Origin: Eledone cirrhosa
Taxonomy: Eukaryota
Reading direction: 5' to 3'
DNA: 64,000 nucleotides
NCBI GenBank assembly: GCA_964016885.1
Contig: OZ024743.1
Span: 315,270,001-315,334,000 of the forward strand
This document shows, piece after piece, positions 1 through 64,000 of this stretch; position 1 is the stretch's first letter, and each line of letters starts with the position of its first letter. The translations under genes and the position numbers were made by a program. The notes under the pieces are model-generated. The model saw only the letters and a program-made list of their open reading frames with translations, searched no databases and was not told the DNA's origin.

Positions 1-155
1 CTCAATAAAGAAATTATAGCAAACACAAACTGAAAAAAATAAAAAGTGATGGCCTGCGAAGTAGGTCTTACTTCTGCGACAAGCCAAACTCATACACACT
101 CACACACACACACACATCCACATATATATATATAGAGAGAGATAGATAGATATAT

Positions 156-346
156 AACGAAGGAGGTGTGGTAAGGAACCAGATGGACCATAACGCACCA
201 GAGTTTTCAATACTTAGGTTAGTAGAGTGGGTAATAGAAAAAAGAGTAACCCCGTCGGCAGAGCTCAAGACGTTTCGACAGCTATTTCTGTCCAGAAATA
301 CGCGTTGAAACGGCTTGAGCTCTGCCGTCGGGGTTCAACTTTTTCA
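156..346. mobile_element. Asymmetric inverted-repeat element (family B) in (TA)n; probable PLE terminal-repeat fold-back or MITE
   Basis: cccgtcggcagagctcaagacgtttcgacagctatttctg pairs with cagaaatacgcgttgaaacggcttgagctctgccgtcggg. The left arm has about 80 nt extra. Homologous to 3137-3260 and 61633-61940. Confidence 0.75.
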
Positions 347-984
347 TATATATATATATATATATATGGGGGGGGGGGTTATATACAGCGAAAGAGAGAG
401 GTGGTGACAGCAAGTGAAGAAAAGATTGCAGATTTATAGATATGTGTATATGAATAATTTAATAAAGAAATAGAAAATTATTGAGATATCGAGTGACGGG
501 AGAAAATGTTGAAACTTAAGAAAATGAGGGTTGATTGAGATGGAAAGAAATATGAAGAGAAAACTGACGGGGAGCGAGAAAAGGGGGGAATAGCAAGAGA
601 GAAGGATGAGTCAAGAATAGGGACAAGGAAGAGAAGAGCGAAGCTGAAGTGGATGATAGTTCAATTATGAGAAAAGATAACGAATGTTCTAATGAAGCAA
701 TGCCCATGAGATAAATACAGATAAGACATGGTTAGAAAACAGGTGTAGTCAATCAAGGGAATTCTTACAAACATATATACATACATACGCGCACGCACAA
801 AGGCATGTATGTGTGTATGTATGATTTTATTCACTTTATTCACCTATATATTTACACACACGCACACGCACACCTATACACACGTTCTCACACACATACA
901 GCGAGACAGGGTGATAGAGAAATCTAGATATATACATAGATAATTAGATAGACATGTCCACACGAAGATAGACAGATACATAGC

Positions 985-1046
<62 letters not shown>

Positions 1047-1058
1047 TATAGATAGATA
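985..1058. repeat. (GATA)n microsatellite
   Basis: Direct tandem repeat. Confidence 0.95.
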
Positions 1059-1219
1059 GTCGTTAGTACATGTATGAATACCGACACACGCAGACGTGCA
1101 TACACACATACAAACACATACAGCTATATTATAGACGACATTTCTTGTGGATTTACCCCGGTTTATACAATAATTTCTTGAATAATTTTGTTACATCTTC
1201 GTCCTTCTAAGTGGTTCAC

Positions 1220-1785
1220 ACACACATATGTGCATACATACACACACACACACGCACACATATGTGCATACAGACACACACATATGTGCATACATACACA
1301 CACACACACGCACGCATATGTGCATACAGACACACCCACACACACACACCTATGTGCATACAGACACACACACACACACACATATGTGCATACAGACACA
1401 CACACACACACATATGTGCATACATACACACACACACACATATGTGCATACAGACACACACAATCATATGTGCATGCATACACATACACACACATATGTG
1501 CATACATACATACGCATATGTGCATACAGACACAACACACACTCATATGTGCATACAGACACAAACACTCATATGTGCATACATACACACACACACACAT
1601 ATGTGCACACAGACACAAACACTCATATGTGCATACACCCACACACATATGTGCATACAGACACAAACACTCATATGTGCATACAGACACACACACACAC
1701 ATATGTGCATACATACACAAACACTCATATATGCATACAGACACACACACACACACACACATATGTGCATACAGACACAAACACA
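1220..1785. repeat. Minisatellite with CATATGTGCATA core and variable (CA)n spacer
   Basis: About 20 units of catatgtgcata-cagaca-(ca)n, roughly 22-32 bp each. Source of the His/Thr and Cys/Val ORFs. Confidence 0.9.
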
Positions 1786-2104
1786 TACATGAATAACCAC
1801 ATACACTCGCACACGTATACACTAGTTCACTTACACCCATTCTACGATTGATAACACGCAAACAACACACAAACACACTACTTATGCGTCTTACGCATAC
1901 ACACATACATACACAAAGAGCTAAATAGACACACCAATACTGACAAAGGCAGACTTGGAATTAAACCACGCACCTCTATTATATACACACACACGTATAG
2001 CAAAACATATTTACTCCTGTCCATTTTACCTCTCCTCGCGAGCAGCTCCAGCCATTATTTTTATCTTCCAAGCTCTAACTATACTAACCTCAGTCTTGTT
2101 TCTT

Positions 2105-2450
2105 TACCGATCAAGGACTAACGTCCAATACATTGAACACAATTTATTTTTCTATTTTATACAAGCGTTAAACTAACAACACTTTTTTGTCTAAAGTATG
2201 TCTTGAGACTCGAGTCTCATCAGCGTGATGCTTATCCTGGTTTCCGTGGCGTGAAGCAACTGACAGCCCACGGTTACCCACTGGGCATGTGCCTTTTTCT
2301 ATGACTTGTTTTAATTTCTGGTATCCTTGCTATAGGACTAGTGCCCAAAATGTAAATACGCTTTTCCTACTATATCAAGCGTTAAACTAATATATTTCTT
2401 CATTGTACTATGTTGTTTGCTTTGTTGTTTCCTTTACTTTTTGCATACAC
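2105..2450 (+). mobile_element. Two decayed PLE terminal-repeat fragments (family D) with eroded HHR motif
   Basis: ccgatcaaggactaacgtccaatac...caagcgttaaacta (2108-2175) and ttgctataggactagtgcccaaaatg...ctactatatcaagcgttaaactaat (2327-2395) match the better-preserved copy at 48940-49000 (-). Confidence 0.55.
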
Positions 2451-3023
2451 ACAACCACACGCATATATATATATGAAAAATGAATGGAATAACAACAACA
2501 ACCATACCCAAACAAACAATACTGACTTAAGGTAAATGTAAATAAATAAATAAATATATGCACAAGTACAATAACAAAAAACATATAAACACACACTAGT
2601 AAACAAAGATAGAATACAAAAACAAACACACACACATACACTCAAACGTGAACACACACTCCAAAGATGATAGACACACGCAAACGCATGCGCAGAGACG
2701 GAGACAAGAATAGATAAATAAATAAATGAAGTAAAAATGGCGTAGACATTACAGTACAATACAATGGGAGGAAACATAATAATACCATTGATGATGTTGC
2801 ATATGTGCAACTAAAGAACTTTCATAGACTATATATATATATTAATATCTGTATTTTTTACCCGTTGGTCAATCAATGTTTACCATTTATTGCTAAATAA
2901 ATTAACTATGGAGATATAAAAGATACAGAAGCTAAAACCAACCAAACAGTGAGTGTGTTCTGTTATTATTTTTGACAATATTATTACAACAATATCACCC
3001 TCCCCAAGTATAACAATATATAC

Positions 3024-3110
<87 letters not shown>

Positions 3111-3136
3111 TATATATACATACATATATATGTACA

Positions 3137-3257
3137 TCGAAACGGCTTGAGCTCTGCCGTCGGGGTCATACATTTTCCTATTGCCCACTCTACTACCCTA
3201 AATATTGCGCACACTGGTGCGTTATGGTCCATCTGGTTGCTTATCACATATCTTTCG

Positions 3258-3260
<3 letters not shown>
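3137..3260 (+). mobile_element. Solo arm plus tail of family B element in (TA)n
   Basis: gaaacggcttgagctctgccgtcggggtcata...ttatggtccatctggttgc matches 61818-61940. TA tracts on both sides. Confidence 0.75.
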
Positions 3261-3295
<35 letters not shown>

Positions 3296-3598
3296 ATATA
3301 TATATATATATATATATATATAGATAGATAGATAGATATAGATATAGATATAGATAGATACATACATATACATATACACACACAGACTCACATAAATATG
3401 TGTATCTGTGTGTCTGTGAGTCTGTATCTGTGTGTATGAATATAACTGTATATACATATATTGCAATACCACTAATTAGCCAGGGGTGACAGCGAGGGAG
3501 TTGTTGATTTGCCAGTTACAGAATTTCAAAGGGCTCACCCATTTCCGTTGATTTACACTTTGGTTACTTACTCTAACAGGAATCCTTAAACACCATCC

Positions 3599-3632
<34 letters not shown>

Positions 3633-3640
3633 GTATATAT

Positions 3641-4935
3641 TCCGCACGCCATCTCACAGTCTGTGGCCTACTCCAATGCCACGGAACACCCGCCAATCTC
3701 TTCAGAGTCGAACAAAGAACCATCTTCATCTTACAGACCCACACTCCTCCCGGCCTGAACTCCCCACCCCTATTCCTTTAGCCTTCGACCGCCCCCCTCC
3801 CTCCACACATATCCCCCACTAACACCCTAACACATCCCTCCTTTTCACCGCCCACTCCACAACTAACAATACTAACACCTCCACTCCACCCCTCATCCGA
3901 CCACGCTTCCCCAACTAACATACTAACATCCCTCCCTTCTTCTCCTTCCCCCCTCCTTATCACACGCACACACCCACCGGCACATATATACACGCGCTCA
4001 CACTAAACACACACCCTACTACCACCACTAGCCCCCACCCCACACCTCCATCCCACCACCCCGCAACTAACATCACTAACACCCCCTGACCCCAAGCACA
4101 CGAACACACGCACCCACTTACACCACCCACCCCACACGCAACTAACATCACTAACACCCCCAACCTCACGCACACGTACCCACACACCCTCGTACACCAC
4201 CAACTCTACACACCCTACCACCACTAACCCCCACTCACACCTGCATTCAACCCTTTCTCCACCTCCCGTATACTAACACCTACTAACACCCCCTTCATCA
4301 AACTACACACACACACCAGTATACCACACTCCTTCCATCGACCGCCACACCCTTCTCTCCCCGCTCCACCCACACCCTTTCTCCACACTCACTCATCCCA
4401 CTAACACCTCTACTAATACACACACACACCCTCCACACTCCAACTTTCACACCTACCCATCCTAGCCCCTTTACCATTCCACCCGACTGCTGTTATGCCC
4501 TTCTGACCACTTCCCAGCACAAACAGACACACAGCACTCCGACCGCCTTGACCACTTCCTGTTGCGCGCGCACCCCACATCTCTCCTCTTCCGACCATCT
4601 CTTCATGGAATACTCGTATGTGGAACTTGACCACCGTGGAATCTACTACCATCATAGGAGTTTACCAACATTTCAACCACATCCTCTTACGGAATCACCT
4701 TCTATAACTCACCCACACACACACCCAAACAATTTTTTTCTCCCACACGCCACCTACACCCACAACACGCATAAACCCCACACACACGTGCTTTCCACCA
4801 CATATTTACACCTTCAGCCTCCGGATTCCTCTCCCTCCACCCCTCTATCCACACACGCACACACACTCCGACCTACACCCCGCCCCACACACACCTCTTC
4901 CTGAACATACAACCCCGTTCTTCCCCCAACCCTTG

Positions 4936-4976
<41 letters not shown>

Positions 4977-5415
4977 ACACCTACACACACACACACCACC
5001 TTCAGCCCTCCCCGCTCGGACACCCCGTCTCCCTCTCCCCACTCCACCCGCCACCACCCCTACACACCCCACACCCTTCCACCAGCTGTTTTACCCCTTT
5101 TTAATTTCAGTTTATTTTGATCATGCTTTTATATTTATTTTTATTTCATTTCATTTTATTTTGATCATGCTTTATTTTTATTTTTATTTTTATTATTAAT
5201 TTCATTCGCACCGTTTCCTCCCACCCCCTTTTCGCTATATGTCTCTCCACCACTCCCCTACACACCCTTTGAACTCTCTTCCCACACACTTCTCACCTGA
5301 GGAAGGGCTTATGCCCGAACCGTCGTTCCCCACCACCACCCCACTCTCCAGAGCGTGAAATTAATAAACATTCGTTGTACTGCCTCTCTGTTTTGTTCCT
5401 GTTCAAATTTTCCAT
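3641..5415 (+). mobile_element. 5'-truncated Penelope-like element (Neptune-type): GIY-YIG C-terminus, long C-rich 3' region, HHR motif
   Basis: 3653-3781 translates LTVCGLLQCHGTPANLFRVEQRTIFILQTHTPPGLNSPPLFL* (EQ..IF.L.T..P.GLN is a typical PLE endonuclease end). HHR-like motif at 5297-5324, AATAAA at 5363, flanked by (TA)n. Confidence 0.7.
5294..5327 (+). ncRNA. Degenerate minimal type I hammerhead ribozyme motif
   Basis: CTGAGGA-A-GGGC-TTAT-GCCC-GAAC-CGTC. Stem II is intact, but GAAA has become GAAC. Confidence 0.65.
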
Positions 5416-5786
5416 TATATATATATATATACACACACACAAACACACGCACACACACGCACATATCTATATATGCGTGTGTATGTGTGTGTGTGGGCGT
5501 GTGTTCACACGACAAAGAAAGTGTGTGTGTTAGTGCACGAGAGAGTGAGAGTGTGTGTGTATGTATGTGGGGGGCGTGCGTGTGTGTGTGTGTGTGCGTG
5601 CGTGTGTGTGTATATTTGACACGAAATACGAAACCCTCACTGAAAGAGGGACAGGTAAAATAACGAAATAATGCAGACACAATAACTAACTTTTAACCAG
5701 GCAAATATTCAAACCGTAATTATTACATATCTACGTATTACTCATCATCGGCAACATGATCATCATTCTAATTATTATTATTATTA

Positions 5787-8700
5787 TAGTTACCATTATC
5801 TTGCTTTATGTTCATACGAGTTATCACTATGTCACAACCAGTGACCTCAAGAGACAACAAGGTCCGCCATGTTAAAGAAAGAACATACATACACACACAT
5901 GCATCTTTAGGTGTTTAGACCTGTGATGTATTTATATTGTCAGAATCTTCCTTAGTATGTGGATAGTTCCCATTAGTACTATATTTTGTATTTCTCTTAT
6001 TTTCCTCGGCTTTGCGATAAGTAATCATGAGACCCCTTAGGTATCATTCCTAGAACGCCTACAACCACTGGTATTGTTTTAGTTCTCAACTTCCACATTT
6101 TTCCAATTTCTATCTCCAGGTCTTTATACTTGCTCAATTTTTCAAATGTTTTTATTGATACATTCTTGGCTATTGGAACGGACATATCAATTAAGAGGCA
6201 AACCCTCTTTTTAAAGTCCTTCAGTGTTATATGAGATTTATTTGCATCTATTTTTCGATCTGTTTGGATGCTAAAGTTCCACAAGATTGAGATGTGATCT
6301 TTTTCAAGTATGGGAGGTGGTTGATGCTCCCACCAATTCTTTTGATGGGGCAGGTGAAAATGCTTACACATTATCCAATGTATGTATTGTGCAGCTCTGT
6401 CGTGCCTGTTTAGGTATTTGGTTGGAGCTATAGGACTGATCAATGGTGTCTGGTTGTTTTTTACATACACGGCATAATGGGTTGCATCCATTTTTTTTTA
6501 TATTGGCTTGATATTTTTTGTTGGCAGACATCATGTGCTGATATGATCAGTCCTTCAGTCTCCGATTTCAGTCCAGAGGATGCCAACAACTGATCGGTTA
6601 AAGTTTTGTCAACATCAGGGGTGTTAGCTCTTTCTGGGTATTTTCCATACAGAGGATTTTCTTGCCATTTCTTAGCCATACAGAGGATTTTCTTGCCATT
6701 TCTTAGCCAGTTTCTGTAGCAGTTCTTTCTTTGCAGTTCTTTCCTAGGGAGATATATTCTGTCTGTATCTGCCTTAGGGTGATGCATTATGTGCATGGTT
6801 AAGAATTTTCTAATTTTTGTATTGAGCCTACGGATCTCTGTGCTTGACCAGTTGATGACATTGTAACTGTAGGTTACTACTGGTATGGCAAGCTTGTTTC
6901 GATCTTATTCCTTGCATTCAATTCCGTTCTTAAGATTGCTCTTACTCTGCGGTAACATTCCTTCCTTATCCTTTCCCTCATTGTCGAGTGCTTGATTCCG
7001 TCTCCTTCACAAACACCTAGATATTTGTAAGTTTTGTCTTGATCAAGTTCTCTTATCACGTTCCCCCGATCAAAATTAATGTCTGAACTCTTCAGCAGCT
7101 TTCCTCTGGTGAACGTTGCTTTGGCGTTTATCTAGTCCAAACTCCATTTTAATGTCATCACTGAACTGCTCCACAGTGGATAATAGCCCTTGCAATTGTT
7201 CATCCTTTTTTGCAAATAGTTTCGGGTCATCCATGTAGAACAAGTGATTAATGGTTTTGTCATAGACTTTATATCCATGTTTTGTTTCATTGAGCATTTT
7301 ACTTAATGGTATAAGTGCGATGCAGAATAAAAGCGGTGATAAAGAGTCACCCTGAACAATTCCACAATTAATATTAACTTCTCCAGCTTCCAGTGATTTT
7401 GTTTCACTATTCAAAAGGAGTGTCGTTTTCCATGTCTTCATACTGAATGACAAAAACCTCCTGACAACGGGGGATATTTTGAAAATCTCTAAACATTTAT
7501 CAATCCAACTGTGTGGCAAACTATCGAATGCTTTTTTATAATCTATCCAAGCAATCGATAGATTTTTGTGTCTATTATGACAATCTTCCAGTATCATTTT
7601 GTTAACCAAAAGCTGATCCTTACAGCCATATGAGCCTCGTTTACACCCTTTCTACTCAATGGGAAATAGGTCATTTGTTATCAGGTGATAATATGTATAT
7701 TCAGTTAAAATTTCATACATTGTGGTCAAGCAAGTTATTGGTCTGTAATTTTGGGGATTGTTTGTCTCATCATTCTTCGGAAGCAGGAATGTAATGCTGT
7801 TAACTAGCCATGATGGTATCTTTTCTGGCTCCTTAACCATTTCATTGTAAAGTTAAGCTAACAGCTCATGAGACTCTGTGCAGGCATTTATCCAAAAATT
7901 TGGTATTTTGTCTTTCCCTGGGGATTTCCATTTGCTGGTTTTTCTAAGAGCTAAACGCAACTGTTCAACTGTTATATTTTCCCATGTTTGTTCCTCAAGG
8001 TGAGCTGTATCTTTCATTTGTCTGTGAAACCATGGGGCATGTATATTATGAACTTTTTCTTCGGTCCAGATCTTTTCCCAGAATTCTTGCTCTTCCTTCT
8101 TGGCATTTATTGTTGACTTGCCAATTTTTCTGTAGAGGTTTCATTGGTTGTTTTTGAACATATTATTGTCCTTATAGAATCTAGATCGTTTTTCAAAGCG
8201 CCTTATACGAGCAGCTTTGGTCGACACTTTTTGCTTGATTGTTTCTATCAGCATGTCTATGTCACTTGTTGATTTTATACTGTATTTTCTTTTCAATTTT
8301 CTAAGTTTAGTTTGTTTAACATGTTCACCTACTTTATAGTTTGCTAAAATTTCTGTCAGATCGGAGAAGGTTTATTTGGCGATTGATGTTCTCTTGCCAA
8401 CTAGGTTTTTTTGTGGGAATTCCATTGTTTTTTAAGTTTCACTCCACATAAGTGAGTGGTGATTTTAGCCGATGCATAATAGAGATGATTTAGATCAGTA
8501 ATGTTTAGTTTATTTGTGATGATAATGTTTTTGAGAGTTATGTTAGTCTTGTGTATTATCCTTTGGTTTTGTTTGGAGTTCTGGATCTTAGGTAGTCTCG
8601 TTCCCCCATGCCAGATTCTTTCATTTTCATCCATTCGATCAAAATTTTATTCTTCAAGTTGGCGATTTCATTCTCATTCATTTCTTTATCATTTACGATC

Positions 8701-9460
8701 TCATTATTTTCATTTGGAGTTTCATCCTGAGCATGCACTCCCTCCACTTTTTCGCTCCTTTCTTTAATTTGTTCTGCTGTCAGTGATTCCGCCCCAACCC
8801 TGGGATTCGAAATGTTACAATTTACCTCGTTTTCACTGACACATGTTTCATTTTCCTTTCGCTGACTTTGCGCTAATTGCTTCATCTGATCAATTTCTAT
8901 ATCAGTTAGTAACATTTTCGTAACAATATTTCTTCGTATATTAGCTAGTTTGTTACTGTCAATATAGTCCCTGTTTTCGGGATGTTTCTTTTTCCAGTTG
9001 ATATACGTCTGTGTTCGATCTATTTGATGGGTAGAACATGGTAGTGTAGAAAGCCTCAAGGACTTCTTTATTGTCTTCCATTGACCATTTTTCTCTCTTT
9101 TTCTTTGAGTTTCTTAGTGGTGAGCATGGAGAGCCAATAGTAGGACTATTCCGATTATGGGAGGTCTCCAGGTCCGAAATTATGGTACGGTTTGAACCAT
9201 TATCTGACTCTTCGACCCCAGTCTGGTTCCTCTCTGAGGGACCCGGCCCATTTTGACCCGGGTGAGGGCCGATCCGGTATGAGATTATATCATTTGACAT
9301 TGGCTTTATTTTGTTGCGTTTTGTCCTTAACCGCCAAGGGGTAATCATTTGGTGTTACCACTCCTAGGACGAGAGGCAACCAAGACTAGATGGGTCGTCC
9401 TCCCCTAGAGACACGGCTATTCCCCGCCGGCCGCCATCCTGGTATTTCTTGGTCACGGGT
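5787..9460 (-). mobile_element. Near full-length decayed R4/Dong-clade non-LTR retrotransposon (RT + restriction-like endonuclease)
   Basis: RT motifs [44 protein letters not shown] motifs RHD..AQYIHW, IQTD...D, KY.DL.IE...MW...IPVVVG.LG. Frameshifts and stops present. 3' end abuts (TAA)n at 5770-5786. Confidence 0.9.
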
Positions 9461-9734
9461 TTTTTTTTAGTTTTTTTTTTTTAAATTGTTATTACCATCA
9501 GTGGTTCCTTAATGTGAGCCCTTCGTGGCTGAGAAAGAAATTATTATTAATAATGTAATATACTTTTTGTTGAAGTTGCCTCTGTTGTTGTTGTTGCTTG
9601 CCGGTGTTGCTGGGGTTTTTTCTATTGTTGGTGGGGACCTTCATTGCCATAGCCGTTAACGTTTGACCGAGCCACTATGTCAGTCTATTTTTTGTAATTA
9701 GTATACACCAAGGAGGGGAGATTTAGGTGGTGTA

Positions 9735-10954
9735 TCTAGGTTGTGGTGGTGAAATTGTCGTTACTTGGCTGTTCTATTATTCCAGCACCCTCTACGCGGA
9801 GGGCTGGACATGCCGTGGCTAATGATGCGCAGACATGTGTTGAGGCTGCGACATCTCCAGATATTCTGCCTAAACGATGAACAAGTGTGGTTGCCGTTAT
9901 CAGACGGGCCTTTCCGCAGCTAGTTTCTTTGATTGAGCTGCAGTCCTGGGTCAATAAGAGACCAAGACTGGGTGACTGGCACCATGAATTTTGCCAGGCA
10001 CTCACTGCCCTCTAACAAGCGGGAAATGCGATCACTGAAACTTCCACTCGAGTTCTATAGAGGATTAGTGGTGGGCAAGTGCGATGACGCACTCGGAGAA
10101 ACTTTGGGCCTCGACGAAGTCGAACTGACCAGTCTGTTCCGGAGGACTTTCGAGCCGGAGACGATGGACAATTTCGAGAAATCCCTCGCTTGACAGTGCT
10201 ACCGGGGGGCACTGCCGGTTCGGGATAAACTCTACAGGCACGGAAGTGCTGTCAGACGGACGTGCCCACGATGCGCACAGAACGACGAAACCGTTCTGCA
10301 CGCACTTGTCCAATGTCCGTGCATTACTGACTTGTGGAGTTATGTGGAATAGCTACTGTCGCGTGTGGAACGAATACGGCTATCGGCCGAGTCCATAGTG
10401 AAGATTGACCTTCCGTCTTCGGTCAAGAAGAACAGTAAATTTTCCTCTGTCTGGTGGCAGTTGCGAAAGAGGTTATATGGTGGACCAGATTAAAAGGATT
10501 GAAGACAGACACTTTTCTCTTCGGCCAATCCTTCATCAACTTCTTCAAGTTTCACCTGGAAAGGAAGGTGAGGGTGGAGAGAGAAATGCTGCTCCCCAGT
10601 ACATTTGCTAAAAGGTGGATGAATGTGGCGAGAATGGCCCGTGTGAATGGGCTTACTCTGACCATGCGCCTATAGGCTAGCTAACTTGAGGAGAAGGGTG
10701 CGCTCCCTGCGTTCCCTAGAAGCGCAAGGTGGTTCAGGATTGGTGGGGTACCCGAGTGACCCCAGAGTCGTCCAGCCCTATCGGAGAATTTATTTTGTTA
10801 TATTTATGCATAGTTTATTTTATATTCTTCATATCTTCATTGTTAAATTAGTCTTGCCATTGTGCACTTTTACTCGACCTTATTGTAAACCGCCACTGTC
10901 CCTGTCTTTGTATTGTTCCCTACATGTCGGCCCTTGTGGCTAATAAAGGAAATC
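9735..10954 (+). mobile_element. 3' fragment of Tx1/L1-clade LINE (ORF2 C-terminus with zinc-binding region, 3' UTR) ending in (ATT)n
   Basis: YRGALPVRDKLYRHG...CPRC...ETVLHALVQC and AVAKEVIWWTRLKGL. 3' end gcccttgtggctaataaaggaaatc(att)n. Confidence 0.85.
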
Positions 10955-10984
10955 ATTATTATTATTATTGCCAATCCACTGCCA

Positions 10985-11170
10985 GGGCGGTGGATTAGCA
11001 GTATCGGTAGAGGGTCGGACGCCATGCTTTGAAAAATAGAGTTACGGCCTTGCCATTCTGAGTTCAAATCCCGCCGAGGTAAACTTTGCCTTTCATCCTT
11101 ACGGTGTCGATAAATTAAAGTACCAGTAATGTACTGGGTAATTGTGGCCTTGTGCCAAAAGTAGAAACAA
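10985..11170 (+). mobile_element. tRNA-derived SINE (family S1) with (ATT)n tail
   Basis: A-box-like tggattagcagtatcggt, B-box gagttcaaatccc, central ctttgcctttcatccttacgg.gtcgataaa..aagtaccag, tail gccttgtgccaaaagtagaaaca(att)n. Confidence 0.9.
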
Positions 11171-11231
11171 TTATTATTATTATTATTATTGTTATTATTA
11201 TTATTATTATTATCATTATTATTATTATTTT

Positions 11232-11645
11232 TCGTGGACGTAGACACGTCGCAGAAAATTTTGTTCCCGTAAGTTTGTGATTTTTGAAAAGTTTTTATTG
11301 CGAACTTAATGTGAAAACCATATTATTTTGTGTTTAAACACACTCCACTTCTATTGAAGTGGTCGAAATTAATCGCTATCTAGCCCTTTGGGGCTAAATT
11401 CCAATTTGAACTTTGCATTTATCAAATACATCGTGGAAGTAGACACGTCGTCAAAAAAAAAAAAATTTTGTTCCCGTAACTTTGTGATTTTTTTAACATT
11501 TTATTGCTAACTTAATGTAAAAACCATATTATTTTGTGTTTAAACACACCCCACTTCCTTTGAAGTGGTCGAAATTAATCGGTATTTAGGCCTTCGGGGC
11601 TAAATCCCATTTTGAACTTTGCGTCTAGTAAATACGTCCCGCCAA
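11232..11645 (+). repeat. Two tandem ~200-bp units, possibly 5' promoter monomers of the downstream Tx1 element
   Basis: tcgtgga.gtagacacgtcg...ggggctaaat.cca.tttgaactttgc repeated at 11232 and 11431. Confidence 0.75.
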
Positions 11646-12189
11646 AAAAAAAAAAAAATGGTGTCATTCAAAAATTCCATCTCTATGCCGTGCATACATT
11701 CAAAAATTACACTTTCAGCAAGATATCCTTCAGAAACTTTTCTTTCTTCGTCCACTCCCCTCTCCCCTCCATCAAGTCGTGAAGCAACTGCCACTGATAC
11801 AATTGAACAATTGATACACTTGATTCATTTATAATCAAAGAAACTAGCAACAACCAGAGTGAAGTCTCGCTTTCCTTTTCCTTTTCTTCACCAAATAATA
11901 ACAATCAAACGAAAGCCACTCTTTCCTCTTCACCCAACGGCAGTCTTGAAGCGGCTGCTGCTGATACATATAACAACAAGGGAGATAGCAGCAGCGACAG
12001 TATTAACGATAACACCTGTGGTAGCAGTAGCGGCGGTAGCAGCAGCAACACCAACAACGCCGTTTGTAGCAGTGGCAATACCAACAACAGCACCAACAAC
12101 AAGACCAGTAGCAGCAGTAGCGGCGGCAACAATGACGCCACTGAAAAAGAGACCAACTCTTTTGCAAAAATAACTCGCAACATAGAAAC

Positions 12190-15100
12190 AATGATCACAG
12201 AGGAGGAGATGGCGGCTGCAAGACACATGGTAACGAGAACTGAATTGTCAGTGTCCTTGAAACCACCAACCGACTTCCTGGAGTAGCAAGGGCGACGCAC
12301 ACTGTCGTACCGCACGATTCCCACGAAATCGTGCCGTGCGGAGAAAGCCTAGGAGGCCCAAATCCAGAGGGCCTTGGCAACTGTGTGGGCACGGAAAACC
12401 CACATCACCCGTGGCAAGAAATATGCTACTGTGGACGTCCTTCCAAGGAAGCAAAATCGCACTCACTGAGGACCCTATGGAGTGATGAAATAACGTTTAT
12501 CCCGTTTTACTGCGGGAAAAAAATTGAAAAGGTCAAAGTAACTGAGGTCCAGCCCTATGTAACCGTGCCTTGGCTGGTCGTGTCTGTTCTAGCGGACATC
12601 GAAGATAAAACAACCATTCTGCCGGTACAGAAGTTGTGAGAGGGGACTGGTCCGGTATTGGAATGGAGATGCTCATCTAAACCGACCAGGACTACATCAT
12701 CACTATTCCCGACGAAATAGATCTCAGGAATGGCTCACAACTTCCCATATCTTTTGAAGTAAGGCGCCAAAAATGCTTCAACTGTGGATCAAAGTCTCAC
12801 CTCAGGGCTTTCTGTGTACAGAAAATAACAAAGGCCAAGGTCACCCTCCTTCCAACGCCGGACCCGCGGCCATCAGAAACTGAGCAGTCAGCGAAAAAGT
12901 CGGGAGCTTCTACAGAGAGTAGGAGGACAACGTCCGTGACACCCACATCAAAGTCACAGACAACAAAATCAGCAGAGGCAGCTGCAGCAACAAAAACAGT
13001 TGCACTAGCTGCACCTGTGCCAGGGGCGGCAAACCAAGCTCCACCACCAATAACAACAACAAAGATAAATGAGAGGTTAGAACTCATACTCCTCCTGGAC
13101 CTCCACAGTCGTTCGGACATGGAGTATGAGGCGGTTGAGGAGTGGAAAACGGTTGTTAACAAAAACAAAAGACAAACGGAAAAACACCACAGCTCCTCCC
13201 TCCAAAAGCGAAGGCAAAGAAAGAGGGATAAAGACTGCAAGGAGAATTGCAGCAACACCACCACCATCACCATCACCACCACAAGCATCAACACCAACAA
13301 CAACTACACCACCACCAGCATCACCAAAAACACCAACATCACAAACACAACAAACCACACATACCCAACAGCAACAACAAGAAAACACAGCCATAAACAT
13401 TGCACACCAAGGACTAATGGAACATATAAAACACCACACCGATATTTCAGACGTAAATTACCACACACCACCAACAAGAACATTACCAAAAAACATTAAT
13501 TGTTTCTACGTTAGGCACAAGGCCAGCAAATACCCAGTGCATTACTGGTACTTTATTTTATCGACCCCGTAAGGATGAAAGGCAAAGTTAACCTCGGCGG
13601 GATTTGAACTCAGAATGGCAAGGGCCGTAACTCTATACGTCAAAACATGGCGTCCGACCCTCTACCGATACTGCCAATCCACTGGCAGTATCGGTAGAGG
13701 GTCGGACGCCATGCTTTGACGTATAGAGTTACGGCCCTTGCCATTCTGAGTTCAAATCCCGCCGAGGTTAACTTTGCCTTTCATCCTTACGGGGTCGATA
13801 AAATAAAGTACCAGTAATGCACTGGGTATTTGCTGGCCTTGTGCCTAACGTAGAAACAATTAATGTTTTTTGGTAATGTTCTTGTTGGTGGTGTGTGGTA
13901 ATTTACGTCTGAAATATCGGTGTGGTGTTTTATATGTTCCATTAGTCCTTGGTGTGCAATGTTTATGGCTGTGTTTTCTTGTTGTTGCTGTTGGGTATGT
14001 GTGGTTTGTTGTGTTTGTGATGTTGGTGTTTTTGGTGATGCTGCTGGTGGTAAAACATTAATATTGTACAAATTCAACTCGAAAACTACAAACAATTAAA
14101 ACAAAAATTCACCAAATGCGTTGGGGATTTCAGGGGGTCACTCTCCAAAATAATATACAAAGATATCGTATTGGAGACACCACTGACCAGCCAAGAGGAC
14201 GGTTCTACTGTCCCTTCCACCACATGATCCTTTCTCACTTGCCCCGTTCCTCAACCAACATGGCCGTACTTCGAATAGGCAGGATAAATGCACGTGGCCT
14301 GGGGTCATCTTGAAAGCAGGGTCACCTGCTCAACGACCTCAGGTCACTAAGCATAGATGTGGTGACCATCAGCTAGACCAGAATCTCCGAAGCACGATCC
14401 TTCGCACCGATCTTCGGCGGCTACGATGTATACGCATCTGCCAGCCGTCGAGGATCAGGGGAAGGAGTTGCTGTGCTTTTTCGGAGAGGGTGGATCTCGC
14501 CATACGGCCATCGTCCTGGACTCAGAAGGTAAGTCGGTGGTGCTGGACGTAACCGGCAGCGAAGGCAATTCTTTCAGGGTAGTAGCCATCTACGCCATAA
14601 CAGTGGCAGGACGGCCACATTTCATCAGACGTCTAGAGACCTTTCTTGGAACATGTCGCTCCTTAGTGTTAGTGGGCCGCTGGAACGGTATCTTAGATGC
14701 ACGCTGGGATCATGTGGGGCTAGTAGACAGAACATGAGGGTGTACAAGCCTCAAGAACCTGCTCAGACGTTTTGAACTGTCTGACAGGGATAGTCTGGAT
14801 TATCCGAATGTACCAATGTGGACATGGGCAAACTGCATAGGGTCATCCAGATCGTATTTAGATAGGGTATTCTGTGCAACATGTAAGTTGTCCACAATTT
14901 AAAGTAGTCGACTACACGTCTTTCCCGCGCGCAAAGCTTACAGAGAACGGATTAGCGAATTAGTTAAGCGTGCGTTGACGAGTGCAATCGTGAACAAGCA
15001 GTGGTGGCTTACCCTGAAAAGAGCTATTAGAGTAGATAAGGTTTAGCAAAGGAGTAGTGATAGAGGAAAATAGTGTAAAGGAAAAGCTAATTAGAAAACT

Positions 15101-16723
15101 AGAAGAGGCGTTTAGGACAGGCGTTTAGGACAGACTTATTCGGCGACCTCTTGGCAGATGTCTACTGCAACTGGCAGCAGAACGGGGCATTCCCAGTTTT
15201 GTGAGCCGGGGACCGATGGCGCTGCTGAGAAAAGACCCGAACATAGAGGACGTTAATAACAACTTCAGGCCCATAACTCTGCTAAACACAGAGTTCAAGA
15301 TTTTGGCCAAGGTGTTACCAAAGAAATTGGCGCTTGTCGTCGGTAATCTGGTGGGAGAAGCGCAGACATGCGCGATTCCAGACAGATCTATCCAGGACAA
15401 CCACCATCTCTTGCAATACATCATAGAGAGCGTGATTAAGGAACCTGGCACGGGTGAGGCTCTGATCAACTTGAATCAATCTAAAGCATTTGTTAGGGTC
15501 GACCATCGGTACCTGGCTGCAGTCCTCGAAGCGACCGGCTTCGGGCCCATTTTTAGAGGCTGGATCGCTGCAATGCACAGCGACATCTGCTCGATTGTGA
15601 GGGTGAATGGTCACCTGTCGTAGCCGTTCAGCATCATGCGCTCGGTCCGCCAAGGTTGTCCCCTGTCGTCCCTCTTGTACTTACTGGCTCTCGAGCCATT
15701 ACTGCACAAATTAGAGATGTGTGGACTGGGATGCGGAAGATCCGTGTCGGCTTGCGCCGACGACGTCACCGTGGTGGTATCGAGCACCAAACACGTCCAT
15801 ATGCTCGGTCCCGCTCTCAAGGAATACGAAGCGGTGACAGGAGCAAGGATAAACCAACAAAAGTGGTAGGCTTGCAACTCGGCACCTGGAGAGGCCAGTC
15901 CATGCCGTCCGACAGCGTCGTGGGGCGCTGGACAGAGGGACCGGTCAAATTGCTCGGGGTCTGGTTCGGTCTGGACCTCCAATGGAGAAAAACTGGAATG
16001 AGGTGACGAGCAGGATGGCTTCTCTCACCCAGAAATGGGCCTAGAGGAGGCTGTCTCTGAAAGGTCGGGTGGAGGTGGGGAATGCGTACATCGCGTCCGT
16101 CATCTGATACCGCCTGACCGTCGTACCTTGCCCCCGTCCAACGCTGACCAAAATGGAGCGCCTTCTCTTCCGCTTTTTGTGGAAGGGATGTGCTCCCATA
16201 GTCAAACGATCCATCTGTTGTCAGTACCCGTTTAAAGAGGAGGAAGGACAAGCAGTCTTCATCTGCCTGGTGGCCTGGCGAAAAAGATTATGTGGTGGAC
16301 AAGGTTAAAAACGTTGAAAACGGACACTTTCGTCTCCGGCCAATCCCCGACTAACTTTTTCAAGTTTCACTTGAAGAGGAAAATCAGGGTTGAAAGGCAA
16401 GTGCTGTCTTCTAGTAAATTTGTTGAAAGGTGGGTGAAAGTGGCGTGTGGTCCGAGTATGCGCCTGTAGACTGAGGAATGGGAAAACTGAGGGAGGGCGC
16501 TTGCCCTGGTAGTCAGGGTGGCCATGATCAATTGTGTGGTTTTCGTTACGAGTGACCCTCGGAAGCTTCCCCCTTTTTCGGGAATTTTTATTAATTGAAT
16601 TTTATTTATTTTGCACGTTTCTGTCTTTTATAACCTTTTTACACGGGCCAAACCGTCTTTGTATCGTCCTGTGCCATCTGTAATTTTTTTCTTCATGTTA
16701 GCCCTTGTGGCCAATAAAGAAAC

Positions 16724-16725
<2 letters not shown>
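12190..16725 (+). mobile_element. Near full-length decayed Tx1/L1-clade LINE (ORF1 gag-like knuckle; ORF2 APE + RT)
   Basis: CFNCGSKSHLRAFC (CX2CX4HX4C) at 12774-12815. ORF2 starts MAVLRIGRINARGL at 14260, then SRSYLDR, NFRPITLLNTEFKILAK, VRQGCPLS, ACADD. Internal deletions near 15125 and 16235. 3' end gcccttgtggccaataaagaaacc(att)n. Confidence 0.88.
13308..14051. repeat. ~370-bp-arm near-perfect palindrome containing head-to-head SINE S1 copies (13501-13682 -, 13683-13860 +)
   Basis: Centre tactgcca-atccac-tggcagta. Arms differ by very few changes. Direct repeat aaaacattaat at 13490-13500 and 14052-14062. Confidence 0.92.
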
Positions 16726-16756
<31 letters not shown>

Positions 16757-16758
<2 letters not shown>

Positions 16759-17430
16759 GGCGGTGGATTGGCAGTATCGGGAGAGGGTCAGACGCCATGC
16801 TTTCCAGCATAGTTACGTCCCTTTACGATCTGAGTTCAAATCCCGCCGAGGTTGACTTTGCCTTTCATCCTTATGGGGTCGATAAAATAAAGTACCAGTC
16901 ATGCACTGGGGTCGATTTAATCGACTTTCTCCTCCCCCAAATTACTGGCATTGTGCCTATATAAGAAACCATTATTATTATTATTATTGGCAGTATCGGT
17001 AGAGGGTTTGACACCATGCTTTGCAGCATAAAGTTACGGCTCTTGTCATTCTGAGTTCAAATCCCGCCGAGGTTAACTTTGCCTTCCATCCTTGCGGGGT
17101 AGATAAAATAAAGTACCAGTCACGTAGAAAGTCAAAAGACAAAGTTAACCTCTCCTGGATTTGAACTTAGAACGTAAAGGGCCATAACTATATGCCGCAA
17201 AGCATGTTGTCAGACGCTCTATCAGAGAATAATGATTACTGATTCAGGCACAAAGCAAACAATGTTCAAGAAGAAATAGTCGATTAAATCGACTATCGTG
17301 TTTTACTGGTACTTTATTTTATCGACCCCATAAAGGTGAAAGGCAAAGTTTAACCCCATAGATATTTGAACTCAAAACGTAAAGGGCCATAACAATATAC
17401 TGCAAAGTATGTTGTCTGGTGCTCTACCGG
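16757..17430. mobile_element. Cluster of four S1 SINE copies (16757-16970 +, 16988-17122 +, ~17125-17225 -, ~17245-17430 -)
   Basis: Each matches the S1 head or central domain. The first two sit in (ATT)n runs after the Tx1 3' end. Confidence 0.85.
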
Positions 17431-17785
17431 AGAGTAATAAAACATATCAGAAGAATATTTGAAAATATAGCAATAGATAAAAGAAAAAAAAAAGACGAAG
17501 AAACCAAAGTAATACGTAAAGCTTTTCGAGGAAGAAATAAAAGTTAAAATGAACGGAATTTCTAGAAAGTGATAGTGTAAAGAATATAAGTGAATTATTT
17601 GTGTAAGATCTTTCTGTTTTCTAACCAATTTTAACTTTCTTGAAGCCGCGCAATCTTTAAATACTTGGATATTTGTAATTTCTTCAGAAGTTAACGTGAA
17701 GTTTAAATGGCGCTTGTTTTCGTGAATTAACTAACCTACAACAACAACAATAACAGTTGAAGTATTATTATTATTATTTTCATTT

Positions 17786-17814
17786 TTACTACTACTACTA
17801 CTACTACTAGTAGA

Positions 17815-17884
<70 letters not shown>

Positions 17885-17923
17885 GGTGGTGGTTGTGGTG
17901 GTGGTAGTGGTAGTGGTGGTGGT
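17786..17923. repeat. (CTA)n/(TAG)n/(TGG)n compound microsatellite
   Basis: Direct observation. Confidence 0.9.
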
Positions 17924-18538
17924 TTATATTCATACGTCATTGGCTTAGAATGTGTTCAACTCTTGATCTTTAATAAGATCAAGAAAGCGTAGTGGCAGTT
18001 GTAGAATTGGTGGTGATGTTGAAGATTTTGAGGAGTTGACTGTGTGGTATTTATGAGGTAGGGTTGGGGTGTTGATGTTGTTATTTTTGTTTGTGTTGTG
18101 GTGTTTGTTTTTGGCGTTTGCATACATATATATATGTGTGTGTGTGTATGTGTGTGTGTATACATATATATATCATGTGCATATTATATATATCTATCTA
18201 TATATATGTGTGTGTGTGTGTTCGTGAGTGAATAGTAATATTATAATATTATTATGATATCATAATATTATTAATATTCGGTTTGTTTGCAAGCAAACAG
18301 CTTCACAAGTATCACATGTTAGATGACTAACGTCATTCTTTTATTTCCGGCTAAATTGAGGTTAGTAAATCCTGTTTTCTCTGTTTGGGATTATCAAAAC
18401 ATTTGTTATTACGTTAAATTGTTTTTCGTTAAAGATCTTGCATGCTTGTCACGTTTTTCTGATATCAATTTTTGTACATGTCATAAACATCCTTTATACC
18501 TATACCAGGTGCGCTTGTCAAACCCTTTTTATCACATC

Positions 18539-18574
<36 letters not shown>

Positions 18575-18725
18575 ATACTTTGGGAGGGTCATGTTGCCAA
18601 TAAGAAACACACGCACCAGTTGCTTTCACTTCAATTTAATTTATTATATATTTATAAATTTACAAATTTATAAATTTCTGGTTGGTTGGTTGGTTCCACA
18701 ACCAGATAGTTGTTTATATATATAT

Positions 18726-18770
18726 AGTCATAGTTCTTTCGTCACACACTCTGTGACCTCTTCAGTGACT
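18726..18770 (-). ncRNA. Minimal type I hammerhead ribozyme (family A)
   Basis: Reverse complement of 20121-20165. Confidence 0.8.
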
Positions 18771-19460
18771 GGGGATTTCTTTCGTCGTTTCTGTGCCTTT
18801 CCTTTCTTCTATCCTACGCCATTTTGTTTGTGTGTGGGTTGCGTGCTCAGTTTGCGCATGCGCCACATCCGGGTGTCTGTGTGTGTTTGTGTTCATTTTT
18901 CTATTTTTCTATTTATATTTGTTTGTTTATTTATTTATTTATTTTTTGTTTGTTCTATGTGTGTGTGTGTTTTCATTTTGTCTTGTGTGTGTTTTCATTT
19001 TGTGTGTGTTTTCAATTGTAAGTTGTTTGTTCTATGTGTGTGTGTGTTTTCATTTTGTCCTTAATTGTAAGTTGTGGTGTTGCTGTTCCACTCATATTTT
19101 CTATTTAATTTTGGTTTTAATTCTTTTATGCTTACTGCCTCTGTAATTTGCCTAAACATTGCGTCTTTCTTGTGTGTGGATTCTATTTTTATTTCTATGC
19201 TCTCTAATTTACCCCTGTGTTCTATCTTAGCATGTTGGTAGAGCACAGATGATTCTTTACTATCTTGGAGGTCTCGCCAGTGTTCATTTATTCGTTCCCC
19301 TATACTACGAGCTGTCTCACCTATGTACACTATATTTTTGTTTCTACATTGTCCTTCAGTACATCTTATGCTATATACTACATTTCTAGTTTTACAGTTA
19401 ATATGGGGGCTTATTTTACAGGTTATACATTTATTTTACAGGTTATACATTTCTTCTTTA

Positions 19461-19834
19461 AGAAATGTATAACCTGTAAAATAAGCCCCCATATTAACTG
19501 TAAAACTAGAAATGTAGTATATAGCATAAGATGTACTGAAGGACAATGTAGAAACAAAAATATAGTGTACATAGGTGAGACAGCTCGTAGTATAGGGGAA
19601 CGAATAAATGAACACTGGCGAGACCTCCAAGATAGTAAAGAATCATCTGTGCTCTACCAACATGCTAAGATAGAACACAGGGGTAAATTAGAGAGCATAG
19701 AAATAAAAATAGAATCCACACACAAGAAAGACGCAATGTTTAGGCAAATTACAGAGGCAGTAAGCATAAAAGAATTAAAACCAAAATTAAATAGAAAATA
19801 TGAGTGGAACAGCAACATCACAACTTACAATTAA
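19461..19834 (+). pseudogene. 5'-truncated PLE GIY-YIG endonuclease domain (mirror copy 19061-19455 on -)
   Basis: CKTRNVVYSIRC...VYIGETARSIGERINEH...LYQH...RQITEAVSIKELKPKLNRKYEW. The frame is open but there is no RT upstream. Confidence 0.9.
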
Positions 19835-20120
19835 GGACAAAATGAAAACACACACACACATAGAACAAACAACTTACAATTGAAAACACACACAAAATGA
19901 AAACACACACAAGACAAAATGAAAACACACACACACATAGAACAAACAATAAATAAATAAATAAACAAACAAATATAAATAGAAAAATAGAAAAATGAAC
20001 ACAAACACACACAGACACCCGGATGTGGCGCATGCGCAAACTGAGCACGCAACCCACACACAAACAAAATGGCGTAGGATAGAAGAAAGGAAAGGCACAG
20101 AAACGAAGAAAGAAATCCCC

Positions 20121-20165
20121 AGTCACTGAAGAGGTCACAGAGTGTGTGACGAAAGAACTATGACT
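20121..20165 (+). ncRNA. Minimal type I hammerhead ribozyme (family A)
   Basis: Stem I AGTCA/TGACT, core CTGAAGA, stem II GTCACA/TGTGAC, GAAA, very short stem III (G-AA-C), predicted cleavage after UA. Confidence 0.8.
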
Positions 20166-20377
20166 ATATATATATAAACAACTATCTGGTTGTGGAACCA
20201 ACCAACCAACCAGAAATTTATAAATTTGTAAATTTATAAATATATAATAAATTAAATTGAAGTGAAAGCAACTGGTGCGTGTGTTTCTTATTGGCAACAT
20301 GACCCTCCCAAAGTATAATAATATCGGTTTCAACACACGATTTCAGATAAAGAATCTTGCTAAACAAATTCAGAAAC

Positions 20378-20458
<81 letters not shown>

Positions 20459-20474
20459 TATATACATAAAGGTT

Positions 20475-20770
20475 CGTCGTGGTTTAGTGCTTATGGTATT
20501 TAGCTCATGATCTTAAGTTTATGTATTCGATTCTGCAAGAGAATTTAATTCTCGCTGCTCCATTCCACTCAGCTATCCAAAATAAGTTGTACCAGTATTT
20601 CGAAGGGCCAGCTTTGTATCATTTTGTGACATGGTGAATTTCCCTGAGAACTATGTTAAACGCATTCGAGTTGATAGATTTCTCAATCACTCTCACGGTG
20701 ATTTCAGGAGCAGGTTGTTTCGTTGATCGAATCAACAAGAACACTCGCTGATTTAGCGAATGTCAATGTT
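20475..20770 (+). mobile_element. Old tRNA-derived SINE (family S2), degraded
   Basis: Eroded tRNA-like head. The body shares similarity with 40290-40620, 44585-44920 and 63510-63720. Confidence 0.5.
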
Positions 20771-20779
20771 ATGGGTACA

Positions 20780-20821
<42 letters not shown>

Positions 20822-20822
<1 letters not shown>

Positions 20823-21035
20823 TTGTCGATCGACTATCGTCAAATCGGACCGAGGAAACAATGTTTCCGTTGGTCTTTTCAATTGTTAATATTATCTATC
20901 GGTCGCAACTCCAGGTAGAAGAAGCAAGGTGAAATAAAGTGTCTTGTTCAAGAACATAACGAATCGCTCGGACCAGGAATTGAACTGACAACCTCACGAT
21001 TGCGAATCCAGTTCTCTAACAAATCAGCCAGTCAC
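20822..21035 (-). mobile_element. tRNA-derived SINE (family S3)
   Basis: High similarity to 55208-55395. B-box on - strand (gttcaattcc) and CORE-like ttgaacaagacactt segment. Confidence 0.75.
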
Positions 21036-21036
21036 C

Positions 21037-21101
<65 letters not shown>

Positions 21102-21570
21102 GCATGTGTGTGTGTGTGTGCGTGTTCGTGCGTGTGCGTGCGTGTGTGTGTTTGTGTGTGCGTGTGCGTGCGTGTGTGTGTATGCATGCAGAGTTATGAA
21201 ATAATCTAATATAATTATGAAAGTATGTCAAAATTGCGTATGTTTACATAGTTAAGAAAGTATGTAACATAATTTTTTGTATTTACCTAACCTTAGAAAT
21301 TACTCATTATTTACTAATTAACTATAATTTGCTGATAATTCCAAAGAATCAGAATTAATGTAACATATGCAGCAATTGCAGAGTAAGTTATTTAGTCGAT
21401 AATATCTACCCCAGTACATATTTGTATATTTAGCAATCACATTTTGTAAAGGCGCTACCTTCCAAGATATTAAATTAAACAATAAACTTAAGATAGGGGC
21501 ACAGGCCCACAGAGAGCCCAGCATGGAAACGGTTCCTCGATTATATATATATATATGACAGAATATCCTA

Positions 21571-21613
<43 letters not shown>

Positions 21614-22029
21614 TATCATAGGATATTCTGTCATTAACACAACAGAAGTCTGACGAGTTTTTCATTACTGAGTGGGACCAGATAGATACAGATTGAACCT
21701 TGAGCGGATCAATAGCGAAACGCGTGTCACTACTAAATAGTATTGAAGCTGTGATTTCTAAATTCGAAGTAGTAGCGGTTCTACATAGTATGACTCTCTG
21801 ATCTCCGAGCTACTCCTTCTATCGAGTAGCGTTACTCGAATGGCCCTTGTGGGTAACCCCATTTCGGCCGCTTGTATTCTTCTGGTTACAGAATGCTGAA
21901 ACTGAAAAATATATTGCAGTCTCTATTTCATGCCACAAACATTGGCGATGGACCTGCGACCTCTACTGGGACGCATGGGATTGCCACATAAATGTTTCTT
22001 ATGCTGAGAACCCAAAGGGAGCAGAACTT

Positions 22030-22445
22030 GACAATTGGAAATTGGAATATCACAACCCTTACAGATAAGGAACATCAACTAATGGAGTAGGCTAGGTGCT
22101 ACCGGCTAGATATCGTCGGAGTTTCCTCAAAAAGACCCCTAGCTATGGTACTGTAGATTTGGATGGCGGAAGGAAACTCCATTATTCAAGTGTGACTCCA
22201 GAAATGACTACTCAGGCGGGAGTGGGATAACAAGCCCCCGGCTATCAGGATGTGTTACGGAGTGGATTCCATTAGGAGGGAGGATTTTCCTCTTGGAGCT
22301 TAGGCTGAAAGATAGTACGGCGGTGCAAGATTATGCACCAAACAAGGTGTCCGAATACAGAACCGTCCTTGGTGAAGTAACTGCAGCGTTAAATGTAGTT
22401 AAGACCGAATTATATATCCTAATGGTAGATTTCAATGCACATGTT
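22030..22445 (+). pseudogene. RTE-type APE endonuclease fragment
   Basis: TIGNWNITTL, YAPN and ILMVDFNAHV (GDFNAH motif). Confidence 0.7.
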
Positions 22446-22474
22446 AAGAAAGAAGTTAAAGAAGAAATACATTC

Positions 22475-22635
<161 letters not shown>

Positions 22636-23007
22636 GTTCGAATAAGTTGAATATACAACAGTATATATGGTAAATACAATTTAAAGCTGAATACGATTTA
22701 CTGTCCTGTCCAATATTTGATGGTTAATAAGCAATCCAAACTTTAATCCAAAGAGTAAATTCTAATCACAATAGTGTTATAATTTCTGAAATATTATACC
22801 AAAGATTATTATTTGAAAATTTGATAGACTTCCGACTTTTTCATTAGGCTAACCAGGAATGAAAGAAAGTTGTTCTCTGGAAAAATGACTCATCAGAATC
22901 CAATTAAATTTATTTAACTCACCTCCCATATTATAATAAACCTGTGGGTGAGTTGTTTTGAGCGATGTTGTAAATTGTGCTTTCTTTATGAACAAACAGT
23001 AGTAAAT

Positions 23008-23178
23008 AATTGTTTCTACACAAGGCCAGCAATTATCAGAGTGCATTAATGGTACTTAAAATTTATCGACCAAGTAAGGATGAAAGGCAAAGTTAAGCTC
23101 GACGGGATTTGAACTAAAGGGACGTAAATATGCTGGAATGCATTGCGTCCGACCCTCTACTGATACTGCCAATTCACC
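23008..23178 (-). mobile_element. SINE S1
   Basis: Reverse complement of S1 consensus. Confidence 0.85.
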
Positions 23179-23718
23179 AAATAATAACGTTTAAAGATGT
23201 ATTAGAGATAACGTTAGAATTATCGAAGCCAAAATGGCATTAAATATTTATAAATGATGTAATATTTAACTTCAGTAACTATAAATATTTTACTAACTCT
23301 AATACATCATTCCAAAGAACAAAGCATGCACTAAATATAGACCGAGAGTTATACCAATGAGAATTAAAATGGAGATTATCACGTCGTCAGTGAAGTTTTG
23401 AAAACAAAACATTTAGATTATATCAAAATAAAGTTTACAAAAAATATAAAAGTAATTAAATATATCAGTAAGTCTTTGAGCCCCACAAGGAATACTGCGC
23501 TGTGCACACTATATGTGGACTACCATTGTAGCGGATGGAGAAGGTTAAGTATCCCGGGTGGGGCTGTGTTCCTGAGTAATTCATGCACTTAATTGAGCCT
23601 CCTGTTTTCTATTACTCGTGAACACAGCCCCTAATAATAGCAAGGCGAATAATCCCCAAGAACGGAGCCCAGTTTTGTAGTTGAAATCAATATATATAAA
23701 TATATATATATATATATA

Positions 23719-24030
23719 TTTCATTTCTGAATTTGTTTAGCAAGATTCTTTATCTGAAAACGTGTGTTGAAACCGATATTGTTATACTTTGGGAGGGTCA
23801 TGTTGCCAATAAGAAACACACGCACCAGTTGCTTTCACTCCAATTGATTATAAATTGAATTTATAAATTTAAGAATTTATAAATTTCCGGTTGGTTGGTT
23901 GGTTCCACAACCGGACGGTTGTTCATATATTGTCAAATTCTTTCGTCACACATTATGTGACCTCTTCAATGACTGGGGATTATTTTCTTTGTTTTGTGCG
24001 TCTCCTTTGTTCTGTCCTACGCCATCTTGT
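23719..24030 (-). mobile_element. Family A PLE terminal repeat with tail and HHR (23932-23974)
   Basis: Matches 20070-20380 and 33140-33456. HHR core reads TTGAAGA...GAAA. TA tracts on both sides. Confidence 0.85.
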
Positions 24031-24059
24031 TTATATATATATATTTATATATATACTTA

Positions 24060-24810
24060 TGTAAAGAACCCCCTGCACTGATATGAAATGCATAGTCTGC
24101 AAGCTAAGCCAGAAAACTAATTTCAAAACTAGGAACGTAGTATATAGCATAAGATGTAGTGAGGCAAGTGTAAAAATAAGAACATAGGTGAAACAAACCG
24201 TAGCATAGAAGAAAGGATACGTGCACACTGATGAGAACTCCAGGATGGGAAAAACTCATGATGCCAAAATAGAACATAGGTGCACATTAGAAAACATAGA
24301 GATAAAAATGTTATCCTCGCACAGAAAAGATGCAATGCTCAGAAAAATCACAGAGGCAACAAATATAAACGACCTCTAACCACAATTAAACAGAAAACAT
24401 GACAACTAGTAATTAAGGACAAAATGAAGACATACAGACACACACAAAAAACAAACAAACCAAATAAATCAAACACACACAAAAAGAACAAGCAACCAAC
24501 TCGGGACAAGTAAATATACATATGAATAAATAAATAAAACCATAGACACACACCCGGATGTAACGCATGCGCAAACTAATCACACAACACACAACACACA
24601 AAAACCGGATGGTATAGGACAGAATAAAGGAGAAACACAAAATATATTACACGAGTCGCTGAAGAGGTCACAAAATGTGTGATGAAAGAGCTTTGACAAT
24701 ATGTAAAGAACCATCCGACCAACCGGAAATTCATAATAAAATGAAGTGAAAACTAACAGGTGCGTTTGCTTTTTTTATTGGTAGCATGACCCCCCTAATG
24801 TATAACGATA
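24060..24810 (+). mobile_element. Older family A PLE copy: decayed GIY-YIG, 3' region and HHR (24654-24697), ending at the tail-less position
   Basis: aggaacgtagtatatagcataagatgt...ataggtgaaaca matches 19507-19582. HHR reads agtcg-CTGAAGA-ggtcacaaaatgtgtgat-GAAA-gagctttgac. Confidence 0.8.
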
Positions 24811-24934
24811 TATATATATTATATATTCTCCAAAATAACTGACTGAATACCCACATGTTTTTTCTGAAAAGAATTTGTTCCGTTCCTTCCTGTTCTCTTT
24901 CTCTTTCTTTCTATTTCAACTTTTATTTCTCCTT

Positions 24935-25045
24935 CTACCCCACGATGAAGTGCTAATGTCCAAAAAGTTAAAACTTGTTCGTACTATATCAAGCGTTAGA
25001 CTAATATATTTTTTATTTAACTATGTAGTTTGATTTGTTATAGTT
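24935..25045 (+). mobile_element. Family D PLE terminal-repeat remnant
   Basis: acgatgaagtgctaatgtccaaaaagttaa...tactatatcaagcgttagactaat. Confidence 0.5.
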
Positions 25046-25123
25046 GTTTAATTTTTTCATAAACACACACTCTCACACACAGAAACATACATATATATAT
25101 ATATATACACGCACACACACACT

Positions 25124-25179
<56 letters not shown>

Positions 25180-25356
25180 CGATATTAATAAATGGAAACT
25201 ATATTTATAAAACCATATCTATTTCATTATACATATTTCAGGGATACCAAATTAAATTAGGGTATGCCTCCATCAGACAAATACTTGTCGAGTGCTTTAT
25301 ATCAGTTATAAAAATATTTACTTGTTGTATCCCAACAATTTTAAATAGAACTGTTG

Positions 25357-25358
<2 letters not shown>
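25180..25358 (-). mobile_element. Family C PLE terminal repeat with HHR-like motif (25225-25281)
   Basis: Minus strand TTTGT-CTGATGG-AGGCATACC...GGTATCCCT-GAAA-TATG-TA-TAA. Related to 33520-33690 and 48245-48430. In (TA)n. Confidence 0.55.
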
Positions 25359-25409
<51 letters not shown>

Positions 25410-25596
25410 TCACAAACACAGACACACACTCATATGTGTGTGTGCGTTTTGTGTATATGTGTATGTATGTCTTCACCTGATAACTCTCCAAAACTGCCAG
25501 TATTAAATGAAGGAGTCTTTAAATCAAAGATGAAGTCAATAAAACAGTGATGGAGTCATGTACCCCACTGACTGTCTTTCTACATTAACTTCACTT

Positions 25597-26295
25597 AATG
25601 GTGGTGGTGGTGATGGTAGTGGTGGTGGTTGTGGTGCTAGTGGTGGTGATGATGGTAGTGGTGGTGGTTGTGGCGGTAGTGGTGGTGGTGGCCGTGGTGT
25701 TGGTGGTGTTGGTGTTGTTGTTGTGGTTGTTCATGGTGGTTGTGGTGGCGGTGGTGGAAGTGGTGGCGCTCATCGTCGTCATCGTAGTGGTGACAGTGGT
25801 GGCGGTGGAGGTGGTGGTGCTGCTGGTGCTAGTGGTGATTGTGGTGATGATTGTGGTGGTGTTTGTGGTGGTGATGGTGATTGCGGTAGTGGTGGTAATG
25901 CCGGTGGTTTTGAAGGTAATGGTAGTGGTGGTGATGGTGCTGGTGGTGGTGGTGGTGGTGGTGGTGGTGGTGGTGGTGGTGGTGGCGATTGCGGTGGTGG
26001 TGGTGGTGATTGCGGTGGTCGTGGTGGTGGTAATGGTGGTGGTTGTGAAGGTAATGATGGTGGTGGTCATTGTGGTGGTGCTGATGGTGGTGGTGATTGT
26101 GGTGGTGCTGATGGTGGTGGTGATTGTGGTGGTGCTGATGGTGGTGGTGATTGTGGTGGTGATAGTGGTGGTAGTGGTGGTGGTGGTGGCCGTGTTTATT
26201 GTGCTGGTAATGGTGGTGGTGGTGTTTGTGGTAATGGTGGTGGTGGTGTTTGAGTTGCTGTTGGTGGTGGTGGTGGTCTGGGTGGTCGTTGTGGT
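25597..26295. repeat. Degenerate (GGT)n triplet repeat
   Basis: Direct observation. Open in several frames on both strands. Confidence 0.9.
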
Positions 26296-26567
26296 ATTTA
26301 TTTCCGGTTTACTCATAGTGATGCAGAAATGTGCTGAAAGTTATTCTACCCATGACCATCCCGTCTTTTTCATATATATCACGTATAACTACATTTTCTT
26401 CTCCAATGTATCCTACGTTGTGGGTTGTGAGATAAATTTGGCTGCTATCTAACATGATGGGCCACCACAGAAAGTTTCGGTGAAAGTGTCGGACAAAGCG
26501 CCACGATCTAGTGACGATGGTGGAGATGGGGCAAGTGGTGATGACGACTACAATATAGTGATAACAG

Positions 26568-26584
26568 TGTGGTGATGATGATGG

Positions 26585-26639
<55 letters not shown>

Positions 26640-26651
26640 ATTGATGATGGC

Positions 26652-26684
<33 letters not shown>

Positions 26685-26708
26685 ATTGATGATGATGATG
26701 GCGATGGC

Positions 26709-26748
<40 letters not shown>

Positions 26749-26960
26749 CTGATGATGATGATGATATTGATGATGGCGATGATGATGATGATGATGATGG
26801 CGATGGTGATGATGAGGGTGATGATGACAGTAGTGGTAGTAGTGATGATGATGATGATGATGATGAAGATGGTGTTGATGATGGTGAGGATGATGATGAT
26901 AATGGTTGATTAGTGGTGATGACTATGGTTGTTGTAATGATGGTGGTCATAATGCTGATC
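26568..26960. repeat. Degenerate (GAT)n triplet repeat
   Basis: Direct observation. Confidence 0.9.
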
Positions 26961-26968
26961 TCGATAAT

Positions 26969-27122
26969 AATTGTTTCTACTTTTGGCACAAGGCCAGCAA
27001 TTAACCAGTACATTACTGGTACTTTATTTTATGAACCCGTAAGGATGAAAGGCAAAGTCAACCTCAGCGGGATTTGAACTCAGATCATAAAGGGACGTAA
27101 CTATGCTGCCAACCCACTGTCA
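26969..27122 (-). mobile_element. SINE S1 (internal deletion in head)
   Basis: Reverse complement of S1. Confidence 0.85.
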
Positions 27123-27409
27123 ATGGTAATGATGATGATAAAGAATCTAAAACGTGTCTTTTCTAAACACATAAAACAACACATATACGTTTACACACAC
27201 ACACAGACACACACATACACACAACATACACTCACATACACTCACACATACACATACATTTATATATACCATATAAAGATAAAGAACTCATAACTCCTTG
27301 TGAAGTAATAGAGGCACCGTCATACGATGTGTCTAGGGCACTTTTAAACCTGGGGGAGCCCAACCCTCTCCAGGTCTGAACACAACCGATTTTTTGAATA
27401 GAGGAAAAA

Positions 27410-27555
27410 TCGACCCAGTACAGGACTGGTACTCTTTTATCGATCTCGAAAGGATGAAAGGCAAATTTGACCACGGCTGGATTTGAACTCAGAGCATGCA
27501 ATGGTGTGGGACGAATACCGTAAAGTTTACTATCAGACGTCCTAACGTCTGTCAA
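27410..27555 (-). mobile_element. Diverged S1-related SINE
   Basis: ctggtactcttttatcgatctcgaaaggatgaaaggcaaa...atttgaactcaga. Confidence 0.7.
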
Positions 27556-27760
27556 TCTCATGGAATAGTCGACCTGTTTTCTTTAAACGCATTTTTCAAT
27601 GTATCTCATGCTGGTCACCGTTTGTAAGTAAAGGTATTATCTTGTGTATAAGTTTTACGACGATGACATGTTAATACGATATTATGTTCAGATGTATGCG
27701 GCCTCTTGTTAATGTATTTTGTGTGAGGATGTGGGTTTCAGTGTGTAGAAACATCAACAT

Positions 27761-27940
27761 TGGATTGGCAGTATCAGTAGAGGGTCGGACGCCATGCTTT
27801 CCAGCATAATTACGTCCCTTTATGATCTGAGTTCAAATCCAGCCGACGTTGACTTTGCCTTTCATCCTTACGGGTCGATAAAATAAAGTACCAGTAATGC
27901 ACTGGGTAATTGCTGGCCTTGTGCTTAAAGTAGAAACAAC
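27761..27940 (+). mobile_element. SINE S1
   Basis: Full match to S1. Confidence 0.9.
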
Positions 27941-28153
27941 TATTACAGTAATTCACTGGTGTTTTGGCGGTTATTTTACTCATTTGGAGTATATTGGCGG
28001 TTCTGATTATTGAAACAATATTTCGGGTTGTCGTATGAATTTCAGCCACTTAAACGTTCTAATCATGTAATAGTCGACCCCGTAAAGTTAACTTTAAATC
28101 ATGGCCTAAATATTTCGAATTTTACATGAATATATACAGAATGTATGTATATA

Positions 28154-28225
<72 letters not shown>

Positions 28226-28250
28226 AATATATATATATATATATATTTAT

Positions 28251-28285
<35 letters not shown>

Positions 28286-28427
28286 GAGAAGAGGGAGAGG
28301 GCGAAGAGGGAATAGAGAAAGATGAGTACATATGAATATACATATACACATATTCATACATGGATAGATAGATCCACAAACACTCCTACACTCACTTACA
28401 CACACACACACATATATATACACACAC

Positions 28428-28510
<83 letters not shown>

Positions 28511-28929
28511 TATATATATAAATGCTAGTAATGATAAAACGTAAGTTCCGTTCTTTGGTATACCCTGCCAACACTACAGCTGCTATATAATGGTTGGCAG
28601 CTGTCTACTGCCAAGATGGCATCCATACTCATCACTTCATTCTTTCCTCCATACTATTCTTGTGCAGCCTTTTTTATTATTCTCCTTCTTCTTATTATTA
28701 TTTTAGCTTTATAAATTCCACCAGCCATTCAGCCAGATAGCCTGACTAACAGTCAGATACTAAAACATTAAAAAGAATATGTTAGATAGATACATAGACA
28801 GCCAGGTATACATACATACCTTCTCGTCCGCAGTTCCATCCCTCCTTCCAACTCTTCTCCTGCATCCTTTCCCTGCTCCCAACTATGCTCCACACATGCA
28901 GCTTCATCACCCACACCACCACCCTCATC

Positions 28930-29223
28930 GAACCAAACGGCCGGCTCTTTCATGATAGAGATTCGTTTTGAGCATGTTATGCAGTGTTATTTACATTGCT
29001 CAGAGTGGCCATAGACTGGCTGACAGATTTCCTGAACATCTGGGGGACATCCGGGTCGACAACACGTCTTCGATGGCCCAACATCTCCGGTTTAGCCGGT
29101 CATTCCACGTGTCAGCCCACTGTATCCGGGCTCCTAGTTACGCGCCTACAGATTGGACAGAAGCTTATTTTTTTTAATACCTCTACCCACTATGGTCTTA
29201 ATGCACCAGCCCTCTTTCTTTGA
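28930..29223 (+). pseudogene. Decayed Neptune-type PLE GIY-YIG fragment
   Basis: IYIAQSGHRLADRFPEHLGDIR...MAQH and GQKLIFF...YGLNAPALFL*. Same C-terminus type as 3653-3781. Confidence 0.75.
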
Positions 29224-30016
29224 TCTACACTTCACACCCCATCCAGTAACCTCCCTCATCCACTCGCCCACAGTGTAATACTCACACGCAATTATATATC
29301 ACACACATACAACAGTATAACTCAAATACACTTATCAATAAACAAACTCGTAGAAAAACACACATAGACACTAACACACACAACCGACAGCACATATACG
29401 TAAGCAATGACGCACACGCATACGCATACATCAGCACAAATGCTCAAGCACTTCTCTCCGAGCGTTTTATTGTGGCTCCAACTGTAACAGCGTTTTTGTT
29501 GGATTCAAAATTAACTAATCCACCTTGAAGTTGAATATCGTTTTAACGATAGTTATTTGTCACCAAATTTCTTTTATATTTGACACATACACTGAAAAAC
29601 AAGATACACAAATACCCTTACAATTACTGACACTGTCCGTCTGAAGGTCTTTCAAACAGTTTCCACTGATCCCATTTCATTAATACGCCTTTGGTTGATC
29701 CAAAGCTCTGGTGAATGACAAAACGGATCTAATGGCTGACAAAACACAGCAAAGCAGAGCGTTCTGCATGCTAAATACAAATAAGCTTTGTTCAGTTCCT
29801 TTGCTTTTGATAATATTTTCATATTTGTGGTACAGATATATCTCAGTTTAGCGTTATTTCTTCTACATAGTTTTATATATCGGTGGTTGTTAGAAATATA
29901 TTTATTTATCAACACTAGGAAATGTTTAGTAATATTAATCTTTCATCTTAAACCGAAGATCTATCTGAACCAGAAAATGTTGCATCATCTTTTCATAATA
30001 TTGAATAGAGGTTAAG

Positions 30017-30200
30017 TGATGGATTAGCAGTATCGGTAATACGTTGGACAGCATGCTGTGTGGCATATAGTTACGTCCCATTATGTTTTGAGTTCAAATC
30101 CCGCCGAGGTTAATTGTGCCTTTCATTCTAACGTATTGGGTCCATTTAATCGATAGTCTTCTCTAAAAAATTCGTTAGCCTTGTGCCTAAATCAGAAACT
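30017..30200 (+). mobile_element. Diverged SINE S1
   Basis: tggattagcagtatcggt...gagttcaaatcccgccgaggt...gccttgtgcctaaa. Confidence 0.8.
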
Positions 30201-30259
30201 AATATTGAATAGAGATGGAAGTTAAATTTGTACGTAATAATATTCCATTTACAGCGGAA

Positions 30260-30600
30260 AGAATCTTTAAACTGTTCGTCTTTTCAGGATTTAATTTTTT
30301 TTTATATGTATTGCAAAGTTTTGCATGATTACGTGGCATGATTATGTTGCATATTTGTCCAAACAGTGCATACATCTGTTTTACATATTTATATAAGAAG
30401 CTGCTGCCAGAGTTTCTCATTCCTTTTCCCTCCAGGCTCAAGATGTATTGGGATAGGGAGGTTAAGTTTCATTTATCTTTGAATTTGAAGGAATGAGTAT
30501 GTTGTGTGCGCTCTTGAAAATGTTTTCTCTGCGGCCGATGCAATAATTCTCATTAACACCCGCCGAAGTAACCTTGGTTAATAAGATATTTGGTGAAGGT
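30260..30600 (-). pseudogene. Decayed PLE GIY-YIG fragment (different subtype)
   Basis: With frameshifts: YCIGRRENIFK...HTHSFK...TSLSQYILSLEGKG, resembling YIG.TE..FK.R...H..SF...T.LS.YIW.L. Confidence 0.5.
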
Positions 30601-30657
30601 GTGTATGAGGGGTACTTTGAATACCAAGTTAATGAATAGGTGAGAGAGGGAGATACT

Positions 30658-30746
<89 letters not shown>

Positions 30747-32603
30747 GCGTGTGTGTGTGTGTGTGTATCTGTGTGTGTGTCTGTGTATGTGTGTGTGTGG
30801 GCATGTGTATCTGTGTATATGGAGTTACATAATCCAGTAAAATAACTATATGCATATGTAAGACCAAATAATATGCACATAATAATGTATATGCATCCAA
30901 CGTCTGACATTCCACCATCTTTAAAACTAGTAGTGTGTGTGCTTTAGTGCATACAATAATACACATGCACTTACTCTTGAATAGCCTAACTGATTGGATA
31001 CAGTGTGGCTGATACTGAACCCCAGGCGACGATAGGAGTACGTTGGGAGTCTGATAAAACTTGATTCAAAACTTCACATTCTCATAAGTAATATAAATGT
31101 ATGAATTGATACATTTAAATACAAATTACTTATACAGATTTTTTGTTCATTGTTCATATACTCACATCTTTATTGTCTATTTATTTTATATAACTGATTT
31201 ATTTATTTAATTATTTATTTATTTGTTTGTACATATCTGGAGTTGATGAAGTGGTCGTTGCTCTAAAAGTTATCAGGAACACTGATCTTGACTAAAATAT
31301 GACAATATCTAGTCAATTATAATTATGTTCGACAATGATGTAGTAATAAAAGTTCTTGTTATTAAAAGCTTAACCGTATTTAGTATTTGCTTTTTGATTT
31401 CGTAGCTGAATATTTACTCAGATCAAGTTTCTATATAATCTAACGTCATAATAGATTAATAAAATACCGATGAAGTGGGGAAGGTCTTGATGAACGGGTC
31501 TCAGTCTAAAGAGTTTGGGGATTCCTGATCCAGACCTGTCAACTCTCCACATTGGACGAGGAGATCTCCCACCCACTTTGGGGTGGATGAGAGATGTCTT
31601 CTCTCGTGAAAATGTGTATAGCTTTCATTATGTAAACTCTCCACATTTTGCCTCATTTCTCCCAGCTATGAGGTACTTCTATTCATGGTACTCCCCGTTT
31701 GGGTTTTTAGAGATTGGCAGCTCTGCTGATATAACTCTATAATGTTATTATATGTGTACGACCCTTTACGGTCGATAAAGTAAAGCACCATTGATGTGCT
31801 GGAGTAATAGCTAGCCTTGTAGAAACAGTTATTATATGTGTACTAAACTAACGTTAGATTCCACCTTCAGCCATCTACTGTGGACCTTAAATGCTTAACA
31901 AGAATTATCAAATCATATATCAAATGCAGTCTCCTTCTACCGGACATAGGTACACCTCGACATTCAATGCGTGTCATCGAATTTCCGCTAATGTTATACA
32001 CCGAAGGCTGAAGTGAAGTATGAAGACGGGTGCTTCTTATGAAATTGAGTCCAGATAATATATACATTACACACCCGACCGACGGTCAGACCCCAAACTG
32101 TGTATACTCGTCATAAAGTTATTATGTATATATGTATTTGTGCCGAAATTCGTTTGTTCGAATTCATATGATTCCAGTTCCTCGGAGAAATAACAACCCA
32201 ACCAGGAACCGGGCATATCGGAGTATTGACGGAGTTAAACACTTCAACAGCATGTGTACCTGTCTCTACCACACCAATTCGGACTGCCTGAAGAGGTCAC
32301 AGCCAAGGATGGCTGTCACCGAAATTTATATAGCCGTACACTTTTAATAAACGAAGCCAAATTTTAAATATTTGACTTAATTATTTTATTTTACATTACT
32401 CCGGAGTAACCAAACCACCCTGCGCACTTCGTCGAGTGCTGCAGTTTGCATACTGAGGTGTCGGTAAATAACCAGCATATACTCAAAATTAATGTATTTG
32501 TGTCAATATATAAGATATTTCCTACTATATCAAGCGTTAAACTGATATGTTTCTTCATTGAACTGTGTAGTTTGGGTTGTTATTTCTGTTAACCTTTTCT
32601 GTG

Positions 32604-32660
<57 letters not shown>

Positions 32661-32904
32661 GTAGTTGTCCCAAATTGAAGGATGAGTATTTCAAACTTTA
32701 TTTTATTATGAGTTAAGGCTCTATTGATTTTTCCCTGGATTTCACTAAATTCTGTTGGATAAGTCTATATCCTGATTCTTTTTGAATTGAGTTTGAATTA
32801 TTTTTCCCACATCTTACGTTAACTATTTTCCCATTTTGACGCTATAGTCACTTATATATTATGGAATATGTTGGCTTCTTGCTACAATACTTTCTATACC
32901 TTTC

Positions 32905-32986
<82 letters not shown>

Positions 32987-33011
32987 ATACATTTATATAT
33001 ATATATATATG

Positions 33012-33454
33012 TATTGTTATACTTTGGAAGGGTGATGTTGCCAATAAGAAACACACGCACCAATTGCTTTCACTCCAATTTATTATAAATTAAATTTATA
33101 AATTTAAGAAATTTGTAAATTTCGGTTTGTTGGTACCACACAAAAACAAGATGGCGTAGAACAGAACAAAGGAGAGGCACAAAACAAAGAAAAGAATTCC
33201 CAGTCACTGAAGAGGTCACATAATGTGTGACGAAAGAACTTTGACAATATATGAGCAACCGTCCGGTTGTGGAACCAACCAACCAACCGGAAATTTATAA
33301 ATTCTTAAATTTATAAATTCAATTTATAATCAATTGGAGTGAAGCGACTGGTGCGTGTGTTTCTTATTGGCAACATGACCCTCCCAAAGTATAACAATAT
33401 CGGTCTCAACACACGTTTTCAGATAAAGAATCTTGCTAAACAAATTCAGAAACG

Positions 33455-33456
<2 letters not shown>
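33012..33456. mobile_element. Family A PLE short fold-back: inverted tail-less arm (33012-33138) plus forward arm with HHR (33202-33245) and tail
   Basis: Same termini as 18569-20380. HHR reads AGTCA-CTGAAGA-GGTCACATAATGTGTGAC-GAAA-GAACTT-TGAC. In (TA)n. Confidence 0.88.
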
Positions 33457-33519
<63 letters not shown>

Positions 33520-33522
<3 letters not shown>

Positions 33523-33690
33523 CAAAATATTAACAAATGAAAAATATTCTCATAATCAAAATATATACTTTATTATATATATTTCAAAGGTATTGTGTTG
33601 TTTTTTTCAGTAAGTCCTCATCAGACAAAATATATGATTTGATATATGACATACCGCTACGGTCTTTATTATTCAATTCCAGTATTAGCA
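33520..33690 (-). mobile_element. Family C PLE terminal repeat with HHR-like motif
   Basis: Minus strand TTTGT-CTGATGA-GG...ATACCTTT-GAAA-TATA-TA-TAA. Matches 48245-48430. Confidence 0.6.
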
Positions 33691-34189
33691 GACATACATA
33701 CATATATATATATATATACACATGTGTATGTATGTGTGTATGTGTATATATATACACAAACACACACACACACACATATATATGTATATATACATATAGA
33801 GAGAGAGGGGGGGAGAGAGAGAGAATGAAAGAAATATGAATGGCTTTCTTGGAAAGTCTGTACACACATACATATACCATATATGTGTTAGTGTGTGTTT
33901 GTGTGTGTGTGTGTGTCTATGTGTAGAGGGGTCGGGTATTTATGTGTATGTTTGTTGGTAAGAAAAAGGGTGAATGATGTTAGAGTTTGTGATAGATACA
34001 ATGAGAGGAAGAAAAAAACGCAGAAGAAAGAGAGCGAGATCTATTATGATTGAGAGAGGGATAAAGAGAGATAGTTAGAGAGAATGAGAGAAGGAGGAAC
34101 TAACTTTATTTTTAGTTTCTGAGTGTGTAGTGTGTGTGAGAGAGAAGGTGAAGGGATGGGGCGGTATGACTACGTGTGAGCGTTTAAGT

Positions 34190-36400
<2,211 letters not shown>

Positions 36401-36530
36401 CTATACCAAATATCAGGTAGGATTATCAATAATTCTTTTTTCTTCCATGTTTGATGTTTTCCCAATATATATTGTAAATGAATGATCTGTCAACATTGAA
36501 TTGTATATATTATATGTAGCGAGATATAAA

Positions 36531-36745
36531 GCAGTGGATTGGCGCTACATGTAGAGCGTCGGACCTTATGCTTTACGGCATAGAGTTATAGGCCTTTACG
36601 TTTTGCGTTCAAATCCCGCCGTTGTTAGCTGTGCCTTTTATCTTTACTGGGGCGATAATATAAAGTACCAGTAATACACTGTTTGATTTAATCGGCATTC
36701 CGCTCCCACTGAATTTTTTACCTTTCGCTTAAAACAGAAAATATT
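36531..36745 (+). mobile_element. Diverged SINE S1
   Basis: gcagtggattggc...gttcaaatcccgcc...aaagtaccagtaa. Confidence 0.8.
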
Positions 36746-37012
36746 ATATTACTTGTATATAACATTGTATATAATAATTGTATATTATAGGTGTATATAA
36801 TAACTGTCTATAATATTTGTATATATCCGTTGTATATGATAGCTGTGTATATAAATTGTATATACTAGTTATATATATATATATATTAATTGCTTATATC
36901 ACGGGTACATAATATTTGTTTATTTGTTTATATTGATTATATATTCGTTGTATATATTAGTAGTATACATTAATTGTATATATTAGTTGTATATATTAAT
37001 GTATATAGTATT

Positions 37013-37120
37013 TCCGCCGAGGTTTAACTTTGACTTTCACCTATACGGCGTCGATAAAATAAAGTACCAGTAATGCACTGGGGTATTTGCTGGCCTTGTG
37101 CCAAAAGTAGAAACAATTAA
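37013..37120 (+). mobile_element. 5'-truncated SINE S1
   Basis: ccgccgagg...gtcgataaaataaagtaccag...gccttgtgccaaaagtagaaaca. Confidence 0.85.
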
Positions 37121-37478
37121 TTGTATCTATTAATTGTATAGATTAGTGTATATAGTATTTGTTTATATTCGTTGATTATAATAACTCTATATAATAGCTA
37201 TGTATATATATATTACATATTTACATCTCATCTATGTACCACTCGCAGCTTAAGTTTTATTCATGCCGAGTTTTATGTATATTTTTTTGTTTATATATTT
37301 ATTTTTGTTCCATCCCATAATAATTTATGACTTAGTAATGTTCACAGCTCACTGCGAACTCATTACTAATTTGCCTGCTCATATGAATGTGCATAAAGAT
37401 ATATATATATATGGGGGTGTCTGTATGTGTGTGTGTTTGTGTGTGAGAGTGTGTGAATACAAACACATATATACATTT

Positions 37479-37570
<92 letters not shown>

Positions 37571-37922
37571 TACTTACATACAGACATATATATATACATA
37601 TATGTATATATATAGACTTGCGACTCCTACATTTTTCCTTTTGCTTATATATATATTATACGCATATGTATTTATATATACACATGTGTGTGTATGTGTA
37701 CTTGTATAGAAACACACATACAGGTAATTATATACACATACACATCCATACAAGAGGTCTGTGTACCTCGTCAGACTATGGATCTACACGTGGTAATGAT
37801 GTCTCCACTGCGATGACAACCGGCTGTTTATGCGGCAAGTACTTCTTAACCTTTCAACCCCTATCATCAGGAGGAAGATGGCGGTCGATATGTGTCCTGA
37901 TCACTTTCGTAAGAGTTAAACA

Positions 37923-38060
<138 letters not shown>

Positions 38061-38146
38061 AAAATACTGCAGGTAGCACATGGATAACATGTAATAAAAT
38101 GAGTCCCTCATCAGTGATTTGCCGACGATCATAGATATTTCATTGC

Positions 38147-38402
<256 letters not shown>

Positions 38403-38457
38403 AGACAGATAGATAGATAGATAGATATATAGATAGATAGATAGATAGATAGATAGA

Positions 38458-39780
38458 TTTCTTTATTAGCCACAGGGGCACAAAAGAAGGGGACAAATAC
38501 AAAGGGGGAAGTTTACATACAATAAAAACGTGTAAAATGTTATCACAGATGGAATTTAAAAGTTAGTCGATTTTCCCCAATAGAGGGAGACAGTTTATAT
38601 GGGTAACACATACCCCCGAAAAAAAATGTGCAACCCTCATCTCCAGGAGTACGAAGAGCTTGTACTCCTTTCCTCTCCTCCTCCTTTTCCTCAACCTACA
38701 GGCTGATATAGAGAGAAGGCCCATTCACTCGGGCCATTCTCGCCACTTTCACCCACCTTTCATAAAACTTGCTGGGGTACAGCACCTCTCTCTCCATCCT
38801 GATTCTTCTTCCAAAGTGGTATTTGAAAAAAAGAATCAGTTGTTGGCCGGAGAGAAAGGTGTCTGACCTCAGCCCTTTCAACCTTGTCCACCATACAACC
38901 TCTTTCGCCATAGCTATCACACAAAGGAAAACCGCCTCTCCTTCGTTTTTGAAGGAGGGTGGCGGTTTGATAGCCACTGTACAGAGGAAAACCGCCTCTC
39001 TTTCGTTTTTGAAAGAGGCTGGCGGTTTGATCCTTACTATGTACTCGACAGTCAACTGGATTTGTCCCATACGCGACAGCAGTTGTTCTGCATAATTCCA
39101 CAGGTCGCTTACACCCGGGCAGTGTACAATTGCGTGCAAGACGGTTTCAATGGCCTGCTCACATCTTGGACACGTCCTCTTGGAAGGATCCCTGCCGGGG
39201 CGTCCGTGCCTGTAGATCTTATCTCGAACGGGTAGAACTTCTCAGTAGCACTGCCAGGCCAGGGACCTCTGGAAGTTATCCATAGGTCCCGGGCGGAAAG
39301 TCCTACCGAACAGACTGGTAAGCTGGTAGTTTTCGACGCCTAGAGTCTCCCCGAGCACGTCGTCGCACTTGTAAAGTACTAACCCTCTATAGAATGTCGA
39401 AGTTGAGTCTCCGCTGATTGCTGTGCCCACTTGACAGAGGACTGTGAGCGCCTGGGCGCATTCAATGTGCCAGGCGCCCATCTTCTTCGGTCTTCTCTTG
39501 ACCCAGTACTGCAGCTCCGTCAGCGAGACAAGTTGTGGGAAGGCCTGTCTCACAAACGGTGCCTACACCGGTTGGTCGGTGAGGAATACCTGAAGACGCC
39601 GTAGCCTCAGCGCACGTTTGCGCATCATTAGCCACGGCATGCCCATCCCTCCGTTTGAAGGGTGTTGACTGCAGACGAATCTCCTCACCAGTAGAGCCTG
39701 CTTCTTCCACGCGAACAGGAAGAGCATGCGTTCCATCTTGGTGAGGTATTCACGGGGACAAGGCACGACAGTCAAGCGGT

Positions 39781-39782
<2 letters not shown>
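38458..39782 (-). mobile_element. 3' fragment of Tx1-clade LINE inside (GATA)n
   Basis: GGMGMPWL, SLAWQCY, HAIVHC, AKEVVWWTRLKGL. (GATA)n on both sides. Internal ~60-bp tandem duplication at about 38925-39030. Confidence 0.88.
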
Positions 39783-39867
<85 letters not shown>

Positions 39868-39877
39868 GGAGAGATAT

Positions 39878-39951
<74 letters not shown>

Positions 39952-40289
39952 TTCTTTATTAGCCCCAAGGGCGTACAAGAAAAGTGACAAAACAAAGACA
40001 CATGCCGGGGATTTTAGATAGATAGTTAGATACAGTTATAATTTTAACTGTGTTGTTTATATCATCATATTATATATAACTATAATCACACAGCTCTTCA
40101 TTATATGGCTTGAAGTTAACAACATCCATGTGTTTACAAGTGTATATAAGTGTTTATGTACAAGTTTTTTATACACACGTGATTGTTCTATTCAGATATA
40201 TTTTTGTCATTCAATGCAACTTCCGGTAGTTCGATTCCATTTTGAAAAACTAGTTCACTTAAGTTGTACATGTTGTGCTTGTACAAGCA

Positions 40290-40620
40290 GGCGTGGGTGA
40301 GTAACGAAGAAATTCGGTTCGTAATCATGAAGGTCAGAGTTCAATCCCACTGTATAATATCATGAGCAAATGTCATTGCCGTAGCCACGGTTTAACCTAT
40401 TTAGTAGATGGAAACTGTGTGGATGCCTGTCGGATCGACTGTACCAGTATTATAATGATGAAGCCTGGACACATATTATCTTACACAGACTCACATTTTG
40501 ATTTATGTTAAGGGTACATGTGTCTGGGGAATACTCAGACACTTACACATTAACTGACATTCCTATCCCTGGTTGATTGAATAACTGAATATTCATCCCC
40601 GAAACCGACTGAGGCTCCAT
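40290..40620 (+). mobile_element. Old SINE S2
   Basis: tRNA-like head with gagttcaatccc. Body similar to 44585-44920. Confidence 0.5.
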
Positions 40621-41295
40621 AACCCTCTTCATTCATTTTCATTCATACTTGCTCGCATCCCATCTCTATCAGCTAGAAATAGCAGTCAAATATCAATTTA
40701 ATTATACTCTGATTTCTTAAGAATAGGAGAAAAGATACGGTGACGTAGTCCTAGATACACCATGCTCGATGAAATAAATAAATACAATGGTCGGTTTGAA
40801 ACTTGTTGGTCCTTGTCTACTGGATTAGGTGCGACCTAGGGCTAAATAAAAAGAACAATCCGTGATATACATATATTCCAATACATATATTTCAATACAC
40901 ACATACATACATACATACATACATACACATACATGCATCCATACATAATACATACATACACACACGCATACATACATACAGACATACATAAATACATACA
41001 TATATACATGTCTACATATATACATACATACACACGCCGGTACATATTCCCATACATGTAAATATAGAATATTTCAAAAATTCAGCATGTGATAACTGCA
41101 TATACACAGAGATAGAGAAATATAGGTACGTGTAATCGCATGACTGAAAATATAGAGATTCACACAAACACATACAGACAAACATATGTATTTACCAAGT
41201 TACTGTTCTCTATATTCCAATGAAAATGTCTTCTTTCTATATTAGAAGACGAGACTTTCTCTAAAGGTGAACATTTATAAAATAGTAAAACCAGA

Positions 41296-41363
<68 letters not shown>

Positions 41364-41869
41364 CATGCATACATACATATATACATACATGTATACATAC
41401 AAAGATACATACATACACACTAATCTATGCTTTTTAGTTATACTTTACGAAGGTTTCAATGAAATATTTCTTCAAATGAAATTAGGGCTACAGTTTCCTT
41501 ATCCTCTTGTAATTATTTTATTTTATGCGTTTTTGTATAAACATATCCTTGTGTGTATCCAGTCGAGAATGGGTCCACCATATCCCTGTATGTCATGAGA
41601 GGTGACTAGAGGTGTTTGTACCAGGATGACTATCTGGTCGTAAAGCCTTGCCCTAAAAGAAGACTTCGTGATAGGTATGAGAACTGTCATAAAGGCCGCA
41701 AATGTATAACAGATGAAATGGTCTTAAGACATCTGTTGTCTTATAGCATATACTTAGTGGCCTTCGTGTAACATCAAAACCATTTTGAGGGAAACAAGCA
41801 CAATTTCAAAAACACACTGTTATTGTTATTATTCTTGTTGTTTTGTTGTAAAGGAAAACACCACCACCC

Positions 41870-42160
41870 TCAAAATTGAATCTAATTGATACTGCAATGC
41901 TCCACTACCACAATATGGCTGAAAAGGAAATGGGAAAGGTCAATAATTATGCAGACATATGTAGACACTGTTAGAACTGAGAACCATGTAGAGACAGGAG
42001 TCAGGCCAATCATCATTGGTGCGCTAAGTACGGTCCCTAAGCACCGTGAGTCTTTCGTCTTAAGCCATGGGATCCCCGTTTTCATAAGCAGTGCCCAAAT
42101 TTCTACCATCACTAGCACTGCCAGAATCCTTCGTGATATATTTAGCCTGAGATCAGGGAC
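41870..42160 (+). pseudogene. RLE (R4-type) LINE C-terminal fragment
   Basis: PIIIGALSTVPK...QISTITSTARILR. Confidence 0.65.
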
Positions 42161-42409
42161 TGATCTGAGGCCAATTAACACGCTTCACCTAGCGACGTAT
42201 TGTTACAAAACGAAAAACAAATTATATTATTATTACTATTGTTTGCAACTTCTTTTGATATCTGCTTCTTTCCAATACCATACCGAGTGTCAATCTGACA
42301 CCTAAGGCAAAACATGATAATACACATATTTTACACACAATTTTCATATAAATGATGCGATAAGGACATAAACAACAGTAAATGTATTTGCAAAGTATTT
42401 AAATTGATT

Positions 42410-43280
42410 ATGCCATTCTCAGGATATGGACACTGTTAGTCCGCAATATTTTCTGTATCTCTTGGAGAGATGGCTTTCCAGCTATCCGACCAAAATATTT
42501 TTCAGTTCCCTCTTGTATCATTCCAAGTGCACCGACAGTCATTGGTATTCTACAGGCTTTAAGATGCCACAATCTCTCAATTTAAATTGTCAAATCTTTA
42601 CATTTACTAAGTTTTCGAAATCATTGATCTGATGGAATGTTCATGTCAAGAAGTATGTTTTTATGATTCATATTTGTAAATCTCAGACACATAGATGTTG
42701 ATCTATCTGGATATTTGAGTTAGAGAGCAGTCAAAAACTTGACAAAGGTCCCTCGCTGCATCTTGTCATGTGTGTTACATAGACAAGACTTTCCTTAAAA
42801 TATTTCTGCATGACTTATTACCTAACCTTAATTCCGATTCTATTTACACAATCCTCAAAACTGTCCGATATGGAACCCAGTGCTCTGATTATTACTGGAC
42901 TCACTAAAATCTTCTTAGTACCCTACACTTTTCCAACTTCCTCCTTCAGAATCGCATATTCTCCATCTGTTCGTGCTCTTTATCCTTCACTCTACTAGTA
43001 TAAAGATATGGATAATTTTTACCACTTTTGTCTTGTTCATCCCAGCCTTTTTGTCTTAATCATTCTATCACATTGAATGTTGAAGTTCCACAAAAGCTTA
43101 AATTCGTCATTGTCTGGTCTCTGCTCATACCATTTAGTTCCTTTGACAAACCTACATTTCTCAGATATCTTCCAATAGATATATCTGGCAATATTATCAT
43201 GTTTTTTGTACACTCGCTGTGCAAAATTAATCCATTCGTTTGCAATATTGTTGACCATTTCTCCTTTTCCTCAGCATATT
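42410..43280 (-). pseudogene. Decayed R4-type RLE LINE fragments
   Basis: KHDNIARYIYWKI...WYE...KLLWNFNIQCD, IIRALGSI and VGALG motifs. Confidence 0.7.
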
Positions 43281-43483
43281 AATTATCTTTCTATGGTGTT
43301 TGTGTTTTGAAGTGTTTGCGTCTTCTTTTGTCTGTTTGTTGTGTCATTTTTAGCAATATTAGTTGTGTTATTTGCCTGTCTGATGAATGTAGCATATATC
43401 GTATCTTTCGTGTCAGAGTTGGTTTTGTTAACCATCACAAATCGAGCAAACGGTGAGGTGGTTCTACCGCCACACATTCCACG

Positions 43484-43556
43484 GTACATTTGCAGTGGGT
43501 GTGGATTAATTTGCAAGTCAGCGGGTGGACTGACCAGATATTGTAAAATGCATGAA
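43484..43556 (+). pseudogene. C2H2-like C-terminal motif typical of RTE-clade LINE ends
   Basis: YICSGCGLICKSAGGLTRYCKMH resembles C..CG..C.S..GL..H.R.H. Confidence 0.5.
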
Positions 43557-45044
43557 GACTCTTTGATAATTGCAGCAATCTACCACCGCCTCTGGACTGG
43601 TGCTTTATATATCGTCCTCAGAAAGATGAAACCTGGTTTTGATTTCGGTGTGATTTGTACTCAGGCATTTAATACGACGTCCAAACACCTCTGCTGACTC
43701 GCCATTACTATAACTGTAACTTCGATGTTAGAATATTTTCTGTTTAATCAAATATCCCAAATGTTACGACTATTATAAGATATCTCTGAAGGAACATATC
43801 TGCCAATTTGTCCGCGAGGTCATGAAACATTTGAATGTATTGCTGTGATTTCCTTTTATTAGAGTTCTTAAGAAAAGTAAAGAATAGCATTAAACGTATT
43901 GAAAATAATTGTCTTGTTATACGTTGAAAGCGCCGAACGTTATATTTTAAAGTTTCGTTTTTTGTACTCTCGATCTTTTAATTTGAAATATTTTTGCGGA
44001 TATCTAAATACATGTAGCACTCGTTATCTCTGACATAGGAGATAGCAGGATTATTTATATGAATGATTTTATATTTGGAAGGACATTTTCATACGTTCTA
44101 CGGTGAATTGTATTTTCTTTGGCTAATTTCCATTCTTATATCTGTTGAAATTATATTAAATACAGTTTTATTTCTATTTTTATCAGCATTGAAGATATTT
44201 CTAGTTTAGATATATAACAAAAAGCATTATGGATATCATTAGTGTTTTGTGTTATTTTATACCATATTATAAAGGTTGGCGAATTAGCAGAGTTATTAGA
44301 ACCTCAGGTATAATGGTTTGAGGTATTCGTTCCGGCTCTCTGCATTCTGAGTTCAACATTGCCTTCCATCAATTGAAGGTTGATAGAAATATGGGGCTGA
44401 TTCCAACCTATCTCTCAATCCCTCACTTTTTATCTTTGTCTGGAAGAAATCTGGTGTTTTCAGACATAGACAGGAGGTGGGACCCGTTAAGTTTTAAAAA
44501 ATTCCATAGAAACGCCGTATGTCAATATCGTGCCCTTTCATTCTTTTCAGAGTTACGGGGAAAAAAACAAACTACCATAGGTTATGGACACAGCCTAGCC
44601 GAATGGGTAAGTTGACTTCATAATTATGATGTTCAGGACTCAGTCCCATAGTGAGGCATCCTGAGCAAGTGTAATTGCCCTTAGCCTCATATTGACCCAC
44701 TCTTTCGCGAGGAGGGGTGTTTGTGATTGGGTACACGGACACTGTTTGAAAGGTTGCCAGATCGGCTGCACCTGGAATTCAAGCTGAGCATTGTCGTACA
44801 ATGTGGCATACAAACTATCCATGAGAATTACATTAAAGGCACACTTGTTTGTGAAAGACCCAAACATTTATTGATTAATTTCATGAACAGAATGTTTTCT
44901 TGGTCGTGTGATGCATTGACTCCTTGAGCAAGGCAGTATATGTCACGTTGCTCTACATCACTCAGTTGAAAGTGAGTATGAGCTGAAAATTGAGATTTAC
45001 CTTGCAACGAGTTGACGTTCCCTCCATAAAACTATCACTTGATA

Positions 45045-45180
45045 AATTCGGGAGGTCGAATTTGCCTTTCATTCTTTCCCAGGTCGATAAAATAAAATAC
45101 CTGTCCAATACTAGGGTCGATATAATCGACTCTCCCATCAAAGAATTTGTTGGCCTTGTGCCAAAACTAGGAATCATTAT
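45045..45180 (+). mobile_element. S1-related SINE 3' part
   Basis: gaggtcgaatttgcctttcatt...gtcgataaaataaa...ggccttgtgccaaaa. Confidence 0.75.
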
Positions 45181-45689
45181 TACCCTTCTCCTTCCTGATA
45201 CTATTCATGTATGATTTTTTGCTGCGGGAATTTCTTTTTTTATTACCAGATCTTGTATCAAAATGATTTAAAGCATTCTTGAGGTATATCTTTTAACTGA
45301 GATTTTATTCCTTATTACTCTCTAATATATAGCTCGTGGCATAGAGCCAAATTTCTAGTATTTAATGAGGTTTGCTTGACGTAGATGTTTTTGGTAACAG
45401 CGTTTATCTCTCAACATTTCAACTTTATGCTTCAGTTACTAATCCCGCCTAAGAAGGTTAGTGGGCAGAATCACCGTACATCATAATTCGTTTTTAGAAC
45501 AAATATAATCTTATTGTTCACCCTCCACACCTTATGAGGGAACCAAAATGTCCGATTCTGCGCTGCAAGCTGTTTATATTTTTCACTTACGTCAGAAAAT
45601 CGCATTACATCATGCACTGCAGACATTTTTTACTTATTGGTTCATTGTGAAAACTGTCGTTTAGAAATAGATATTAGTTTTCCAATATA

Positions 45690-45892
45690 TAGAGTGAATC
45701 ATAAGTAACCGTAAGGATCACAGTTAACATTTTGAACATCCGCTTATTTGTGTGTAATCAGATATGGTTATATATTTTAATTACTTTTGTTTGATGTATT
45801 TATAATTTCATGGTGTATGACCAAAACTGTAGTAAATATATATTATTTGGTATATGAATGTCGAAATACCCGGTTACTTATGAGTCACCCTG
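45690..45892. mobile_element. Tc1/mariner-type MITE (~200 bp)
   Basis: TIRs tagagtgaatcataagtaaccg and cggttacttatgagtcaccctg, with TA on both flanks. Confidence 0.75.
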
Positions 45893-46366
45893 TATATATA
45901 TTTTGAATTTTGAATTATCGCCATCGTGTTCCTTAAAAATTGTCAGGTTTGGCTTACCTCCTCTTTGATGTGAAGTTAAGTGTCACTAAAAGTCTAGGTT
46001 TACTTCGGTGAGGATCGATAATGCGTTGTACTAACTCACTTAAAGGACATTTCCATTCGGTGGAGGTTGACTCCTGCTGAGGAAGCGATCTCAAACAGAA
46101 TTACGTGTTGTCTCCCGACATTGACTAATTTCTGCAGACGGTAGTTCTAGTCGGACTATTGCTGACAGATTCGAATTGCAAACACCGTGCATGGAATGTG
46201 AATCTGGATATTTTAATATCCTGCAGACACGGTGTCGTTTTTCTTACCAATTAACGCATGTGTACACTCTGGTTCATGGGCTTTTATTTTGATAATGTAA
46301 ACTTAATTATATCTTTGAGCGAGTTCTCGGCCGTGTCGATTCAGTTTGAAAAGTTTCGTATATTTG

Positions 46367-46455
<89 letters not shown>

Positions 46456-46460
46456 ATATA

Positions 46461-46529
<69 letters not shown>

Positions 46530-46546
46530 GTATATATATATATATG

Positions 46547-46580
<34 letters not shown>

Positions 46581-46581
46581 G

Positions 46582-46618
<37 letters not shown>

Positions 46619-46621
<3 letters not shown>

Positions 46622-47875
46622 GGTGCGGACGGTATGTGAGGACGGATTTATGGTTTTAAAAAACGCTTATATAATAACTGAAAAAAGCTGTATTCTTATA
46701 AAAATAACATAAACATAAAGCTAAATTATAAATTTTATAATTTCATTCAATAAAACCACCATAAGCATCAATAACTGCCTCTACACGGGGTCGAAATCGT
46801 TTACATGCTCGGATTAAGCGGCCCTTGTTCATATCGGACAGACTCGAACTATTGCGACTTTCAAAGAATCTTTGGTGCTATGGGGGTGACATTTTTCTCA
46901 ACGATGCTCCATACATAGTAGTCCAGTGGATTGAGATCTGGAGAATTAGGAGGACAAATGTTGGGGGTAATGTGATCATGCAAATTGTCGGCCATCCATT
47001 CTTGTGTCATTTGAGCCTTGTGTGATGGTGCAGAATCTTGTTGAAAGACATAAGGCTTCCATTGCATACACTGTTGATCCAAGGCTTAACAACTTTATCC
47101 AGAACCTCAATATATGCAGCAGCATTCACCCTAAGACGTTGTGGAAAAATGTGAGGAGGATCACATGTCCTTCATTGCTAACAACACCCAAAACCATGAC
47201 ACCTGATGGAAATTGTGTGTGCATTACTCTTGGGACCTCAGAAGGGTCTACACATAGCCACCTGTCATTTCTTCTGTTAGCTTTCTGGTCCTGGTCAAAG
47301 TTTTTCCCATCTGAGAAAAAACAAATTACATCATCTTCTAATGGATTTTTAAGTTTGTTCAAAAGTTTTTGGATCTGATTAAACGGTTTTCTTTTGTTTT
47401 TTCTGGCATGAAATGACCTCTCCTCACCACGTAAGATTTGTATCTGATGTTTTCATGCACAACATTTCTGATTGTTTTTTCTGACACACCAAAACTTTTT
47501 GCAATTGACCTCATTAATTTTCCTGGATTGTTATAAATGTTTTCGCTTAACTTCCTGAATAAATTCAGGTGTCCTGAGAGAATCAGAGCATTTGGAATGT
47601 TTTTTATGTTTTGATACAGGTAATACGCTTTCATCTTCTTACTCTAACTCACACCGAATCTTGTGGACAAAAGATATCGCAGCTTTCTGAAAACGAGAAA
47701 TTTCTAAATCACCATGCTTAGCCTTCAAAGCCACAATCACAGCATGCCTTTTCATTTCATTAGAAAGCATAGTGATTTTCATTGTTATTTTCTGAAATAG
47801 AAGTTCAATAAAAATTAGTCAAATAAAATAATGACTAAAAATGCATGTCTCCTCAATTACCGTCCTCAAATACTG
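46619..47875 (-). mobile_element. Decayed DD37D (maT) Tc1/mariner transposon
   Basis: FFSDGKNF...MVLGVVSNEG...FQQDSAPSH...PPNSPDLNPLDYYVW, with 37 residues between the 2nd and 3rd Asp. Degenerate TIRs cagggtgcggacggtatgtgagga and tcctcaattaccgtcctcaaatactg flanked by TA. Confidence 0.88.
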
Positions 47876-48047
47876 TATGTGGTTACTGTACGTAGTAAAC
47901 AAAGTTCCAGATGGTAGTATGGACGAAACAATAGAAGAAAGGAAAAAAGAAAAGAGATTCTTAATCAGCTGTAAATCCGAGATGAAGATGTTTCGGCGAT
48001 TAATACAGGACATCTATAAGCGATCAGCGATATATATATATATATAT

Positions 48048-48236
48048 AATTGTTTCTACTTTAGGTAAAGGGCCAGCAATTACCCAGTGCATTACTGGTA
48101 CTTTATTTTATCGACCACGTAAGGAAGAAAGGCAAAGTAAACCTCGGCGGGATTTGAACTCAGACCGTAAAGGGTCGTAACTATGCTGGAAAGCATGGCG
48201 TCCGACTCTCAACCGATACTGCCAATCCACCGCCCC
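48048..48236 (-). mobile_element. Full-length SINE S1
   Basis: Reverse complement of S1 from gggcggtggattggc to gtagaaacaat. Confidence 0.92.
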
Positions 48237-48244
48237 TAATATAT

Positions 48245-48870
48245 AATATTATTCAAAATATTAATAAAGGAGAAATATTATCATAACCAAAGTATATATT
48301 TTATTATACATATTTCAAAGGTATGTACAATGGGGTTTCAGTACGTTTTCATCAGATAAAATATATAAGAGGTTGGATATACGACATGGCGCTAAGGTAT
48401 TGAATCTTCAATTCCTGTAGTGGTATTTTGAATAATATTATAGATACTCCAGATAAATTACTATTGTAAAATTGAATTCGTTGAATAATCAACGAACCAT
48501 ATATTCTTTTGGTTATATATATATAGTCACAAGATTTTATATAGCTTCCAGAGATATTATTGATAATGATTAATTAGTGCATTGTTGTTGTTGTTGTTGT
48601 TTTTTGTTTTTTGCTTTTTTTTGTTTATTTTTTTGTCAAAATCAATCTATTACTTAAAAGTTATTTAGAGTTGTGGACATTTCTCCACAATCCTTGTTAT
48701 TAAACAGCTTTTAAATTTAAGTATTGTAGAGCTAACTGTATTGCTTCGGTTTCATAGAGAGTCAGTTGTTAGAATATCAGTATAGCGTTCCATAGGATTA
48801 AGTAGACAGCTGAGTATAGCTGGGTTTCCCTTAATATTTTGAGCTTTGTTAATAGGCTTATTCTTATATA
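48245..48870 (-). mobile_element. Family C PLE 3' end: eroded endonuclease C-terminus and HHR-like motif (48298-48360)
   Basis: QLTLYETEAI...LN...EKCP remnant. Motif reads TTTAT-CTGATGA-AAACGTAC...GTACATACCTTT-GAAA-TATG-TA-TAA. Confidence 0.55.
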
Positions 48871-48939
48871 TGTATATATATATATATATATGTAAAAGGT
48901 AAACAGAAATAACAACACAATCGGTACAGTATATGGAAG

Positions 48940-49000
48940 GTATATATTAGGTTAATGCTTGATATAGCAGGAAGAGGATCTTAACGTTTCGGATGCTAGT
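48940..49000 (-). ncRNA. Family D HHR-like motif and PLE terminus
   Basis: Minus strand TTGATGA-AGGA-CTAGCA-TCC-GAAA-CG-TTAAG...ctatatcaagcattaacctaat. Confidence 0.6.
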
Positions 49001-49949
49001 CCTTCATCAATGTGTGTGTGTGTACAGTATTAACAATGAACATAGACCAAAATCTAGAGAGATCGCGATAAGGGTTTTATATATGTATATATATAAAATC
49101 GTACAGCAAATATTCATTAGGGCCATAGATTCAAAATTTAAGCAAGCAATTTTTGATTTTACTCTAAAGCGAGATCTTCTCAGGTTTAGAAAATCCTGCT
49201 TTAGGGTGAAAGCAGAAATAAATTGTTTGATTAAATGTTTAATCTGTGCTATTAATAAATAATCAATATATATATATATAATGTACGATAGATAATGATT
49301 ACAATATTTTTGAGTAACAACTCTAGTCCCACACTTTTGAAGGTTTATTATAACATTCTGTGGCTCTTTTGAGCTTGCGCATTTTTCATGTCTAGTTTAA
49401 TATTTTTTAAAGTCAACGCTTGTAATAACTAGTTAAACATGATATATATTAATAATAAATTATCGTTGTAATGTAATTAGATTAAATAATTGTTATTATA
49501 AATGATCTTATAAATATTAGTGTAAGATGTATACAAATATTTTCAGACTTTTAATATAAACAACAACAAAAAACAATCAATATTAAATCAATATATTATA
49601 CACAATAGAAAACATAAAATAAATAAACAATATAAAAATAAAATATTTACATACAATTGCAATTATCTGTCTATATATTTTCTTTATTCCCTGAGCAAAT
49701 TAATGAGATTTGTTCTTATTGCACATAATTTGATGACTTTTTGGAGTGTATTAAAAGATAACAACAATTTGTGATTAAATTGTTATCTTAAGCAACTCTC
49801 TTTTTAATAGTTGATGGCTGAGCGACATTGGAAAAGCCTATGAACAAATATTTTAAAAATTACACAAACTACATTCCCCTGTATTGTTGCAACATTAGAT
49901 AAAATAATTGAGTAATGTCGTCAGATTTTGCTCTTATTGCACATTAATA

Positions 49950-50118
49950 GTGTTTCTAATTTTCGGCACAACGCCATTACCGCAGTCCATTGCTGGTACT
50001 TTATTGTATCGAACTGGTAAGGATGAAAGACAAAGTTAACCTTGGCGGAATTTGAACTTAGAACGCAAAGGGCCATAACAATGCTGCAAAGCATGGTGTC
50101 TGACACTCTACCAATACT
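49950..50118 (-). mobile_element. Diverged SINE S1 (further fragment at 50265-50320)
   Basis: Reverse complement of S1. Confidence 0.8.
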
Positions 50119-51389
50119 TGTGTTGAGCTGGTCACCAATTTGTGGTGGTCGTGCGTGGAGTAGAACAACGAGCGCTAGTCGAAATAGTATTAACAAAACA
50201 TTTTTATTTGTCGAAGAACATATTTTCAATACTGTTTGTGAATGGGCATCTACTTATAGTGACAGTGTATTACTGGTACTTTATTTTATCAACCCCGTAA
50301 GGATGAAAGGCAAAGTTAATACTGACAATAATGCAAATGTGTAATAGTGAAAATTTGCGCCTTTTCAATAATTTATCGTCTGCTCAATTTGCATTAAATG
50401 GAAATAACTCGTCTCTCAACTGTATTTATACATTTTAACTGAAATATCATTATTACACATTCGATTTGAACATTTTTGTTGACCGATCTCTCCGCTGGAG
50501 CTTAATCTATAAGTTTAGATGTGTGGCGACCGTTTTAGTAGAGAGACAGACAGACAACCTCAGCTTTATATATATATATACATATCAAAGATTTTTAAAC
50601 GCGTGTGACACAAATTTTTACAATGTTTTTAGAAATATTATTTTTACAAATATTTACAAACAAAGTATAGTTTGTATTACAATCGGAACTCTGCCTATAC
50701 TCGATTGCAATATATAAAGAGGAACAAGATACAAAGATATATTTCTTTATTTGGCACAAGGGCGCACAAAAATGGGACATTACAGAACATGAATATACGC
50801 TATTTTGAAGTGTTTAAGAATTTTTTACAAACAAAAATTTAGAATCGTTTTGTACAAACGATAAATTTAAAAATATTTGTACAAACTTTTACGATAGACT
50901 TTCATCTTATCCATTGACCGCCTAACTCTAACCCTAACGTCAATATATTACATTTGTTTTAAAAATAGTTAATATAAATTTAAAAAAATCATATAACGAC
51001 AAAACAACAAAAATAAATGAACTAGGAAAACAAACAAAAAAACATGGCGGATGCATTTGAGCAACACTTACTCTGATTGGTTGAAAATTAGCCAATGGCA
51101 TGTAATCACCACGGCCACGGCCAGACCTTGAAAAAAGAATTGACGATCTACACATATATGTTAGAACACTAAAGTGACTAAAACATTCTGTTGTTAGTCA
51201 CCTCGTGTCTAACCAAATGTTACCTCTATTTGTATTTGAATGGAACATATGTAAATCAATTAAATAATGCATTAATGTATTGATTCTTGATGATTATTAT
51301 ATTTTCATTTATGTATATATATATATATATATCATGGGAAGTGCTCATGGGAACATTTGCTGTTAATACGTTGAATACCAGTGATAGTA

Positions 51390-51433
<44 letters not shown>

Positions 51434-51534
51434 ATTGATGAGTGAATAATAATAATATTATAATAAAATAATAATATTATTATTAATCATTTACGAATAC
51501 ATTTAGGTATCCACCATGTTAGAGTGAAACATTT

Positions 51535-51608
<74 letters not shown>

Positions 51609-51765
51609 ATATAGTGCTTGTGTGTGTATATATATATATATATATACATATGTGTGTGTGTATGTATGTAGGTAGGTTCATGTTTGCTCTTAGAGCCTGA
51701 TTAAAGTAGTTAGGGGCCTTAGGCTAGAGAGCACAAGGAGACCCTCCACTTGAATACAAAATATA

Positions 51766-51943
51766 ATTGTTTCCTCTTTTAGCACAAGGCCAGCAATTAT
51801 ATCAGTACATTACAGGTGCTTTATTTTATCGACCTCGTAGAGATGAAAATCAAAGTTAACCTCGGTGGGATTTGAATTCAAACTGTAAAGGGACGTAACT
51901 TTATGCATGGCGTCCTACTCTCTACCGACACTGCCAATCCACC
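51766..51943 (-). mobile_element. SINE S1
   Basis: Reverse complement of S1. Confidence 0.88.
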
Positions 51944-52163
51944 GAATGAATACAAAATATAATAAAGAGTACATTAGTTATTCTGAGATTTCTGAAACAG
52001 ATGTGACACCCAAAGGAAATGAAATTCGTTTAATAATAATTATAAAATTCAATTTTTTCATATAATATTGTCGTGTTTTCTATCTACAGGAGTCAATATA
52101 CACTTAAAACAAGACAAGGGACACTGAACTATCAGGACCTCGGCTGCATCCCTCTTTGTCTCT

Positions 52164-52323
52164 ATGTATTTGCAGTGCTATTTGCTACAGATTGTTTTTG
52201 TTACTGTTTTCCACCAGATCCATAACGATGATCATGTTGATGGTGATGACGTATCTGTTTTCAGTCTCGATGTTGAGAATTCTGTTACTCGTGGAACTGA
52301 ACCACCAAGTCGTGAATTATCTG
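52164..52323 (+). CDS. Candidate first coding exon of a host secreted or membrane protein (exon about 52090-52323)
   Basis: Acceptor gtgttttctatctacag| at 52089, ATG at 52164, MYLQCYLLQIVFVTVFHQIHNDDHVDGDDVSVFSLDVENSVTRGTEPPSRELS, phase-1 donor G|gtaaat at 52324. Non-repetitive sequence. Confidence 0.35.
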
Positions 52324-53507
52324 GTAAATAGTTAAATATTGCACAGACCCGTGTACGCTTAATACAATTCCAAAGTGGAACCAGTATGACACAGTATGAG
52401 GCGAGGGCGGTCCCTTTAATTACAAGACTCATCCAATTGACGCAATTTCTCTTTACCCAATTTCACAGAAATTTTTTAAGTTAGCCTGTAACTATGTTAC
52501 AGACATTGATCCAAGTAGTAGGATCGAGCGTGAGACATCATGATTCCAAAGCAAACCTGTTAATCACTCAGCCATGAGTCAACCTGTCCCAAAAGACTTA
52601 GAAGATTTTTAATTGTTTATCAGAATCTAGATTGCCCAGTACAACCTTCTTTTCTTGTATTGTTTTGTTTTTTAGACTAACGAATTAACCGAATCATTAC
52701 AAGTGCAGCAAAAAGTGTCATTTGGTATTTTTGTCCGATTGTCTGGGCACTAAACTCAAATCCCATCTATATCTGCAATGTATTTCATCCTTTCGGGATC
52801 GATAGGATGAAGTACAAATCCAGAACAGAGGGATTCTAGAAGTGATACAACATCGGACGAGATGCCTTGCAATATTTGTCCCGCCTCTCTACGATCTGAG
52901 TTCAAATCCTGCTAGAACTTACATGACTATAAGATGTAATTCGTTTCCTTGTTTTACACCATAGCCTGGCACTTGGGTGTCTTTAGAGACTGTTATAAAA
53001 TCTTTTCTGCACCATTGCGAGTTATCAGTTTTGGTTGAATAGATGATAAATTATTTGGAACATTTCTGCGAGATATGCAATACCCACACATTACCTGATT
53101 TGATACTATTCATCTAATAGTTTCTTTGCATTTCTGATGAAAGTCTTCAAATTCCCTCTTCATATTCATGGTACAGTGCACCATTAAGTAGAATAGGTAG
53201 GTGGCTATTGTAGTAAGTAGAAAAAATATGCTTGTTGAAAGACTGCAGCACAGTAGCAATGTTTATAAACTGTTTATAACACCCAATGGCTATAAATGTT
53301 AACATATTTAAAATGTCTTCCACCTGATTGTTGTGCTGCTCCGTAGGCCGAAGTTCTGGATAATATTATTCCATACATAATGTCAGAAAGTACAACTATG
53401 TGATGTGGGTTTTCCTTCTTCTTCTGGGAGAGAGAGAGAGAGGAAAGAAGAAGAAGGAGAAAGTGAGAAAAGAGAGAGAGAGCGGGAGAGAGAGGGAAAG
53501 AGAGATA

Positions 53508-53592
<85 letters not shown>

Positions 53593-54182
53593 CCATGAAG
53601 TAGTGCAAGTATGTGTTTTTAAGTCAAAGGTAAAGTTTTGATCGCCATTTTTAAGGTGAGATTTTATCAGCAAAACACTATCTGTCCGAACCCCTTTTTC
53701 AGTCATTAGAGTATATCATTGCTGAGGATAACAACGTTTAGTGACAATTCGATTATTTTGACTCCAGTACCTTACTCATACTGATTTTATCGACCACGGA
53801 AGTATGAAAGGTGGAGTCAACAAGGGCGGAATTTTACCTTAGAGAGGGACGCAACCAAACAAAACAAGGTAATTTGTCCATTGTTTCGATCTAATATACA
53901 TAACTACACACACTGCATGTATTCATAAATATGTATATGTGTGCGTGTATGTGAGTGTGTGTTTGTGTATATATATGTATGTGTGTGTGTATGTGTGTAT
54001 GTGTGTGTTCGAATGTGTTTTTGCACATGTAAACTTGCAAATTTGATGAGGTGTCGAGGAAGAGTCGGGCGTCGGTCATTACGATTGTAACCTGCGCTGA
54101 GAGATATTGAAAGGATTGTGATATGCAATAAAGTTTATATATATATATGTTGCAACATTGACTTCGATCCTGCTTATATACA

Positions 54183-54248
<66 letters not shown>

Positions 54249-54489
54249 ACGTGTGTATGTGTGAGTGTATATATGTGAGAATATATATATATGTGAGAAA
54301 AACCACAATCCCTCCATCTCACTTCTACTTTTGAAAAGCAGAAGAACTGCGAAACCGGTAAAGGAACCAAATAAATATATATTTAAAAAAAAAAAGACTC
54401 CAGTTGCATTATCGATTTCATCTTTTATCCTTATATTTTCACTCGTGTAGGACACCCCGTTTTTTTCATTTTGTAAAAAAATTCACTTT

Positions 54490-54544
<55 letters not shown>

Positions 54545-55072
54545 AGTATATGAAAGTCACCAAATTTACTGCAGCTATCTCCGACTATTACGCACTCACT
54601 CGATGTGATAAGCTTGCAGTTGAGAAACTAAACCTTATCACACAGAATGTACACAAATAGTTAGTAAGTATGATGGCAGTGTTTTGGGTAAGAATACCTT
54701 CGTATCATTAACATTTATGATTAAAATGCCATAGTATTCAAAATACTCCAGCAGTAATCAAACAACCACCCAATTCTAATTTATTTTGTGAGTATACTAC
54801 TCCATGCTACTATGTAGCATGGAGTTGAATTTTATTATATCTAAAATTATATATTGTTTCATTAGATATACAATTTTTTTTAAATATAAACATATTGGTG
54901 AAGCGAAATAAATTTAGCATTCAATTTGGGATCATTGAATAAAAGAAAAAAATATTTAGCTTCTTCACTTCATGAAGCCGCCAGAAAACGAGACAAAGCT
55001 GGAACTTCGAAGTCACCGTCAATTTCCTACTGAGAATACACACAAACACACACAAAAAACATACAAGTAAAT

Positions 55073-55131
<59 letters not shown>

Positions 55132-55207
55132 CGGCTGTTTCTAGTGTTCAGTTTTATTGTGTGTATGTATGTATGGATGGATATAAAACATATATATTTT
55201 TTTGGGA

Positions 55208-55393
55208 ACGATCGACTTTCGTCGAATCGGACCGAGGGAACAATGTTTCCGTTGGTCTTTCCAATTGCTAATACTATCTATCGGTCGCAACTCCAGGTAG
55301 AAGGAGCAACGTGAAATAAAGTGTCTTGCTCAAGGACATAACGCATCGCCTGGTCCAGGAATCGAACTCACAACCTTACGATTGCGAATCCAA

Positions 55394-55395
<2 letters not shown>
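55208..55395 (-). mobile_element. SINE S3
   Basis: Matches 20822-21010. B-box gagttcgattcc on - strand. Confidence 0.8.
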
Positions 55396-55432
<37 letters not shown>

Positions 55433-55900
55433 AAACGGAATAGAAAATGCTGACAAATTGCTCACAGTGAAAAATAGATTAATTAGGGATAAGTGAGAAT
55501 TAGTAATAGTATTGGTTAGTATTCAGTTTTACCGGTTGCGCATTCTAATGCTTTTCAAAAATAATTTTGAGATAGGGCGTCCGTGATGTTTGCTCTGATC
55601 TGATTAGTTTTGGGAATTCTACCTGTTTTTATGTTTAAAAAGTGGCTCCAGCGGTATTAAAATAAGTGTTGCAAAAATTATTGTGGTCAAAACAATTTTG
55701 ATTGGTCGGTAGAGGTCATGTGAATGTAAAAAATTGATTTTGCGCCAAATGTAGGTTTGTGTCGGCTGACTGAGAAATAAGTATTTCACAACAAATATGT
55801 GTGTGTGTGTGTGTAGTAGTAGTAAAGAGGTTCGTTGTTGTGATAATGGTCAGCAGGGATGTGTGTGCGAACCTGTTGACAGTTCAAATGCCTATTAAGA

Positions 55901-55931
<31 letters not shown>

Positions 55932-56280
55932 AGCAGAGTAATTCGTGGTAGAGGGATGGTCAGTAGGAATGTGTCTGTAAGTGTGAGGGGGATATTTTAA
56001 CATGTTAAAAGATATTTTTCAGCTCTTGTCTTATACGGAGAAGTGTGTGTGTATGTCTCTTTGTATGTTAATGTACGCGTGTGTATGTGTGTGTGTATAT
56101 ATATGTGTGTGTGTGTGTGAGAGAGAATGTGTGTGATTGGACAAGTATTTTTTTCTGGTAAAATGGTGTACATTATTCGATATTTTCAGTAAAATCGATT
56201 CTCTCAATAGAACATCAAAAACCTTAATAATAAAAGGTTTGAAATGATATATAGTATTGGCATAATACCAAGGTGTGTGT

Positions 56281-56535
56281 GAGTGTGTCCAGATTGTACG
56301 TACTGCAAGGGGATCCATTAGGCCTTGCCGTATTGGAATACCTGTGAACAAATATGTATCTGGAGTGTGTCCAGAAATTGTATACCTGTGCACAAATTGT
56401 ACACATGTATCTGGAGTGTGTCCAGAAATTGTATACCTGTGCACAAATATGTATCTGGAGTGTGTCCAGATTGTACGTACCGCAAGGGGAATTCATTAGG
56501 CCTTGCCGTATTGGAATACCTGTGCACAAATATGT
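56281..56535. repeat. Tandem repeats in the family E spacer
   Basis: gagtgtgtccaga...atacctgtg.acaaat units of about 44-82 bp, four times. Confidence 0.85.
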
Positions 56536-56659
56536 CTGTGCCCATCAGTGTGCAATGTATGTGTGCGTTTATGTATCCCCACACACACACACATATTCTC
56601 TCACACACACACACACATATATACACACACACATACACACGCGTACATTAACATACAAA

Positions 56660-56698
<39 letters not shown>

Positions 56699-57265
56699 CT
56701 CCGTATAAGACAAGAGCGGAAAAATATCTTTTAACATGTTAAAATATCCCCCACACACTTACAGACACATTCCTACTGACCATCCCTCTACCACGAATTG
56801 CTCTGCTACACACACACACACACGCACACACACACTTGTCTTAATAGGCATTTAAACTGTCAACAGGCTGCGGTTCGCACACACATCCCTGCTGGCATTA
56901 TCACAACAACGAACCTCTTTACTACTACTACGCACACACACACACACATATATTTGTTGTGAAATACTTATTTCTCAGTCAGCCGACACAAACTTACATT
57001 TGGCGCAAAATCGATTTTTTACATTCACATGACCTCTACCGACCAATCAAAATTGTTTTGACCACAAGAATTTTTGCAACACGAATTGGCGCAAAACTTA
57101 TTTTAATACCGCTGGAGCCACTTTTTAAACATAAAAACAGGTATCAGATCAGAGCAAACATCACGGACGCTCTATCTCAAAATTATTTTTGAAAAGCATT
57201 AGAAATGCGCAACCGGTAAAACTAAAAACCAAAACTGAATACTAACCAATACTATTACTAATTCT

Positions 57266-57576
57266 CCAGAGTAAGAGAGCGGATATGATTTCATTGCAGG
57301 CACGGTGACAGTGGCCAGCAAATTGAGCTCTCCGGGATTTTAGAAGGGCAGAGGCTGCAGGGAGTTTGCCATAGATTTTAGCACCTTGTGCTAAAAGAGT
57401 TTGCCACAATTTTTACAGCCTGACTAGGAGTAGGAAGCTGTCATTCCCTGACGTTATCTCTAGGGATACGGGAATCAGTAGACAGGACCTAGGGGCGGCG
57501 ATGGGGTCAGGGAATTATGGGGCATGAGAGTGAGATCCATCATCTCGACAGTAGTCGACGAATGATGATGATGATG
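57266..57576 (+). mobile_element. RTE-like LINE 3' fragment with (ATG)n tail and 9-bp TSD, inserted in the right arm of family E
   Basis: TSD actaattct at 57257-57265 and 57577-57585. KLSFPDVISRDTGI..QDLGAAM..RELW. 3' hairpin tcgac-agta-gtcga. Confidence 0.75.
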
Positions 57577-57684
57577 ACTAATTCTAACTTATTCCTAATT
57601 AAACTATTTTTCAGTGAACAATTTGTCAACATTTTCTATTCCGTTTACCAATATATTATAACTTGTGTGTTACACCTCTATTCT

Positions 57685-57755
<71 letters not shown>

Positions 57756-58542
57756 CTGTGACCCTACCTGCTTTGGTCGATCTGTGTACCCTCCACACTT
57801 TCACATCGACCCACCCTTCTCTCTTCCCTTCTCCTCGTCACTCTCATTTTTTTCTCTCTCCCTCTTTCTCTATCCATCCGTTCGGTTTTGATTGTTGATA
57901 TGTTTACACGTGCCGTGGTGGCCTCTCTGTCCGCAATCTTTGCGGCACGTTTTTACCACCGTCGTAAAAAAATCCTTCTGGATTATCTCCCTTTCCCTTC
58001 TCCTCACTTTTGGTTGCCCGTGTCTCTCTCTTACTTTCTCCTGTCTATGTGAGAGGCAGCACGATTATACCAGCTCTGAGTCGTAGCTGACCACCAGGCT
58101 AAAGTCTCCCAAGTTGGCCACAACTTACTTTCTTTCCCTATTTTTCCACGGTTGCTTTTTTGCATGTTTCTTTCACCTGTGTCTTCCCACGATGGGATCT
58201 GCACACTTTTTTCTTCTATTCCTTTCCTATTTTTCCCCTTCTTCCTCTCTCTTCAACTTTTTCCACCTGTTCTTCCTCATTTCCCTCTCTTTCCTTTTCT
58301 CTCTCCCCTTTTCTCTCTCTTTCTCTCTCCTTTTCCACCTGACCTTTTGATTAATAAAAAGCCTAGGGCGCACCCGAACTACACCGATGTCCTGTAATTC
58401 AGCGCCGAAACATAGGATCGGGAAACATTTACAGTTGACGATGGAAACTCCTTTCCTCCTTTCTCCTGCTGTTCTGTCCTAACCACCACCCTAAACCTTG
58501 TTTTAATAACCACACAGCTCCTCCTTTCGGTTCATAACTTCT

Positions 58543-58627
<85 letters not shown>

Positions 58628-58990
58628 CTGTGTGTGCGTGTGTGTTTCTGTGTGCGTCTGTGTATACATGTATGTGTGTTTGTGTTTGGGTGGTTTGTGT
58701 CTATGTGTTTGGCGTGTGTATAGTGAGCAGATATATGCGTGGGTATATATATGTGTGTGTGTAGTGTATATGTGTGTGTGTATATGTGTGTAATTGAATC
58801 TAAATAAATGATGTAAAGCAGTGTGTAGACGTAAAGACTGGTCATAAGAAACTTATGAATGTTTCGACCTATTGAACAGATGTCTAGATGGTTTACACTA
58901 TAAATGTCAGCATTGCAGTGTCTCTCCCTTTAGCAGTGTACATTATACATCTCAATGTCGGAATTCCATGTATTTCAACCACTGTTACAA

Positions 58991-59035
<45 letters not shown>

Positions 59036-59041
59036 TTCATA

Positions 59042-59162
<121 letters not shown>

Positions 59163-59164
59163 TA

Positions 59165-59547
59165 TTTCTTTATTAGCCACAGGGGCACAAAAGAAGGGGA
59201 CAAATACAAAGGGGGAAGTTTACATACAATAAAAACGTGTAAAATGTTATCACAAATGGAATTTAAAAAGTTAGTCGATTTTCCCCAATAGAGGGAGACA
59301 GTTTATATGGGTAACACATACCCCCGAAAAAAATGTGCAACCCTCATCTCCAGGAGTACAAAGAGTTTGTACTCCTTTCCTCTCCTCCTTCTTTTCCTCA
59401 ACCTACAGGCTGATATAGAGAGAAGGCCCATTCACTCGGGCCATTCTCGCCACTTTCACCCACCTTTCATAAAACTTGCTGGGGTACAGCACCTCTCTCT
59501 CCATCCTGATTCTTCTTCCAAAGTGGTATTTGAAAAAAAGAATCAGT
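59165..59547 (-). mobile_element. Short Tx1 3' fragment in (GATA)n, nearly identical to 38458-38840
   Basis: Near-identical sequence. GATA repeats on both sides. Confidence 0.9.
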
Positions 59548-59583
59548 AGATAGATAGATAGATAGATAGGTATGTATATATGC

Positions 59584-59641
<58 letters not shown>

Positions 59642-59644
<3 letters not shown>

Positions 59645-59950
59645 AAGATCGGAATTAAGAGTATTCCGCAGTTCCCCGTAATAATAATAATAGTATTAGC
59701 TCAAAGAAGAATAGAGAATTTTCTTCTGAGCTCAAATGCAAATATATTACACAAAGAGAAGTGTGTTACACAGTGAGATGTGTGTAAAGAATTATTACAA
59801 GTGAGTTTTACCGTTACTGTATAGAGAACAATATCTACAGGTTTAGCAAGTTTTTTCTATTTAATTGCTAAACCTGTAGATTTTGTTCTCTATACAGTAA
59901 CGGTAAAACCCACTTGTAATAATTCTTTACACACATCTCACTGTGTAATA
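59642..59950. mobile_element. Asymmetric hairpin element (family F; ~83-bp arms 59766-59848 and 59865-59948, ~120-nt one-sided extension) in (TA)n
   Basis: ttacacagtgagatgtg...tctacaggtttagcaa pairs with ttgctaaacctgtaga...cacatctcactgtgtaa. Confidence 0.8.
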
Positions 59951-61632
59951 TATTTATATATATATATATATATATATATACTAGGGTGGACTGAATGGTT
60001 CATCGGATTACCAAGATGCTCTCGTTCCATGACTTTAAACCTAGCTGTTAGTATACAACAATGTCAGATTTGAATTCCCCACCACCATTAACACTACACA
60101 TCGAGGACTTAGCAGCACCCACAACCACAAACCCTTCGACCAACTCTTTCCTCTACACAACTCATATTCATCTCTAACCTTATTCTCTGCAATAACAGTT
60201 AGAATTAAACATAGAGTTACCACCTTGTGATATAACTACAATAGATTAATTATATCATATATAGTAATTGATATTTGGTACTTAGTATGTAGAGACATTC
60301 AATGTAATATATGATAATAATTTATATATGCATTTATAATTATATAATTAAATACTTAAATTAATAACATGTATTTAACACAACATAATAATAATAAAGT
60401 ATATATACATTTATAATTAAATATAAAATGTAATAGCATTGAATATTAGGGATTAATTTTCAAAACAATAATGTATATTATTACACATATGACATATCTT
60501 TTTTGACATATTAACAGCTATACAATTCTTCATAACATATACCTTATCCAGTAATGAATAGATAACAATCTAAAGAGACCTTTAATGTATGATAGTAAAA
60601 TACACTGTATTTAAAATCAGGTATAAATATACAGCGTTGTATAATAGAGATTCAATGGTATCACATTATAATATGTATTAGAAGAAAGAATTTTAATAAC
60701 TGAATTGAACTTAATTAGGTAGTTACCTCCCTTACGCATTAGCTCCCCTTATTCACTTCCGGAAATTAACGATTGGAAAATTTACCGGTTGATCAAAATA
60801 GTCTATGAATATGAATACATTAAGACTAATTTACAATCCATTGCTCTAACTAACTTAAAACATTCAATATAAACATTAACTAAAATGTAATTCAACATAT
60901 GTCATGGAAAAGTCTGCAAAAACTGTATATTTCTCAACACACACAAATTGGAACACTATCAGCTTACAGCATCCATCTTAAATTCTAATACATTAACATA
61001 TTTGCTTAAAGTGAAGTATTTATTCATCTATATATGCATTAAAGCTTTGCTTTTCTCCTTCTCATGTATATGACTAACGCAGTTGCACTCTCCACACGCC
61101 TGCATATGAATTGTTAATGTACTCTTCCTTTCTCAAAACTACTTTCTCAATGCATCTTTAATGATTGGACTATTCTCTTGTTCTATCTGTTGCATATATT
61201 CCACTCCGTGCTTTTGATTTTAATTTGAATTTGAACTTGAATGTTTGTACAATTATTGTACAATTCTCGTAAAATATATGTCACATCCATTCCACCCTGT
61301 AAATACGAAACTGTTGCTCACAACATCAATTTATATGTATCTATATTATTGTTCAGTTGAATAGGAGGTAAATTATATGTGCAAACATTGATAATGCTCC
61401 GATGACGACAAACGAGAGTTTTGAAGAAACGATTGTCAGCTATTAAATGATTTGAACGCAACTTTGATAGTTGTATTATTTATTTATTTTCTTGCTCTGT
61501 AAAACAACTGATGTTCATACATTGAGCCATTTCTCTTATTGGTAATAAGGTAATAAGAAATTACTGACCTTCGTGTTTGTAGTTGTTTATACTATATACA
61601 TAACTATAAATAGTATTATTATTATATATATA

Positions 61633-61940
61633 TAGGAGAAAGTATGACCCCGACTGCAGAGCTCAAGCCGTTTCGACAGCTATTTCTGGACTAAAGCGTC
61701 CGAGTGCACCAGGATGTCGTTGGTACTTTCATACTCCGTTATTTTGCTACGGAGTTGTTGTAGGAATCGGTTGTGTCTGGGTTTCAATTTAATACCTTTA
61801 GGCCAGAAATAGCCGTAGAAACGGCTTGATGTCTGAAGTCGGGGGTCATACTTTCTCCTATTACCCACTCTACTACCCTAAGTATTGAGTACTCTGGTGC
61901 CTTATGGTCCATCTGGTTCCTTACCACATTTCCTCCGTTA
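61633..61940. mobile_element. Family B asymmetric inverted-repeat element in (TA)n
   Basis: Short arm 61633-61690, long arm 61803-61860 and ~80-nt tail to 61940. Confidence 0.78.
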
Positions 61941-62045
61941 TATATATATATATTGAGCACTTTGTCAGTGTCATTTCTGATTTTTGCGTTTCGTTTCGTC
62001 TTTTCTGCCCGCCGAAATGCGATTCTCGCTGAATCTTTATTTGTA

Positions 62046-62146
<101 letters not shown>

Positions 62147-62356
62147 GGGGGGAGGGAGAGAGAGAGAAAATAGTGGTTGATAGTTAAATTTGATAGAGAG
62201 TCAGGGAGAGAGTGTGTGTTCTGAGTTACTGAGTGGGAATAATGATAGGTATCAACACGACAACAATCGTCTTGCTGAGCACAAGCTGAAACGGTTTAGC
62301 ATCGTAGTTGGATTTATACATCACTCTATCTCTCTCTCTATATATATATATATTTA

Positions 62357-62540
62357 ATTGTTTCTACTTTAGGCACAAGGCCAGTAATTACCCAGTGCAT
62401 TACTGGTACTTTATTTTATCGACCCCGTAAGGATGAAAGGCAAAGTCAACCTCGGCGTGATTTGAACTCAGGTCGTAAAGGGACGTAACTATGCTGGAAA
62501 GCATGGCGTCCGACCCTCTACCGATACTGCCAATCCACCC
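62357..62540 (-). mobile_element. Full-length SINE S1
   Basis: Reverse complement of S1. Confidence 0.92.
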
Positions 62541-62678
62541 ATGTATGTATATATGTATGTATATGTATATATTTAATGCGACGAAATATCAATGATGATT
62601 GGCAAATCACTGACGAAGGACTAATTTTATCATATGTAACCCATGTGCAACCACGCAGTATTCTTCTTTCTTCTCATG

Positions 62679-62765
<87 letters not shown>

Positions 62766-63342
62766 AGGGATTATAACGTCAAATTACTGTTGGTTTACCA
62801 AAGTGAGCACTCGATGCGTAGTTTCCAGTATGTACTTTAGGGTTGTATTAAGAATAAGTATGGATGAAGTGTCAAATTTCCATTAAATGTACTTGCAGAA
62901 AAACCACCCTCGAGTGGTTTTCTGCTAGCATGTGTAGTGTGTATATTGATATTATACGCAAGTATATATGCATGTAGATATGATCAAATAAAATCGTAAT
63001 TGACAATATACACAGAAATTGTCCCATATAATTAGTAACGTAATCCATGACAAATGATTAAAAAAAGACAATATTGTATATAAACTACATTAGGAGTGAC
63101 AGAATATATTTATGTTTATCTAAAAGATCGCTAACCGGAAGTGTTGACATTTGAAAATTTTAAAGTAGTGAATCTTTAAATAAGTAATAAAAAATATTTA
63201 ATGAACAGCCACGAAATTTAGTAGATAATTTATGAAATATTCATTCATTATTTATTCAAAGTAATCCAACTTAGTTTACTAGTGGGATAAAAAATGATAA
63301 ACCGTACGCAGTCCCGCGCTTCTTACTTTATTATAGTTTAGA

Positions 63343-63444
63343 TTCAGGTTTGACACGCGTTTCTCGTGATTGTTCAACTCAAGGTTCGATCTCTATCGAT
63401 CGAACCTTGAGCTGTTCAATCGTGAAACGCACGTAACATCTGAA
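63343..63444. repeat. Imperfect ~45-bp-arm palindrome
   Basis: tgacacgcgtttc...ctcaaggttcgatc-tctatc-gatcgaaccttgag...gaaacgcacgtaaca. One arm is related to 21691-21729. Confidence 0.75.
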
Positions 63445-63840
63445 TAAAGTTAATGAAAATTTGACACCTCGATCATACTTATTATCAATTATATATATAT
63501 AAGATGAAGGCACATGGGTTAAAGGTTAGAGAATTGGGCTTACACTGATCAGATTGTGAGATCAATTGCCGGAGAGGGTGGAGTGTTGTGTTGTTGAACA
63601 AGACACTTTATTTCACGTTGCTTCAGTTGCAGCTCTAGAAATGTATTGCTGCCAAGCTATATTGACCATTGCGATTCTCTTGGAATACATTAGTGCTATG
63701 AAGAAGGGAAACTTCTATGCATGAGTGACTACTGTTTTTTCTGTCTTTGTGTCTCAGAATGGAACTTTCTTGGTGCAAAATCATTCGAAACTAAAGGGGA
63801 CCTTTACCTTTACCTATATATATGTACATATAAATACATC

Positions 63841-63882
<42 letters not shown>

Positions 63883-64000
63883 GTATATATGTATGTATAT
63901 TTATATATATATATGATTATAAAAAAGAAATATCAGTAGAAAATGGTAATGGGATTTTCTCATACAATAGCAGCAAAACATTTATTTATAACAAAGAAAT

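What the first reader, a model, noticed from the sequence alone, without database searches (positions are those of the whole stretch)
13308..14062. SINE insertion with fold-back copy of itself and ~190 bp of flank, bounded by an 11-bp TSD
Seen: aaaacattaat (13490-13500), SINE(-), SINE(+), an inverted copy of 13308-13500, then aaaacattaat (14052-14062), between Tx1 ORF1 and ORF2. Inference: after target-primed first-strand synthesis the cDNA folded back at the SINE 5' end, copied through the 3' junction into host DNA, then rejoined the target. This would be retrotransposition-generated inverted duplication of flanking DNA, distinct from ordinary twin priming.
Basis: partly seen in the sequence, partly recalled or inferred. 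Interest (0 to 1): 0.72.

Follow-up and report, generated by a model that had tools for sequence, protein, structure and literature searches.

The report
SINE insertion that copied itself back
A short jumping element seems to have folded back on its own fresh DNA copy while inserting, leaving a 744-base mirror-image stretch that includes some neighbouring DNA, a rare variant of a known kind of retrotransposition accident.

Summary
The structure is real. 13308-13676 and 13683-14051 are 369-nt inverted arms with 2 mismatches around a 6-nt loop. The apex lies 5 nt inside the SINE 5' end. The right arm holds a second SINE copy plus 193 nt of host DNA from the primer side. The 11-mer (13490-13500, 14052-14062) starts right after the SINE 3' motif, as duplications of several sibling copies do, so it is a credible TSD. 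The return junction has no microhomology. Best reading (about 0.7): the cDNA 3' end snapped back during TPRT, synthesis ran through the 3' junction into the flank, and the new end was joined to the protected far end. Twin priming and Pol III 3' transduction do not fit. A later, unrelated template switch is not excluded. Colinearity with a Tx1 consensus and read support could not be tested. The parts are known: cDNA snap-back in R2 insertions, and fold-back duplication of the opposite flank in L1 insertions. I did not find this combined topology in ten literature searches. It is one event in one window.

The parts
13308..13500 (+). Host LINE segment (193 nt, A/C-rich) that was duplicated; native copy, on the SINE's 3' (primer) side
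   Evidence: Two reading frames and the 9-nt periodic repeat run across 13307/13308, so this copy is the native one; no other copy in the window apart from the inverted one
13490..13500 (+). TSD copy 1; its last 4 nt (13497-13500) are complementary to the first unit of the SINE (AUU)n tail and are the inferred TPRT primer end
   Evidence: priming role inferred
13501..13682 (-). Primary SINE copy, nearly full length (family positions 6 to end), no tail beyond the 4 shared nt
   Evidence: Alignment of 18 window copies; 22 SINE 5' junctions listed for the window
13677..13682 (+). 6-nt loop at the apex (family positions 6-11); 0-2 nt of priming complementarity, depending on which 5' variant the source had
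   Evidence: the unextended cDNA end has no stable fold (0 kcal/mol)
13683..13858 (+). Fold-back SINE copy, family positions 12 to end; B-box-like motif at 13750-13758 (read by eye, consensus recalled)
   Evidence: 99.4% identical to the primary copy; next best long copy in the window 93.6%
13859..14051 (-). Inverted copy of 13308-13500, including an inverted TSD; one difference 8 nt from its end, either a C/G substitution or a 3-nt slip
14052..14062 (+). TSD copy 2; joined to the inverted copy with no microhomology, no added bases and no loss
   Evidence: next template-directed base would be G; host base before TSD1 is A; base before TSD2 is T
14063..14227 (+). Host resumes; candidate C-terminus of ORF1, in frame with 13081-13500 once 13501-14062 is left out
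   Evidence: weak evidence, since any register pairs at least one open frame; no protein relatives found
14260..16755 (+). Decayed ORF2 and 3' end of the host L1-superfamily LINE, ending in (ATT)n
   Evidence: RVT_1 E 1.1e-21; best solved-structure match human L1 ORF2p E 1e-5, R2 E 0.008

Best explanation
One retrotransposition event. A LINE endonuclease nicked the top strand after 13500 and the bottom strand 11 nt upstream (inferred from the TSD). The top-strand 3' end paired with the first AUUA of the SINE tail and primed cDNA, which ran to within 3-5 nt of the SINE 5' end (junctions shown, priming inferred). The free cDNA 3' end folded back over a 6-nt loop with 0-2 paired bases and was extended on its own strand: 176 nt of cDNA, the TSD, and 182 nt more of host DNA, by displacing the host's lower strand or filling a resected gap (inferred). 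The new 3' end was released and joined without homology to the intact 11-nt overhang of the far end, by end-joining or an RT template jump (inferred). Copying from that overhang opened the hairpin into a palindrome. Most likely polymerase: the LINE RT itself; a host polymerase such as Pol theta is possible.
For: Apex 5 nt from the SINE 5' end; a random point lies within 6 nt of one of the window's 22 SINE 5' junctions 0.45% of the time. The SINE 5' end has no hairpin of its own to attract a later switch. The far junction lands exactly on the first base of the TSD with no microhomology, like the direct joins described for full-length L1 inserts (PMC11702581 passages; PMC4245944 passages). The TSD starts right after the conserved 3' motif, as exact repeats of 7-18 nt do in 8 of 11 other copies where the motif was found (see evidence against). 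Arms differ at 2 of 369 sites and the SINE has only 2 private bases shared by both arms in 174 columns, so both steps are young. Snap-back after full-length cDNA synthesis is an observed class (PMC11371274), and the mirror-image event at the far end is described (PMC11702581 Fig. S9C legend).
Against: One event, no reads, no empty-site allele and no LINE consensus: the window holds no second copy of the ORF1-ORF2 region, and four protein searches found no relative. Of the 8 sibling repeats, 2 lie in (ATT)n arrays, 2 end 26 and 34 nt from the 5' end in simple repeats, and one is only 7 nt; 3 of 11 copies show none and 2 of 14 lacked the motif. The 2 shared private bases (1.1%, 95% interval 0.14-4.2%) against 0.27% per arm (0.03-0.98%) cannot separate one step from two. 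A fold-back with no recognisable element at its apex exists at 59742-59973, so such duplications arise here by other routes too. The apex has at most 2 paired bases.
Confidence: 0.7

Rival explanations
1. Two steps: an ordinary SINE insertion with TSD came first; later a replication or repair template switch folded back at its 5' junction, copied 369 nt and returned.
For: Explains the TSD at no extra cost, since departure and return points are close in such events. An element-free fold-back exists at 59742-59973. Two private SINE bases are shared by both arms.
Against: Needs the switch to fall on a SINE 5' junction by chance (0.45%), where no hairpin exists, and to re-prime with no microhomology. 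Rough expectation per window: about 1 element-free fold-back x 0.0045, against 22 insertions x about 0.3% (human L1 fold-back rate, PMC10191854), roughly 15:1 for the coupled event. This is inference from borrowed rates.
Confidence: 0.12
2. Retrotransposition-coupled but replication-resolved: the cDNA end was sealed as a hairpin (or two sister ends fused head to head), replication made a long palindrome, it broke 369 nt past the apex and joined a replicated blunt far end that still carried the TSD.
For: Hairpin formation by cDNA self-annealing followed by replication is the published model for L1 fold-back junctions (PMC11702581). A blunt join without homology fits.
Against: Needs an extra break close to but off the apex, rescue by the original partner end with no loss, and germline survival of the intermediate.
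Confidence: 0.1
3. Library or assembly artefact (fold-back read, amplification chimera, misjoin).
For: No reads available. Three tight-apex palindromes in 64 kb.
Against: Needs two strand switches, the second exactly at the TSD start. The arms differ by substitutions with no indels, and the left-arm change is a private base against the family. The other two palindromes have their own explanations or diverged arms.
Confidence: 0.05
4. Local re-insertion of a read-through transcript (SINE plus 3' transduced flank), or twin priming on such an RNA.
For: 13683-14051 reads as a SINE followed by its own 3' flank.
Against: A T6 run lies at 13866-13871, with three more T runs after it, where Pol III should stop (established knowledge). 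No tail and no second TSD. Twin priming gives adjacent pieces with 1-10 nt overlap or gap (PMC11702581), not 176 nt of overlap.
Confidence: 0.03

Closest known systems
'Snap-back' 5' junctions of R2-protein (PRINT) insertions, Zhang et al. 2024, PMC11371274 (passages and one part of the reference list read); also PMC11331408 (passages)
   Same: The cDNA 3' end primes DNA synthesis on its own cDNA, often after full-length synthesis, and host DNA is then joined to the antisense copy.
   Different: Engineered system in human cells. The passages I read do not describe synthesis running through the whole insert and its 3' junction into primer-side DNA. Here the event is a natural insertion with an 11-bp TSD.
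'Foldback inversion' at somatic L1 insertions, Nam et al. 2023, PMC10191854 (section 11 read; preprint 10.1101/2022.05.18.492429 passages; Fig. 4 image and supplements not seen)
   Same: Insertion with TSD plus a 52-220 bp inverted duplication of flank, made by extending the cDNA 3' end on DNA; rare (n=3, 0.3%, plus 1 combined).
   Different: There the duplicated DNA is upstream of the target (far-end side) and the text does not describe duplication of the element. Here it is the primer-side flank and the element is copied too.
L1-induced fold-back junctions and inverted duplication next to an insertion, Mendez-Dorantes et al. 2024, PMC11702581 (outline, sections 7 and 13, passages, supplement passages with Fig. 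S9 and S10 legends)
   Same: Self-annealing of an ORF2p-generated end, fill-in, displacement of the new strand and ligation to the other end (Fig. S9C); hairpins at the RT end (Fig. 6A).
   Different: S9C happens at the far end. RT-end hairpins there become chromosome-scale fold-backs, not a small insertion with both flanks and the TSD kept.
Twin priming (5' inversion); original paper not read, described through PMC11702581 and PMC4245944 passages
   Same: Inverted element sequence and preserved TSD.
   Different: Twin priming inverts a 5' piece without duplicating the element and copies no host DNA.
Penelope-like element inverted 5'-truncated copies, PMC8557442 (passages)
   Same: Palindromic insertion with the apex at the 5' truncation; one such element lies at 18567-20324 in this window.
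   Different: Routine for that class, a different enzyme (GIY-YIG), and in this window the copy stops about 60 nt short of the element end with no flank captured.

Membership tests
TPRT-generated SINE insertion | Short multi-copy non-coding element | tested here: met
   About 20 copies of a 185-220 nt unit in the window
TPRT-generated SINE insertion | Target-site duplication abutting the 3' end | tested here: met
   11 bp, beyond both nulls
TPRT-generated SINE insertion | 3' simple-repeat tail or primer microhomology | tested here: met
   4 nt shared between target and first tail unit; several siblings also have tails of one or two units
TPRT-generated SINE insertion | tRNA-derived Pol III head | tested here: inconclusive
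   ARAGORN 0 genes; no tRNA among the 3 Rfam matches, two of which fall on the hairpin; B-box-like motif by eye only
cDNA snap-back junction | Antisense copy begins at the cDNA 3' end and is templated by the same cDNA | tested here: met
   Apex at family positions 6-11; arms share 2 bases private to this copy
cDNA snap-back junction | Formed during the insertion, before 5' joining | not testable with these tools
   Needs allele, population or genome-wide data
Foldback inversion of Nam et al. 2023 | Inverted duplication of about 52-220 bp of flank with TSD | tested here: met
   193 nt
Foldback inversion of Nam et al. 2023 | [quoted passage not shown] | tested here: not met
   It is the SINE's 3' (primer-side) flank
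Twin priming | Inverted 5' piece and 3' piece adjacent, nearly non-overlapping; no host DNA copied | tested here: not met
   176 nt of SINE and 193 nt of host present twice
3' transduction | Read-through RNA with its own tail and TSD | tested here: not met
   T6 directly after the SINE; no tail; no second TSD
Tx1-clade LINE (host) | ORF2 with non-LTR RT | tested here: met
   RVT_1 E 1.1e-21; closest solved structure L1 ORF2p
Tx1-clade LINE (host) | N-terminal APE endonuclease and ORF1 with CCHC knuckle | tested here: inconclusive
   No Pfam hit for either; APE-like motifs by eye only; knuckle gives zf-CCHC clusters at 0.88, a lead only
Tx1-clade LINE (host) | RT phylogeny in the Tx1 clade; consensus continuous across the site | not testable with these tools
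   No eukaryotic repeat or genome collection; no paralog of this region in the window

The most novel reading that the evidence does not exclude
In this lineage, self-primed second-strand synthesis is a regular way for this SINE-LINE pair to finish an insertion. The RT folds the cDNA back, runs by strand displacement for hundreds of bases past its own priming site, and jumps to the protected far overhang. The genome would then hold a countable series of palindromic SINEs, from 14-nt stubs (10970-10983) to flank-capturing ones like this, giving a natural record of the unresolved 5'-joining step of TPRT and a steady source of perfect hairpins.
Probability: 0.17. Interest if true: 0.66.

Novelty: new variant of a known kind. 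Interest (0 to 1): 0.4.

Why it matters
How the 5' end of a non-LTR insert is joined, and what primes the second strand, is still partly open. This allele keeps an intact TSD while showing 369 nt of DNA-templated synthesis from the cDNA end. If it was one event, the far end stayed protected during a long fold-back, and an RT-end hairpin can be rescued as a small heritable insertion instead of a chromosome-scale fold-back. It also shows a way for a SINE to duplicate neighbouring DNA without transduction. As a single case it illustrates and does not prove; a genome-wide count would make it a test.

Tried and rejected
Colinearity by a paralog in the window: only ORF2 3' parts have relatives. Colinearity by protein relatives: three word-index searches gave nothing; the HMMER search gave 3 hits, all internally repetitive proteins that I judge unrelated; the Atlas hit for the 57-aa piece (laminin G, 0.90, 129 shared features, recognition below threshold) was rejected; the endonuclease-region piece had no solved-structure match. 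Frame continuity was tested but is weak, since each side has two nearly open frames. A natural hairpin at the SINE 5' end as trigger: none. Rfam STnc400 and mir-1307 matches are below gathering score and reflect the hairpin. The right-hand flank copy as the native one: rejected, because repeat phase and frames continue across 13307/13308. A census of 14 SINE 5' junctions for snap-back gave the focal one (score 30, capped by the window used) and two of score 7, which 26 of 5,000 random flanks reach: 10985 (a SINE-derived stub, 13 of 14 bases matching the family 5' end but 12 of 14 matching its own neighbour, so ambiguous) and 45052 (probably intrinsic). Gilbert et al. 2005 (PMC1190285) is not held and was not read. 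PMC3995500, PMC13526784, PMC13000458 and PMC3280974 passages held no matching structure. The bacterial, phage and plasmid DNA collections were not searched because the window is eukaryotic; viral and metagenome contigs were closed and stay unchecked.

Full report
OBSERVATION. The finding is accurate. 13308-13676 and 13683-14051 are 369-nt inverted arms around a 6-nt loop, with mismatches only at 13315/14044 and 13645/13714. In order on the + strand: host flank (13308-13500), SINE antisense (13501-13682), SINE sense (13683-13858), inverted flank (13859-14051), an 11-mer identical to 13490-13500 (14052-14062), then host again. The 11-mer has only those two + strand copies in the window, and a third on the - strand inside the inverted flank. 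The longest comparable match at 4,390 other host positions is 6 nt, and 0 of 19,671 random windows reach 9 nt.

THE SINE. About 20 copies lie in the window. The primary copy lacks 5 nt of the longest 5' ends, and the fold-back copy starts at position 12. The loop is therefore the last six bases of the cDNA. If the source had A at position 5, a variant seen at 36531 and in the stub at 10970, two further bases could have paired to prime; otherwise none. The unextended end has no stable fold. A tRNA origin was not shown. The element resembles octopus SINEs as I recall them; that label comes from no call.

THE TSD IS FAMILY-TYPICAL. Of 14 copies examined, 12 had the conserved 3' motif. In the focal copy, and in 8 of the other 11, an exact repeat of the 5' flank begins right after that motif (7-18 nt). 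The clear cases are 51944 (17 nt) and 30020 (14 nt); 48235 (9 nt) and 23178 (7 nt) are weaker, two lie in (ATT)n arrays, two are displaced by simple repeats, and three show none. The focal 11-mer fits, and it ends exactly at the far edge of the inverted flank.

JUNCTIONS. At the 3' junction the target shares 4 nt with the first tail unit. At the return junction (14051/14052) there is no microhomology, no added base and no loss. The difference at 13315/14044 can be read as a substitution or as a 3-nt slip 8 nt before synthesis ended. The other difference is a private change in the left arm. Arm divergence is 0.27% per arm (95% interval 0.03-0.98%), far younger than the host, whose ORFs are broken many times.

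THE HOST. It is a decayed L1-superfamily LINE (RVT_1; best structure match L1 ORF2p). 'Tx1' is plausible but untested. Leaving out 13501-14062 joins a frame that is open for 140 codons before and 54 after and ends 32 nt before the ORF2 ATG, so the site may be in ORF1; a second frame stops inside the TSD. This is weak support for colinearity. No paralog or protein relative was found to test it directly.

MECHANISM. The heads of the two SINE copies meet at the apex, and the captured DNA is the side that primed reverse transcription. So the strand that folded is the cDNA. Best model (0.7): staggered nicks, TPRT to near full length, snap-back over a 6-nt loop, 369 nt of DNA-templated synthesis through the 3' junction, release of the new end, homology-free joining to the intact far overhang, second-strand copying that opens the hairpin. 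The sequence shows the junctions; every step is inferred. Strand displacement and end-to-end template jumping are known for R2 RT (titles and one passage seen in PMC13000458; the primary papers were not read). Pol theta is among the references cited for snap-back.

RIVALS. A later template switch at an existing SINE (0.12) needs a 0.45% coincidence and re-priming without homology, but an element-free fold-back at 59742-59973 shows that such events occur here, and the age data cannot separate one step from two. Hairpin sealing, replication and breakage (0.10) is still retrotransposition-coupled but needs an extra break. An artefact (0.05) needs two switches, the second on the TSD's first base. 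Transduction or twin priming (0.03) fails on the T6 run at 13866, the missing second TSD and the 176-nt overlap.

WHAT IS KNOWN. Snap-back is a named junction class for R2-protein insertions, often after full-length cDNA (PMC11371274; PMC11331408). Somatic L1 insertions carry 52-220 bp fold-back duplications of the upstream flank in 0.3% of cases (PMC10191854; preprint). L1 in cultured cells gives RT-end hairpins that become fold-back junctions, and an inverted duplication at the far end made by fold-back, fill-in, displacement and ligation (PMC11702581). This locus works like those events but fails the 'upstream flank' feature of the L1 class. The exact layout (whole-element self-copy, primer-side flank, intact TSD) did not turn up in searches, of which 54 and 58 returned nothing. 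The library lacks most subscription papers, including Gilbert et al. 2005; figures, the supplements of Nam et al. and Zhang et al., and bioRxiv supplements were not seen and could hold such cases.

CONTEXT. The window holds two other tight fold-backs: a Penelope-like element at 18567-20324 (GIY-YIG; arms 99%), a known habit of that class (PMC8557442), and 59742-59973. A 14-nt antisense stub of the SINE 5' end precedes the copy at 10985 and may be a short snap-back, but it differs from its neighbour at 2 of 14 bases. These keep the bolder reading alive, that snap-back is routine here (0.17), without establishing it.

VERDICT. Real, probably one TPRT-coupled snap-back, a new variant of a known kind, single case. 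Interest 0.4.

Noticed in passing
window 10970-10983: 14-nt antisense copy of the SINE 5' end directly in front of the SINE at 10985, one base apart, inside an (ATT)n tail; possible short snap-back (hairpin -9.1 kcal/mol, 2 of 200 shuffles, chosen after the fact).
   Followed up: partly
window 18567-20324: Penelope-like element (GIY-YIG) as a 1.76-kb palindrome, apex 19456-19459, arms 99% alike, a short tandem duplication next to the apex; the left arm lacks the last ~60 nt of the element and meets (TA)n.
   Followed up: partly
window 59742-59973: Fold-back with arms of about 90-110 nt and an 11-nt loop, no other copy in the window, next to (TA)n; origin unexplained (local inverted duplication or hairpin MITE).
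   Followed up: partly
window 55495-57266: Inverted repeat of about 650-700 nt at 87% identity around a 450-nt spacer with short internal tandem repeats.
   Followed up: no
window 16700-16755, 10930-10969, 38456-38495 (-) versus SINE 3' ends: The last ~25 nt before the tail are alike in three copies of the host LINE family and in the SINE (11 of 12 pairs reached by at most 59 of 3,000 shuffles, best 1 of 3,000, worst 211). This LINE family may be the SINE's partner.
   Followed up: partly
window 9780-17130: Nested cluster: LINE 3' piece, SINE in its (ATT)n tail, a ~200-nt tandem pair at 11232-11638, the host LINE, then two SINEs each in the previous element's (ATT)n tail; suggests preference for (ATT)n targets.
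   Followed up: no
window ~5900-9400, - strand: Another decayed LINE with an RT domain (RVT_1 E 1.6e-21 at 7076-7648), of a different family.
   Followed up: no
window 239-344: Imperfect palindrome (81%) formed by two opposed copies of another dispersed repeat (also at 3137-3293 and 61623-61953).
   Followed up: no
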